Shown one piece after another: positions 1 to 64,000 of a stretch of DNA of 64,000 nucleotides. Positions within the stretch are counted from its first letter, which is position 1. Each line of letters opens with the position of its first letter. Where the stretch lies: the NCBI GenBank assembly GCA_963850905.1, contig CAWKMU010000003.1, forward strand, positions 1,184,001 to 1,248,000. Direction: 5' to 3'. The DNA comes from an uncultured Gemmatimonadales bacterium. Lineage in GTDB: Bacteria; Gemmatimonadota; Gemmatimonadetes; Gemmatimonadales; Gemmatimonadaceae. The notes beneath the pieces are model-generated. The model was given only the letters and a program-made list of their open reading frames with translations. It was not told the DNA's origin and ran no database searches. Both the position numbers and the translations under genes were made by a program.

Positions 1-643
1 GGAGATTGACGTTCTGCGCGTTGACCGCCGCGGTGACCTGATCCACGCCGATCCCGCGTGACGCGAGCGCTTGCGGGTTGAGCGCGATGCGCACCGCATA
101 CTTCTGTGAGCCCCAGACCGAGACTTGCGACACGCCGTTGACCATCGAAATGCGCTGCGCGATGGTCGTTTCGCCAAGCTCATCGAGCACGGAGAGCGGC
201 TCGATGCCGGAGGTCAGCACCATGAACAACACGGGTGCAGCCGCCGGGTTCTGACGGAAGAACGAAGGCGGGATGATGCCCGTCGGCAGATTGACGAGCG
301 CCTGGGAGATGCCGGCTTCGACGTCTTGGGCGGCGGCGTTGATGTTGCGATCGAGGTTGAATTGGATCGTGATCGACGTCGACCCCAGCACACTCGACGA
401 CGTCATGTTGTCGATGCCGGCGATCGTCGAGAACTGTTTCTCGAGCGGCGTCGCCACCGCCGCCGCCATGGTCTCCGGGCTGGCGCCGGGCAGCGACGCG
501 TTGACGTTGATCGTCGGATAGTCGACGTTGGGATAGTCGCTCACGGGCAACTTCGTGTAGGCGATCATCCCGAAGATCAGGACGCCCAGCATGACGAGGG
601 TCGTCATGACTGGGCGTCGAATGAAGAGGCCGGTGACGTTCAT
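1..643 (-). CDS. RND efflux permease (AcrB/MdtB/MdtC-like), N-terminal part; runs off the window start
   Basis: Not in the ORF track. Manual translation from ATG at 643 gives MNVTGLFIRRPVMTTLVMLGVLIFGMIAYTKLPVSDYPNVDYPTINVNASLPGASPETMAAAVATPLEKQFSTIAGID, the typical AcrB/MdtB N-terminus. ATGA overlap with the adaptor stop. Confidence 0.93.
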   Translation of the reverse strand, partial: MNVTGLFIRRPVMTTLVMLGVLIFGMIAYTKLPVSDYPNVDYPTINVNASLPGASPETMAAAVATPLEKQFSTIAGIDNMTSSSVLGSTSITIQFNLDRNINAAAQDVEAGISQALVNLPTGIIPPSFFRQNPAAAPVLFMVLTSGIEPLSVLDELGETTIAQRISMVNGVSQVSVWGSQKYAVRIALNPQALASRGIGVDQVTAAVNAQNVNL

Positions 644-2229
644 CCAGAGGTGCTCGGTTGCGCTGGTGTGGCGCCGCCGTTACCCGCTGGCACAAGGCCG
701 CGGATGTTGACCTTCGCGCCCGGCGTCAACCGGGATTGTCCATCGGTCACGACCTGTTGACCCTCGGTCAGACCGGATGCGATCACGGCGGTGTTGGCCG
801 ACGTACGTTCGATGACGACATTTTGTTGGCGCGCCGTGCCCGATTGATCGACGAGGTAGACGTACGTGCCCTGCTGGCCCATCACGACCGCTTGCGCGGG
901 CACCACGAGGGCATTCTCCTCGGTGAAGAGACGGATCGACGTCGAGACGAACTGTCCCGGCCACAGCGTCCGGCTCACGTTCGGGAAGGTCGCCTTGAGC
1001 AGGACCGTGCCGGTCGTCGTATCGACCTGATTGTCGACGAGGCTCAAGGTGCCCTGCTCCGCAGAGGGCATAGGGACTCCGGGAAGTCCCGGCATGGACG
1101 CGGGCCGTCGCTGACGCATGGCGCCACCGCTGGCCGTCGCGCTGTCACCGCCCACCCCATGTCGCTGACCGCCCGAGGCTCCCGCAGTATTGGGAGGACC
1201 GTCCGCACCGCCCCCGGCGGTTGGCGAGCTGCCGGCGGTCGCGGGACCGGTGCCCGCGGGATCCGCCGCGGCACCAGTCGCTCCACCCGCAGGCTGCCCG
1301 CGGTGTCCGCCACGATGGCCATTGCCAGACCCATTCCCGGTAGACGTGCCTATTGGCGGTCCGCTCGGAGGGCCGCCGGCCGAGCCGTTTGCCGCGGATC
1401 CAGGCGCCGGGTCATCGCCGGCGCCCACGGACTGGCCTTGCTGGTCGTCGCTCGACTCGGTCGTATAGGCGGGTGTCGGGCCGTTGAGCGTCGGCTGCGC
1501 GGTCGCACTCGGCGGCAGACCTGGCACGACGGTGACGGGCAATGCCCCGTTGCTCTTGGCGGCGTACTGCTGAATAGCGGGAAGCGTCGTCGCCGGCACC
1601 GCGAAGTGCACCAGGATCGGTTGAATCTGATTGATGAGTACGAGGGGCTGCGCCGTGCCTGAGCGAACCAGGTTCCCCTTCTTGACCAGCAGCTGTCCCG
1701 TCCGACCACCGATTGGGGCGGTGATCGTGGTCCATTGCAGGTTGATCCGGGCCTGTTCGAGCGCCGCGCTGTCCGCCTGGGTGGCGGCTGCGCTCGAACC
1801 CTCGGCCGCGATCATTTGGTCGAGTGTCTCCTTCGTGGCGTAGTCCTTCTGCACCAGTTGGGTGTATCGCTCAGCCTCTGCCTTGGCGTCGGTCCACGTC
1901 GCGAGATCCTTGGCCAGGTTGGCGGCCGCCTGATCGAGCGCCGCCTTGTACGGCTGCGGATCGATCTGGAACAGGATCTGACCCTCCTTCACCTCGTCAC
2001 CTTCCTTGAACGTGACTCGGGTCAGGATTCCGCTGACCTGGGCCTGGACCTGGGCCGTCTGCATCGGCTCGACGGTCCCATTGGCGATGATGTTATAGGG
2101 CACATTCCAATGCGTGACGCGTGCAACCGCCACGGGCACCGGGAGTTGCTTCTGCTTGCCCTTGTCATTGCTGCAACTGACAGTAACGAGCAAGGCGGCC
2201 GCTACGGCGCCTAGCGTGCGTGAATTCAT
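640..2229 (-). CDS. RND efflux periplasmic adaptor (MdtA-like lipoprotein) with a long low-complexity insertion
   Basis: Lipoprotein-like signal LLVTVSC; motifs VKEGQILFQIDP, TITAPIGGRTG, NQVDTTTGT, LWPGQF. Start chosen at MNSRTLG (2229) rather than the ORF-track start at 2394. Confidence 0.9.
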   Translation of the reverse strand: MNSRTLGAVAAALLVTVSCSNDKGKQKQLPVPVAVARVTHWNVPYNIIANGTVEPMQTAQVQAQVSGILTRVTFKEGDEVKEGQILFQIDPQPYKAALDQAAANLAKDLATWTDAKAEAERYTQLVQKDYATKETLDQMIAAEGSSAAATQADSAALEQARINLQWTTITAPIGGRTGQLLVKKGNLVRSGTAQPLVLINQIQPILVHFAVPATTLPAIQQYAAKSNGALPVTVVPGLPPSATAQPTLNGPTPAYTTESSDDQQGQSVGAGDDPAPGSAANGSAGGPPSGPPIGTSTGNGSGNGHRGGHRGQPAGGATGAAADPAGTGPATAGSSPTAGGGADGPPNTAGASGGQRHGVGGDSATASGGAMRQRRPASMPGLPGVPMPSAEQGTLSLVDNQVDTTTGTVLLKATFPNVSRTLWPGQFVSTSIRLFTEENALVVPAQAVVMGQQGTYVYLVDQSGTARQQNVVIERTSANTAVIASGLTEGQQVVTDGQSRLTPGAKVNIRGLVPAGNGGATPAQPSTSG

Positions 2230-2390
2230 CGGGGGATAAAAGTCGTGTGTGGGGGGGCGAGGCGAACGTGCATGCCCCCATACAAAATACTTACGCGCGA
2301 GGCGCGAAATAGTTGGTCGGCGCTTGGCGCCCCGGACGAGGCGATCCAGCCGACCGGGATGGCTCGACGGGCCCGTCATTGACGAAATCC

Positions 2391-3935
2391 TCATCGTGGG
2401 GGCGATTTATGGGATGAGTCGGCGGACAGGCTCAGATTGGCCTCCCCGTGGACCCCGATGATGCCGACGTCATGCGACAACTGGGCAAGGCTCGAGTACC
2501 AGATCCACCGCGCCGAGGCTTCCTGTGACCGGGCGCTGTCGAGAGCGGCCTGAGCCGTAAGGACCGTGAGAATGCTGCCGACTCCTGCTTTGTACTGGCC
2601 CAAAGCCAAGTCGTATGACGCCTGGGCGCTCGCGAGGAGATCGTCAGAGGTTTTCACCCGGGAGGTGGCCGTTCCGAGGTTGTAATAGGACGTGAACACC
2701 TGGTTGACGACGACATCCCGCTCGTAGTCCACGTTCGCAGCGCTCGCCTTCGCTAACTCACTGGCCTGTTTGATGTTAAACCAGTTAGGAACATTAAGGA
2801 TCGGAATGGAGATGCCGAGCGTTGCGGTAAGCACACTTTGGTTCAGCCTCGGCACATCGTAACTCGTCCGGAAACCGGTTGCGCCGAAGGTCAGTGACGG
2901 CAGCCCCTGGCCTCGGACGATACCGACCTCGGCCTTTGCCTGCCGAGCCTGCGCGCGAAATGCGGCAAGGTCCGGTCGCGATCGAACAGCCCGCTCGACA
3001 AGCGTATCGACACTCTCCGTGACGGATTGGATTGGGACGTTCGGCGGCTCGGGGGAAATGTCGTAGGGGATTGTCGCTGGAACTCCCATCGCCACAGCCA
3101 ACGAGCCGCGAGTCGTCTGGACGGTGGCCAAATCAGTTTCGAGCGTCAGGATGGCCTGCGACAACGTGGTTTGGGCCTGCAGGACGTCGGAGTTCGTGGC
3201 CACGCCCACTTGCTTGCGAGCCTGCGCCGCGGCGAGGTTGGCGCTGTCTTCACGCACGCTTTGCGAATCGCCCTGTACGATGGCTTTGGCCGCGTTGTAG
3301 CTGAAATACGCCTGCTCGACAGTCAGAATCGACAGCTGCACCGCCGCGTTGAAATTGAACGATGCCGCGAATGCTGCCTGCTTGGCGTAATTGAAGGAAG
3401 GCATTTCGCCGAAGCTGAAGAGCAACCAGGAGACTGACCCACTGCCTTCCTCGAACGTGTGGAACGCGCTGCCTTGAACAACGACGCCGGAGCTAGTCCC
3501 CGATGCCCCCGAAGCCAAGATGGTTCCTTGGCGCTCCACGAACCCTGACACTGTGGCCTGCGGGAGATACGCCCCGTATGCCGCGCCGATGGTCGCACCC
3601 GCGGCACGTGCTTGGTGGTAGGACTCGCGCGTGAGCGGATTATTGGACATCGCGATATCAACAACATCAGGAAGTGTCAATTTCGCGAGCCGGGGCTCGA
3701 TGTCCGGCGGGACTGGCGTTTGGGGTATAGAATCGCGCGTCACCGCGGCCTTTGGAGGATCCCAGTACTGATTGGGTTTGGTCGGCGCGGCAGGCTTGCC
3801 CCCTACATGCGGGATGCACCCGCCGCCGAAGCACAGGAGCCCCAGCGTCGTGGCGATGCCCGCTGTACGAAGAGGGCCGCGGCGGGAATAGTCGGCGCGC
3901 GGCCTGGCTAGGTCGGTTGAGGTCACGGAATTCAT
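2391..3935 (-). CDS. TolC-family outer membrane efflux protein
   Basis: LTLPDVVDIAMSNNP, RSRPDL and YKAGVGSILTVLTAQ OEP-repeat motifs; lies directly upstream of the adaptor and RND permease. Confidence 0.88.
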   Translation of the reverse strand: MNSVTSTDLARPRADYSRRGPLRTAGIATTLGLLCFGGGCIPHVGGKPAAPTKPNQYWDPPKAAVTRDSIPQTPVPPDIEPRLAKLTLPDVVDIAMSNNPLTRESYHQARAAGATIGAAYGAYLPQATVSGFVERQGTILASGASGTSSGVVVQGSAFHTFEEGSGSVSWLLFSFGEMPSFNYAKQAAFAASFNFNAAVQLSILTVEQAYFSYNAAKAIVQGDSQSVREDSANLAAAQARKQVGVATNSDVLQAQTTLSQAILTLETDLATVQTTRGSLAVAMGVPATIPYDISPEPPNVPIQSVTESVDTLVERAVRSRPDLAAFRAQARQAKAEVGIVRGQGLPSLTFGATGFRTSYDVPRLNQSVLTATLGISIPILNVPNWFNIKQASELAKASAANVDYERDVVVNQVFTSYYNLGTATSRVKTSDDLLASAQASYDLALGQYKAGVGSILTVLTAQAALDSARSQEASARWIWYSSLAQLSHDVGIIGVHGEANLSLSADSSHKSPPR

Positions 3936-4089
3936 TACGCAGTGAACGAGAGTTTTGTTCGGTGGGGGAGAGGCCGAGTTCCGGGAATCGCGACCTAGGT
4001 TACGCTGAGCAAGCTGTCAGGCCGGTGACGAAGGCAGGTCAGGCGCGCGGGTCGTCGCAGTGCCCCGGAACCCGGAAACCCAATGTTGT

Positions 4090-6015
4090 TCAACGGTCGT
4101 TCGATCGATCGTCCAGAGCTCGGAGCTCGTCGGCGGCGCCGAGTAGATAGCCAATGTCGCGCGAGAGGGCGCTTGCCTGCTCCGTGACGCCCGCCACACC
4201 ATCGGCCCCGGAGCTTGCGTTGGAGACGCGGAAACGAACGAGGTCGAGATACAGCGTCTGCAGCATGATGCTGGCGCGATCCAACTGGCTCGCGAGCTCC
4301 GTGCGATGACTGGCGAGCGCCGAACGCTGAGTCGGTGGGCTGTCGACATCAATTCGGTGGAGCGCGGCCGCGAGCGCTCCGACTTGGCTCGCCAGCCCCT
4401 TGGCCGTGGCTTCAGCATTCGGCACCTGCTCCCGCTCGCGCTTATCGAGACCCACGACGATGTCGTGGATGCGATCCCGATCGAGCGCCGCTCGACGCAC
4501 GATGGCACCAAACGGTCCTGCCAGAACCGCAGGTGGTGCGAGTGAGGACGCGGATGGAACCGCCTCGAAAGTCCCCTGTGCGCCGGCCAGACCTTGTCGT
4601 TGAATCGGGGCCGGCATCGCCGAGGGTGGAGAAAACACTTCCCTCAAACTGATGTGGTCTTTCCAGAGCGACCCATACGAGAGAAAGATCGTCAGACCGA
4701 GCCCAAGGTCCGGATAAATCGCCCAGAACTCGTGGGGCGACGTGACGAGGCTCAGGGCGGACAGGAACAGCATAGAGCCACCCATCGACACCAGTGCGCC
4801 GCGAAATCTGTTGATCTTGCGTTGGCGCGGATCCGAGGGCTCGAGCTCTTCTTGATGCTTGCGAGCGCGCCTGAGGGCTTTTTGCTGGGCGCGCGTCAGG
4901 GCCGCAGGAGGCGCTGCGATCGGGATAGGGCCCGGTACTGGAGCACCGTATTGCAGCAGCGGTGAAGCAAACACCGCGGCCGGCGGAGGCGGCGCGAACG
5001 GCGGCGGCGCGGCTGCCGCCGCGGGCGAGCCGGGGATGCGCGGTGCGCTCGATGTTCCCGCCAAGTCAGGGGCAGTATCGGGTGCGTCGAGCGCTTTCAG
5101 GAAGGCGGTCGCGTTCGGAAACCGCTGGTCCGGATCCTTCGCGAGCAGTCGCATCGTCGCTGCTGCGAGTCCGGGCGGTACCCAGGGTGCACGTTGACTC
5201 AGGGGCGGCGGCGCTTCGGAGATCTGCTTGACGAGAATGGACGCGGAGCTCGAGCCGGTGAACGGCAGCGTGCCGCTCAACATTTGGAACGCCAGCACGC
5301 CGAGCGAATAGAGGTCGCTCCGTCCATCGATCTCCCTATCGCCCGCGCACTGTTCGGGACTCATGTAAGCCGGTGTGCCGATCACGACACCGGTGGCTGT
5401 GAGCCGCGAGTCCATTCCCGCGGTGACGGCGCGCGCGATGCCGAAATCCGACACCATGACCCGTTCGCCGTCGTTAGCGAGCAGGATGTTGTCCGGCTTG
5501 ATGTCGCGGTGAATCACGCCGTGGGCATGTGCGTATGCGAGGGCGGATGCGATCTGGCGGAGGATTCGCCGCGTTTCGTCGATGCCCAGCGGACCGGCGG
5601 CGGCCCTGAGGCGCTGTGCCAGGGTCTGGCCGTCGACGAACGCCATGACGAAGTAGACCAGGCCCTCGCGTTCGTCGACGCTGTAGATCGGGACGATATT
5701 CGGATGCGTCAGCTGCGCCGCGGTTTCGGCTTCATGTAGGAACCGCGTTCGGATATCGGATCGGAAGGCGAGATCCGGCGGCAGTACCTTGACCGCGACC
5801 GCTCGTTTGAGGCGTCGATCGAGGGCGTGGTACACGATACCCATCCCCCCCCGGCCGATTTCCCGGTCCACGTCAAACGAGGACCCCAGCGCGCGGGTGA
5901 CCCGGGAGCCGAGCTCGGCATCAGGAGATGGAGGGGCTGCTGCCGGCTGGCTTGGCGGGTCAGCTGGCGGGCCTGCTGGGCTCGAAGCGGGAGGCACTGG
6001 ATCGGATTGGGGCAC
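4090..6015 (-). CDS. Hanks-type Ser/Thr protein kinase with a Pro-rich linker, 2TM-like membrane segment and helical C-terminal domain
   Basis: IGRGGMGIVY, VAVK, HRDIKPDN, DFG and GTPAYMSPEQ motifs; two hydrophobic helices near residues 405-450. Confidence 0.93.
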   Translation of the reverse strand: MPQSDPVPPASSPAGPPADPPSQPAAAPPSPDAELGSRVTRALGSSFDVDREIGRGGMGIVYHALDRRLKRAVAVKVLPPDLAFRSDIRTRFLHEAETAAQLTHPNIVPIYSVDEREGLVYFVMAFVDGQTLAQRLRAAAGPLGIDETRRILRQIASALAYAHAHGVIHRDIKPDNILLANDGERVMVSDFGIARAVTAGMDSRLTATGVVIGTPAYMSPEQCAGDREIDGRSDLYSLGVLAFQMLSGTLPFTGSSSASILVKQISEAPPPLSQRAPWVPPGLAAATMRLLAKDPDQRFPNATAFLKALDAPDTAPDLAGTSSAPRIPGSPAAAAAPPPFAPPPPAAVFASPLLQYGAPVPGPIPIAAPPAALTRAQQKALRRARKHQEELEPSDPRQRKINRFRGALVSMGGSMLFLSALSLVTSPHEFWAIYPDLGLGLTIFLSYGSLWKDHISLREVFSPPSAMPAPIQRQGLAGAQGTFEAVPSASSLAPPAVLAGPFGAIVRRAALDRDRIHDIVVGLDKREREQVPNAEATAKGLASQVGALAAALHRIDVDSPPTQRSALASHRTELASQLDRASIMLQTLYLDLVRFRVSNASSGADGVAGVTEQASALSRDIGYLLGAADELRALDDRSNDR

Positions 6016-6200
6016 CGGGACCGGGCGCGCGGGGAGACGAAGGCCGGCGCTCGGTGTGTGAGCCGTGCGACAGCCTGCCTGCGACAGATACTCTACCTGC
6101 TGCGAGAGATACTACGGTAGGACAGGTACCGGAACAACGGCCGTAACCGCGTTCGGTTTCGATCGTATCCCGTTGGTACTATCGAGACGGACGTTTTCTC

Positions 6201-7410
6201 TTGGACAGTTCCTCACCTAGAAGATCGGGAGAGCAAGCAGCCCCAGTAGGGGCGCCGGGCTCCCTGGAAGGCGCGCCGACCCCACGACCTCCTCGTCCTC
6301 GGGCTCGACCGCCAGTTCGGAAGCGCCGCACGAAGTGGGAACGCCGGCTCTCATCGCCCAAGATTCCTTGGGTGGCCGGCGGCCTGGTGCTCGTGGGGCT
6401 CAGTTGGGCCTTGGCGTGGCGACACCGTGCGGCCGGACGTCCCGAGTACGCGCTCGCCCAGATTGCCACCGCCATTCAGCACGGAGACGGGACCAAGCTC
6501 GCGTACTACGCGGACATGAGCGCGTTCACGGACCAGATCGTCAACGAGACCGTGGACTGGTTAGCTGCGCGACGGGGCCTCGATGAAGCCGTTGCGGGTG
6601 GCGGCTCGGAGCAGCGGGGGACTCGCTCAGCGCGTCTCCAGGATGCCAAGGAAACGCTCAGCGATCGCCTCGGTCGGGCCACGTCGGCCGCACTCGAATT
6701 GCCCGACCAGGAAAAGCAGGCCGTAGGGTCGCGCATGATCGACGCCTTTATCGGCCAGGCCCCGCTGGCCACCATCATGGATGGGGACCATTTGGATGTC
6801 CGATCAGTCGACCGGCCGCTGATCGATGGGACCACCGCAAGGATTCCCGTGACACTGCGCTACCGCGAGCTCGTGGTCGATGTGAAGGTCGCCCTCGTGC
6901 TGCAGCGCAATGGCCAACAATGGCGGTTGGTGGGGATTTCCGGCCTGTCGAACGCTCTGAGCGCGGTCGACAACGCACAGTTCGAGAGGGTCGCCCTCGC
7001 CAATCGGCCGCGCCAAGGGGATCTCGAGCGTCTGGTCGGGATTGGCGCGCCACAGGTGGAACACGTGAAGCCGCGCCGAGCGCGGCCGCTGTATCGATTG
7101 CAGGTTACCGTTACCAATCAGGCGCCCGACTCCATCACCGGGATCACGCTGCTCTTGGCTGCGAGGGGATCTGATGACGACCATGCGACCTCCCTCTCGG
7201 TCGAACACGCCATCCCCTCCGGGCACGACCTCGGCTGAGACGTGGGAGTTCGACGAAGCGGCTACTCGCGGCACCCGTCTGGCCGCCCTGCTTTCGCATC
7301 CCGACCGCCTGACGCTCCGCACCCGCAGCATTGTGCTGGATACTGCGGGGCAGGCGGATACCGTACGGCTGATTCGGAGTTATCGGGAGATTGTGAAGGA
7401 CGAGAACTAA
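6201..7410 (+). CDS. Membrane-anchored hypothetical protein (DUF2939-like N-terminal region), apparent +1 frameshift near 7215-7225
   Basis: TM segment WVAGGLVLVGLSWALAW followed by 'GDGTKLAYYADMSAF'. ORF 6201..7238 appears to continue in the +1 frame (ORF 7174..7410, ...TTSAETWEFD...). Confidence 0.55.
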
Positions 7411-7417
7411 CCGGCCG

Positions 7418-7816
7418 CTAGTACGGAGCTATCGTCAACTGAATGTCGTCCCCCGGATTCACCACCACCATCTCGCCGACCTCGGCCGCGGTGCCGCCGA
7501 CGGGGTCCGCCACGAAGTGCAAGTGGGCGGCTCCGCCGTCGACGAACGACTTCGGGATCTCGAAGGTCGTCGTCCCCAGCCCCGTTGCCAGACCTAATCT
7601 CCAACGCTGACCGGCATCCGTGACGACGTAGATGTCGAAATCCGGGGTCTCCTGGTTTTCGACCGTCAGTTGCGCCGGCCCGTACTGCTCTTCCATCTCC
7701 GGATTTGTGTGGTGGCCGGCGCATGCCGCGATGCCGCCAGCGGCCAGCATGAGGGCGGCCCAGTATCCGGCCCGTGCCACTGCCCTCCTCGATACCCGCT
7801 GCGCGGTGCCACGCAT
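7418..7816 (-). CDS. Small putative lipoprotein, hypothetical
   Basis: Lipobox-like LMLAAGGIAAC followed by a beta-rich domain (LTVENQ...DIYVV...RLG). Start at MRGTAQ. Confidence 0.7.
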   Translation of the reverse strand: MRGTAQRVSRRAVARAGYWAALMLAAGGIAACAGHHTNPEMEEQYGPAQLTVENQETPDFDIYVVTDAGQRWRLGLATGLGTTTFEIPKSFVDGGAAHLHFVADPVGGTAAEVGEMVVVNPGDDIQLTIAPY

Positions 7817-8151
7817 CCTGGGACCTCCGATTTGGAGTGAGCAGCTCGACGCCGCACCGTCTGACGGCAGGCATCCGTGGGGCATTTTGGTAGGCGGATC
7901 CCGCAACACGTGCGGCATTCATGCCACGGGGGACGGGCCGGAATGTAGCCCTTGAGCCAGCCCATTGTCCCCGCGCGGACGCAATTCTTGCAAACACTAT
8001 TCTACGACTTCGCCACTCGCGTGCAACGAACCCGGCGGGCGCACAGAGCGGCCATCGCCCTAAGCAGATTGCGAGTCACGCGGCCGTGCTCGTTCGCGTG
8101 AGTGCACCCTGCGACGAGTTCCCGCACCTCTCCCTGGTCCCTGATTCCACA

Positions 8152-8157
8152 TATAAT
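8152..8157 (+). promoter_or_regulatory. Putative sigma70 -10 element for the glucan synthase gene
   Basis: Perfect TATAAT in a GC-rich intergenic region about 105 nt upstream of ATG 8264. Confidence 0.4.
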
Positions 8158-8263
8158 GCACGTTCCATGCGCCCAGCCCCTGTCACTCCCGGCCACCGCG
8201 TCTCGCGGTGTACGTGCCATGCCGTGTCTCCGGTACGCCGTATGAAAGTGCTGGTCTGACGGC

Positions 8264-11200
8264 ATGCCGACGACACGGGGGGACCTGGCGAGCTGGCTGT
8301 TCGGGCGGCGCAGGGGCGGGACGCCCCGGGCAGGGAGCAGTGCGGACGCCGAGCGGTTCGCCGGACCGATTCGCGGCGAGCTCCTAGGCAGCGAGGGCTT
8401 GGCCGAGCATGCCCGGGCGCTCGCTCGGCAGCAGCGAGTCGCACCGGTAAGCCCGCGTGCGCGCCCCCTGGCGCGCGGCGCACGGCCGCTTCTCAACCGC
8501 CTCGATGAGACCCGTCAGATCCTCGAGTCCACACGTGCGACGCTGGCCGCGGCGGTCCAGCGTGGTGCGGATATCAGCCCCGCCGGCGAATGGCTGCTCG
8601 ACAACTTCTACGTCATTCAGGAGCACTTGCGCGAGATCCGCGCGAGCATGCCGCGAGGCTACTACCAGGAGCTGCCCAAACTGGCTGCGGGGACGCTCAC
8701 GGGGTACCCGCGCGTCTATGAGATCGCGATCAGCTTGATCGGCCACACCGAAGGTCACGTCGAGTTGGAGCACGTCCAGCTCTTCGTGCGCGAGTTCCAG
8801 CGCGGCGCGACGTTGACGACCGGCGAGTTGTGGGCGGTCCCGACGATGCTCCGCCTCGGGCTCATGGAGAACATCCGGCGGATGGCGCTGCGCACGCTGC
8901 AACGCCTGGAAGAGGTGGAGGCCGCCGACGGGTGGGCCGAGCGGTTGCGAAACGCGAGTGACGCAGGTGCGGCTCCCCTGGCGACCGCGTTGGCGTCGTT
9001 CGTGGGTGGGCATCCGCCGTTGACGCCGACGTTCGTCGCTCGATTTCTCCAGCAGCTGCGGACCTACCAGACCAACTTCACACCGCTCGTGTGGCTCGAG
9101 CAATGGATCGCCGAAGACAGCCTGAGTGCGGAGGACGCGGTCTCTCGGTCGAATCAGCGGTTGGCACTGACGCAGGTCATGATGGCCAACAGCATCACGA
9201 GCCTGCGCACGATCGCGCGACTGGATTGGTCCGCGTTCGTCGAGGGGGCAAGTGCGGTCGAGGCGGTGTTGCGCCGCGACCCGACGGGTGCCTACCCGAT
9301 GATGACCTTTGGCACCCGCGACAGGTACCGTCACGTCGTCGAGGACATTGCCAAGGGTACGGGCCTCGAGGAGCGGGATGTCGCGCAACGGGCGCTCGAG
9401 CTGGCACAACAAGCGTGGGCGTCGCTCGTGTCGGCTGAATCGGGCAACGGGGTGCGGCCGCCCGCCGCGCCGGGAGAGCTCTCGAGCGCCGAGGCGGCGG
9501 AGCTCGAGACGGCTCGCCGCCCTAGCCACGTCGGATACTACCTGGTCGATGTCGGGCGAGCGCAGCTGGAGGCGAGCACGCGCTTCCAGCCCCGGTTCGG
9601 ACTGCGTGTCCACCGGTGGGTCCTCAACCACGCCGATCCGGTGTACTTCGGCGGCATCACGCTGTTGACGATCGGGCTGCTGGCCATCGCCTTCCGACTC
9701 GTCGGGCCGTTGGGACTCGGTGCGCAGTTCACGGTGCTGTTGTTCGCGTTGATCCCCGCCAACGACATCGCGATCAGCATCATGCACCAGTTGGTGACGG
9801 TGCTGCTGCCGCCTCGCATTCTGCCAAAACTCGACTTCGAGGATTCCGGCATTCCGGCGTCAGGGCGGACGGTGGTCGTCGTGCCCACGCTGCTCGGCAG
9901 CGTCGACGCGGTGAGGGAGGCGCTCGAGCACCTCGAGGTCCAGTACCTGGCGAATCGCGATCCCCATCTGCAGTTCGCGATCCTGAGCGACTTCACCGAT
10001 GCCACCGCATCGACGTGCGAGGGTGACGGCGCCATTCTCGATGCGGCCGTGCAAGGCATCGAAGCGCTGAACGTGCGGTACCCGGCCAGTCCTGGACAGG
10101 GCGACAGCTTCTTTCTGTTTCATCGCCATCGCCTCTGGAACCCGCGCCAGAAGGTGTGGATGGGGTGGGAGCGGAAGCGCGGCAAGCTCGCGCAGTTCAA
10201 TCGGTACCTGCGCGGAGGCGTGCGCGACGCGTTCTCGGTCATCGCCGGTGACACGCGGCTGCTTCCGCAGGTGCGCTACGTCATCACGCTCGACTCCGAC
10301 ACCGTGTTGCCGCGCGGGACGGCGGCCACGCTCGTGGGCGCCATGGCGCATCCGCTCAACCGGGCGATTTACGATCCCGCGAGCGGTCGGGTCGTTGCGG
10401 GATACGGCATCCTGCAGCCACGCATTGGCATCACGCTGACGAGTGCCAACCGCTCGCGATTCGCGGCCATCTACTCCGGCCATCCGGGAGTCGATCCGTA
10501 CACCACTGCGGTCTCCGACGTCTATCAGGACCTGTTCGCCGAGGGGAGCTATACCGGGAAAGGCATTTACGATGTCGACGCCTTCGAGCTGGCGACGCAC
10601 GGGCGCTTTCCCGAGAACACGCTGCTCAGCCACGACCTGATCGAGGGCGCGTACTCGCGTGCGGCCCTGGCGACCGACATTGAGCTGTACGACGACTTCC
10701 CGACGCGCTACCTGACCTACACGCGACGCAAGCACCGGTGGATCCGGGGCGACTGGCAGTTGCTGCGTTGGCTGGGTAGGCGTGTGCCGGGGCCGGACGG
10801 TCCGGAACCGAACCGGCTGTCGGCGATCTCTCGCTGGAAGATCTTCGACAATCTGCGGCGCAGCGTCGTCGAGATCGCCCAGCTCGTGCTGCTCGTCGCC
10901 GGATGGCTCTTTCTGCCCGGCACGCCGCTCGTCTGGACAGCCCTCGTCGTGGCGGGCATCGCCTCACCGTGGGCGTTTTCGCTCGCCTTGTCAGTGGTGC
11001 GGCTCCCCAGCGGACGATTCGTGGCGCGCGTATTACCGCGCGATTGCTCGGGATGCAGTCGACGAGCCTCCAGCAGATTGCGCTGGCGATCGTCTTCCTC
11101 CCGCACCAGGCGGCGGTATCGGCGGATGCCATCGGGCGCACATTGTGGCGGCACGTCGTCACTCGGCGCCTCCTGCTCGAGTGGCAGACCGCCTCGCAGG

Positions 11201-14200
11201 TCGAGCGCGTGATGGGGACCGGGTCGCCCCGCGAGGTGTGGCGGCGCATGTGGCCCGCGGTGGCCGCCGCCGGGTTCATTGGCCTCGCGGTAACCATCCG
11301 CGGGTTGACGGCTCACGGCGTGACCGGACCGACGGGATGGATGGCGGGACACGAGATCCGTTATTTCGTCGGCGACCTTGCCTCTGGTCGCGTTGTGGGT
11401 CGTGAGTCCGACGATCGCGAACGCCTTGAGCGCACCCGTCGTCCGGCGCGAGCGGCAGCTGAACGTGTCCGAGCGATGGGCCGCCCTGCGGTACGCGCTG
11501 CGGCACTGGCGCTACTTCGACCGCTTCGTGAGCGCGGACACACAGTGGCTCGCGCCAGACAATTTTCAGGACGATCCGACGCCGGTGGTCGCGCCTCGCA
11601 CATCGCCGACGAACGTCGGGCTTCAGCTACTCAGCATCGTCAGCGCCTACGATCTCGGCTTTCTGCCGTGCAGCGCGATGATCGAGCGCCTGGAGCACGT
11701 CTTCCGGGCGTTGGAACGCATGGAGCGCTGGCGAGGACATTTTTACAACTGGTACGACCTGTCCGATCTCCAGGTGCTCGACCCGCGCTACATCTCGACG
11801 GTCGACAGCGGGAACCTCGCGGGCCACCTGATCGCGTTGAAGCAGGCCTGCCTCGCCATCCCCGATGAACCGGTCGTCGACGGCCGGCTGTGGGAGGCGT
11901 TGCACACCGGGCTGACGATCGCGGCTGATGAGCTGCGGAATGCCGCATCGTCCGGCGCGGTGGACAGTCCCCGTCAGTGGCAGGCAGTTCTCGAGGCGGC
12001 GGAGCGAGTGCGCGCCGTCATCGCGTCGTTGCCGCAGGTCGCGGGCTGGCCATCAAACGCCGGCCCCGCACCGACCGGTGCGCCTGTGGTCGCGTCCGTG
12101 GCGCCTACGCTTGTGGGTGTCGCGGGGTCAGTGCTTCCGGCCGATACGCGCGTCGCGGTGGCGCCGAGTCACGGCACTGCCTCCGCGCAGGCGATCCAGA
12201 CACTCGTCGACCGACTGCGCACGGCCGAGCGAGTCCTGGTTGAACGTGGTGGCGGTCCCGCGGCGCTGGGGCGCGTGGTCGCGGGCGGGGCGGCGGCCGC
12301 CGTCCCCCCGGGCGAGTCGGTGGCATCGGAGGTCTCTCAGACCGAACCGCCCACGACGTGGTTGACGTGGGGGCGCGCGCTGCTCGAAGCATACCTGGCG
12401 GAGCTCGCCGCTGTCGGGGCCAAGGGCGTGACCCCGACAGACGCGCACGCGGGCAGCATCCCGACGTGGCGCGAGGCCGCGCGCACGTCGACGTACGCCG
12501 CGCAGCAGCTCGCCCGCCTCGAAGCGGTCGCCACCCGCGCAGCGTTGTATGCGCACGAGATGGACTTCACGTTCCTGTACGACGCACGGCGCAAGCTGTT
12601 TTCCATCGGCTACCAGGTCGCGACGTCGTCACTCGACGCGTCCTACTACGACCTGCTCGCCTCCGAGGCGCGCCTGGCCAGCTTCGTCGCGATCGCGAAG
12701 GACGAAGTCCCGGTCGAGCACTGGTTCCACCTCGGGCGCTCGCTCACCACGGCTGTCGGCGACCTGACGCTCATCTCGTGGAGCGGGAGCATGTTCGAGT
12801 ACTTGATGCCCGTGCTGGTCATGCAGTCGTTCCCCTTCACGCTGTTGGACCAGACGTACCAAGGTGCGGTCGCCGCGCAGATCGCCTATGGACGTGAGCG
12901 GAGCGTCCCTTGGGGGGTGTCGGAATCCGCGTACAACGCGCGTGACCGAAACCAGATCTATCAATACCGTGCCTTCGGCGTGCCCGCCCTGGCGCTCAAG
13001 CGCGGATTGTCCCGCGACCTCGTCATCGCACCGTACGCGACGCTCCTCGCCCTCGGTGTAGATCCGCATCACGCGATGCGCAACCTCACCTCACTGGAAG
13101 GCGAAGGCGCGCTCGGGGCGTTCGGGTTCCGCGATGCGATCGACTACACGCGGCCGCTGCCCGGCACGCGGAAAGCCGTGGTGTTCGCGTACATGGCGCA
13201 TCACATCGGCATGGGGCTCGTCGCGCTCACGAACGCGATCCTGCGCGACATCTGGCAGCGCCGCTTTCACAGCGACGCGCTCGTGCGGTCGGCAGAGCTC
13301 GTCCTCTTCGAGCGTATTCCGCGCCGCTTCATGACGCAGGCAGCGCAGAGCGGCGACGCGGGAGGAACGCCTGCGGCGGGGCCTGCCTATGGTCGAGAAG
13401 CCGGCGGCGCGGTCGTTCGACACTGCGTTCACGCCACGGCCCCACATCGCGCTTCTCGGACGCGCGCCCTACACCGTGATGATCACGAACGGTGGCGGGG
13501 GGTACAGCCGGTTCGACGGGATGGACATCACGCGCTGGCGCGCCGACGGCACGCTCGACAACAGCGGCCAGTGGTGCTACGTGAAGGATGTCACGCCGCC
13601 CGCTCCCGAATCGGCTCTCCCCGTCCGGGCCGGCCGCTTGTGGTCCGCGGCGCTACCAACCGGTGTCGGCCAACGGCGACTGGTATCGCGTCACCTTCGC
13701 GACCGATCGGGCAACGTTCCAGCGCCGCGACGCGGACATCGAGACCCGACTCGAGGTGACGGTCGTGCCTGAAGACGCGGCCGAAGTGCGGCGCCTCACG
13801 CTGACGAATCACGGCTCCGCGACCCGTGAGCTCGAGCTGACGAGCTATGGCGAGATCGTCCTCGCCCCGCACGATGCCGACCTCCAGGGGACCGCATTCT
13901 CCAACCTCTTCGTAGAGACGGAGTGGCAGCCGGGAAGTGCCGCGATCCTCGCGTCGCGCCGCCCGCGCTCGTCGACGGAGCGGCGACTGTGGGCGGTGCA
14001 CGTGGCGGCCGTCGGGACGGCGGCCGGCGCCGTGGGTCGGGACCTGATTGGCACGGTCACGTGTGAAACCGATCGCGCGCGGCTCCTCGGACGTTGCCGC
14101 GGCGTCCGGCGGCCTGCCGCGCTCGATGACACTGCCGATGGCCCGCTCTCAGGCACTACGGGCGCGGTCCTCGACCCTGTATTCGCGCTTCGCGTCCGCG

Positions 14201-17200
14201 TACGGATCGCTGGCGGCCTGTCCTTGCGGGTCGCCTTCACGACACTCGTCGCCTCCGACCGCGACCGTGCACTGGAGTTGGCCGACCGCTATCACGACCC
14301 GTACAGCGCGCAGCGCGCACTGGACCTGTCCTGGATGCAGGCCCAAGTCGAGCTTCGCGAGTTGGCCATCACGCCAGCCGATGCCGCGCTGTATCAGGAG
14401 ATCGCCGGATATCTCACGTACGTCACGCCGGCCGTGCGGGCGCCACAGCGCGAGCTCCAGCAGGCGCGACGCGGGCGTGACGCGCTATGGGCGCACGGCA
14501 TCTCAGGCGACAACCCCATCGTGCTCGCAACGATCGAATCGACCGCGGGCTTGCCGACGATTCGCGAGCTGTTGGCAGCGCATCACTACTGGCGGCTGAA
14601 GGGCATGGCCGTGGACCTGGTGTTGCTCAACACCCATCCGCCATCGTACAACCAGGAGCTGCAGGATGCGTTGCTGACGACCGTCATGGGATCGACCGAA
14701 GGATCCCTGCTCGACAAGGGCGGCGGCGTCTTCATCCGGCGACGCGACCTGCTGCCGCCGAATGACCTGGCCACGCTGCGTGCGATGGCCGGTGTCGAGG
14801 TACCGTGCGACGGCGGCCTCCGCCTGGCCGAGATCCTCGAGGTGCCGGATGTCGCACCCGACTATCCGGCGCCATTCGTCCCGCAGGTACAAACCGCCAA
14901 CGCGATCGTCACCCCGAGCACGCTCGCTGCAGCGGCGGCCCGAGACGCGTCCGCCGACAGCGACCGCACCGCGGGCGATGGGGCGGGCACCGCGCTGGCC
15001 GTCTCCGCTGCGGCCGCCGGGGCCGGCCGCGGGTCCGACTTGGCCGCGGCGCCATCGCGAGACGGCAGCGTGCCGGGTGGCAGTGACACGGTAACGACCG
15101 GCCCGCCGCGTGCCGCTCCGCCAGCTCGGCTGCTGACGGGCGCTCTCCCAACCAATGGATTGGGATCGCTCGCGCCCGATGGCGCATACGAGATCATCCT
15201 GCGCGAGGGCGCGACCACTCCGGCGCCATGGGGCAACGTGATCGCGAATGAGCGAGCCGGCTTTCTGGTGTCGGAGAACGGCAGTGGGTGCACGTGGGCC
15301 GAAAGCAGCTACTTCTATCGGCTATCGCCGTGGCGCAACGATCCGGTGAGTGATCCACCGACCGAGGTGGTGTACTTGCGCGATGACGAGACCGGCGAGG
15401 TCTGGACGGTCACGCCCACACCGGTCCGCCACACCTCACCCTACCTCGTGCGCCACAGCGCGGGGCTGACCGAGTTCCGACACAACCACGCCGGCATCGC
15501 CGCCTCGCTGTCGCTGGGCATGGCCGCCAGCGATCCGGTGAAAGTCACGGTGCTGACTGTCGCGAACGAGACCAATCACCTCCGCCGCCTCACCGTGACG
15601 AGCTACGTCGAGTGGGTCCTCGGCGTGGTCCGCGAGGTCACGCGGCATCACGTGCGCACGACGTTCGACCGCGGGCTCGAAGCCATGTTCGCGCAGAACG
15701 CATTCGATCCGCAATTCGCGGACTGGGTCGCCTTCGCCTCGCTGAGCGAGCCACTGAGCAGTTACACAGCAGACCGGCGCGAGTTTCTGGGCCGCAACGG
15801 CAATTATGGTGATCCGGCGGCTCTCCGGCGGATCCTGTTGGCTGAAGCCACGGGCGCAGGGCTCGATCCGTGCTCGGCGCTCCAGTGCGAACTGGTCCTC
15901 CGGCCGGGCGAGACACGCACGATCGCCGTCGTACTCGGTGCCACGGCCACGAGGGCAACGGCTCGAGATCTCGTCCAGAAATTCAAAGACGCAGACGTGG
16001 CGCGTCGGGCCGTGGCTGATGCGCAGGCCGCATGGTCCAGTCGCCTCGCCAAGATCACCGTTCGTACCCCCGAGCCGACGTTCGACGCGATGCTCAATGG
16101 CTGGCTCTTCTATCAGGCCCTCTCGTGCCGAATGTGGGGGCGGACGGCGCTGTACCAGTCGAGTGGTGCGTACGGTTTCCGCGATCAACTACAGGACTCG
16201 GCCGCATTCGTGTACGCGGAACCCGAGATCACGCGGGCGCACATTCTCCGCTGTGCGGCTCGCCAGTTCGTCGAAGGGGATGTGCAGCACTGGTGGCATC
16301 CGCAGAGCGGGCAGGGCGTGCGAACCCGCATCAGCGACGATCTGATCTGGCTGCCGTTCATCGTCGACCACTACGTCTCGGTCACTGGCGATACCGGTAT
16401 CCTCGATGATCAGGCGTCCTTCCTGACCACCCGACAGTTGGAGCCTGGTGAGACCGAGCTCTATGACCGGCCAGATGTCTCGAGTGAAACGGCATCCGTC
16501 TACGAGCACTGTCTCCGCGCCCTGCGGAAAGGAGCCACGATCGGGCCTCGCGGACTTCCACTCATCGGAAGCGGTGATTGGAACGACGGATTCAACCGGG
16601 TGGGCATCGAAGGTCGCGGCGAAAGCGTGTGGCTCGGGTGGTTCCTGATCACTACGCTTCGCCGATTCGCCGCGTATTGTGACGCCCGCAACGACACGGG
16701 CTCGGCGACCTCCCTCCGCCAGCAGGCTGACAAGTACGCGGAGGCGATCGAATCCACCTCGTGGGATGGTGAGTGGTATCGCCGCGCCTACTTCGATGAT
16801 GGCACGCCGCTCGGGAGCGCGACCGAATCAGAATGCACCATCGACTCCATCGCGCAGAGCTGGGGCGTGATCTCGCGGGCCGCGCCGCCGGACCGCGCGC
16901 AGCAGGCGATGGCATCGCTCAACCGCCACCTCGTACGCGAGGATGCCCGTTTGCTCATGCTGCTCACGCCCGCGTTCGACAGAACGACGCACGATCCTGG
17001 CTACATCAAGGGGTATGTTCCCGGCGTGCGCGAAAACGGCGCGCAGTATACGCACGGCGCGCTGTGGGCCGTGCTCGCGACCGCGTTCCAGGGCGACGGT
17101 GATCGCGCGCTCGAGCTCTTCCAGATGATCAACCCACTCACGCACGCCGCGACCGCGGGCGATGTCGGGCGGTACAAAGTCGAGCCCTACGTGGTCGTGG

Positions 17201-17583
17201 CTGACGTGTACACCGCTGCGGGGCACCTAGGGCGCGGGGGGTGGACGTGGTACACGGGGTCGGCCGCCTGGATGTACCGGGTCGGGTTGGAGGCGATCCT
17301 CGGCTTCACAAAACGTGGTGCTGCGCTGCGCCTCGATCCATGCATGCCGGCCCATTGGGATCGGGTGACGATCGACTACACCTACCGCTCGACCCAGTAC
17401 CATATCGAGCTCCGCAACCCGCATGGTGTGACTCGCGGGATTGCCGCAGTGACTGTGGATGGAGTGCCCCTCGAGGACCATGTCGTCGCGCTGACCGACG
17501 ACGGGCGACCGCACGACGTCGTCGTCGAGATGGGACCCGCCGGCGTTGGCGCGGCGGAGATGGTGGAGGAGCAGACGCTCTAG
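8264..17583 (+). CDS. ndvB: Cyclic beta-1,2-glucan synthase (Cgs/NdvB/ChvB; GT84 synthase plus GH94 phosphorylase), about 3100 aa, split by five apparent +1 frameshifts
   Basis: Motifs EWLLDNFY, MGWERKRGKL, SHDLIEG, RWIRGDWQ, PDNFQ, TSPTNVGL, SWSGSMFEYLMP, WGVSES, SGAYGFRDQLQD, GDWND and RENGAQYTH. They lie in consecutive ORFs 8264, 10782, 10903, 11378, 13389 and 13588, with shifts near 11010, 11055, 11370, 13365 and 13650. Confidence 0.92.
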
Positions 17584-17593
17584 CGTCCAGCCG

Positions 17594-19090
17594 TCAATTC
17601 TCCTCCATCCACTGCAGTACCGCCAATGTGAGGCGTTGGAGCGCGGGACTCTCCACCGTGCCGTTGAAGCCATCGAGTCCGCGGCCCCACTCGACGTCGC
17701 CGGCGTCGAACACGCCGGCGCCGCTGGGTGCGATGTAGAAGGTCGTGTAGTAATACGGGGCATACGGCACGCTGAACTTCGGAACCACGCGCGATTTGAA
17801 CAGCACCTGCAGGTTCTTCGGGGATGAGGTATCCGGGATGATGCGGTCGCCCTCGATGCCGATCTGGTTCGGAATCTGTTGTCCGGCGCGCAGCCCTGCT
17901 GCGGCGAGGAACGACGCGGCCTCAGGACCTGTGGCGGTGTCACTGGTGACGAGTGGCTGGAGCGGTGTCGTCTGCGTGCCAAGCACGTACTCGCTCCCGA
18001 TCATCGCGTCCTCGGGGCGATCGACCGGCTTCCGGCGAAACTCGGTCGTGGTCAGCGAATCGGCTGCGGCGCCCGGGTCTGGATCGAGTTTATAGCAGGT
18101 CACGACGTCCGCTGCCCGCTCGGTCACGGGACCCGCCGAGAGTCGAATGTTCCAGTAGGCGTTGTTGCCCGACAGGAAGGCGAGGTGTACGTGCGCATCC
18201 CGCAAATTCTGCACGATCGAGCGCTCGTGGTACGTCCAGTACTCATCGTGGCCGATGAAGATGAGTCCTTTCTTGGGTCGTGGCATCCCGCGCGAGTCCT
18301 CTGTCAAGTCGACACTCGACGCATACGTCACGTCGAAGCCGCTTCGCTCGAGGAAGCGGAGATCGCGGAGATCGTGGCTCTTGTAGTCGTCGAGAATGTA
18401 CATGGAGCCACCGTTCGCCCCGTATGGGCGCTCGAACGACACGAAATGGCCAAAGCTCCCGCCGGGCTGGTCGCTCGCATTGGCAGACTGGGTGGCCGTG
18501 TAGAGCGAGGACCCTCCGTAGGCATTGTACGCTTGCCACGAGAATTGCGGCACGACTGCGACGAATGTCGCAGGCCTCGGATCGGTGAGAACAAACGGAT
18601 AGAAACCGGCGAGCCGTGTGTGATCCACTGCTTTGATGAGGTAGACGCCGCTGACCCAGTCGTCGCCGACGACGATGCGCATCGTCTGCGTCCACGGGCA
18701 CACGACTGGCCCGGGGAACGGAGCAGAGCATCCGGGCTGCGGGTGCGCCGCGATACTGTCCTGCGTGAAGACGACATGGCCACCGGCGCCGCCGTACCAT
18801 CCCAGCCGATAGACCGTGATGTCGACAGGGCCGGCGGTGGCGTGAACGTACACAGCGAGCGTGTCGCCGAGTCGCGCTGCATACGGGCTCGCCCACAGCG
18901 CCAGTTGCGTCTGTGGCGCCCAGCCAGACACGGGCACCGCCCAGGAGGAGTCGCCGACCTCTGCGTTTGCCTGCCGCACGGTGGTCCGCGGCGGAAGATT
19001 CGACGGCGCGGTGCTGTCGCCGCATGCGGTGCCGATAGACAGCGCGACCGCGACCGCGAGCGCGTCGCGGAATCGGAAGTGAGCTGACAC
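17594..19090 (-). CDS. Lipoprotein with an N,N-dimethylformamidase beta-subunit family domain
   Basis: Lipobox IGTAC; motifs VYRLGWYGG, DWVSGVYL, WQAYNAYGGSSLY, VSFERPY, GHDEYW and AFLSGNNAYW. Confidence 0.8.
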   Translation of the reverse strand: MSAHFRFRDALAVAVALSIGTACGDSTAPSNLPPRTTVRQANAEVGDSSWAVPVSGWAPQTQLALWASPYAARLGDTLAVYVHATAGPVDITVYRLGWYGGAGGHVVFTQDSIAAHPQPGCSAPFPGPVVCPWTQTMRIVVGDDWVSGVYLIKAVDHTRLAGFYPFVLTDPRPATFVAVVPQFSWQAYNAYGGSSLYTATQSANASDQPGGSFGHFVSFERPYGANGGSMYILDDYKSHDLRDLRFLERSGFDVTYASSVDLTEDSRGMPRPKKGLIFIGHDEYWTYHERSIVQNLRDAHVHLAFLSGNNAYWNIRLSAGPVTERAADVVTCYKLDPDPGAAADSLTTTEFRRKPVDRPEDAMIGSEYVLGTQTTPLQPLVTSDTATGPEAASFLAAAGLRAGQQIPNQIGIEGDRIIPDTSSPKNLQVLFKSRVVPKFSVPYAPYYYTTFYIAPSGAGVFDAGDVEWGRGLDGFNGTVESPALQRLTLAVLQWMEEN

Positions 19091-19175
19091 ATCGGGGTGA
19101 GAAGCGAGAAGCGCGCCAAGACCAAACGGCGGGGTCAGGCGTCGTGGTCGTTCCCCCGACCCGTGACCGCGCCGT

Positions 19176-21221
19176 TTAGCTCTTCACAACCCTCATCGCC
19201 AACTCCACGACGTGATCCGTCGTGATCCCCAGCTCTTTGAGTACGCGCGGACCAGGAGCGGACGCGCCGAAGCGTTCGAGTCCGAGGACTGCGCCGTTGG
19301 CGCCCACCCATCGGTACCACGACATCGGATGGGCCGCTTCGACCGCGACACGTGGTGGTCCCGCCGGGAGGACGGCGCGCTGGTAGTCTTCCGGCTGTCT
19401 CGCGAAGATCTCCAGGCTTGGGGCGCTCACGACGCGGGCACGAATGCCTTCAGCGGCAAGGCGTTGTTGCGCTTCGATGATGAGCGACACCTCCGATCCG
19501 CTTGCGAGCAACACGACTTGCGGTGCGCCGCCAGGCGTGTCGCCCAACACGTACATGCCACGCGCAACGCCGTCGGCGCTCGCGAACCGTGTTCGATCAA
19601 TGAGTGGGACCTTCTGCCGTGTGAACACGAGCGCAACGGGCCCATCCCAATGTGGCATCGCGACCCGCCACGCCACCGCGACCTCGTTGGCGTCTGCCGG
19701 TCGGATCACGGTCATGAAGGGAATGCACCTGAGAGCGGTGAGCTGCTCGATCGGCTGATGCGTCGGTCCGTCCTCGCCGAGCCCAATCGAGTCATGGGTG
19801 TACACGTAAATCACGTGCAGCCGCATGAGTGCCGCGAGGCGAATCGGCGGACGCATGTAATCCGAGAAGATCAGAAACGTGCCGCCGAAGGGAATGAGCC
19901 CGCCGTGCACCGCCATCCCGTTCATGATCGCGCCCATGCCGTGCTCGCGAATGCCGAAATGGATGTAGCGGCCGGCGTAATCGTCGGGGGCGAAGTTGCG
20001 GATGCCGGCGAGCGCGGTGCCGTTTGAGGGCGTCAGGTCCGCCGAGCCTCCAAGGAGCTCAGGGGTCTTCGCCACGATTGCGTTGAGCACGATGTTCGAG
20101 GACGCCCGAGTGGCGACGTTCCCGTTCTCCGCTGTGAACGTCGGAATCGCGGAGTCCCATCCCGTCGGCAGCACCCGACGCCATCGACGGTCCAACTCCT
20201 CGGCCGCATCGGGATACGCCGACTGGTACGACGCGTAGCGCATCTGCCACTCCTCGTGGTCCGCGCGCCCGCGCTCGAGCGCCCTGCGCCAGTTCGCAAT
20301 CGCCTCGGGCGGCACGAAGAACGCCTCCGTCCACGGCCACCGAAGGGTCTTTCGCGCCTGCGCGACGACGTCGGCTCCCAGCGCCTCGCCGTGCGCCTTG
20401 GCGGAATCCTGCTTCGAGCTACCATAGCCGATGTGCGTCCGGCAGATGATGAGAGACGGTCGCCCGGTCTCCCCCTGCGCGACTTCGATTGCCGCGCTGA
20501 GCACATCGAGATCGTTGACGTCGGGGACATGCTGCACGTGCCATCCGTAGGCCGAGAATCGCTCGCCCACGTCGTCGGAGTACGTCAGATCCGTCGAGCC
20601 ATCGATGGTAATGTGATTGTCGTCGTAGAATCCGATCAGCTTACCAAGTTTGAAGTGCCCCGCGAATGAAGCCGCTTCGTGCGAGACACCTTCCATGAGA
20701 TCGCCGTCGCTGCAGATGAAGTACGTGTGGTGGTCGATCACCGCATGGCCCGGGTGATTGAACACCGCAGCGAGGTTCGCTTCCGCCACGGCCATGCCGA
20801 CGGCGTTGCCGACACCCTGGCCCAGCGGGCCAGTCGTGACCTCGATGCCGGGGGTGTGGCCGTACTCCGGATGACCCGGGGTCTTGCTACCCCACTGGCG
20901 GAACTGCTTGATATCGTCCAGCGTCAGGGCATAGCCGGACAGATAGAGCGCCGAGTACTGCAGCATACAGGCGTGCCCGGCCGACAGAACGAACCTGTCT
21001 CGATTGGGCCACGCCGGATCAGCGGGGTCGTGATGCAGAAAGCGGGTGTACAGCAGGTAGGCGATCGGCGCCAGCGCCATCGGTGTGCCGGGGTGTCCCG
21101 AATCGGCCTTTTGCACCGCGTCCATTGCCAGAATGCGGACGGCATTGATCGAGAGCAGGTCGAGGTCCCCCGGGGGGGGCACGGGGGGCGGGGTCGGGCG
21201 ATCGGTGAGGGTGGTTTCCAT
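19176..21221 (-). CDS. tkt: Transketolase
   Basis: SGHPG, RDRFVLSAGH, TTGPLGQG, DGDLMEG and THDSIGLGEDGPTHQP motifs. Confidence 0.98.
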   Translation of the reverse strand: METTLTDRPTPPPVPPPGDLDLLSINAVRILAMDAVQKADSGHPGTPMALAPIAYLLYTRFLHHDPADPAWPNRDRFVLSAGHACMLQYSALYLSGYALTLDDIKQFRQWGSKTPGHPEYGHTPGIEVTTGPLGQGVGNAVGMAVAEANLAAVFNHPGHAVIDHHTYFICSDGDLMEGVSHEAASFAGHFKLGKLIGFYDDNHITIDGSTDLTYSDDVGERFSAYGWHVQHVPDVNDLDVLSAAIEVAQGETGRPSLIICRTHIGYGSSKQDSAKAHGEALGADVVAQARKTLRWPWTEAFFVPPEAIANWRRALERGRADHEEWQMRYASYQSAYPDAAEELDRRWRRVLPTGWDSAIPTFTAENGNVATRASSNIVLNAIVAKTPELLGGSADLTPSNGTALAGIRNFAPDDYAGRYIHFGIREHGMGAIMNGMAVHGGLIPFGGTFLIFSDYMRPPIRLAALMRLHVIYVYTHDSIGLGEDGPTHQPIEQLTALRCIPFMTVIRPADANEVAVAWRVAMPHWDGPVALVFTRQKVPLIDRTRFASADGVARGMYVLGDTPGGAPQVVLLASGSEVSLIIEAQQRLAAEGIRARVVSAPSLEIFARQPEDYQRAVLPAGPPRVAVEAAHPMSWYRWVGANGAVLGLERFGASAPGPRVLKELGITTDHVVELAMRVVKS

Positions 21222-21227
21222 CCGCGC

Positions 21228-21233
21228 AAGATA
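21228..21233 (-). promoter_or_regulatory. -10 element (TATCTT) 6 nt before the tkt ATG; probable leaderless promoter
   Basis: TANNTT-N6-ATG with no Shine-Dalgarno sequence; the same geometry occurs at four other genes in the window. Confidence 0.6.
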
Positions 21234-21277
21234 AGCAGTGAGGGTATCGCAGGCCCGTCAGCCTCGTCTGCCTCCCT

Positions 21278-23329
21278 GTGACAGATCTCGACCAGCTGGC
21301 GCGCCGAGTAGATCAGCTCGAAGGCGTTGTCCGCGCCCTGTATCCGCTCGTCCAACAACTGCGGTCGGAGGTGTCGGCGCTGGGCGTCGCGCGAGGTGCA
21401 ACAGCGAGCGGCATGCCAGCGCAGGCCGTTGCGTCGCATCCGTCAGCGGCGCCGACGCCGCCCCCAGGACCGCAACCGCCACCGATCCGTCAGGCAGCGG
21501 ACGCTGCGACCCCACTCGCACCCTCTGCTGAGCGCGTCGCTCCTCCGATCCCACCGTCACCCGGCACGGCCGCCCCAGTGCGGCGCACCGCGCTGCCCTC
21601 CAGTGATGTGAGTCTCGAGGCGGCCGTCGGACGATACGGCGCGTTGGGGTTGGCAACCGTGTCGATTCTCCTCGGGGTCGGGGCGTTCGTCCAGTGGGCG
21701 ATTGCACGTGGACTATTGGGCCCCGCGGTCCGCGTTGCTCTTGGTCTCGTGGCGGCGATCGCGGTGGGCGCATTCGGCGCGCGGTTGCGGAATCGCGGCG
21801 CGCGGCGATTCGGTCACACCATGCTTGCCTTGGCGCTCGCCATCGTGCACGTGGATGCCTGGGGTGCGGGACCGACGCTGCATCTCGTTCCTTCGCCGGT
21901 CGCGCTGACAGCCGTTGCGATCGCGTCGTTGGCGCTCGCCTGGCTGGCGCTCCTGGACGGCGAACCAACGATCTTCTCGGTCGGCGTTGGTGGTGCACTG
22001 CTCGCACCGTTCGTGACGTCGAATGGCGAGCCGCACGTCGTGGCACTACTGACGTTTGGCTACCTCGTGATCGCGGCAGCGGTATGGGCGGTGCGCGACC
22101 GCGGATGGGACGTTCCCGTGGCGATCCTCGCGATTGGTTCGGTGGTATACACGGCGGCCGCGAGCGAGATGCCGCAGCCCGATTGGGCAGCGGCGCGGGC
22201 GTTCCTCCCCCAGGCGTTCGCGCTCGCCTGCGGCGGCACGGGCTTGTTCGTTCTACCGGCCCGTCGGCGGTCGACACTCGCGCAAGGTGCCTTGATCGGT
22301 CTGTGGGAATCGCTGGCGCGGCTCACGGTGCACGGCTCGCTGCCCACTGCGGTCGTCGGCAGTGCTGCGCTCGGAACAATCGTGGCGTACGCCTCATTGC
22401 CCGGCCTCGGTGATGCGACGCTGCGTACCCTGCTCGGCGGCTGCCTGCTGCCGCTCGCACTGTTGGGTGACGCGGTATGGGCTGTTCCTCCGACGGCGGG
22501 CGATCGCGCGGCCGTGACAGCGATGTGGGCGGTTGGCGCCGGCATTGCGGCCGCGCTCTACGGGCGGCTGGCAGCGACCGCGGGCTCGACCGACGCATCG
22601 CTGCGGACAGGCCGCTCAGTCGCAATCGCGATGGCTGGACTGGAAGGCGGCGCAGCGATCGTGATTGCGTATGGGCAATACCACCCAGTGCTCACGATTG
22701 TACTCCTGAGCGGCTACGGCGCCTTGCTGTCGACGATCGCAGTGCGGCGGGAATGGCCGAGCGCGTTCGTGCCCGTATTCGTCGTGCTCGCGACGGCCGC
22801 CGTCTGGGCCTGGGTGCGGCTGACGGCCCGGGTTGACTATGTGTACACGCCGTTCTTGACGCGCCCGTCCGCTGCGGCCGCAGCGTCCGTCGTGGCGTGG
22901 ATCGTGTCGGTCGCTGTGCTCAGTCGCGCTCCCTGGCTCGAGCCGTCGCGCCGGCCCGGAGTTGCCGCCGCAGCGGACGAATCGGTGCTGCAGTTCCTGC
23001 AGGCGGTACCGGTGATCGCCGGTTTTCTTTGGATCCGACAGGAACTGTCGGGGGCGGTATCGCCTGAGGTCGCGACGTTCCTGCTGATTGCGTACTACGC
23101 CGTTGCCGGCGTGGGCGCCGTCTTTGTGGGACGGGTGCGCAATATCCCGCCGCTCCGACACGCGGGACTCGCGGTAGCGGTGTACGCAGCGATCAAAGCC
23201 GTCGGCGAAGCCGCGCATCTCAGCGTTGCCCTCCGCATCGGCGGCTATCTGCTGGCGGGTGCCTTCCTACTCACGGTGGCCTTCTGGTATCGGGCGGCGG
23301 ACGATCTCGCCCCTACGGGACGCGTATAG
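21278..23329 (+). CDS. DUF2339-family polytopic membrane protein
   Basis: N-terminal coiled coil, Pro-rich linker, 'SLEAAVGRYG...LLGVGAFVQWAIARGLLGPAVRVALG', and many TM helices. Confidence 0.8.
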   Translation: MTDLDQLARRVDQLEGVVRALYPLVQQLRSEVSALGVARGATASGMPAQAVASHPSAAPTPPPGPQPPPIRQAADAATPLAPSAERVAPPIPPSPGTAAPVRRTALPSSDVSLEAAVGRYGALGLATVSILLGVGAFVQWAIARGLLGPAVRVALGLVAAIAVGAFGARLRNRGARRFGHTMLALALAIVHVDAWGAGPTLHLVPSPVALTAVAIASLALAWLALLDGEPTIFSVGVGGALLAPFVTSNGEPHVVALLTFGYLVIAAAVWAVRDRGWDVPVAILAIGSVVYTAAASEMPQPDWAAARAFLPQAFALACGGTGLFVLPARRRSTLAQGALIGLWESLARLTVHGSLPTAVVGSAALGTIVAYASLPGLGDATLRTLLGGCLLPLALLGDAVWAVPPTAGDRAAVTAMWAVGAGIAAALYGRLAATAGSTDASLRTGRSVAIAMAGLEGGAAIVIAYGQYHPVLTIVLLSGYGALLSTIAVRREWPSAFVPVFVVLATAAVWAWVRLTARVDYVYTPFLTRPSAAAAASVVAWIVSVAVLSRAPWLEPSRRPGVAAAADESVLQFLQAVPVIAGFLWIRQELSGAVSPEVATFLLIAYYAVAGVGAVFVGRVRNIPPLRHAGLAVAVYAAIKAVGEAAHLSVALRIGGYLLAGAFLLTVAFWYRAADDLAPTGRV

Positions 23330-23349
23330 GGGCGGCCTTCGGGCCGCCC
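23325..23349 (+). repeat. REP-like palindrome (family 1) between convergent genes; possible bidirectional terminator
   Basis: TATAGGGGCGGCCTTCGGGCCGCCC, near-identical to the copy at 24463-24487; contains the TAG stop of the DUF2339 gene. Confidence 0.7.
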
Positions 23350-23354
23350 GGCGG

Positions 23355-24152
23355 TCAATCGCACGCCACCTGATCGTGCGAGGCTTTGTGCCGCTCCGCC
23401 GTCGTGGCGGGAAGTGTCGAGTCGGGAAGAGTGCCGTGCCAATAGACACACGTCCGGCCCGGGAACTGGGCGAAGGATGCTCGTGCAGCCCAGCCGGTCG
23501 ACGTCGCCGCCGAAATGACTACCGTGACGTCGCGATCCCAAATGAATGGATCGAGTGCGTCGATGTTGGTGGTGAAGCGTCGGTGAAATGCGTAGAACCG
23601 CGACTCGCTTTGCGTCAGCTTGTGCAGGGCGTACGTCATGTACGAGCGGCCCGCGGCCGCCCATTCGCCCTTGGTGGTGTATCCATCGCCATCGCATGAG
23701 ACTTCGGCCTCGGGATACACCTTGTGCTCGAGGTCCGTCGTCGGACGCTCGGCGGGCGAGATCTCCCCGACCCAGATCACACAGCTGTGTGGGAGTCCAA
23801 GCCCGTCGCTGTACGCTGCACGCGCGCTCCATCCGTCCGGTCGGGCGCGCGTGATCTGCACGTTGACGCCCGGCGTTGGGTGGAACATCGAGAGATAGGA
23901 CACGTCGGCCGCGTAGGTTCGTCGCGCCCGCCAATAGGTTTCCTGGTCGACGATCAGCTCTCGCAGCTCGCCGCGCACGGAGTACATGGCCTGGTGGCTA
24001 TGAACGTCTTCAATCTCGGCCGAGATGAGCGCCGGCTGCGATGTACCAACTGGTTGCGCGACGGTGCGCGCTTGGGCGCCGATCGAGCTCGGTGCAACGC
24101 ACAGCGCTGCGCCGGCCGCGAAGAGGGCCACCCCGGTGTGGGCTGTGTTCAT
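23355..24152 (-). CDS. Secreted hypothetical protein with two tandem type IV pilin-head-like domains
   Basis: Sec-like signal (…APSSIGA-Q) and an internal duplication: LRELIVDQETYW…GWSARA…C-VIWVG…CD versus LHKLTQSESRFY…GWAARA…C-VYWHG…CD. Confidence 0.7.
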   Translation of the reverse strand: MNTAHTGVALFAAGAALCVAPSSIGAQARTVAQPVGTSQPALISAEIEDVHSHQAMYSVRGELRELIVDQETYWRARRTYAADVSYLSMFHPTPGVNVQITRARPDGWSARAAYSDGLGLPHSCVIWVGEISPAERPTTDLEHKVYPEAEVSCDGDGYTTKGEWAAAGRSYMTYALHKLTQSESRFYAFHRRFTTNIDALDPFIWDRDVTVVISAATSTGWAARASFAQFPGRTCVYWHGTLPDSTLPATTAERHKASHDQVACD

Positions 24153-24346
24153 ACTGAAGAGATTGCTCGTCGAGGGCTCGGGTAACAGCACCGACCGACG
24201 ATCGCGCAATAGATGTCACGCGGATTGCGCGCACAATGGATCTTTGGGCCCACACAGTGTGACAGTTCGGGCGTGGAATGTGACAGGCTGGAACTGCGGG
24301 GTCACGGGCCATCGGTCGGGAACAGCGGCGACGACCTGCAACGACC

Positions 24347-24487
24347 GGGCGGGCTGAAGCCCGCCCCTACATGTCGCTACGGACGCCTCTCGACTCTCAA
24401 TTCGTCGACGCGCGAACGAAATGTCGGTAGAGCGCTTTGGAGTCTGTCGGTGCACGCCGACATGTAGGGGCGGCCTTCAGGCCGCCC
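24347..24487. repeat. Inverted REP doublet (REPIN/BIME-like), family 1
   Basis: The 30-bp arms 24347-24376 and 24458-24487 are reverse complements with 2 mismatches; each contains GTAG followed by a GC hairpin. Confidence 0.8.
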
Positions 24488-24520
24488 GCCGTCGGACCCG
24501 GTCACTGCCCGGTCGTCGTT

Positions 24521-24544
24521 CCCCAGCCCCTGGCCCCTAATCCC
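24521..24544. repeat. Heptamer tandem repeat (CCCYRRY type)
   Basis: ccccagc ccctggc ccctaat ccc. Confidence 0.5.
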
Positions 24545-24564
24545 GCCGTCGGTCCCTAACGCAC

Positions 24565-25557
24565 TTAGCCGGCCTCTACCAGATCCCTCGGCTTATTCCC
24601 CGCAAAGAACGCGGTCAAATTCGAGAGGGCCCGGTCGCCCATGGCGACGCGGGACTCGACCGTTGCGCTTCCGAGGTGGGGAAGGAGCACCACATTGGGA
24701 AGGTCGAGGAGGGACGGCGGGACTGTTGGCTCATTCTCGAACACGTCCAGTCCCGCTGCTGCGATCGTTCCGGCCCGCAGTGCCGCGACCAACGCGTCGG
24801 TGTCGACAATGTCGCCACGTGCGGTGTTGATGAGTAACGCGTGGCGGGGCATGCGCGCGAGCCGCTCGGCGTTGATGAAATGTCGGTTCTCCGGGCTCGC
24901 GGGCATATGCAGCGAAACCATATCGCTTTCCGCGAGGACGGCTTCGGCCGACGCCCGCGGGGACGCGCCGAGCGCTTTAGCCTCCCCGATCGGCACCGGA
25001 GGGTCGAAGTAGATGACGCGCATGCCGAACCCGTCGTGCGCGCGACGGGCTACCGCTCGGCCAATGCGTCCGAGGCCGATAATCCCCAGTGTCTTGCCCG
25101 TGACACGCGTGCCCAGTAGATGCGTTGGCCGCCAGCCCGTCCACTGTCCGGCGCGGAGCTCGCGCGCACCTTCCGATAGTCGACGCGCGGTCATCAGCAG
25201 CAAAGCCATCGTTAGATCAGCGGTGTCGTCCGTGAGCACGTCTGGCGTGTTCGTCACGACAATCCCCAACCGCGAGGCGGTCTCGAGATCGATGTTGTTG
25301 TACCCGACCCCGTAGTTGGCGATGATCTTGAGCCGCCGCGGGCTCGTGTTGAGAGTCGCGGCGGTCACCGGATCGCTGACCGTCGGCACCAGGGCGTCCG
25401 CGGTGCGCACCGCGTCTGCGAGTTGATCGGCAGTCAGCGGCGTATCGTTGGTATTGAGGCGGACATCAAAGAGCTCGGCCGCTCGCCGCTCCACAGCCGC
25501 GGGCAGCCGCCGAGTCATGACGACAACGGGACGCGTCGGATCAGTCGCCGGTGACAA
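24565..25557 (-). CDS. D-isomer-specific 2-hydroxyacid dehydrogenase (glyoxylate/hydroxypyruvate reductase-like)
   Basis: GVGYNNID, VTNTPDVL, GIIGLGRIG, LINTARG, AAGLDVFENEP and PHLGSAT motifs. Confidence 0.92.
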   Translation of the reverse strand: MSPATDPTRPVVVMTRRLPAAVERRAAELFDVRLNTNDTPLTADQLADAVRTADALVPTVSDPVTAATLNTSPRRLKIIANYGVGYNNIDLETASRLGIVVTNTPDVLTDDTADLTMALLLMTARRLSEGARELRAGQWTGWRPTHLLGTRVTGKTLGIIGLGRIGRAVARRAHDGFGMRVIYFDPPVPIGEAKALGASPRASAEAVLAESDMVSLHMPASPENRHFINAERLARMPRHALLINTARGDIVDTDALVAALRAGTIAAAGLDVFENEPTVPPSLLDLPNVVLLPHLGSATVESRVAMGDRALSNLTAFFAGNKPRDLVEAG

Positions 25558-26512
25558 GGCTCAGCGGTGGATTGCGTCGGGCCTGAATCTTGTCTGCCGC
25601 GGCCACGATATTGTGCGCGAGTCGGGTAGACGCCGCATCGATCATCTTGCCATCCAGCTGCGCCGCCCCGCGGCCAGCCGCACTGGCTTCGTCCATGGCG
25701 CGCAGAATCCTGCGCGCGCGATCGATCTCCTCGCGGGTGGGGGTGAATACCTCATTCGCGAGCGGGATTTGCGACGGATGGATCGCCCATTTGCCCTCCA
25801 CGCCGAGTGCTGCGGCCCGCCGCGCCGCGGCCGTGAACCCTTCGCCGTCAGCGAAGTCCCCGTAGGGTCCATCGATCGGGCGAAGTCCATACGCTCGGCA
25901 GGTGACGGTGACTTGGGCGAGGGCGGCGTGCCACGGATCGCCGGGGTAGTCGGGAGTCATGCCACCGATATTCGTAGTTCGCGCCCGCACACTGGCGGCA
26001 AAGTCGGCGACACCAAAATGGAGCGACTCGAGTCGGCGGCTGGATTGGGCAATCGAGTCGATATTCACCATCCCGAGAGCGGTTTCGATCAGCACCTCAA
26101 TGCCAATCCGGTGCCGCACGCCGCGCGCTTCCTCCATCTGGGTGAGCAGGACGTCGACCAGATACACGTCGTCGGGCCTGCCGACCTTGGGGATGATCAC
26201 GGTGTCCAGGTACTCGCCCGCGTCTTCGACGATATCGATGAGGTCGCGGTACATGAAAGGGGTGTCCAACCCGTTGACCCGAACCGAGATCGTCTTGCCC
26301 CGATCGCGCCACGGATGATCGCGCAATCCCTTCGCTGCCTGGGCCCGCGCGACCTCCTTCTCGGCGGGGGGAACCGAGTCTTCGAGGTCGAGGAACACGC
26401 AATCGGCATCGCTGTGGAGCGCCTTGGTAAACAGATCGGGCCGCGACGCGGGGACCGATAACACGCTGCGTTGCAATCGACGCGCTGGTCCCTCGGCACC
26501 CGGCTCGCTCAT
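25541..26512 (-). CDS. HpcH/CitE-family CoA ester lyase (malyl-CoA/beta-methylmalyl-CoA lyase-like)
   Basis: RLQRSVLSVP, FLDLEDSV, SVRVNGLDT, LIETALG, LHFGVADFAAS, DGPYGDF and EGKWAIHPSQ motifs. Start at MSEPGA. Confidence 0.88.
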   Translation of the reverse strand: MSEPGAEGPARRLQRSVLSVPASRPDLFTKALHSDADCVFLDLEDSVPPAEKEVARAQAAKGLRDHPWRDRGKTISVRVNGLDTPFMYRDLIDIVEDAGEYLDTVIIPKVGRPDDVYLVDVLLTQMEEARGVRHRIGIEVLIETALGMVNIDSIAQSSRRLESLHFGVADFAASVRARTTNIGGMTPDYPGDPWHAALAQVTVTCRAYGLRPIDGPYGDFADGEGFTAAARRAAALGVEGKWAIHPSQIPLANEVFTPTREEIDRARRILRAMDEASAAGRGAAQLDGKMIDAASTRLAHNIVAAADKIQARRNPPLSLVTGD

Positions 26513-26642
26513 CGACTGGGACCCGTTTCCGCCGCCCGCATGCCGCATGCGCAGATCCCCTGTGGGTCCAGACCCGCCTTTCGATGCAATACCAAAGGGG
26601 GGCGGGCAAGCGCGCACGCCCGGTCCCCGCGTGCGCTCTTTG

Positions 26643-26834
26643 TCAGCGGACGAGCGCCTCGACCTCCGCCGCCTTACACCTGTTTTCGTGATCTGGATAG
26701 GCATGGCCGCAATGAATGCACTGCTCGCCGAAGCCTGTCCGCTTCCATACCAGGTAATACACTGCACGTTGGAGCGCGGCAATCCGCTCGTTGACCTGAC
26801 GGGCGTCCGCGTCTGTGTTCGATGATGAAGGCAT
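26643..26834 (-). CDS. Small (63 aa) putative Zn-binding protein
   Basis: CIHCGH...H...C motif; preceded by the TATTTT-N6-ATG leaderless signature. Confidence 0.65.
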   Translation of the reverse strand: MPSSSNTDADARQVNERIAALQRAVYYLVWKRTGFGEQCIHCGHAYPDHENRCKAAEVEALVR

Positions 26835-26879
26835 GGGGGGAAAATACAGGGGTCAGAGGGCGGGCGCTAATCGCGCCCG

Positions 26880-26915
26880 AGATGAGGAGACAGGGGAAAG
26901 GGGAAAGGAGACGGG
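26880..26915. repeat. Purine-rich heptamer tandem repeat
   Basis: gagatga ggagaca ggggaaa ggggaaa ggagacg. Confidence 0.45.
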
Positions 26916-26917
26916 CA

Positions 26918-29398
26918 CTAATCCCTGCCGCCTAAAACCTGTAATTCCGCCATCGATGCTCGACGGGGTGCGGGCTCAGGCACGTTCGGTCCTTTAATCG
27001 TCCGCCACAGGATGTGGTTGAACAACGCCTCGTCCGCCCGATCGGCGTCGCTCAGGTCCAGCGACGCGGACTCGCGGGCTTCGGCGCCGGTCGCGGGGTT
27101 GCGCTCGTTGAGATCGATTTGCGGTGTCAGAGCAACGAACGGTTGCAGATCGGGCTTCGTCCCAAACGCATCGCGCAGCGGGCGGCCGAAATAGTCGTAC
27201 GGCGAGAGCGCGCTCAGCCCGAGGATCTCCTCGATCGTTGCCAGCACGTCGGTGGTATTGGCGAATCGATGGATCACTCCGCCGCGGCTGTACGCCGAGA
27301 CCGCGAGGAATGGCGACCGATGCGAGTCAACGTGGTCGGCGCCGTTCTGCGCATCGTCCTCGAGAACGAACACGACACTCGACGGCCAGAAAGGCGACTT
27401 TGACAGCGCCTCGATCATGCGGCCGAGGGCCAGATCGTTGTCGGCGACATAGGCGCGAGGGGTCCGAGCGCCGGCTTGCGCGCCGGCAGTGTGGTCGTTC
27501 CCCAAGTGCACGACCTCCAGCGCCGGCATCGATCCTTGCTGGCTGAACTGCTGCAATTCGGCGATCCACGCGTCGGCCCGACGCTGGTCCCGGACGTGCA
27601 GGTCGAACCCTGCAAACGCAGTGGCCGTGCGGGTCGCAAGCGCTGCCTTCGTCGGGATGGCGGGGGCTGGCAGCGTGTCGTTCACGGAACGGTTGCGCGG
27701 TTCGACGACGAACTCGCCATAGTCGCGCACCACGAGACCCTTTCGAATGGCCAGGTCCCAGATGTATCCCGCGGATGGTGCGGCGACGTCGTCGCCGTCG
27801 GGCGGTAGCGAATCGCGATTTGTCCCTTCGAAGTCATACGTGCGGCCGCGGCGCGAATACTGGGAGGGGACTGTCTTCTCGACGTAGTCCGTCGCGTAAG
27901 CGGCCGTCGACCAGTTGTGGCCATCGCCACTGACTTCCGCGTTCACGAAGAAGCGGTCCCAGAGTCCGAAGCGCTCCGCGAGTGCGTGATGGTTTGGCGA
28001 GACGGCTCGGGGGAAAAACACCAACGCGGTGTCCCCGTCTCCCCTGGGCATGTCACCAAAGACCTGGTCGTACGTCCGGTTCTCCTTGATGACGTAGACC
28101 ACGTGCTCGAAGGGCGGATACAACGACCGCGGGTTGGCCGGTGGCGCTGGGCCATCCCAGCCGTTGAGGTGCGCGACGCGTGCTGTGTACGATGCGAGCT
28201 CTGCGAGTGCCGAGGGTGGGATGACCGTCAGAGTACCGGCGATCTGGCCCAGGGTATAGCCCTGAGGATTCGTGGGCTGCCCCGGGCGCGGACCCAACTG
28301 GGCGTTCGGCCCTGTGCCGCGACCCTTCCCGTTGATGGCCAGAAGCGTATCGCCGCGAGTCGCGAGGACCGCCGAGGGGTACCACCCGACCGGGATGCGG
28401 CCGACCGGGACCGCACCGCCAGGAGGTGTGCGTCCACCCAGGCGGAACACGGCGATCGCGTTGTTGTCGGCCTCGGCTACGAACAGACGGTTGCCATCCG
28501 CCGACATTGCGAGCCCGTCCGGCGTGCTGCCCTCGCGCGTTGGTGATGCCGGCGCATCGCTCAGCCAGGCGATGACCGATCGTGCCCGGGTATCGATTAC
28601 GTCGATGCGATCCGTGCTCGCCGAGGCCACGAAAAGGCGACTCTGATCGGGCGAGAACACGAGCGCAGAGGGGTGACGCGAAACGCGAATCCGGCCAGCT
28701 CCAACGAGCGTGTCGCCGCTCCCGGGGCCAAACACGGAGACGGTGGTTCCACCCCACGCTGACACGTAGACCGTGCCGTCACGAGACACGGCGATTCCGT
28801 AGGGATATCGCTCCGTTGCGAGGCGTTGCACCACGCGCCCCGTGGCCAGATCCACCACGGCGAGTGCATCGCCCAGGTTTTCTGCGACGTAGAGCGTCCG
28901 CCCGCTAGGCGACAGCGCAATGCCGGCCGGGTACCGAGTGCCCGAACTGTGTGCCGGCTTCTCCGCGAGCACGACGCTATCGGCAAGGGCGGCGCGCCCC
29001 TCGCTCCATGTGTAGCGGTACACGACGTCCTGGTTCCCTCCGGATGCGTAGAACGCGCGGCCGTCGGGAGCGAAGACGAGTCCAATGAACGCCGCGGGCT
29101 GACTCAGCGTCTGCAGGACCGCGCCGCTCGAACGATCGATTACCTGTACCCCCTGCTCGCGCCATCCGTCGAGCAGCAGGACAACACGCGTGCTGTCGGG
29201 TGACAACACCGCCGCCAACGGGAAATTCCCGACGTCGTACGAACGCCCTGCGGGATCGAGCCGAACCCCGGTCGGAAGCCGACCGGGAGCGAGCGTCGCG
29301 GTCATCTGCTCGTCGCGCCCCGGTTGGCCGCCATGAGAGCACCCTCCCAGGAGGAGGACAGCGGCGACCAGCGGGACCGAAATTTCACCGAATCGCAT
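26918..29398 (-). CDS. Lipoprotein with a YncE/YVTN beta-propeller and a phosphoesterase (alkaline phosphatase superfamily) domain
   Basis: Lipobox LLLGGC; repeated P.G.A.S.DG..LYV blades; HVVYVIKENRTYDQVFGD, NDHT, DNDLALGR and EDDAQNGADHVDSHRS motifs. Confidence 0.9.
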   Translation of the reverse strand: MRFGEISVPLVAAVLLLGGCSHGGQPGRDEQMTATLAPGRLPTGVRLDPAGRSYDVGNFPLAAVLSPDSTRVVLLLDGWREQGVQVIDRSSGAVLQTLSQPAAFIGLVFAPDGRAFYASGGNQDVVYRYTWSEGRAALADSVVLAEKPAHSSGTRYPAGIALSPSGRTLYVAENLGDALAVVDLATGRVVQRLATERYPYGIAVSRDGTVYVSAWGGTTVSVFGPGSGDTLVGAGRIRVSRHPSALVFSPDQSRLFVASASTDRIDVIDTRARSVIAWLSDAPASPTREGSTPDGLAMSADGNRLFVAEADNNAIAVFRLGGRTPPGGAVPVGRIPVGWYPSAVLATRGDTLLAINGKGRGTGPNAQLGPRPGQPTNPQGYTLGQIAGTLTVIPPSALAELASYTARVAHLNGWDGPAPPANPRSLYPPFEHVVYVIKENRTYDQVFGDMPRGDGDTALVFFPRAVSPNHHALAERFGLWDRFFVNAEVSGDGHNWSTAAYATDYVEKTVPSQYSRRGRTYDFEGTNRDSLPPDGDDVAAPSAGYIWDLAIRKGLVVRDYGEFVVEPRNRSVNDTLPAPAIPTKAALATRTATAFAGFDLHVRDQRRADAWIAELQQFSQQGSMPALEVVHLGNDHTAGAQAGARTPRAYVADNDLALGRMIEALSKSPFWPSSVVFVLEDDAQNGADHVDSHRSPFLAVSAYSRGGVIHRFANTTDVLATIEEILGLSALSPYDYFGRPLRDAFGTKPDLQPFVALTPQIDLNERNPATGAEARESASLDLSDADRADEALFNHILWRTIKGPNVPEPAPRRASMAELQVLGGRD

Positions 29399-29436
29399 GG
29401 GACAGGGGGCAGAAGGGGGCCATGGCTCCCGGTGTG

Positions 29437-29462
29437 TGCAAGGCGGCGGCCGGCTGGCGTCT
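29437..29462 (+). promoter_or_regulatory. Possible ECF-type promoter upstream of the VIT-vWA/ECF operon
   Basis: TGCAAG-N15-CGTCT resembles the ECF '-35 AAC / -10 CGTC' pattern; imperfect match. Confidence 0.25.
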
Positions 29463-29535
29463 CCCCAACGTAAGCAATGCGGCGGGGCCGTGGAGTCTTG
29501 TACGGCCATCTGCCGTCAACGCCAGGAGAAACGAT

Positions 29536-32007
29536 ATGCGTCCGCCTCGTGTCCGGCTAATCAGCGCTGTCATTTGTTGCACGGTCGTTGCCGCCGCGCC
29601 GCGCGCGGCGAGGTCGCAGGGGATGGTCGTGGTCCGACCCCCTGTCTGCCAACCGGCGCCGTGTACACAGAACGTTCCCTGCGTCATGCCTCGGTGCGTC
29701 CTGCCAATCCGGCCCGAGGTGGTCCGGAGCTCGAGTCACGTCCGCGCCGAGCTCGTCGACCACGTGCTGCGATACGAGGTCACCGAGACATTCGTCAATC
29801 GGGGCGTGCGCCTCGGCGAGGCCGACTATCTGTTTCCCCTGCCCGCGGGCGCAGCCTTCCAGGATCTCAAGCTGTCGATCAACGGCGAGCTCGTCGCCGG
29901 CGAGGTGCTCAATGCGCCACAAGCCCGGGGCATCTACGAAGAGATTGTGCGTCGCCAGCGAGACCCCGCGCTCGTGGAATGGATGGGGATGGGGCTGCTG
30001 CGCGCTCGGATTTTCCCTATCCAGGCTGGCGAAGAAAAGACCGTGGTCGTGCGATTCCAGACAGTCGCACGCCGCGAGGGTGACGCGCTCCGGATCGACT
30101 ACACGCGCCCGAGCTCGGGCTGTCAGCCGGGTCAAATGCCCTGCCAGCCCGTACTGCCGATCAGTGGGGGTATGGCGCGCTCAGGTGGCGGCTCAGACGA
30201 GCACGGCGGCGAGGACCGCAATGGGTTCACGCTCACCTACCGATCGTCGGATGGATTCGGTACACCCTATTCGCCGACCCACTCGCTCGCGACGGAGCGC
30301 GACGGCGACCTGCGCACCGTGCGCATCGAAGGTGATGCCTCGGACATCACGATTCTCCTTCCGATTCCGCACTCGACGGCGGCCGCGGTCAGCATGCTTC
30401 CCTTCGCACCGGGCGATGGTCCGGGCTTCGCGCTCATTACGGTTTCGCCGCCGGTCGTGCACGTAACTCCGACGCCACGCGACGTGACGTTTGTGCTCGA
30501 CGTCTCGGGCTCGATGTCGGGACGCAAGATCGAGCAGGCGCGTGCAGCAGGTCGCGATCTGCTCGCGACGTTGACGCCGCGAGACCGCTTCCGGCTCATC
30601 GACTTCTCGACGGACGTTCGTACCTTCCGCGACGAATACGAAACGGCCACGCCGGAACACGTTCGGGAGGCGGAGCAGTATCTCGATCAGCTCGAAGCGT
30701 ACGGATCTACCAACATCGAAGGCGCGTTGCGGCGCGCGCTCGAGCACCCGGTCGATGATCGTGAGCCTCATGAGTCCGATGGCGCGGAGCACCTGCCCAT
30801 CGTGTTGTTCATGACGGATGGAGAGCCGACGATCGGCGAGCAGTCACCGGACGCGTTGGTTGCGCAGGCATCGCGCGAGCTGGGTCACGCTCGACTGTTC
30901 ACCTTTGGCCTCGGCGCCGACGTGAACACTTCGTTGCTCGAGCAACTGGCGCTGCAAGGGCGTGGCACTGCGCAGTTCGTGCGACCGGACGAGTCGGTGG
31001 AGCGCGCCGTCTCCATCGTGGCTCACCGGTTGGCCGATCCGGTGATCACCGACGTGGCACTCCACGCCGACGGCGTGCGTCTCACGGAAATGCTTCCGGA
31101 GGAGATGGTTGATCTGTTCGCCGGCCAGGACCTGGTGTTGCTGGCGCGGTATCAGGGCAGTGGCCCGGCACATTTGCGATTCACGGGTCGCACGGCGACG
31201 GGTCCGATCAGCTGGACGTCGGACGTGACGTTCCCCGATCGCGAGCGTGCCAATCCGTTCGTCGCGCGGCTCTGGGCGACTCAGCGGATCGGATTTCTCG
31301 AGGCCGCCCGCCATAAGTCTGGTGCGTCTCCGGAGATCGATGCGGAGCTGCGGTCACTCGGTGAGCGATTCGGGATTCCGACCGAGCTCACGTCGTACCT
31401 CGTCCGCGAGCCCGCCGTGGCCATGACGCCGCAGCCGATGGACGGTACGAGCCGGTTTCGGCAGGACGCGGCGGGCGCGGTTCCACTGGCGGCTCCCGCT
31501 CCGACGATCGAGAACGCCTTGCAAGACCACAAGGGAGATGGGCTCCGGTTAGAGACACAGGTCGTCACCGGCACCGCCACAACCGTGTCGAGCGCAAACG
31601 GAGCGAGTGTAAATGGCTCGCCGACCGCGGCGTTTGCCAGGGCGAAGGCTGCCGCTGCCGAGCGTGCGGCGACGACGCTTGCGGCCGCCGATTCGTCCGC
31701 GACGCTCGCCGTGGGAGCGGATGGGGCCCGACCCAGCGCACTCCAACACGCCGGCGACCGGACGTTCGTGCTGCAGGACAGCGTTTGGAAGGACACGCGG
31801 TATCACGACGGCATGCGGCTCGTGCGGGTCCAGGCCTTCTCGACGGCGTACTTTACGCTGTTGCAGGCCGTGCCGGACCTGCGGTCCGCGCTCGCGATCG
31901 GGGAGCGCGTGATGGTGGCGGGTCGCCAGGTGGCGGTGGAGGTCAGCCCGGTTGGGTTGACGCAGCTGTCGGACTCGGACGTGGCTGCTGTCCAGGCCGC
32001 ATGGTGA
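29536..32007 (+). CDS. Secreted VIT (vault inter-alpha-trypsin) plus vWA domain protein
   Basis: AGGAG RBS; signal peptide; VIT motifs (EADYLFPLP, ARGIYEEIVRRQRDPALVE); MIDAS DVSGSM…T…TDG; RLWATQRIG…TELTSYLV. Confidence 0.9.
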   Translation: MRPPRVRLISAVICCTVVAAAPRAARSQGMVVVRPPVCQPAPCTQNVPCVMPRCVLPIRPEVVRSSSHVRAELVDHVLRYEVTETFVNRGVRLGEADYLFPLPAGAAFQDLKLSINGELVAGEVLNAPQARGIYEEIVRRQRDPALVEWMGMGLLRARIFPIQAGEEKTVVVRFQTVARREGDALRIDYTRPSSGCQPGQMPCQPVLPISGGMARSGGGSDEHGGEDRNGFTLTYRSSDGFGTPYSPTHSLATERDGDLRTVRIEGDASDITILLPIPHSTAAAVSMLPFAPGDGPGFALITVSPPVVHVTPTPRDVTFVLDVSGSMSGRKIEQARAAGRDLLATLTPRDRFRLIDFSTDVRTFRDEYETATPEHVREAEQYLDQLEAYGSTNIEGALRRALEHPVDDREPHESDGAEHLPIVLFMTDGEPTIGEQSPDALVAQASRELGHARLFTFGLGADVNTSLLEQLALQGRGTAQFVRPDESVERAVSIVAHRLADPVITDVALHADGVRLTEMLPEEMVDLFAGQDLVLLARYQGSGPAHLRFTGRTATGPISWTSDVTFPDRERANPFVARLWATQRIGFLEAARHKSGASPEIDAELRSLGERFGIPTELTSYLVREPAVAMTPQPMDGTSRFRQDAAGAVPLAAPAPTIENALQDHKGDGLRLETQVVTGTATTVSSANGASVNGSPTAAFARAKAAAAERAATTLAAADSSATLAVGADGARPSALQHAGDRTFVLQDSVWKDTRYHDGMRLVRVQAFSTAYFTLLQAVPDLRSALAIGERVMVAGRQVAVEVSPVGLTQLSDSDVAAVQAAW

Positions 32008-32016
32008 GTTCGTCGC

Positions 32017-32547
32017 ATGGGTGACATCGAGCGGTTGTTTCACACGTACCATGCACCACTCGTGCGTTACCTGACGCGCCGGCTGGGCGACGCCGACTGG
32101 GCAGAGGAGGTCGCGCAGGAGACGTTCCTGCGCGCCCTCCGGCAGGAGACGATCGTGAATGAGCGAGCCTGGTTGTTCGCGGTTGCGACGAACCTCGTGC
32201 GCGACGAAGCACGCAAAGACGCTCGTCGTCGACGGCACCTGGCCTTATTGGCCGAACAGGAGCGAGAGTCGGCGAGCGAGCCCGAGGTCACGACGTTGGA
32301 GCGAGCGCAGGAAGCGGCGCTCGCTCGGCGGGCGGTCGATTCGCTGGCGGAACGCGATCGGTTGGCGCTCTTGATGCGCGAGGAAGGGTTGGACTATCAC
32401 GAGATCGCCGAGGCGCTCGGCCTCTCCGTGGGGTCGGTCGGTACGACGCTCGCACGTGCGCGGCGTCGACTGGCCGATACGTACGACGCGTTGCAGCGAG
32501 AGGCAGACGCGCGCCACGCGCGTCGAGGTGGTTATGCTGGAGCATGA
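32017..32547 (+). CDS. ECF-family sigma-70 factor
   Basis: AEEVAQETF, WLFAVATNL and GLDYHEIAEALGLSVGSVGTTLARAR motifs. Confidence 0.95.
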   Translation: MGDIERLFHTYHAPLVRYLTRRLGDADWAEEVAQETFLRALRQETIVNERAWLFAVATNLVRDEARKDARRRRHLALLAEQERESASEPEVTTLERAQEAALARRAVDSLAERDRLALLMREEGLDYHEIAEALGLSVGSVGTTLARARRRLADTYDALQREADARHARRGGYAGA

Positions 32548-33884
32548 GGGAAATTCCGTGAACGGACACGCGAATGAGGCGGGCGCGCGCCACATCGACG
32601 AGGGCACGGTACACGCCTGGCTCGACGGACAGCTCTCTGCCGATGAGGCTGCGCGCGTCGAGCGGCATGTTGCGGCATGTGGCGCGTGCTCGGCGCTGGT
32701 CGCGGAGGCCCGCGGGCACGTCGCGGCGGCAACGCGCATCCTCAACTCGCTCGAATGGAGTGCCGACGCGGGTGGTCCCGCAAGCGCACCGGTGGTCGCA
32801 CCAGTGGCAGCTGCGCATCGCGGCTGCGATCGTGGTGATGGCCATGGGTACCGCGGTGTTCCTGCGAGGGTCGCATAGTCCGTCGAGTGCGGCACATGAC
32901 GAGCGTCCACTGGATCGAGTGGCGGGACCCGCGGTCCAATCGGCGCCCAGCGCCAGTATCGTGGCTCCGCAGCCCGAACTGTCGGAACGCGCCCTCAAGC
33001 CGGAGAAGAAGTCCAGCGCAACGCGTCCCCGGCAGAGTGTTCGTGAGGCTGAGACCGACGCCGTGCGCAGCGACAGCACGCGCATACCGCCCATGGCACC
33101 GTCCCCACTCGCCAACGGGGCTCGCGCCAGGGAGCTCGTCCCACCGGTGCCTGCCTCGGGTGTCGACACGAGTGGAGTGCCTGCGGTTGCGACCGCGCCC
33201 ACCATCGAGAACTCGTTGCAGGCGCAGGCCCCACTCGCGGCGCGTGCCGTCGCAGCTCGCCGCGTCACGGGTCGAGTGGTGGACGGGGAACAGCGCGCCC
33301 CGGTGGCAGCCGCAGAGGTGGTGATCCCCGGCACCATCATCGGCCAAAGCACGACCGACAGCGGCACGTTCAACATCACAGTGCCCGCCGACGCCAAGTC
33401 TCTCATGGTGCGCCGGATCGGCTATCTGGCCGAGAACGTGCCGCTCACTCCTGGAACGACCGATTACACCATTCCACTCAAGAGGGACGTGCTCCGACTG
33501 GAGTCACAGGTAGTGACTGGCGCGGCCAGCACCATCGGTACTCAGAACGCCGCGACTGCGGCGAAGGTGATGGCCGCGCCACAGAACGCCGGCGAGTCTG
33601 GTGGTGGTCTTCGGATCGCGCTCGCGGGCTCACAATGTCAAGGTCGGGTCGTGCGCGTGGCGACGGGCGCCGAGGGATTGGGACTCGGCGACTCGACCGA
33701 AGCACGGTTGACGTCGACGCCGAGCCAGAGTCTCGATCAAACGGGCTTTGACGTTCGACTCGTTCCCGATACGGCCTCCGCACCCGCCGGCAGTTGGCAG
33801 CCGATCGGACGCGATTCTGCCCTCGTCAAGCTTCAAGGGCCACGTGCCGCCACGCAGACGCGGGTGGCGTGCGGCGGCGATTAA
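32534..33884 (+). CDS. Zinc anti-sigma factor (zf-HC2) with TM helix and periplasmic carboxypeptidase-regulatory-like domain; apparent +1 frameshift near 32755
   Basis: GAGGTGG RBS; HAWLDG…HVAACGAC (HxxxCxxC). After the shift: LRIAAAIVVMAMG TM, then VTGRVVD…GQSTTDSGTF…LMVRRIGY. Confidence 0.85.
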
Positions 33885-33918
33885 CCGTAATCAGGCACCA
33901 TGCGGGCGGTGATGCAGA

Positions 33919-34002
33919 GCGACGCATGCGTCGCCCCTACCCGCCGGTTCACGAGGGTTGTGCGGGCGGTAAAGCGAGGGCGACGCACGGCGTCGCCCCT
34001 AC
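33919..34002 (-). repeat. Tandem REP pair (family 2, GTAGGGGCGACGC…GCGTCGC) between convergent genes
   Basis: Copies at 33919-33940 and 33978-34002, each preceded by tgcgggcggt (period about 60 bp). Confidence 0.8.
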
Positions 34003-35871
34003 CTTGTGGGTTGGAAGTAGGAGGCGTCGGTCTGTTCGAAGCGGGCGCCGAGCCAATGCACCGCGACATAGATCTCCGTGGCGCCGACGGCCAGGCCGGA
34101 GAAAATCGCGGCCAGGAGCGTAGCGGGAGATGGCATCCCGTCGCTCGACAATCCGACCAGTATCCCCGCGACCGTGACCGTCGGCAGAGCGAGCACCGCG
34201 GTCAGCGCGATCAGGCTCGCGCCGAAGCCGAGGAGGCGCTGGCCGATGACCTCCAGTCCGCCCATGCTGCTCGCGCCAATGCGAGCCCACTCGGGGAATA
34301 GCAGCGCCGCCGCATTCTGGATCAGAAAGCTGGCGCCGTTGATCAGCGGCAGGACGGCAATCGCGACCGCGAACATTGCGAGGTTGCTGGGGAAGGATAT
34401 CGGGAACAGCGATAGTGGACCGCCCCCTTCGTCGATTGGCGTGCTTGCCAGGAAGATGTAGCTCGCCGCGAGCAACGCCCATTGGACCAGCGTGAGCGCA
34501 AGTGTCGACAATGCGATCTCGGCAAATACGAGGACGGGCCCACGCAGCGGGTACGTCCGCAGCATGTCAATGTAGAGGAGATCCTGCCGCAGGTCGTTCC
34601 GCACGGCAAGCGGGCCCAGGACGATCAGAAACATCGCGGCGACGAACGCCAGAGTTCCCAGGAGAACCGCGCCACCCGAGGCCGGACTGCCCGGAAGCAG
34701 ACCGATCTCGCGGGTCGCCATCACGAACGCCGCCAAGCAGAACGATACCCAGAGGCCGGTGCGCAGTCGCACGCCGCGAATGAGCGCGACCGTGTTCTTC
34801 CACAAAAGCGCGACCGCGGGGTCGCCGATCGGCGCGAGCGGGAACAGAGCCCGCCGGGGGCGGGGGACGATCGCCGGAGCCCGGTCGAAGCGCACCGCTG
34901 CCATCGAGCCGCTGATCTTGTCGACCATGCGCGGTGTGGGGAGGGCCGCGCCGGCCCTCCGAGCTCAATGTGCCGCGAGCTGTTCGGCACGGCGCGCCGA
35001 CGCTTCGACCGCCGCATCCTCGAACACGGCATCCGCGCGCACCACCCACAGGATGTGCACGACGAGTAAGGCGACCGCGGGCCCGATGGCCACGAGCCAG
35101 GCGGGGGACGTTTCGGCGTACGACGGCGCGACCGCGACCCGGAACGGCGCGAGCACCTCGTACGGAAGGGGACTGCGGAATGCCATCCAGACCTGCGTGA
35201 GCGCGCGGGGCACCTCGTCGATCGCACGGACACCTGGCCACGCACGCACGGCCGTAAATAGCAGCACCAACAGGCCGGCGACGACGATGAGGACCGGGAT
35301 CGCGTTGCGCCGGAGACCGCGCCCTCGCTCCGCCGCACCGGCGCGCACCAAGGCCGCAGCCATCTGGTGTAGTGACATCGTACAAAAGAGCACCCAGAGC
35401 GAGACGACCCGTAGTGCGGGTGTGAGCTGCGACCCAGCCCGGCGAGCGAGCACCGTGATCAGCACTGCGCTGATCGAGCAGTCCGACTTGCGAGCGCGCA
35501 ATCTTGTACAGCACGAGCGTGCGCCGCCGGATCGGCGCGGGGAAGAGCAACTGAACCTCGGCTGGCGTGAATGCCAGTGCGGTGTTGGTGCTACCGAGCA
35601 ACCACCATTTGGCCGTGATCAGCGCGATTGCGCAGGTGCTCAGCAGCTGAATGCCTCCTCCGACTGCGTCGCCCGAATGACTCGGGCCCAGTGGATTGGG
35701 GACATCGACCGTTGAGCCGCCAGGACGATGCAGCAGGAGCAGCAGGTACGCGCATCCAACCGCAACGGCCAGGACGTACCGGGGAGACCTGAGCCGTCGC
35801 AGCTGCGACGCGGCCCGGTTGTGCAGGGTGCGCGCGCTAAGGTAAGCGAACGCTGAAAGGGTACCACTCAC
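33999..35871 (-). CDS. Putative ABC exporter permease, interrupted by a +1 shift near 35475 and an in-frame TGA at 34965-34967
   Basis: RRLRSPRY, LAFTPAEVQLLFPAP, FEDAAVEAS, LLWKN, RNDLRQDL and QNAAALLFPEW motifs; GTGA/ATGA overlap with the ATPase gene. Confidence 0.8.
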
Positions 35872-36599
35872 GCGGCCGGCGCGTCTCCCGTCAAAGCCAG
35901 GAAGACGTCCTCCAATCCGCGACCGGCGAGCTCAGGGCGTTCAGCCATGACGTTGGCCATCGTGCCGTACGCGACGCGACGCCCCCGCTGGAGCACCAGG
36001 ATGTGTGTGCAGAGCTCCTCGACGAGGTGCAGCAGATGGGAGCTGAGCACGACCGCAGCGCCGGTCCGTGCTCGGTGCGCGATGGTCGCTTTCATTTTGC
36101 GAATGCCCGCGGGATCGAGCCCAGTCAGTGGTTCGTCCAGGATGAGCACCGACGGTGAGTGGAGCAATCCGCATGCGATCGCCAGTTTCTGCCGCATCCC
36201 GCGCGATAATTCCGCCGGAAGCGCATGCCGCTTGTCGAGTAGCTCGAGCTCGGCCAGCAGCGGGCCGACGCGATCGGCTGCATCCGCGACGTTATACAAA
36301 CGAGCGATGAATCGCAGGTGTTCGTCCACGCTCAAGTACTCGAACAGCTGTGGCTCGTCGGGGATGAAGGCCAGGGCCGCCTTGGCTCGCCGCGGATCGA
36401 TCGCGAGGTTCGCACCGGCGACCTGTATTGTCCCGCGCGTCGGAATGGCGATGCCACAGAGGCTGCGCAGGGTGGTGGTCTTGCCGGCGCCATTGGGCCC
36501 GATGAGCCCCATGACGTCGCCGGGGGCCACGGAAAACGACAGGTCGTCGACCGCGACGACGTCGCCAAACAGCTTGGTCAGTCCCGAAACCTCGATCAC
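35868..36599 (-). CDS. ABC transporter ATP-binding protein
   Basis: Walker A GPNGAGKTT, signature LSRGMRQK, Walker B LILDEP, and SSH motif. Confidence 0.96.
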   Translation of the reverse strand: MIEVSGLTKLFGDVVAVDDLSFSVAPGDVMGLIGPNGAGKTTTLRSLCGIAIPTRGTIQVAGANLAIDPRRAKAALAFIPDEPQLFEYLSVDEHLRFIARLYNVADAADRVGPLLAELELLDKRHALPAELSRGMRQKLAIACGLLHSPSVLILDEPLTGLDPAGIRKMKATIAHRARTGAAVVLSSHLLHLVEELCTHILVLQRGRRVAYGTMANVMAERPELAGRGLEDVFLALTGDAPAA

Positions 36600-36728
36600 G
36601 CCGGAAATCTAGACAGATTGCCCTGTTTGTTCGTCGACCGAGTGGCCGGCGGGACGTATGCCTCATCCCTACGCCACGCCGCTGGAGGTGCTCTCGTTGG
36701 ACGCTCGGGCGGGCGTCTTCGTATCGGC

Positions 36729-36806
36729 CCGAGACGTGCCACCACGGCAGGCGACGCATTGCGTCGCCCCTACCCGCCGTGGTTCGGGTCCGAGACGTGC
36801 CACCAC
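36729..36806. repeat. Family-2 REP flanked by 17-bp direct repeats
   Basis: REP at 36750-36773; CCGAGACGTGCCACCAC at 36729-36745 and 36790-36806. Confidence 0.75.
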
Positions 36807-36834
36807 AGGATCTGCCTATCTATTAGGATGCAGA

Positions 36835-37275
36835 GTGATCCCTGACTCCCAGACGCCGGCCGTGGGCCGCATCGCAGCCATACAAGGTGCTTTGCTCTCG
36901 GTTCTTCGCATCGTTGTGGGCTTCCTGTTCATTTGTCACGGAGCGTCAAAGCTCTTCAACGTGCTCGGCGGCTCAATGGGCAGTGGCCGGGCGGCCGTCA
37001 CGGGTTCGCTGCTCTGGTTCTCCGGCATCATCGAATTCGGCGGCGGTATCCTCTTGCTGGTGGGCCTGCTCACGCAGGTGACCGCGTTCGTGATTGGCGT
37101 CGAGATGGTCATCGCGTATGCCCGCGTACATGTGCCTCGTGGTCCGTGGCCACTGGTCAACCGCGGCGAGCTTGCGCTGGTATACTGCTTTCTGCTGTTC
37201 TACTTGGCATCGGTCGGTGGAGGCCCACTTTCGCTCGACCAGATGATCGCCAACCGCCGGCGTCTGAGGGGGTAA
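36835..37275 (+). CDS. DoxX-family membrane protein
   Basis: LRIVVGFLFICHGASKL, EFGGGILLLVGLLT, GELALVY and GGGPLSLD motifs. The GTG start is inferred. Confidence 0.9.
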   Translation: MIPDSQTPAVGRIAAIQGALLSVLRIVVGFLFICHGASKLFNVLGGSMGSGRAAVTGSLLWFSGIIEFGGGILLLVGLLTQVTAFVIGVEMVIAYARVHVPRGPWPLVNRGELALVYCFLLFYLASVGGGPLSLDQMIANRRRLRG

Positions 37276-37361
37276 CGCGGGACCGCTCAATGGCGGCGAA
37301 GCACGGAATCACGGGATCAATATGCGCCGCGACGGCGGCACCACACCTGGAGAAGACACGG

Positions 37362-37952
37362 ATGCCGAACGAGAAGACGACGGACCCGGAGCGGCCGGCA
37401 CCGCTGGCGGTAGGAACGCGAGCTCCGGAGTTCACTTTGCGCAGCACGCCCGATCAAACCGTGTCGTTGTCGGATTTCCGCGGACGTCCGGTGATTCTCG
37501 CGTTCTACCCCGCCGATTGGAGTCCGGTATGTGGTGACCAGCTGTCGCTGTACAATGAGGTGCTTGGCGAGTTCCAGCGATTCGGTGCGGAGCTCGTGGG
37601 GATCTCTGTGGACGGCGCGTGGTCCCACGCTGCCTTCGCACAGCAGCGACACTTCCACTTCCCTCTGCTCGCGGATTTCGAGCCGAAGGGAGGAGTGGCG
37701 CGGTTGTACGGGGTGTATAGCGAGAAAAGCGGCCTCAGCAACCGCGCTCTGTTCGTCATCGACGCGGACGGCACGATCCAGTGGAGCTACGTGTCGCCGA
37801 TGGGGGTCAACCCGGGCGCCGATGGCATTCTCGACGCACTCGAATCGCTGTCGGGCGGCGAGGCCGCTCCGGCTGACAGCGATGCGGGAGGGACGGTCCA
37901 GCGACGTTCTGCCCAACCCGCGGCGGCACCGCCGGAGGAGCGAGCTCGGTGA
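37362..37952 (+). CDS. Peroxiredoxin (AhpC/TSA, AhpE-like single Cys)
   Basis: APEFTL, FYPADWSPVC, LLADFEPKG and RALFVID motifs; GGAG RBS. Confidence 0.9.
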   Translation: MPNEKTTDPERPAPLAVGTRAPEFTLRSTPDQTVSLSDFRGRPVILAFYPADWSPVCGDQLSLYNEVLGEFQRFGAELVGISVDGAWSHAAFAQQRHFHFPLLADFEPKGGVARLYGVYSEKSGLSNRALFVIDADGTIQWSYVSPMGVNPGADGILDALESLSGGEAAPADSDAGGTVQRRSAQPAAAPPEERAR

Positions 37953-38488
37953 GCCCACTGCGCTCGGCGGTCTCCGACCAGGACCACGTGCGGGGCGATC
38001 GGTCCGCGCCCGTCGTCCTCGTTGAATACGGGGATTTCGAGTGTCCGCATTGCGCGAAGGCGTACGGTGTGGTGAAGGCGCTCGAGCGGCGCTTTCGCGA
38101 TCGGTTGTGCGTCGCGTACAGGCACTTCCCGCTGACGCAGGCCCATCCCCATGCGGAGCACGCGGCGGAAGCGGCCGAAGGCGCCGGAAACCAAGGGCGC
38201 TTCTGGCCTATGCACGACGCGATCTATGAGCATCACGATGCCCTCAATGACGCCGATCTCGTCGCGTATGCCGAAGGGGTCGGTGTGTCGGCTGACGTGA
38301 TCACCGACGCGTGGCTCACTCGCCGGTACGCCGCGCGTATCCGTCAGGATTTCCTCGGCGGAATCCGAAGCGGCGTGAACGGCACACCGAGCTTCTTCAT
38401 CAACGGTGCGAAGTACGAGGGGGATTACGACCTCGCCTCGATGAGTGAAGCTATCGAGGGGGAGTTGCTGGCACGATCCGAGGGCTAA
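37949..38488 (+). CDS. DsbA/thioredoxin-fold protein
   Basis: EYGDFECPHC, YRHFPL and GVNGTPSFFING motifs; overlaps the peroxiredoxin stop (GTGA). Confidence 0.92.
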   Translation: MSPLRSAVSDQDHVRGDRSAPVVLVEYGDFECPHCAKAYGVVKALERRFRDRLCVAYRHFPLTQAHPHAEHAAEAAEGAGNQGRFWPMHDAIYEHHDALNDADLVAYAEGVGVSADVITDAWLTRRYAARIRQDFLGGIRSGVNGTPSFFINGAKYEGDYDLASMSEAIEGELLARSEG

Positions 38489-38498
38489 ACGCCCGGGT

Positions 38499-39008
38499 CT
38501 ACCCCCTAGCCACTGCCGGATCTAGCAGCGCCCTGTGCCAGGCGCGCCCCACCACGGTCTCGAAGCGAGAGCGCCAGTCCCCGGCCGTTGCGATCGTTGC
38601 GTCAAAGACGGGCGTGGCGGTGGTGATCGCCCCGGACGCGCTGAGCGCGGTGAACTCATCACGGGTAACGGTGTGAATTTGACCGGAGCCGTCCCGATAG
38701 TGGACCTGTCCGGCGCTCACGATTGTCGTGCCGAGCGTCGATTGCAGCGCCTGCAGGGTGCGAAAGAGCCCGTCAATCGAGCAGCCGGAGGCGTACGCGT
38801 CGGTTTGATCGACACCGATGGCGAGGAAGCGATCGTCGCGCCACGCCCGCGCGCACGTCAGCGGGTGTCCATGTGCTTGCCAATGCTGGAGATACTGATC
38901 GACTTCGCTCAGCAGCGGCTCGGCATCCCGACCGGGAAGCGGGCGGCTAGAGGAGAAGATCCACACCCGCGCGGACGCAGGCAGCGTTTCAAATGGGACA
39001 AGACTCAT
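38499..39008 (-). CDS. Conserved hypothetical protein
   Basis: LPASARVWIF…WQAHG…ASGCSID motifs; TACCTT-N6-ATG upstream. Confidence 0.75.
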   Translation of the reverse strand: MSLVPFETLPASARVWIFSSSRPLPGRDAEPLLSEVDQYLQHWQAHGHPLTCARAWRDDRFLAIGVDQTDAYASGCSIDGLFRTLQALQSTLGTTIVSAGQVHYRDGSGQIHTVTRDEFTALSASGAITTATPVFDATIATAGDWRSRFETVVGRAWHRALLDPAVARG

Positions 39009-39070
39009 GTAGGGAAGGTATCAATCGTGGGGCCCAAGGGTGAGTGGCTCGGGGGGACCAGACGCTACCG

Positions 39071-39985
39071 CTATGTGTCGCTACCCTCGCCCTTGCTCAC
39101 GGCACGTCGCAACGCACCTTCCAACTCGGGGTATTGAAAAGCGAACTGCGACTCGGAGAGTGTGCGGGGAAGGACGCGTTGGCTGGCGAGGAGCGCGGCG
39201 TCCGCGAGCTCGCCGAATGCCAATCGCAGGGCGAAAGCGGGGATGGTCGCGACGGTTGGACGTCGCAGCACGTGGCCGAGGGTCTTGGCGAATTCGCCGT
39301 TCGTCACCGGTGATGGCGACGTGACGTTGATCGGGCCCGATACAGCGCCGTTCTCCAAACCGTAACGAATGACGCGGATCGCGTCCTCTCGGGCGATCCA
39401 ACTCATCCACTGCGTTCCGGGACCGATCTTGCCACCAGCTCCCAGCTCGAATGGGGGCAGCATCTTCGCGAGCGCGCCGCCCGCGCGCGACAGCACGATA
39501 CCAAATCGCGCGTGCACCGTCCGAATCCCGGCGTTCCGAGCAGGTTCGGCTGCCGCCTCCCAGGCACGCCCCACGTCCGCCAGAAAGCCGGAGCCCAAGG
39601 GACTGCGCTCGTCGAGGACTTCGTCGCCCCTGTCACCATAGATGCCGACCGCAGAGGCCACGAGGAATACCTGCGGCAACGGGCGAACCTGGACGAGCGT
39701 GCGGGCCAGGAGCGCTGTGCTATCAACGCGGCTGCTCCTGATTGCACGCTTGTACTCCGTCGTCCAGCGGGTGTCTACCGGAACGCCTCCCAGGTGGACA
39801 ACGCCTTCGATCCCGTCGAGCGCCCTGGGATCGAGCAGGCCCCGTTCGGGATCCCAGCGAATGGCGCCCGGAGCGGCGCGTGCGTCTCCCCGCACCAGGG
39901 GCGTCACCTCGTGGCCTCCCGAACGGAGCGCCGGGACCAGTGCCGACCCGATCAGGCCGGCACTGCCTGTCACGGCGACGTGCAT
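39071..39985 (-). CDS. TIGR01777-family NAD-dependent epimerase/oxidoreductase (YfcH-like)
   Basis: VTGSAGLIG, ASAVGIYGD, RFGIVL, QWMSWI and SQRVLP motifs. Confidence 0.92.
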   Translation of the reverse strand: MHVAVTGSAGLIGSALVPALRSGGHEVTPLVRGDARAAPGAIRWDPERGLLDPRALDGIEGVVHLGGVPVDTRWTTEYKRAIRSSRVDSTALLARTLVQVRPLPQVFLVASAVGIYGDRGDEVLDERSPLGSGFLADVGRAWEAAAEPARNAGIRTVHARFGIVLSRAGGALAKMLPPFELGAGGKIGPGTQWMSWIAREDAIRVIRYGLENGAVSGPINVTSPSPVTNGEFAKTLGHVLRRPTVATIPAFALRLAFGELADAALLASQRVLPRTLSESQFAFQYPELEGALRRAVSKGEGSDT

Positions 39986-39997
39986 CGCCGCCGAGCC

Positions 39998-40508
39998 TTA
40001 TGGTGTGTTGCCGTTCCCTGAGCCCTGATCCCTGACACCTGATCCCGCTGTTTGGGGATTCGAGTCCCGCAACCGCAGCGCCTCCCGCTTGATTCGCGTC
40101 AGCATCGCATTCAGCCCGACCTCGCGTGCTCCGAGACCAATGCTGTCCATCATCTGACGTGCGAAATCGGCGGGGATTGCGAGGGCGGTCGCAGCAGGCT
40201 GGTCATTCACGGCTGACAACACAATCGCGAGGAACGCGGCGACCGTCGGGGAGCGCCGGACGTCGACGTCAGCGTAGAAGTGCAGCGTGCCATCGTGCAC
40301 GCATCTCGGGGAAGAGATCCACCCGCGTCTGGCACTCGGGGACGGTATACGCGCTGCGGTCCAGGTCGCGAAACCGCTCCGGCAGCGGCTCCAACTTTCG
40401 CGAGTACTGCAACAGGGCCTGCATCTTGTCCTCGCGGGACAGCGCCCGAAAGTACTTGAGCACGCGCTCGACCGAGGGTGGCACCGCGCTCGGTGACTCG
40501 TTCGGCAT
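39998..40508 (-). CDS. sufE: SufE-family Fe-S cluster sulfur acceptor; apparent +1 frameshift near 40300
   Basis: REDKMQALLQYSRKLEPLP…VPECQTRV, continuing in the shifted frame as DGTLHFYADV…SPTVAAF…REVGLNAMLTRIK. Confidence 0.8.
40016..40046. repeat. Heptamer tandem repeat (CCCTGAN) inside the sufE 3' end
   Basis: ccctgag ccctgat ccctgac acctgat ccc. Confidence 0.65.
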
Positions 40509-40520
40509 GAGAAAAAGCTA

Positions 40521-41786
40521 ATGCGCATCACGATCATCACAGTGGGCTCGCGTGGGGACGCGCAGCCGTATACGGCGCTCGCGGCTGGCCTGGCGCGACG
40601 CGGGCACGAGGTAACGCTGGCGACGCACGCGATTTTCCGCCCACTCGTGCAAGCCGCTGGCGTCGCCTTCGCTCCCATCGCCGGTGATCCCGCCGCAATC
40701 GTCGCGGCGGCGGATCGTTGGCTCGTGACGGGACGCGCCCGAGACGCCCTCCCGGGCATTCGCTATTTCATTCACGCCCACGGCCCGCTGCTCGATGCGA
40801 TGCTGGCTGACTACTGGCGAGTGGCGCAGGGGACCAATGTGCTCGTCTATTCGAATGTGGCATTCGCAGCCTGGAGTGTGGCCGAGCGACTGGGGGTGCC
40901 GGGGATCGCGGCCGGGCTGCAGCCGCTGCACCGCACGCGTGCGTTCCCATTCATCGGTGTGCCAAGTCGCTTGGCACTCGGACCGGCGCTCAATGAGGCG
41001 ACGTACGCGCTGGCGGGGCGCCTCGTGTGGGAGTCGCAGCGACGACGCGTGACGGCGTGGCGCACACGCGTGCTCGGTCTGTCACCAGCGCGGTGGCGAG
41101 GTCCCTTTGGCAAGCCGGAGGCCGATGGTGCGGGGCCGCCGGCGATCTACGGATACAGCCCGCTAGTCGTCGACCGGCCCGCCGACTGGTCCTCCAGCGT
41201 CCACGTCACGGGCTACTGGACACTGCCGCTCGAGCGCGATTGGCGACCGCCGCCGGCACTGGAGCGCTTTCTCGATGCCGGGCCGCGCCCAGTCTACATC
41301 GGTTTCGGGAGCATGACGCCTCACAGGGCGGAACGGCTGACGGCCATTGCGGTTGAAGCGCTCGCCCTTGCCGAGCAGCGAGGGGTCCTGTTGAGCGGGT
41401 GGGGGGAGCTGGGGTCAGGTACTCTGCCTGACACGGCGTTCGCCGTGCGCGACGTGCCGCACGAATGGCTCTTCCCGCGCATGGGAGCGATCGTGCACCA
41501 CGGAGGGGCTGGCACAACGGGCGCGGCGCTACGAGCGGGCGTGCCGTCTGTGGTCTCGCCCCTGGGATTCGACCAACCATACTGGGGCGCGCGCGTTGCC
41601 GCGCTCGGCGTCGGGCCCGAGCCGGTCCCTCGACGAAGGCTTACGGCCCTGGGTCTTGCGCAGGCGATCGATCGCGCGGTGCGCGGTGGCGAGATGCGGT
41701 CGCGTGCGGCCGCGCTGGGCGAGCGTCTGCGCGCGGAACGCGGGATCGACGCCGCTGCGCAGATCATCGAAGGGTCTCTAGTTTAG
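40521..41786 (+). CDS. GT1/GT28-type glycosyltransferase (sterol 3-beta-glucosyltransferase-like)
   Basis: GSRGDAQP, VYIGFGSM, VPHEWLF, HHGGAGTT and DQPYWG motifs. Confidence 0.92.
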   Translation: MRITIITVGSRGDAQPYTALAAGLARRGHEVTLATHAIFRPLVQAAGVAFAPIAGDPAAIVAAADRWLVTGRARDALPGIRYFIHAHGPLLDAMLADYWRVAQGTNVLVYSNVAFAAWSVAERLGVPGIAAGLQPLHRTRAFPFIGVPSRLALGPALNEATYALAGRLVWESQRRRVTAWRTRVLGLSPARWRGPFGKPEADGAGPPAIYGYSPLVVDRPADWSSSVHVTGYWTLPLERDWRPPPALERFLDAGPRPVYIGFGSMTPHRAERLTAIAVEALALAEQRGVLLSGWGELGSGTLPDTAFAVRDVPHEWLFPRMGAIVHHGGAGTTGAALRAGVPSVVSPLGFDQPYWGARVAALGVGPEPVPRRRLTALGLAQAIDRAVRGGEMRSRAAALGERLRAERGIDAAAQIIEGSLV

Positions 41787-42985
41787 CGAAAGGTGCCGTC
41801 GTCGTACGCGGCGGCGAATTCCCGCCAATAGCCATAGGTGACGTCGGCGTAGTGGCAGGAGTAATCGATGAGCGGCCGGACCCAGGCCGTGCTATGGCCG
41901 AAGGCCACCCATTCGTCTGCCCCGGCCGACCCGTCACGGCAGGCACTTCGGAGCTGTGCCCAGGCGACGACTTCGCCCATCACGCGGAGCGCATCGGCGA
42001 GGCGGCGCGGCTTGCTGCGCGCGTTTTCGAGCGCCAGCCGATCTTCGACCGGTTGCAGCTCCCGCAAGATGTACGACGTGTGACCCATCCGCACCGAGTT
42101 GAGCAGGGCTGGCGAGACAGCTTGCACTCGACGCTGGATCGTGACGACACGATCGGCCTGGGAGCCCCAACGGGGTTGCCGCGTATCCACGTTCGCCGCG
42201 AGCGCCGACGGCGCGGCTTCCTTGAGGTCGAGCAGCGCGTGACCCATGCGGCCGCCATGGCCCTCGACCAGCACGGCAAAGCGTCGCAGGCCGAGACTCC
42301 CGGTACCGGCGATGCGACGAGCCACGTCGAGCACTCGGAAGAAGTGCGGCAGCTCTCGACATACCCGCGCGTTCGCAAGCGCGCGAGCGACTGCCTCCTT
42401 GCCATCACGCGAGAGCGGCAGGGCGTGTATCCCATCGATCTTGAGGCGTCGCCTGCCGCGGGAGACGGTGGTACGCGAATCGATCAGCTCGGCCTGCGTC
42501 CGACGCTTCACTCGCTGGAGCAGACGCTTGACGAGCCCGCGCGCTGTCGAGCGCTCGACCCAGAGCGCCTTGCCGGCCATCAGCGCGTGGCTGTATGCCA
42601 GGCGACCCTGATGTACGAGCGAACGCGCCTCCGCTGCGGGCAGCCCTATCGTGCGGGCCGCCAGCAACGTGCTCACGGCGAAGCGCGCGAGGTCACAACC
42701 TGCCGGCGCCAAGGCAGCTTCGTCGAAGTCGTTGATGTCGAAGTACGCGAGTCGGTTCTCGCCTTTGTAGCTGCCGAAGTTCTCGAGGTGGAGGTCGCCG
42801 CACGCCCAGGTCAATGGCGTCCGATCCAGGCTGGAGCGAGGTGGCCAATCTGCGTAGAACAGGTGGGCGGTGCCGCGGAAGAAGCCGAAGGCATCCTGTC
42901 GCATCCGCGCGTACTTGATCGCGAGTCGGTCCGGCTCGCGATCGGCATTGAACTGGCGCAGGCGCGCGATAAGTGAGGATGCCAT
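41783..42985 (-). CDS. DUF2252-family protein
   Basis: FFRGTAHLF, CGDLHLENFG, FDINDFDE and GTGSLG motifs. Confidence 0.9.
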   Translation of the reverse strand: MASSLIARLRQFNADREPDRLAIKYARMRQDAFGFFRGTAHLFYADWPPRSSLDRTPLTWACGDLHLENFGSYKGENRLAYFDINDFDEAALAPAGCDLARFAVSTLLAARTIGLPAAEARSLVHQGRLAYSHALMAGKALWVERSTARGLVKRLLQRVKRRTQAELIDSRTTVSRGRRRLKIDGIHALPLSRDGKEAVARALANARVCRELPHFFRVLDVARRIAGTGSLGLRRFAVLVEGHGGRMGHALLDLKEAAPSALAANVDTRQPRWGSQADRVVTIQRRVQAVSPALLNSVRMGHTSYILRELQPVEDRLALENARSKPRRLADALRVMGEVVAWAQLRSACRDGSAGADEWVAFGHSTAWVRPLIDYSCHYADVTYGYWREFAAAYDDGTFR

Positions 42986-43095
42986 GGCGCTACTACACGG
43001 ACGAACGGCTATGCCAGCCGGTCAGCGGCCCATCGATCACGCACCGTTGCGCCATTGCGGACCAAAAGACGATCGGACGCGATCTGGGGCCCGCG

Positions 43096-44193
43096 CTACA
43101 GCGCTCGCTCTGGGCGACTCGCGCCGTCGTCGCGTCCCGCGCTCATCACGACGGTGACGGCGCCCGAACGTGCGAGCGAGACGCCGAGGGCGTCCAGGCG
43201 CGTGAGCATCCCCAGGGTGATCGCCTGCTGGGCATCCATGAATGCCCCGTAGCTCGGTGACAAGACGGTAAATACCGTCTCCACGCCGATCCCTCCGCCT
43301 GTAGGGACCGTGATGTGTGAGCGCTCAAACCGGACTCGGGGCGCCGCCTCCACGGCCTCGCGGAATATCAATGGCACACGGGCAATCGCCGCGGGCGGTG
43401 CCGCTTGGTCGAGCGTGATGGTGAGGGTCGACGTTCGCTCTCGTAATCGCCGAAAGTTGCGAATGCGGCTCTTGAGCAAATCGGCGTTGGAGAACACGAT
43501 CTGCTCGCCCGTGGTGGACCGGACGCGGGTGGACTTGAGGCCAATGTGCTCGACCGTGCCGCTCAGGTTGTCGACGGTAATCGAATCGCCATCGACGAAG
43601 GGCTTATCGACGACGATCGACAATGCCGCAAAGAGATCGCCGAGGATGTTCTGCACCGCGAGGGCGAGCGCGATGCCGGTGACTCCCAGTCCGGTGATGA
43701 GCGTGGTCACGCGGACGCCGAGACTGTCCAGCCCCACAAGCAGCAGCAGGATCCACAGCACGGCCCGCATGAAGATCCCGAGCGCCGCGACCGTCGTGCG
43801 ACTCGCCGCGATGCCGCCCTCGCCATCGGCCAGCGCGGACTGCCGTGTCACGTAGCGGGTCAAGAGGACCTTGACCAGGCCGTCGCACCACAGCCCGAGC
43901 TGGAACAGCAAGGCGATGATCGTGAAGGCCCGCACAGTCGCATCGACGCGCGGTGGCAGCGTCAAATAGAGCGACCCCGCCGCGAGGCCGAGAGCGAGCA
44001 GGAACACCGCGTTCGTGCGGCGGACGAAATCGGCCGCGACATGATCCGCGCTGCCCACGCCGTGCGAGACGTGGCGCAAGCGACGCGCCGTGAGATTCCG
44101 CGCGATCGTCAGTGTGAGCGTCACGGCGACGAAAATCGCCACGGCGCTCAGCCACTCGCGGAGCGTATTATGGTAGTATTGCCAATCGAGCAT
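43096..44193 (-). CDS. MscS-family mechanosensitive channel
   Basis: GLGVTGIALALAVQNILGD, KPFVDGD, GTVEHIGLKSTR and SNADLL motifs. Confidence 0.92.
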   Translation of the reverse strand: MLDWQYYHNTLREWLSAVAIFVAVTLTLTIARNLTARRLRHVSHGVGSADHVAADFVRRTNAVFLLALGLAAGSLYLTLPPRVDATVRAFTIIALLFQLGLWCDGLVKVLLTRYVTRQSALADGEGGIAASRTTVAALGIFMRAVLWILLLLVGLDSLGVRVTTLITGLGVTGIALALAVQNILGDLFAALSIVVDKPFVDGDSITVDNLSGTVEHIGLKSTRVRSTTGEQIVFSNADLLKSRIRNFRRLRERTSTLTITLDQAAPPAAIARVPLIFREAVEAAPRVRFERSHITVPTGGGIGVETVFTVLSPSYGAFMDAQQAITLGMLTRLDALGVSLARSGAVTVVMSAGRDDGASRPERAL

Positions 44194-44200
44194 GGAACTA

Positions 44201-44313
44201 CAGGGACCAGGGACTAGGGATCAGGGGTCAGCGAACTAACCTAGCACGCGGTGGCGGCGCGGCCACCGGCTCTACGGTTTGTCCCCGACCCCTAACCCCT
44301 GACCCCTGATCCC
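44201..44313. repeat. Two inverted heptamer tandem arrays between recQ and the mscS-family gene
   Basis: cagggac cagggac tagggat caggggt (44201-44231) and ccccgac ccctaac ccctgac ccctgat (44283-44313). Confidence 0.7.
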
Positions 44314-44317
44314 GCAG

Positions 44318-45871
44318 TCAATGTCCCCGCGCTTCCAGCCCTCGCGAGCGCTTGCGATCGTGCGCGATGCGCTCGCGGGCCCGCGTGTCGGGCCGCTGGC
44401 GGATCTCCCACTCGCGGTGTGCGTCGCACGCGTCGCAGTTGCCACACCACCAGTCGGCATCGGCGGGCTCGCCGAAGTACTCGAGGATCACTCGCGTGCG
44501 GCACTGCGTTGTCTGACAGAAGTTGATCACGGCGCGCAGCTTGTCCTGATCGCGGGCACGCCGCTCCTCGTAATCGATCAGATCATCGCGGAGATCGACC
44601 TGCGTGAGGTTCCCGGTCAGCCGTTCCCAACTCCCGCCGCGGTGTTCGCGGACGAGTCCGTGCCGTTTGAGCAGGGCAAACACGATGCGCGCCTTGCGCC
44701 GCGGTACAGCCGACTGATCGGCGATGTCGTCGATCGGGACTGGCGTGTTCGGAGGGTGTCGCTCGAGCGCGAGCGCCACCCGGGCGGCTTCCTCCACTTC
44801 GGGATACTTCCCACCGAGGAAGTACGATTGAATGCGTCGATCCTCGACCCGATACAGCATTGTGCAGACCGCCGGCTCGCCGTCCCGGCCGGCCCGGCCC
44901 GCCTCCTGATAGTACGCTTCCAGCGACCCCGGGAAGTGATAGTGAACGACGAATCGGATGTCCTTCTTGTCTATGCCAAGACCGAACGCGTTGGTCGCGA
45001 TCATGACCTTGACTTCGTCGGCCATGAAACGCTCCTGGGCCATCTTGCGATCGACGGCGGCCATCTTGCCGTGATACATCCCGACGGACTCATCGCGACT
45101 GCGCAGACGCTGATGGATCCGTTCGGCCTCCTTGACGGTCGCGACGTAGATTACGCCGGAGCCGGCATTCGTGCGCAGAAGGGTGTCGAGGGTCGTGTCC
45201 TTCTCGCCGACGTTGACGGTGCGACGAATCTCGAACCGAAGGTTGGGTCGCGCGAATCCGGTCACGATCACGAACGGATTGCGCATGCCCAGCTGCCGGG
45301 CGATGTCTTGGCGCACCTCGCTGGTCGCGGTCGCCGTCAGCGCGACGACGGGTGGGCGGCCGAGCCGAGCGGCGACCGACCCGAGTGTGAGGTAGTCGGG
45401 GCGGAAGTCATGGCCCCAGTGACTCACGCAATGAGCCTCATCGACGACGAACAGATTAACGTGGCGGGTGAGCAGCTGTTCGAAGAAGTCGCGATCCTTG
45501 AAACGTTCCGGCGTGACGTACAGGATGTCACCCTGCCCCGATCCGATCTGGTGGTGGGCAGCCCGCGTCTCCGGGTTGGTGAGGTGCGAGTGCATGGCGA
45601 CCGCGTCGACGCCCTGCGCCATCAACTTGTCGTGCTGATCTTTCATGAGCGCGATCAGCGGCGTGACGACCACCGTCAAACCGGGCAGAAGGAGGGCTCC
45701 CAGCTGGTAGATGATCGACTTGCCGCTGCCGGTCGGCATGACGACAACGACGTCGCGATCCTGCAGCACAGCTTGGAGCGACTCCCATTGCCCGCGATTG
45801 AAGTGGGTATGTCCGAATCGCTGCACGAGGAGCGCACGGGCACGGTCACGAGTGATCGTGTTCCGGGGCAT
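44318..45871 (-). CDS. recQ: RecQ-family ATP-dependent DNA helicase (no HRDC domain)
   Basis: [44 protein letters not shown] and CR…CGNCD motifs. Confidence 0.92.
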
Positions 45872-46016
45872 GCTTGCCGGTTTGGCAGGAATCGGGCCGC
45901 GAACGAGCGGCGGATGCACGCGGGGCATGAGGCCTTCGGATACATCGACGCGCGGAACATCGTGAACTCGCTCCGATCACACGCACGGGTGACGCGGCTG
46001 TCGCCCCGAGTCTGCG

Positions 46017-47195
46017 GTGTCTGCTGACTTGCTGTCCGCGCTGGCCGTGACGGCGCCCGGCCTCGCACCATACGCATCGCGGGAGTTGCTCGCACTGGGC
46101 ATCGCGCCGCACCGCACAGGCGTGGAGGGCGCCAGTTTCGAGACATCGGCCGCCGGTCTCTACACCGCGAACCTATGGTTGCGGACGGCGAGTCGGGTGC
46201 TGGTTCGGATTGCGTCCTTCGAAGCCGACTCGTTTCACGAGCTCGAGCGCCGCGCGCGCGGGGTCGGATGGACGAGGTTTGTGTCGCCTGCGGTCCCGGT
46301 GCGCCTGCGCGTGACCTGTCGGAAGTCGCGGCTGTACCATTCCGATGCCGTAGCCGAAAGGGTCGCCGGGGCCATCGTTCGCGTCGGCGGGGTCATCGCT
46401 CCGGCCCGTTCGGCGGCGGCCGATACGGACGGCGCGCACGACGGGCTCAGCAATGACCCCGCCGAACAGCTCGTCGTGGTGCGGCTGTACCGGGATCGGT
46501 GCACGATCAGCCTCGACAGCTCTGGGGGGATGCTGCACCGCCGGGGGTACCGCCTGGAGACGGCGAAGGCGCCGTTACGGGAAACCCTCGCCGCCGCCGT
46601 CCTGATGGCTGTCGGGTGGTCCGGCCATCACCTTCTTCTCGATCCGTTCTGCGGGGCGGGAACGCTCGTCATCGAGGCGGCGCTGCTGGCCCGGCGCCGG
46701 GCCCCAGGCTTGGGACGCACGTTTGCGTTCATGCGGTGGCCTCAATTCGATGGTGGCGTGTGGGACGCACTGGTCGATTCGGCCCGGTCCGGGGAGATCC
46801 CGGCACCGCCGATCCCGATCCAAGCGTCAGACCGCGACGCCGGCGCCGTTGCTGCGACGAGAGGGAACGCGGAACGCGCCGGTGTCGCCGGTGACATCGA
46901 ACTCTCTCAGCGCGCGCTCGCAGAGATCGAACCGGCCGGTGGAGCGGGCTGGCTCGTCACAAACCCGCCGTATGGCGTACGGGCGTCTCCGCACGATCGT
47001 CTGCGCGATCTCTATGTGCAGATCGGGGAGGTTGCTCGCGCCAGGTGCGCGGGATGGACTGTCGGCATGTTATCGGCCGATCGTGCACTCGCGAGACTCA
47101 CCAGGCTTCCGTTCGTCGTCAAGCTACGGACGTCGAACGGCGGGATTCCGGTCGAGGTACTGGCAGCAGGCGTCCCGGTCGTCAGCCGTCATTAA
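46017..47195 (+). CDS. THUMP-domain class I SAM-dependent RNA methyltransferase (RlmL-like)
   Basis: NLWLRTASRVL, LHRRGYR, APLRETLAAA, DPFCGAGT and NPPYG motifs. Confidence 0.88.
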   Translation: MSADLLSALAVTAPGLAPYASRELLALGIAPHRTGVEGASFETSAAGLYTANLWLRTASRVLVRIASFEADSFHELERRARGVGWTRFVSPAVPVRLRVTCRKSRLYHSDAVAERVAGAIVRVGGVIAPARSAAADTDGAHDGLSNDPAEQLVVVRLYRDRCTISLDSSGGMLHRRGYRLETAKAPLRETLAAAVLMAVGWSGHHLLLDPFCGAGTLVIEAALLARRRAPGLGRTFAFMRWPQFDGGVWDALVDSARSGEIPAPPIPIQASDRDAGAVAATRGNAERAGVAGDIELSQRALAEIEPAGGAGWLVTNPPYGVRASPHDRLRDLYVQIGEVARARCAGWTVGMLSADRALARLTRLPFVVKLRTSNGGIPVEVLAAGVPVVSRH

Positions 47196-47207
47196 ATTGC
47201 CCTTCAT

Positions 47208-50057
47208 ATGGCCTCCGGTCCCATCACAAGCTCGTTCAACGACGCGTACATAGCAGAGCTCTACGACGCGTATCGCCGCGACCCGAGCTCAGTCGGCGAA
47301 TCCTGGCGGCAGTTCTTCGACTTTGCCCAGCGCATCGCCAGCGCACCGACGGGCGAGTCACCGCCGGGGTTCGGCGGCGTTGGCCCCGGCGCGGACCTGC
47401 TCAAGAAAGCGGCGGGCGCCGCCGCATTGATGCAGGCGACGCGGTCGTACGGACACTTCGCTGTGCAATTGGACCCGCTGGGTCGCCCGCCGTTGGGAGC
47501 GCCGGAGCTCACCCCGGAGTTTCACGGCATCACGGAATCGGACCTCGATCTCGTACCTGGCAGCGCCCTGGGGTTCCCGCACATGGCCACAGCGGCCGAT
47601 GTGATGCGGCGGCTTCGGTTCCGCTACTCCACGAGCCTCGGCATCGAGGTGACGCACCTCGCCGCCGAGGAGGAACGCCTCTGGTTTCGCCAACTGCTCA
47701 CCGCGGAGGAGTTGACGCGGCCGTTGACCCCCGATGAGAAGCAGGCCGTACTCCGTCGATTGACCGAGGTCGACGGCCTCGAACGATTCATCGGTCGGGC
47801 CTATCCCAATGCCAAGCGGTTCTCGATCGAGGGAACGGACGCGCTCGTGCTCATGCTCGATGCGGTCATCGACGAGAGTGCCGCCAGCGCGGCTCGCCGC
47901 ATCGTGATTGGCATGGCGCACCGTGGGCGACTCAACGTTCTCGCGCACATCCTCGGGAAGCCGTACGCGACGATCTTCGATGAGTTCGACGACAAGCACT
48001 ACCACTCCGGCACGGGCGACGTGAAGTACCACCTCGGGGCCCAAGCCGAGCGCACCCTTGCGGACGGCCAGCAGGTCGCGATCACGCTGGTGCCCAACCC
48101 CAGTCATCTCGAGTTCGTCAATCCCGTCTTGGAGGGGGTCGCGCGAGCACTGCAGCGCGGAGGGCCGGAGGTCGACCGGGCGGGCACCGTGCCGGTCTGT
48201 GTGCATGGCGACGCGGCGTTCCCGGGTGAGGGCGTAGTCTCGGAGACGCTCAACCTGTCGCGGCTACGTGGCTACGAGGTTGGCGGGACGTTGCACATCA
48301 TCACGAACAATCAGATCGGATTTACGACCGATGCGGCGGACGCGCGTTCGACCCTGTACGCGAGCGATATCGCGAAAGGGTTCGACGTACCGATCATCCA
48401 CGTCAACGCGGACAATCCGGAGTCGTGCATCATCGCTGTGCGCATCGGGGTCGCGTATCGGGCGCGATTCCACAAGGACTTCCTGATCGATCTGGTCGGG
48501 TATCGGCGCCATGGGCACAACGAGGGCGATGAACCGGCTTTCACCCAACCGACGATCTACCAGGCCATCAAGGCCCACCCGACGACGCGCGCCCTGTGGG
48601 CGGAGCGCCTGATCGGCGAGGGCATCGTCACCGCTGAGGACGTGGCCGCCGAGGAGAAAGTGGTCATGGATCGTCTCACGGCCATCCACTCCGAGGCCAC
48701 GGCGAGCGGTGCCAGTGCGCCGTCGTACGACCCTCCACACGCCACGACGAAGCTCCCGAGCGTGCCCTCGCGAACCGCGGTGCCGGCGGATCGTCTCCGC
48801 GTGCTCAACGACGCGCTGCTCACCTGGCCCGCGGGATTCACGCTGCATCCCCGTCTGGCGCGCACGCTCGCCCGCCGCAAGGAAGCGCTGGGTGCGGCGA
48901 GCGCGATCGACTGGGGGCACGCCGAAACACTGGCGTTTGCGTCCGTGCTCACCGACGGCACGCCCATCCGACTCACCGGCCAGGACGCGGAACGCGGCAC
49001 CTTCTCGCATCGCCACGCGGTCTTGCATGACGCGAAGTCGGGCGAGGCATACGTCCCGTTGCAGCACCTGGACGGGGGTGCGCGTTTCGAAGTGTACAAC
49101 AGCCCGCTCTCGGAGACGGCGGTGCTGGGATTCGAGTACGGATACAGCTCGGCGGTGCCGAGTGCGCTCGTACTGTGGGAAGCACAGTATGGGGACTTCG
49201 CGAACGTCGCACAGCCGATCATCGACCAATTCATCTCCGCAGACTGGGCAAAGTGGGGTCAGGATTCCGACGTCGTCCTGCTGCTGCCCCATGGATACGA
49301 AGGTGGTGGCCCGGAGCATTCGAGTGCTCGGCTGGAGCGATTTCTCCAACTCTGCGCCGAGGACAACATGGTGGTCGTGTACCCGACGACCGCCGCACAG
49401 TACTTCCACCTGCTTCGTCGGCATGTTGCCTCGCCGTCGCGGCGGCCGCTGATCGTGATGACGCCCAAGAGCCTCCTGCGGCTCGACCGGGCGGCGTCCT
49501 CGCTGGCCGAATTCGCCGACGGTCATTTCGCGACGCTGATCGACGACTCCGTCGCGTCGGCGGCCGACCGGCGCGACGGTGTGACGCGCCTGGTCTTCTG
49601 CTCGGGCAAGGTCTTCTACGATCTGAGCGCGACGGCACGACCCGCCGATATCGCGCTCGTTCGCGTAGAGCAGCTCTATCCATGGCCCCACGACAGTGTG
49701 GCGTGGGCGCTCGACCACTACCCGAACGTTCGGGAGGTCGTGTGGGCGCAGGAGGAGCCGAAGAACATGGGGGCGTGGACGTACGTGGCGCCGCGTTTGC
49801 GCGCGGCCACCGGGACGTCTGTGCCCGTCACGTACATTGGTCGTGCGGAGCGCGCCAGTCCCGCTGAAGGGTATCTGGCGTCCCATCAACGCGAGCAGGC
49901 GCGGATCATCGCCGATGTGCTGGAGAATGGCGGGGACCGTCGACTCGCGTCGGGCGGGCCGCGAACTGCCAGCGAGAGCTCGGGCTCCGCGAGCACCAAG
50001 CGAGAGAGCAAGGGCGGGCTCACGCCGCCGCCGTCGACACCAGCCAAGACCGCCTGA
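47208..50057 (+). CDS. sucA: 2-oxoglutarate dehydrogenase E1 component
   Basis: KRFSIEG, GMAHRGRLN, DVKYHLG, NPSHLE, HGDAAF, RGTFSHRH, WEAQYGDF and QEEPKNMG motifs. Confidence 0.97.
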   Translation: MASGPITSSFNDAYIAELYDAYRRDPSSVGESWRQFFDFAQRIASAPTGESPPGFGGVGPGADLLKKAAGAAALMQATRSYGHFAVQLDPLGRPPLGAPELTPEFHGITESDLDLVPGSALGFPHMATAADVMRRLRFRYSTSLGIEVTHLAAEEERLWFRQLLTAEELTRPLTPDEKQAVLRRLTEVDGLERFIGRAYPNAKRFSIEGTDALVLMLDAVIDESAASAARRIVIGMAHRGRLNVLAHILGKPYATIFDEFDDKHYHSGTGDVKYHLGAQAERTLADGQQVAITLVPNPSHLEFVNPVLEGVARALQRGGPEVDRAGTVPVCVHGDAAFPGEGVVSETLNLSRLRGYEVGGTLHIITNNQIGFTTDAADARSTLYASDIAKGFDVPIIHVNADNPESCIIAVRIGVAYRARFHKDFLIDLVGYRRHGHNEGDEPAFTQPTIYQAIKAHPTTRALWAERLIGEGIVTAEDVAAEEKVVMDRLTAIHSEATASGASAPSYDPPHATTKLPSVPSRTAVPADRLRVLNDALLTWPAGFTLHPRLARTLARRKEALGAASAIDWGHAETLAFASVLTDGTPIRLTGQDAERGTFSHRHAVLHDAKSGEAYVPLQHLDGGARFEVYNSPLSETAVLGFEYGYSSAVPSALVLWEAQYGDFANVAQPIIDQFISADWAKWGQDSDVVLLLPHGYEGGGPEHSSARLERFLQLCAEDNMVVVYPTTAAQYFHLLRRHVASPSRRPLIVMTPKSLLRLDRAASSLAEFADGHFATLIDDSVASAADRRDGVTRLVFCSGKVFYDLSATARPADIALVRVEQLYPWPHDSVAWALDHYPNVREVVWAQEEPKNMGAWTYVAPRLRAATGTSVPVTYIGRAERASPAEGYLASHQREQARIIADVLENGGDRRLASGGPRTASESSGSASTKRESKGGLTPPPSTPAKTA

Positions 50058-52820
50058 TGACCACTTCTGTGCGGGCCGGCGCGGTAATCGCCTTCGCGCT
50101 GACAATCTCCCTCGCGTGCGCGCCGGGTCGTACGGCGGCACAACCCGGTACACGTCCACCCGTCGTTCCCATCGCACCGGCCTACAACCAGGGCGCGATC
50201 GCACTGGCCGAACAGGTCGCTGGCATCGGGAATACGACGCGCGTGCTGATGATCGGGGCGCATCCTGACGACGAAGACACGCGACTGCTCACCTGGCTGG
50301 CGCGAGGTCGGCACGTCGAAACCGCATACCTCTCGCTCACGCGTGGGGACGGCGGTCAGAATCTCATCGGCAACGAATTGGGCGAGGCGCTCGGCGTAAT
50401 ACGTACCGAAGAGCTGCTCGCCGCGAGACGGATCGATGGCGCGCACCAGTATTTCGCGCGCGCGTACGACTTCGGGTTCTCGAAGACGGCAGCTGAGTCA
50501 TTTTCGCACTGGCCACACGATTCGTTGCTGCGAGACGTCGTGACAGTCGTTCGCGCGTTCCGTCCCCAAGTCATCGTCGCCGTCTTTACCGGTACGCCTC
50601 GCGACGGCCACGGGCAGCATCAGGTGTCGGGTCTCCTCGCCAAAGAGGCATACGAGGCGTCCGGCGATACGGCGGCCTACCCGGTCGCCCAGTACGGGCG
50701 TCCGTGGGTCGCGCTGAAGTTCTATCGGGATCGGTCATACTTCGGCGGCGGCGATAGCGCGCTGCCGATCGACGTCGGCGCGTACGATCCATTGCTCGGC
50801 GTTACCTACGCGGAGATCGCCGCGGCCAGTCGGAGCCAGCATCGGTCACAAGGCTTCGGCAACATCATCGGGCCGGCCGGACCGGTGACCGGCTATGTCT
50901 ATCGCGAAGCCACACGGGTGAACTCGAGTACGCCGGCGGGCCAGGAGCACTCAATGTTCGATGGGATCGATACGACGTGGGCCCGACTCGGTCCGCTAGT
51001 GCACGAGGCTACTGCGCGCGCAGCCCTCGACTCGGTCGCGCCGGCGATCGGGCGCGCTCAAGCGGCGTTTCGCGCTGCGGACCCACAGCAGTCGTTGGCG
51101 GCGCTGAACGACGTCGCCCGTCTGGAGGCGACGGTGGCTACTCGCCTCGCTGTCCCCGAAGAAATCGCAGAATTGTCGTCTGGTGCTTCCCCGGCCGAGC
51201 GCTCGGCAGGTCTCGAGCGGCCATCCGGACCCAACGACGACAACGCGCGGGTGTTCGCTGGCGTCAAGGTCGATGCGCCGACCACGCTCGATCCGGACCT
51301 CGTCCGCACCCTGCAGGTGGCAATGGCCCGAGTGAATCGTGCCCAAGTTCTCGAGAGCGGGATCGAGATCCACGCGACGGTTGCGCACAATGTCGCGGCC
51401 GTCAATGTGCCGGTGGGAGTCGGTGTCGCGCTCGCCAATCGCACGCCGGCCGTGGTGCTCGACGGGAAGACGTGGGCAACTGCGACCAACACGATGGCTA
51501 TGCCATCACCTCAACGCCCTGTCATCGCTCCCGACAGCAGCTGGCGAGACAGCATCGCGGTGCGTGACACCGTAGTCACGCAGCCGTGGTGGCTGCGAAC
51601 GCCGCGCCGCGGCGACATGTTCACACAGCCGGTGTCTCGCGTCGCCGAGGATCAACGTCCTGGCGCCGCCACGGTGGAGGTCGCGTTGCGCGCGCAAACC
51701 GCGGGGCCGACGGCGACATTCACGGACCCCACCACGGTCGTGCGCCGCTTCGCGGATCCCGGTCGCGGCGAGGTCGACCGGCCATTGGCCTTCGTCCCCG
51801 CGGTGACGCTGACCCTGGACCGCACGGTCGAGTACGTCCCTGCGGGCGTGCACATCGATCGATCGCTCCGCGTCTGGTTGCGCTCGGGGGTGGATAGCGC
51901 GCGAACCGTCAGGGTGTCGCTTCAGCTGCCGAAAGGTCTCACGGCCGACAGCAGCGTCCGCTCGGCGACGCTCGATCCGTACGGCGATCACCACCTGGAC
52001 TTCCGCGTGCGGGGGTCCCTCCCGGCCGGAGGTGCGACGCTGTCGGCGACGGCCGAGAGCGAAGGGGTCACCTACCGCATCGGTTACGTGCCGATCGACT
52101 ACGAGCACATCCGGCCCCAGCGGATGTACCGGCCGGCCGAGGTACATCTGAGCGTCGTCGATGTCAAAGTGCCGCCGGGGCTCACGGTCGCGTATATCCC
52201 CGGCGTCGGCGACAACGTCGAGCCAATGCTCGAGCAGCTCGGGCTGCAGGTGACCGTACTCGACCCGTCGGCCATCGCCGCCACGAACCTGTCGCAATTT
52301 GGGACGATCGTGGTTGGCCCGCGGGCGTTTGACGCGAGCGATGAGCTCAAAGCCAACAACGGCCGCCTCCTGGATTTCGCGCGTCGCGGAGGGACCCTGG
52401 TCGTACAATACGGCCAATACGAGAATGGCCAACGGCATCCTGCCCTATCCGATCACACTGGCCCGCCCGGCAGATCGCGTCACCGATGAGAACGCGCCGG
52501 TGCGGATCCTGGATCCGGCATCGCCCGTCTTGAACACGCCCAACAAGATCAAGCCCGCGGACTTCCTCGGGTGGGTACAGGAGCGGTCGAGCTACATGCC
52601 GCACACATTCGACTCGCACTACCACAGCGTCATGTCAATGAACGACCCGGACGAGCCCCCCAACGATGCGGGCTTGTTGGTGGCGCCGCTGGGCAAAGGC
52701 ACCTACGTATACGCGACGCTCGCATTCTTCCGGCAGTTGCCCGCGGGCGTCCCCGGGCCGGCACGGTTGTTCGCGAATCTGTTGTCGCTGGGTAAGTCGA
52801 GTGCTGGACCGGTGCAGTAA
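50057..52820 (+). CDS. Secreted PIG-L/LmbE-family deacetylase with C-terminal beta-sandwich and GATase-like domains; apparent +1 frameshift near 52423
   Basis: AHPDDED, TRGDGGQN, DFGFSK and HGQH motifs; the C-terminus RVTDENAP…WVQERS…FFRQLPAGVPG lies in ORF 52299..52820. Confidence 0.88.
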
Positions 52821-52851
52821 GGCGAGACGCTAGCGTCCAGCACCTAGCCCC

Positions 52852-53070
52852 TCACCATGCGTCCGCGCATGACGCCAGTATGGTGTGGCAGTGCCCGCAC
52901 ATCACCTTGCATCGGCGCTCGACGACCGCACACACGCCACAAATGGGACACGCCTCCTGCTCGCGGAGGGTACCGGCGCGTGTCTGAGCGCGCGCTGCTG
53001 CGTCGAGCTGCGGCCGACGCACCGTGCTCGACCAACAGCCGCCCGGAGGGCTGACGGTCTCCTCAGTCAA
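52852..53070 (-). CDS. Small Cys-rich zinc-ribbon protein (start uncertain)
   Basis: CPICG…CKVMCGHC…C-D motif; lies directly after nadC, and the TTG start overlaps the nadC stop. Confidence 0.55.
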   Translation of the reverse strand: MTEETVSPPGGCWSSTVRRPQLDAAARAQTRAGTLREQEACPICGVCAVVERRCKVMCGHCHTILASCADAW

Positions 53071-54088
53071 AGTCGAGCGCCAGGTCGAGCGCCGGCGGGG
53101 AGTGCGTCAATGACCCAGCGGAGATCCAGTCCACGCCCGTTTCCGCGATCGCCCGCACATTTTCCAGGCGCACGCGACCCGACGCTTCGACGATCGCACG
53201 CTTATCGACCAAGCGCACGCATTCGGCGAGCTGGCTGGTGGTCATGTTATCCAGCAGGACGATGTCGGCGCGGTGGGTGATCGCCGCTTCGACCTGTTCG
53301 ATGGAATCACATTCCACCTCGATGCGGGCGCCGGCCGGCGCCACCTTGCGCGCGCGGGCGATCGCCAGCCCGACGTCGCCATCGACGGCCGCGAGGTGAT
53401 TGTCCTTGATCAACACGGCACTCGCCAGATCCATGCGGTGATTCTGCCCACCGCCACACCGGACCGCGTACTTCTCGAGCGCGCGCCAGCCCGGCAGCGT
53501 TTTTCGGGTATCCAGAATCTTCGCGCCCGTTCCACGGACAGCTGCGACGAACTGGGTCGTCAAGGTGGCGATGCCCGACAAATGCTGCATGAAATTCAGC
53601 GCTACGCGCTCGGCCGACAGCATCCCTCGCGCGTGCCCGCGAATGAACACCACTGGCTCACCCGCGGCGACCGATTCACCGTCGCTCGCAATCACCCGCA
53701 TGACCGCTTTCGCATCCAGCTGCCGGAAGGCCTCCAGCGCGAGGGTTACACCCGCGACGGTGCCGGCCCGCCGAGCCACGATCGCGCCGCGGGCACGCCG
53801 CGCCGTCACGACCGTGGCGATCGTGGTCACGTCATTGAACGCCCCGTCCTCCTCGAGCGCCATGCGCACGAGTGCCGACAATTCTTCCGGAGAGAGCGGG
53901 AAGCGCGCCGCACTACCCGGCCGATCGAGCGCGGGGATGGACAATGGCGTTGGCCGGTGCCAAGCGGGGCGCGATGGGACCCAACCCGGCCAGTGCCCGG
54001 GCGTAATGTGTGGGCCGTCTTCCTCGGGGCCCCATGAGGGTTCGAGCGGCTCGTGGTCGCGCGGCGGTTGGTCGGGTGGTTGCGTCAT
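53063..54088 (-). CDS. nadC: Quinolinate phosphoribosyltransferase (nicotinate-nucleotide diphosphorylase)
   Basis: ERVALN, DTRKT, NHR, LIKDNH, LLDNM and EASG motifs. Confidence 0.97.
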   Translation of the reverse strand: MTQPPDQPPRDHEPLEPSWGPEEDGPHITPGHWPGWVPSRPAWHRPTPLSIPALDRPGSAARFPLSPEELSALVRMALEEDGAFNDVTTIATVVTARRARGAIVARRAGTVAGVTLALEAFRQLDAKAVMRVIASDGESVAAGEPVVFIRGHARGMLSAERVALNFMQHLSGIATLTTQFVAAVRGTGAKILDTRKTLPGWRALEKYAVRCGGGQNHRMDLASAVLIKDNHLAAVDGDVGLAIARARKVAPAGARIEVECDSIEQVEAAITHRADIVLLDNMTTSQLAECVRLVDKRAIVEASGRVRLENVRAIAETGVDWISAGSLTHSPPALDLALDFD

Positions 54089-54119
54089 GATGCGGAGGGT
54101 CTCCTACCGGTTACGGCAC

Positions 54120-55175
54120 TCATTCGCCCGGATCCAGGGCCAGCGAGGGGGACAGTGCACCGCGCGGCCCGCCCGCGGGCGCCCCGCCGATCGCCACCAT
54201 CCGCTCCAGCGCCAGGCGCGCCCGTGCCGCAATGTCGGGCGGCACGGTGATCCGGTGTTGCAGGTGCTCGAGCGCTGCCACTACCGCTGGCAGCGTGGTC
54301 ACTTTCATGTACGCGCACACGGCGCGGTCGTTTGCTGCAAAGAACCGCTTAGTGGGATTCTCCCGTCGCAGGCGGTGGAGAATGCCGACCTCGGTCGCCA
54401 CGATGAACTCGACCGCTGGGGACGCGGCTGGCCGTCGGATCATGCCCTCCGTCGAGAGGATCTGGACTCCCTCCGGATCGACGGCGCCGGCCGACACGGC
54501 CTCGACGACGGGCGTCGCGCATCCGCACTCCGGATGGATCAGAAACTCTGCGTCGGGATGCGCCGCGCGTCGTGCCGCGATGTCTTCCGCGTCGATCCCG
54601 GCATGGACATGACACTCTCCCATCCACACGTGCATGTTCTCTCGGCCCGTGACGCGACGGACGTGGGCTCCGAGAAAGACATCGGGGAGAAACAGCACCT
54701 CGCGGTCTGCGGGCACCGCGTTGACAACGTCCACGGCGTTGCCCGACGTGCAGCAATAGTCGCTCTCGGCTTTGACCGCCGCCGTCGTGTTGACGTACGA
54801 CACGACGACCGCGCCGGGATGCTCCGCCTTCCACGCCCGAAGTTGCTCTGCATCGATCGTCGCTGCCAACGAGCAGCCAGCGGCCATGTCGGGCAACAAC
54901 ACGACCTTGTTGGGCGACAGGATCGCGGCAGTCTCCGCCATGAAATGCACGCCGCAAAACACGATCACATCGGCGGTGGTCTTCGCCGCCTCTCGCGAGA
55001 GTCCGAGCGAATCCCCGACGAAGTCTGCGACGTCCTGGACTTCGCCTCGCTGGTAGTTGTGTGCCAGGATCACCGCGTTCCGCTCTCGCGCGAGTGACTT
55101 GATGCGGGCCTGCAGCGCGGCGACATCGCCCACTTCTCCGTTGGTCACCACGCGCTCGCCTCGCTCACCACTCAA
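54120..55175 (-). CDS. nadA: Quinolinate synthase A
   Basis: [31 protein letters not shown] and CAYMK motifs. Confidence 0.97.
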
Positions 55176-56679
55176 TGTGTCTTCGCTGCCACTTGCGCTT
55201 GGCCTTGGGGAAGTCTGTTCGGAAATGCCCGCCGCGAGACTCCTTTCGAAGGAGGGCCGCTTCCGCGATCAGCAGGGCCGTGTCCACCATGTTGGTCTCT
55301 TCAGTTGCACCGTCGGGCAACCGTTGTCCGATGGTGAGGATCTCCTCGACACATGTCCGCAAGCCTTTGGCCGTTCGCACAATCCCCGCACCGTCCCACA
55401 TGATACGCCTGACCGAGTCCGCCGCGACCTGCGCTGCGCCCCGGTCGGTGAGTAGCGGGACGCGCCAACCGCCCGCCCGTAGATCGGTCGTCTCGGCCGC
55501 GGGCACCGTCGCGAGGTCGCGGGCCACGCGCTCGGCGAACACCAGTCCCTCGAGCAGGGAGTTCGACGCCAACCGGTTCGCTCCGTGCACACCCGTGCGA
55601 GAGACCTCACCGCACGCGTAGAGACGTGACAGACTCGCGCGTCCAGCCAGGTCCGTGACGACGCCCCCCATCATGTAATGCGCAGCCGGCGTGACCGGGA
55701 TGAGATCGGCTCGAGGATCAATGCCCCGAGCCCGGCACAAGGCGAAGATTCCTGGAAATCGCTGTTCGAATTCCGCGCCAAGCCGCCGGGCATCGAGATA
55801 TACCTGTCCGCCGGAACGCTGTTCTCGGAAGATCTCCCGGGCGACTACGTCCCGCGGGGCGAGCTCCGCCATCGAGTGCCGGGCCGGCATGAACCGCTCG
55901 CCGTCAGCATTGAGCAGGATCGCCCCTTCCCCCCGCACGGCCTCGGAAATGAGTGCCAGCGGGTTCTCGGGGGTGTCGAGCGCGGTCGGGTGAAACTGCA
56001 CGAACTCCATGTCTGCCAGCCGAACCCCGGCCCGATGCGCGATCGCGTACCCGTCTCCTGTGGCAACCTGCGGGTTGGTCGTGTAGCGATACACCTGGCC
56101 GCATCCACCGGTCGCAAGTACGGTCGCGTCCGCCAGGATCTCTACCGGCTGTCCCGCCACGCTGGCACGCACACCCAGGCACTCCGCACCCTCGACGATG
56201 AGGTCGAGTACCCGAGTCGTCTCCATTACCTGCACGCCGGAGCTTTCGCGGACGCGCGTCACCAGTGTGCGCGCCACCTCCGCCCCCGTCTGATCGCCGT
56301 GCGCGTGCACGATCCGCTTCCGGGAGTGAGCGGCCTCCTTGCCGAGCTTGAAGCTGCCGTTTGGGGTGACGTCGAAATCGGCCCCCGCGGCCGACAGCTC
56401 GCGCACTCGAGCGGGCCCTTCCTCGACCAGGACCTGCACGGCGGCCGCGTCGCACAGTGCCGCACCGGCCGCGAGCGTGTCGCGACGGTGTAGCTCCGGC
56501 GAATCACCAGCGCCAAGCGCAGCCGCAATGCCGCCCTGGGCATACGCGGTTGCCGAATCGAAAAGCGACCGCTTTGTAACGACGATGACGGGACCGTGCT
56601 TCGAGGCCCGCCACGCCGTATGAAGGCCGGCGACGCCGCTGCCGATCACGAGGAAACGCGTTCGAATCTGGTCTGGCAT
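55165..56679 (-). CDS. nadB: L-aspartate oxidase
   Basis: [45 protein letters not shown] and ESRGGH motifs. Confidence 0.97.
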
Positions 56680-56828
56680 CAACGAACGAGAGGCGGTAGT
56701 CGGCGCGGGCAACTATTGCGCCGGGCAGAGCTACTAAATATAAGGGCCGTCGCGGGATACCGGATCGCGAGATCCGCGGGCCGCTGCCTGCCTACGTAGT
56801 TAGATTCCGCCTTTCGTAGCCGGGCGCG

Positions 56829-58205
56829 GTGCCGCCTCTCCCGGCCCTTTCGCGCCGTCACCCGAGCGTCGGTCTGAAGCTACCCAGCACAAACTCGAAG
56901 CTCGTCGTCCTCATCATCACGGCCTTCGTGGACATGATGGGGACGTTGATGGTCGTGCCGCTGCTCCCGTTTTACGCGACACGGATGGGCGCCACGGGGC
57001 TCACGTACACCATGCTGGTGTCGGCGTTCGCCGTGGCGATGCTCCTGTCAGCGCCGATCTGGGGCCGCTTTTCAGACCGCTACGGGCGGCGGCCCACGCT
57101 TCTCGTTGCCCTGAGCGCTTCGGCGATCTCCTATGTGATCTTCGCGTTCGCGAACTCGCTCACCGTGCTCTTCCTGTCGCGCATCGTTCAGGGCGCGGGC
57201 GGCGGGACCGTCGGCGTGCTGCAGGCATACATCGCGGACGCGGTCGAGCCCAAGAATCGCGCCCGCGCGCTCGGGTGGTTGTCGGCAGCAACCAACGTCG
57301 GCGTGTCGATCGGACCGGTGCTGGCGACCATCGCCGTCTGGATCGGCGCTGGGCACGTGACACTTGGTGGTCACAATCTGACGCTCGGCGAAAGTGCGCC
57401 GGGCCTCTTCGCGGCCCTCATCTGCGTCGGCAACATCTATTTCGCGTGGCGATTTCTGCGCGAGTCGCACGACGTGGAGCCATCGCATCGAAGGCAGATC
57501 GAGCCGCGTGGCCGCAGTTGGGAGGTGATCTGGAGCGTGATCCGGCGCTCGGACGCCCCGGCGTCGCGGCTCATCGGGATCTACGCGATCGCCTTGGGCG
57601 CGTATATGGCGTCGATCGTCATCATTCCGCTGCTCCTCATGCGGCAGTTCGGCGCGACGGAAAAGTCGACGCTGTACTACATGTTCTTCGTGTACATGGG
57701 AACGCTGAATGTCGTCGCGCGTGCTCTGTTTCTGGGGCCGCTGGTCGACCGGTTCGGCGAAGCCCGGCTATCGCGATTCGGGATCGTGCTCATCGTGCTC
57801 GGGTTGCTCAGCATCCCGCTGGCGCACTCCATCCCGCTCTTCGTGATCGCGTCCGCGTTCCTTCCGCTCGGAGCGTCGTTCACCTTCTCGTGTGTCACCT
57901 CCATGCTCTCGCGCGTGATCTCGGGCGATGAACGCGGGCTTTACATGGGCGTACAACAGACATTCGGCGGGATCACTCGGGTGTTCTTTCCGATCGGCGC
58001 GGGCTTTCTGTGGGATCAGCACCCGGCCGCGCCGTTCTGGACTGCTGCGGGACTCGTGGCCGGCACGTTGCTTCTGGGGACGGACGCCGACCGCTACCTG
58101 AAGCGAACGCCGGCTGTCGCCCCCGTGCCCGCTCCCCCCGAAATCGCGTCCGTGGCTGCGGCGCCGGTGCAAGCGCCGGTCGGGAGTGAGCGAGCGAGCG
58201 GCTAG
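56829..58205 (+). CDS. MFS transporter (DHA1/TetA-like)
   Basis: GRFSDRYGRRP, RIVQG, and about 12 TM segments. Confidence 0.9.
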   Translation: MPPLPALSRRHPSVGLKLPSTNSKLVVLIITAFVDMMGTLMVVPLLPFYATRMGATGLTYTMLVSAFAVAMLLSAPIWGRFSDRYGRRPTLLVALSASAISYVIFAFANSLTVLFLSRIVQGAGGGTVGVLQAYIADAVEPKNRARALGWLSAATNVGVSIGPVLATIAVWIGAGHVTLGGHNLTLGESAPGLFAALICVGNIYFAWRFLRESHDVEPSHRRQIEPRGRSWEVIWSVIRRSDAPASRLIGIYAIALGAYMASIVIIPLLLMRQFGATEKSTLYYMFFVYMGTLNVVARALFLGPLVDRFGEARLSRFGIVLIVLGLLSIPLAHSIPLFVIASAFLPLGASFTFSCVTSMLSRVISGDERGLYMGVQQTFGGITRVFFPIGAGFLWDQHPAAPFWTAAGLVAGTLLLGTDADRYLKRTPAVAPVPAPPEIASVAAAPVQAPVGSERASG

Positions 58206-58228
58206 AAAAGCGCCGCTGTGGTGGACGC

Positions 58229-59998
58229 CTACACCTCCAACACCGGGTCCGTTACGAAATACCCGCCCGCGGTGCGCACCGCGCCCGCGATGGATCGACG
58301 CGTGTCGTCGACGGGTTCTTCCCGTCCCGCCAGCGCCAGGCGTTGCGAACGAAAGCGGCGGCCGGCGGTGACACACACGAGATCGCACAGTGCCAGCTCG
58401 CGCCCACAGTCGTCGACCCCGCGCTCCTCGACCAGCCGCTGCGTGCGTGCGAGCGTCGTGGCGGTCGCGTACAGCTCGATCGCCATGTTGGCCAGGCGCT
58501 CGAGCACGAGCTGTCGATCGGTGATGGCGTGGCGGTACTTCATGATGGCGCGCTCCGCCTCCACCTTGAGCTCCGCGACGTGCTTCTCGAAATACCGCCA
58601 ATGATCCTCGAGCCTCGCATGCAGTGGGTAATCGATGCGGGCCGTTGCGCCAAGCAGACTGCCGACCCGTGAGCTCATATACCCGCTCACGAGACCGAGA
58701 TTGCGAAGCGGGCGCCGAATCGCTGCGGCAAGCTCCCCGAGCCGTGCGGCTGGACCCTGGACGCCATTCAGCGCGATGAAGAGGCGCAGGATCTCGTTCG
58801 CGCCTTCGAAGATGCGGTTGATGCGCGTATCCCGCAGGTGGCGTTCGTAGGGATACGGCTTGACGAATCCGCGGCCGCCAGCGAGTTGCACGAGCTCGTC
58901 CGCCGCGCGCCAGATCGCCTCACTCGCAAACACCTTCGCACACGCGGCCTCGAGCGCGACATCGCTGTTGGGGCGATCCACCTGTGCGGATAGTGCGCCG
59001 ACCATCGCGTCCGCCGCGTACGCATCTGCGGCCGCTTCGGCCAGCTTGCGCTGCGTGATCTCGAATTCAGCGAGCGGATGGCCGAATTGCACTCGTGCGG
59101 CGGCGTACCGGGCCATCTCGCCGAGCAGCATCTTGCATCCACCGGTACAGCCCGCGGCGAGGCTCAGGCGGCCCGCGTTCAGGACGTTCACCGCCACCGC
59201 GAACCCCTTGCCGACCTGACCCAGCACGTGGTCGTCAGGGACGTGCAGGTTCTCGTATGCCAGCTCCGCCTGTGTCGAGCCTCGAATCCCCAGCTTGCGC
59301 ACCGTCCCCACGACGCGAAACCCCGGCATGTCGGGTCGGATGATGAACGCCGTGGGCCGGCGAACGAACTCGCCGCGTCGTTCGACCGACGTTTGTGCGA
59401 ACGTCGCGATCACGCCCGCGCGCTGGCCGTTCCCGATCCAGATTTTCCGGCCGTTGAGGACCCAGTGTGTGTCGTCGGCCGAGTGTTCGGCCAGCGTCCG
59501 AATGTTCTGCGCGTCGGAACCGGTCTCTGGCTCCGTCAATGCATACGCCGCGAGCGTCTCACCGCGGGCGAGCATCGGCAAGTAGCGGGCTTTCTGTGCC
59601 GGGCTGCCAAACAACACGATGGCCTTCGATCCCAGGCCACAGTGCACGCCGACCAGGACCGCGACCGACGCGTCGGTGGTGGATATGGCGCTGAAGACTC
59701 GGGCGTAGGCCGACGCCGACAGTCCTAGGCCGCCGAACTCCTTCGGAATCGTAAGCGCCAGCAGGCCGATGTCGGCCAGCGCTCGAATGACGGGCTCCGG
59801 GATCGTTTCGGCATCATCGATCGCGGCTGAATCGATGACGTCGCCTTGCAGGCGGTGGAGGTCCCGAATCAATCGCGAGACGACGCGGGCCTCGTCCGGG
59901 TCGCGCCGCTCGAGTGGATCCGGGAAGGGGAAGAACGGGGTCTCGTGAATGACGCCGGCGAACAATCCGCGAACGAATGATGGCGCCGGCTCAGACAT
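58229..59998 (-). CDS. Acyl-CoA dehydrogenase (VLCAD/ACAD9-like with C-terminal extension)
   Basis: [31 protein letters not shown] and [11 protein letters not shown] motifs. Confidence 0.93.
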
Positions 59999-62063
59999 GC
60001 GTGCGATCTGCCGCGTGTTGACCGAGTCCGTCCAATTGTGCCGCCAGCCCATCGGGTTCGGTTTGTGGCAGATCGCACGTTTGGTAACGACAGACGTATG
60101 CCGTGGCAGCCCCATCCTCCCGGCCCGCGCGCTCCGCAATGATCCGCACATCGTGGCCATCTGCCGCGGCGCCGCCCGCGATCACGAGTGCGGGCACGTA
60201 GCGCGGCGCCGCGGCCGCGAGGAGCGCGTTGAATGACGGGCTTCGCGGGGTACCGACGATGACGAGTGTCACGGCGCCATTGATCGCCATGTCGGCAGCA
60301 CTGAGGGTGTGACCGAACGCGCTCGGATACTGCGACATCGGACCCGCCAACGTCTGCAGGACGTGCACGGCGCGCGAGCGCATCTGGCCGTCCTCGAGAA
60401 GCTCCGCCAGCCTGAGATACAGCTCGACGGCGAGCGCAGTGCCGGATGGCATCGCGTTGTCGGTCAGATCCCGCGGGCGCGTGATGAGCGGCTCGGCGTC
60501 ACGCGCGGTATCGAAGAATCCGTTGATGTCGGCATCCCAGAACCAGGTGTCCATCGCCGCCGCGATCGACCGGGCACGGTCGAGCCAGACACGATCGAAC
60601 GTCAGCTCGTAGGTCGCCAGAAACCCGAGCGCGACCGCCGCGTGGTCTTCGAGGAATCCCGGGATCTTGGTCGTTCCCTCGGTATGCGTCCGCATCACGC
60701 GACCGTCGGGACGCGCGAGGACACGAGCCAGAAACTCGGCGTTGGCCAGCGCGAGCGACGTATCCGCGGGACGACCGAATGCGCGGGCTGCCTGGACTAC
60801 CGCGCGGAGCGTGAGCCCGTTCCACGCGGCGAGTTTCTTCTCGTCCCGGCCAGGTCGCGTCCGTCGATCGCGGACGGCGAGTACGGCTTGCCGTGCGCGG
60901 TCGAGCGCCGCGTTCAGCGCACCCAGCGTGATCCCTGCGCGACGTGTCGCGTCCTCGGGATCGGCGGCCACGTGCAGGATGTTGTATCCCTCGAAGTTCC
61001 CTCCAGGAGTGACGCCATAGTACGCCTTGAAGACGGCGGAATCGGGGCCGAGGACGATGTCGAGCTCGGATTCATCCCATACGTAGAACTTGCCTTCTTC
61101 GCCGTCGCTGTCCGCGTCCAGCGAGGCGTAGAAGCCGCCGTCGGCGTCCGTCATCTCGCGGCGCACCCAATCCAGCGTCGCTTCCGTCACCCTCCGCACA
61201 TCAGCGTCCTGCGTGGACTGCCACAGATGCGTCCCGAGTCCGATGAGGAGCGCGTTGTCGTACAACATTTTCTCGAAATGCGGCACCTGCCACGCGTCGT
61301 CCACGGCGTAGCGATGGAACCCTCCTCCTACCTGATCGTAGATGCCGCCGCGCGACATTGCTCGAAACGTGTCGAGCGCCATCTCCGCCGCGTCCGCGGC
61401 TCCGGTCCGAACTGAATAGGCGAGCAAGAACTCGAGACACATGGTCGGCGGAAACTTCGGTGCGCCGTTGAATCCGCCGTGCGCGGCATCGTAGTGCGCC
61501 GCGAGCGCGTGCTGGGCATGGTCGAGCGTGTCCGGTCCGAGCGGACTTGTCGCGCCTGCCCGCGCGCCGGTGGCGTAAATCTCCCGCATTGCCGCGGCCG
61601 TCTGCTCGACACGGTCACGCTTCGAGCGATACGCGTCGGCCACCGAGCGGAGCACGCGGCGAAAGGCGGGCATGCCAGGCCGATCACTCGGAGGGAAATA
61701 CGTCCCCGCGTAGAACGGCTCCCCCGACGGTGTGAGAAACATCGTCATCGGCCAGCCGCCATGCCCTGTCATGGACTGCACCGCTTGCATGTAGACGCTG
61801 TCCACGTCCGGGCGCTCCTCACGGTCGACCTTGATGCACACGAACAGATCGTTCATGAGTGCCGCAGTCTCCGGATCCTCGAATGACTCGTGGGCCATGA
61901 CGTGGCACCAGTGACACGCGGCGTAGCCGATACTCAGCAGGACCGGCTTGTCTTCACGGGCTGCGCGCTCCAGCGCTGCCGGGCCCCATGGGTACCAGTC
62001 CACCGGATTGTCGGCGTGTTGACGGAGGTACGGACTCGTCTCAACGGCGAGTCGGTTTGCCAT
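59991..62063 (-). CDS. YyaL/SSP411 (DUF255) thioredoxin-domain protein
   Basis: NRLA…[35 protein letters not shown] and [10 protein letters not shown] motifs. Confidence 0.95.
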
Positions 62064-62185
62064 CATGATCTCCCGTGGAGTGCGGCGGCGCATACTGCCC
62101 GCCTGCAGTGATACATTGTCAGCGCCATGCCACCCGGCGATCGCACCCACACGCCGCGCCTATCGCTCGCCCAGTTGAAGTATAC

Positions 62186-63715
62186 ATGAAGACGGCCCTC
62201 GTTGTCCTGACGGTGGCGGTGGCGGTGCGTCTCCTGCTCGCCGCAGCGGTGCCGCTCGTTCCGGATGAGGCGTACTACTGGGAATGGTCGCGGCACTTGG
62301 CCGCCGGATATTTCGATCACCCGCCGATGATCGCGTGGCTCGTGCGCGCGGGGACCGCACTGATCGGTGAAACGCCGCTGGGCGTTCGTCTCGGTGTCAT
62401 TGTCGCGGGGTATGCAGGCTGCGTTGCTGCTGCGGCCCTGGCTTGCCGCATCGCTGGTGCCCCGGCGGCCACTCGCACGGCAGTGATCATGTCGGTCGTA
62501 CCGATGGCGGGCATCGGTCTCGTGCTGGCGACGCCCGACGTTCCGCTCCTCGCGGGTGCGGCCGGCGTCCTGTGGGCGCTGGATCATGCCATCGCTGGAG
62601 CCGCGAGCCCATCGACATCGGCGAGTCGGCTGGGTTCGTCGTGGCAGACCGCCTTTGGCTGGTGGGTCGTGGTCGGTGTGATGCTCGGTATCACCCTGCT
62701 GTCGAAATATCCGGCGGTCCTCCTTCCGGCCGGCGTCGCCCTTGGCTGCGCTGTCTCTCCCCCGCTTCGCAGCCAATTGAGTCGTCCCGGTCCATACCTC
62801 GCGTGTGCGATCGCGGCCCTGCTCTTCGTGCCGGTGCTCCAGTGGAACGCCGGCCACGGGTGGGTCTCGTTCGCCTTTCAGTTGCGCCATGGCCTCGGTC
62901 CGCTTCGCGGGTCGGTGAGCAGTCGCCAGTTGCAGCTGCTCGGTGCGCAACTGGGCCTGGTCACTCCGATTTTGTTCGTGCTTCTCGTACTGGCGGTGGC
63001 TCGTGCGCTTGGCCAGCCCACGGTGTACCGGCCCTTTCTGCTAGCAGCCATTGGCACGTTCGTGTGGGGGTTTTTCACTGTAAGCGCGATCAGGCACCCG
63101 GTGTCGCCGAACTGGCCCGCGCTCGCCCTCCTGCCGGCCATCGTCGCGCTCGGCGTGCAGAGGCCAGATGGAGCATGGATGCGGTGGGAGCGTGCTGGCG
63201 TCGTTCTTGCCGCTGCCGTCGTCCTGGCTCTGTCGGTGCACGCCGTACACCCATGGCTGCCATTCACTGCGCGCCAGGATCCCTTCGCTCAGGCGTACGG
63301 CTGGGATGATCTCGCGCGGGCGGTCGCCGCCGAGGACGATCGCGTCGTGCCGCAGGAGGAGCGTGTGTGGGTCGCAGCGGACCGATATCAAGAGGCGGCG
63401 GAACTCGCCTGGCACCTGCCGCATCATCCCAGGGTGTTCTCGCTCGAGCTGGCCAGCCGGCGCAATGAGTATGATTTCTGGCCGACCGCCGCAGACTCGG
63501 TCCGGCTCGGAGACTCGATGACCCTCGTGCTCGATGAAAGCGCCGATCTGCCAGTGCCCGTTCGTCGGCTCACGCCATTGTTCTCCCAGGTTGTTCGCGG
63601 CCCGCTCGTCAGCATGCACTGGGGGCCCGACCACGTTGTCTCGCAGCGACGGATCTGGCATCTTCTCAGATCGACTGTCCCACTTACCACTCTTCTCGGC
63701 CGGCCCCAGTCATGA
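62186..63715 (+). CDS. GT39/ArnT-family membrane glycosyltransferase
   Basis: PDEAYYWEWSRHLAAGYFDHPP, TPDVP, LLSKY and WNA..GWVSF.FQ motifs. Confidence 0.9.
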   Translation: MKTALVVLTVAVAVRLLLAAAVPLVPDEAYYWEWSRHLAAGYFDHPPMIAWLVRAGTALIGETPLGVRLGVIVAGYAGCVAAAALACRIAGAPAATRTAVIMSVVPMAGIGLVLATPDVPLLAGAAGVLWALDHAIAGAASPSTSASRLGSSWQTAFGWWVVVGVMLGITLLSKYPAVLLPAGVALGCAVSPPLRSQLSRPGPYLACAIAALLFVPVLQWNAGHGWVSFAFQLRHGLGPLRGSVSSRQLQLLGAQLGLVTPILFVLLVLAVARALGQPTVYRPFLLAAIGTFVWGFFTVSAIRHPVSPNWPALALLPAIVALGVQRPDGAWMRWERAGVVLAAAVVLALSVHAVHPWLPFTARQDPFAQAYGWDDLARAVAAEDDRVVPQEERVWVAADRYQEAAELAWHLPHHPRVFSLELASRRNEYDFWPTAADSVRLGDSMTLVLDESADLPVPVRRLTPLFSQVVRGPLVSMHWGPDHVVSQRRIWHLLRSTVPLTTLLGRPQS

Positions 63716-64000
63716 CCACCGTTCCCGCCGATCTCGACGCGTTCATCACCACACATCGCGATCGCTTCACTCGCGAGCTGTTCGAGTTTCTCCGGATCCC
63801 CAGCATCAGCGCCCGATCGGAGCACAACGCGGACACGGCGCGCGCGGCGCGCTGGCTTGCCGATGCCTGCGCGGCGGCCGGGCTGCAGCCGGAGATCGTG
63901 CCGACCCCTGGACATCCAGTCGTCCTCGCCGAGTGGCGCGCTGCGGGCCCCGACCGGCCGACCGTGCTGATCTACGGGCACTACGACGTGCAACCGGTCG
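63712..64000 (+). CDS. M20-family dipeptidase, N-terminal part; runs off the window end
   Basis: Not in the ORF track. Manual translation gives MTTVPADLDAF…ELFEFLRIPSISA…GHPVV…PTVLIYGHYDVQP. ATGA overlap with the GT39 stop. Confidence 0.92.
   Translation, partial: MTTVPADLDAFITTHRDRFTRELFEFLRIPSISARSEHNADTARAARWLADACAAAGLQPEIVPTPGHPVVLAEWRAAGPDRPTVLIYGHYDVQPV

Follow-up and report, generated by a model that had tools for sequence, protein, structure and literature searches.

An operon in the genome of an uncultured Gemmatimonadales bacterium raises the question of why an inner-membrane anti-sigma factor should carry parts of the N-terminus of SusC transporters, and whether these parts could link an ECF sigma factor to TonB. 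TonB boxes have been described for transporters and for bacteriocins that are imported. In literature searches we did not find a TonB box described on an anti-sigma factor. We analyzed a stretch of 64,000 nucleotides containing the operon (the window) and compared its genome (G000) with those of relatives (G001, G002, G004 and others).

The operon and its products

The features of the locus, all on the forward strand, were as follows.

29434-29464, +: predicted ECF promoter, GTGTGCAAG-N12-(GG)CGTCTCC, 71 bases upstream of the vWA start, presumed autoregulatory
29536-32007, +: gene of the VIT-vWA protein (823 aa), which resembles ITIH heavy chains; a signal peptide at its N-terminus is predicted by eye from the sequence
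30481-30981, +: vWA domain with MIDAS residues D322-S324-S326, T392 and D428, all five invariant in 83/83 aligned orthologs
31420-31614, +: disordered vWA linker (residues 629-693), pLDDT below 50, aligning with the protease-susceptible region of ITIH4
31492-31524, +: motif APAPTIENALQ of the vWA linker, resembling a SusC plug start, 10/10 residues the same as in three SusC genes of the genome
31543-31572, +: LRLETQVVTG, a TonB-box motif of the same linker
31735-32004, +: conserved C-terminal domain of the vWA protein, without Pfam family, high pLDDT
32017-32547, +: ECF sigma factor, 176 aa, Sigma70_r2/r4_2 match (Pfam/NCBIfam)
32534-33884, +: single-pass anti-sigma factor of zf-HC2 type, about 449 aa if an assembly frameshift near 32754 is bridged
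32609-32689, +: zf-HC2 (ZAS) domain with HxxxCxxC (PF13490, E 1.5e-9; residues 26-52)
32811-32864, +: transmembrane helix, predicted from hydrophobicity
33195-33221, +: plug-start-like motif APTIENSLQ ahead of the NTE, 21/21 residues the same as in G004 at dS 0.19
33264-33515, +: NTE, a CarboxypepD_reg-like domain (PF13715; also placed by tree), omega 0.12-0.30 against G001, G004 and G002
33477-33554, +: TonB-box segment LKRDVLRLESQVVTGAASTIGTQNAA, core LESQVVTG at 33498-33521
33627-33881, +: small Cys-bracketed C-terminal periplasmic domain, conserved in the genus

The preliminary description of this DNA had proposed a tight three-gene operon, and all three genes were found in place, the start of the anti-sigma gene at 32534 overlapping the stop codon of the sigma gene. 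We compared 114 distinct loci from Gemmatimonadota, and 109 of them had the whole arrangement, with the vWA gene at -1, the ECF gene and the single-TM anti-sigma gene at +1. None of 38 Plug-domain matches fell in the window, in agreement with the earlier statement that it holds no beta-barrel receptor. Further, we searched the flanks of 120 loci with the TonB, ExbD and SusC queries of G000 and found no homolog, which we count against a role of TonB.

The anti-sigma gene is broken by a frameshift in the assembly, and it had been considered that a real frameshift would separate the domains. This is contradicted by an independent contig of 151 bases (n = 1, depth 2), which lacks one base at 32754, and by the orthologs of G004 and G002, which are single ORFs. 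At least 5 of 18 SusC genes of the same assembly are also broken. It is very likely that the frameshift is an assembly error and that the domains are not separated.

With its HxxxCxxC domain, transmembrane helix and adjacent ECF gene, the protein is a ZAS anti-sigma factor. Anti-sigma factors of this type keep the sigma factor at the membrane and release it by cleavage of their periplasmic part. The zf-HC2 match was present in 96/97 orthologs, and the residues H45, C49 and C52 of the zinc-binding motif were conserved in at least 90%. The C-terminal periplasmic domain gave no Pfam or Atlas match. AF2 on the single sequence of the intact G004 anti-sigma gave a pLDDT of 41.6, the periplasmic part being too poorly modelled for use.

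In the vWA protein, VIT was placed at residues 66-173 and VWA at 316-482 (Pfam/NCBIfam). Its AF2 model (pLDDT 80.8) was similar to ITIH1 (6fpy; Z 23.9, rmsd 3.9, 507 aligned; Foldseek E 2e-35), and the similarity to ITIH1 and ITIH4 spans the VIT, vWA and hybrid domains. The invariance of the five residues listed above confirmed that the protein is MIDAS-bearing. It scored 240.8 with TIGR03788, under the cut-off of 551.65. The linker was found in all relatives and is hypervariable, with the box present or not; in the model the box was undocked. Atlas matches of the C-terminal domain were unnamed clusters of Gemmatimonadota, Planctomycetota and Acidobacteriota.

Origin and conservation of the SusC-like pieces

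The anti-sigma factor matched CarbopepD_reg_2 (E 8e-11, Pfam/NCBIfam) and positions 2-98 of SusC/RagA TIGR04056 (E 7e-10), and its NTE is flanked by the two motifs that the preliminary description had pointed out. Alignment bore out the resemblance suspected there: NTE and TonB box were 55-60% identical to the SusC N-termini of the same genome. In a quick tree they nested in the genome's own SusC clade (support 96), while a single origin of 10 anti-sigma segments was rejected (p-AU 0.038). Quick trees were also used for box distribution and SusC richness. The box stands directly after the NTE and is homologous by sequence to transporter boxes. The same order is found in BT1763, where the NTE (PF13715) is followed by DEVVVTG, a functionally proven TonB box (PMC7782687). 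Here, in contrast, no plug or barrel follows, the protein has an inner-membrane anchor, and the order is permuted, since the APTIEN motif precedes the NTE in the anti-sigma factor but follows the box, as plug start, in the genome's SusC proteins. Besides the box, parts of the plug start and of the NTE have been captured, and G010 also has an insert resembling a plug. These comparisons indicate that the motifs in the operon come from the lineage's own SusC genes.

The box motif in the SusC dialect of this genome was found in 21 of 52,047 six-frame ORFs, namely 18 SusC genes and the genes of the vWA protein, the anti-sigma factor and a DUF4349 protein. The last also carries an NTE. Thus the box does lie on the anti-sigma factor, as first described, but it is not special to it. 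The two motifs in the vWA linker had been overlooked in the preliminary description. G000 has five TonB_C genes above the cut-off, the first of which (C3:2344509-2345300) lies close to an exbD gene. Other barrel-less proteins with an NTE and a box-like motif exist in G000, which again counts against the TonB reading.

We scored boxes with a matrix trained on 60 plug-adjacent segments from 10 other genomes, with a cut-off of 12 bits; the background, measured on the 5,295 non-receptor ORFs in G000, was 53. Boxes at or above the cut-off were found in 29/97 periplasmic parts of anti-sigmas, where shuffled sequences would give 1.17, and in 17/100 vWA linkers, where 0.15 would be expected. The 97 anti-sigmas remained from 118 when incomplete proteins, those under 280 aa and exact duplicates were left out, and the 100 vWA ORFs from 114 without duplicates and ORFs lacking the anchor motif. 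The window's own boxes scored 11.1 and 10.6 bits, below the threshold, and their identification rests on direct homology. Among paralogous zf-HC2 proteins the box was seen in 1/39, that one itself belonging to this anti-sigma family (60 before we removed 8 orthologs of our own set and proteins no longer than 130 aa). It was seen in 2/124 broader vWA representatives (150 before those without the anchor were removed) and in 3/30 DUF4349 proteins (G000, G002, G041). Most boxes in orthologs occur without an NTE, which was present in 10/97 anti-sigmas; most orthologs keep just the 8-residue box, with conserved positions being those of the transporter box.

The expected conservation of the motifs in orthologous anti-sigmas therefore held only in part. 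It is far above chance in the 29, but 53/97 anti-sigmas scored below 9 bits, including the sister clade from the same genus (G005/G006/G008/G009) and all 7 members of family f3. Since it is absent from these two groups, the box is dispensable, and the many intact systems without it suggest that it is accessory. Both anti-sigma and vWA boxes were present in 12 genomes, the anti-sigma box only in 13, the vWA box only in 2 and neither in 60, related genomes not being independent. Boxes were found in 11/18 SusC-rich and 0/18 SusC-poor genomes, the richest having SusC counts of at least about 11. Over 2-3 independent pairs this link was not significant, and it is equally well compatible with donor supply.

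The captured pieces are retained by purifying selection in the window's lineage. Between G000 and G004, omega was 0.18 for the NTE, 0.16 for the box segment and 0 for the APTIEN segment, versus 1.07 for the adjacent linker. In a clade of 36 members the five box-defining positions had 68% pairwise identity and the flanks 16-26%, with pS near saturation; here the box lies at a fixed distance after a strand of the C-terminal domain. Constraint is less strong on the vWA box than on that of the anti-sigma factor (pN/pS 0.44 for the vWA box and 0.56-0.64 for its flanks).

Predicted promoter and regulon

Upstream regions of orthologs contained the operon's promoter motif in 91 of 94 distinct cases (consensus gTGTGCAAGt / naCGTCtCa), and the site in the window scored 26.8 bits with a matrix built without it. 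In G000 only two sites reached 21 bits or more, one before the operon and one before the DUF4349 gene, 218 kb apart (reversed-genome control: 1). At the DUF4349 loci of relatives, 24/30 scored at least 15 bits. We discarded two weaker sites (19.4 and 17.3 bits), which are inside coding sequence and score at the level of the control. Promoter conservation thus predicts a regulon of two units, the operon and the DUF4349 gene, and the module is likely autoregulated. The vWA protein, with its ITIH-like fold, is a predicted transcriptional target of the sigma factor. In this predicted regulon, each of the three proteins with extracytoplasmic parts (anti-sigma, vWA and DUF4349) bears a putative box.

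An association with DUF4349 and a single-pass zinc-binding anti-sigma factor at +1 are also features of ECF25, a group that includes the Gemmatimonadetes subgroup ECF25s4; the studied member of ECF25, SigG, has a role in cell-wall stress (PMC7826278). The group description there, on which this comparison is based, mentions neither a vWA partner nor a TonB box.

Possible role of the boxes

We favor the reading that the locus is a conserved ECF module, likely autoregulated and concerned with envelope stress, and that the TonB boxes captured from SusC likely serve as accessory handles for TonB's C-terminal domain (probability about 0.5). The sigma factor would be held at the membrane and freed once the periplasmic part of the anti-sigma factor is cleaved, as in general ZAS biology. 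The boxes would be permanently exposed in flexible tethers, unlike the box of a transporter, so idle TonB would bind them, presumably by beta-strand addition. TonB occupancy would fall upon transporter engagement or motor failure, and it would set, in one direction or the other, how far the anti-sigma tether is exposed to cleavage. Box binding may also concentrate the effectors, once induced, around TonB-ExbBD motors. Judging from sequence, the TonB motor and a switch for envelope stress would likely be coupled through the anti-sigma factor and the exported vWA and DUF4349 proteins. Since TonB shares a membrane with the anti-sigma factor, force-driven unfolding of the latter is less likely. 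Colicins provide an example of TonB boxes that are functional outside transporters (PMC11658791).

The closest likeness is to ECF255 of Bacteroidetes as described by Casas-Pastor et al. 2021 (PMC7826278), which shares the order vWA (-1), ECF, single-pass anti-sigma (+1), a CarboxypepD_reg-like domain on the anti-sigma factor (present here in the window and the 10 orthologs counted above) and a proposed TonB link; both systems are known from computation alone. In that description, however, the anti-sigma factor carries TonB_C, the receptor, while the one described here has the box, which is the ligand (PF03544 in 0/97 at E 0.05). The partner there is a vWA-DUF3520-CPD protein and not an ITIH-like VIT-vWA protein; the vWA protein of the window had no Pfam match to DUF3520 or CPD, and our own CPD profile matched 0/100 vWA ORFs. 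The promoters differ as well (TATGGAT/GCATCT versus GTGTGCAAG/CGTCTC), as do the phyla. FecA/FecR/FecI shares an ECF factor, an inner-membrane anti-sigma factor and a TonB link (PMC11658791), but here there is no linked receptor, the box is on the anti-sigma factor and predicted targets, and the anti-sigma factor is of zf-HC2 and not FecR type (no FecR among 18 families matched in the 97 anti-sigmas).

A more far-reaching form of the TonB reading is tentative, and we would sooner doubt it than not. This would be a receptor-free regulon in which the anti-sigma box gauges the free TonB motor and the box-bearing vWA and DUF4349 effectors compete for it, closing a feedback loop. Such a regulon would mirror ECF255, and Gemmatimonadota rich in transporters would have arrived at it repeatedly by taking over SusC N-termini.

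Given the resemblance of the vWA protein to ITIH4, the tethers may instead be protease baits, a somewhat unlikely alternative in which TonB is not needed. SusC-derived pieces would mimic the N-termini of the commonest outer-membrane proteins. The anti-sigma factor would be cut or bound either by an attacking protease or by a protease or chaperone that deals with SusC precursors when they stall, and the released sigma factor would induce the ITIH-like trap. The fold similarity over VIT, vWA and hybrid domains and the invariant MIDAS fit this, as do a disordered, motif-bearing linker positioned like the bait region of ITIH4, residues 633-713 (PMC7793589), and its presence, hypervariable, in all relatives with box or none. 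So do the capture of plug-start, NTE and plug-like parts and a hint from NTE deletion at a role in biogenesis (PMC7782687). Shewanella SO2195, a TIGR03788 protein of the ITI family and a stress-induced envelope protector, likewise has an ITIH-type fold followed by a disordered region (PMC13712847). The C-terminal domain of the window's protein differs from those of SO2195 and ITIH4/ITIH1, no sortase-type C-terminal anchor was seen, and ECF control is predicted. Against baits, most orthologs keep the 8-residue box alone, at transporter-box positions, no linked protease gene emerged from flanks searched for TonB, ExbD and SusC, and literature searches gave no bacterial VIT-vWA protein that traps proteases.

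It is quite unlikely that the motif pairs as a strand with a domain inside the system (the C-terminal domain of the anti-sigma or vWA protein, or DUF4349), linking the partners as box and TonB_C may do in ECF255. Co-occurrence of both boxes in 12 genomes, although these include kin, and the fixed distance to the preceding strand would fit, but TonB_C was found in none of the 97 anti-sigmas nor on the vWA protein, the vWA box was undocked, and the ligand would be on both partners with a recognisable receptor on neither. Neutral grafting, by which a large SusC family repeatedly recombines functionless pieces into tolerant low-complexity linkers, suits the patchy distribution, several origins, restriction to SusC-rich genomes and varying order of pieces, but it is improbable in view of the purifying selection, the limitation of the dialect motif to three non-SusC genes that follow the predicted promoter at its two sites, 218 kb from each other, and paralogous anti-sigma tails nearly without box.

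In summary, if the TonB reading is true, a box on an inner-membrane regulator and on its whole predicted regulon would mean monitoring of the TonB system as such, which would be relevant to bacteria with dozens of receptors on few motors. An uncharacterised ECF factor of a little-studied soil phylum gains a defined promoter and a predicted two-unit regulon, DUF4349 gains a first regulatory context, and bacterial ITIH-like proteins gain a testable link to envelope stress.

Organization and conservation of the operon

The operon lies on contig C3 of the genome that holds the window (G000), and the three genes of the preliminary description were confirmed in it:

29536..32007, + strand, VIT-vWA protein (P0001)
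32017..32547, + strand, ECF sigma factor (P0004)
32534..33884, + strand, zf-HC2 anti-sigma

Profile searches detected VIT and VWA domains in P0001 (823 aa) and an ECF sigma in P0004. The anti-sigma was split over two frames: zf-HC2 is encoded in the first, and the following frame holds the TM helix and the periplasmic part, which was matched by PF13715 and by the SusC/RagA model (positions 2-98). A short contig (151 bases) that came from an independent run at depth 2 lacked a base at 32754, which on its own is thin evidence against a frameshift. Beyond this contig, the orthologs in genomes G004 (451 aa) and G002 (502 aa) were single ORFs and at least 5 of 18 SusC genes of the same assembly were broken; therefore an assembly indel is very likely. 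The contig and the intact orthologs speak against a real frameshift at 32755 parting the domains, the possibility raised earlier. None of the 38 Plug matches of the genome fell in the window, in agreement with the reported absence of a beta-barrel receptor.

The relatives of the window were Gemmatimonadota, chiefly Gemmatimonadaceae, and a P0001 match was present in 49 of 61 genomes. The conservation survey that had been proposed found the three genes together in 109 of 114 distinct loci, picked by vWA or sigma similarity, with misses mostly at contig ends. No homologs of the TonB, ExbD, SusC or DUF4349 proteins of G000 were found in the flanks of 120 loci. One contig (L153) was filed under an archaeal genome, while its operon was nested among Gemmatimonadaceae in the tree; it is likely mis-binned. 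Locus L064 (G051) had two zf-HC2 genes in tandem behind the sigma gene, at 3634 and 4751, and in L322 (G034:C141) a second anti-sigma copy of the same family carried a strong box (TonB-box motif; 16.1 bits). The C-terminal domain of the anti-sigma (alignment A1) fell into two or more types that look unrelated, among them a Cys-bracketed one and one of beta-sheet plus helix, while sigma and vWA were conserved.

Directly after the anti-sigma stop (33919-34003) a short palindrome occurred twice (GCGACGCATGCGTCGCCCCTAC-like), and many unrelated contigs matched only there; it resembles a REP element. An ABC ATPase and a membrane protein over several frames followed (33999-36599, - strand; two parts scanned without Pfam match), whose frame breaks are probably more assembly indels.

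Origin and distribution of the receptor parts

Alignment to the SusC N-termini of the same genome, the check suggested earlier, showed that the NTE (the CarboxypepD_reg-like domain of SusC/RagA N-termini) and box of the anti-sigma were 55-60% identical to the closest. In a quick tree (43 rows, 109 columns) this segment grouped with those of the G001 and G004 anti-sigmas (99*), within a 96* clade of 20 rows, 14 of them G000 SusC proteins. A single origin of 10 anti-sigma segments was rejected (p-AU 0.038). Receptor parts were therefore captured or replaced repeatedly, and the donors were local. In the comparison of G000 with G004, omega was 0.18 (NTE), 0.16 (box segment), 0 (plug-start-like APTIEN segment) and 1.07 (tether). 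The largest receptor capture seen was in the vWA linker of L053 (G010), a plug-domain-like insert of approximately 100 residues followed by a box.

Boxes were scored with a matrix for which 60 plug-adjacent segments of 10 other genomes served as training set. At ≥12 bits a box was present in the periplasmic part of 29 of 97 anti-sigmas (1.17 expected) and in the linker of 17 of 100 vWA proteins (0.15 expected), counts in which kin are not independent, so that the number of events is overstated. At ≥9 bits 44 of 97 anti-sigmas had one; the boxes of the window itself scored slightly below the 12-bit line. In the controls, 53 of 5,295 non-receptor ORFs of G000 had a hit, as did 1 of 39 paralogous zf-HC2 proteins; this single protein belongs to the anti-sigma family studied here. 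Conservation of the motif in orthologs, on which the original idea depended, thus held in part: the box was missing in 53 of 97 anti-sigmas, including a sister clade in the same genus and 7 of 7 of one family (f3). It was found in only 3 of 30 DUF4349 proteins and only 2 of 124 wider vWA representatives, a set that includes Verrucomicrobia and Armatimonadota. Since the NTE was present in only 10 of 97 anti-sigmas and a profile search for TonB_C gave 0 of 97, what recurs is the box alone. Within a clade of 36 members, the five positions that define the box were 68% identical, whereas the flanks were 16-26% identical; synonymous sites were close to saturation. Boxes occurred in 11 of 18 SusC-rich and 0 of 18 SusC-poor genomes (by the SusC matches listed; independent pairs too few for significance). 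That the box is accessory, yet selectively retained, is well supported.

Barrel-less proteins with NTE and a looser box-like strand exist in G000 beyond the three of the predicted regulon. Those at C3:1313712-1315529, C3:795114-796829 and C4:442992-444713, with tandem NTE, box-like strand and short plug-like C-terminus, make up another family of periplasmic proteins that resemble receptors.

The vWA protein and the predicted regulon

Two features had escaped the preliminary description. Residues 653-679 of P0001 contain APAPTIENALQ and then LRLETQVVTG, in the permuted order seen in the anti-sigma, and in 91 of 94 distinct loci gTGTGCAAGt-N12/13-naCGTCtCa lies upstream of the vWA gene. At ≥21 bits G000 had two such sites, at window 29434 (26.8) and C3:1432591 (27.9), with one in the reversed-genome control. 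The second precedes:

G000:C3:1431285-1432583, - strand, DUF4349 gene (L241), NTE and LRLETQVVTG at the N-terminus

Among DUF4349 orthologs, that of G002 had NTE and box, and that of G041 box and NTE remnant. The motif reached ≥15 bits in 24 of 30 DUF4349 loci of relatives (G016 included, scored as a miss) and 0 of 30 reversed. The box dialect of G000, a pattern derived from its SusC boxes after the three proteins had been seen, matched 21 of 52,047 six-frame ORFs, namely 18 SusC, vWA, anti-sigma and DUF4349 only. The longest ORF of a divergent beta-propeller and phosphoesterase gene (26918-29509, - strand) starts in overlap with the predicted promoter; its true start probably lies further downstream.

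The core of P0001 was ITIH-like (6fpy, Z 23.9, rmsd 3.9, 507 aligned; Foldseek E 2e-35; ITIH4 E 1.5e-39), with an invariant MIDAS in the vWA domain (83 of 83). In the part of each source consulted, SO2195, a relative of P0001, has a protective function in the envelope of Shewanella (PMC13712847), and survival of radiation was increased by another VIT-VWA protein (bioRxiv 10.64898/2026.05.23.727404).

Known systems and a possible role of the boxes

In the consulted part of PMC7826278, ECF255 resembles our system in its gene order and in having an anti-sigma with an NTE, but this anti-sigma has TonB_C, the vWA is DUF3520-type and the promoter differs; on these three points membership failed. Membership in FecIRA-type signalling failed likewise, and ECF25 is a plausible candidate home for the sigma. 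In the literature searched, neither this regulon nor an anti-sigma with a TonB box was described.

Most likely, the core of the system is a module that responds to envelope stress and is autoregulated. As in ZAS anti-sigmas generally, cleavage on the periplasmic side would free the sigma, which would then induce the ITIH-like and DUF4349 proteins. TonB boxes were added to this core in transporter-rich lineages. The most likely reading, with a probability of roughly one half, is that the boxes are real TonB handles, permanently exposed and bound by idle TonB, which would tune anti-sigma exposure and position effectors at motors. G000 has five TonB_C genes. The consulted parts of two papers describe proven function of an NTE+DEVVVTG box in BT1763 (PMC7782687) and, in colicins, boxes active outside transporters (PMC11658791).

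It is possible, but rather doubtful, that the boxes act as bait or mimic SusC precursors. By alignment the P0001 linker starts where the ITIH4 chain enters its bait region, which is protease-susceptible and spans residues 633-713 (PMC7793589, in part), and residues 629-693 of P0001 were disordered in an alignment-based AF2 model (pLDDT 80.8). That the box is an internal pairing strand is unlikely, and neutral grafting is slightly less probable still.

In summary, it is well supported that the system of the window is a real variant of the vWA-ECF-anti-sigma kind, in which the box extends over the whole predicted regulon.
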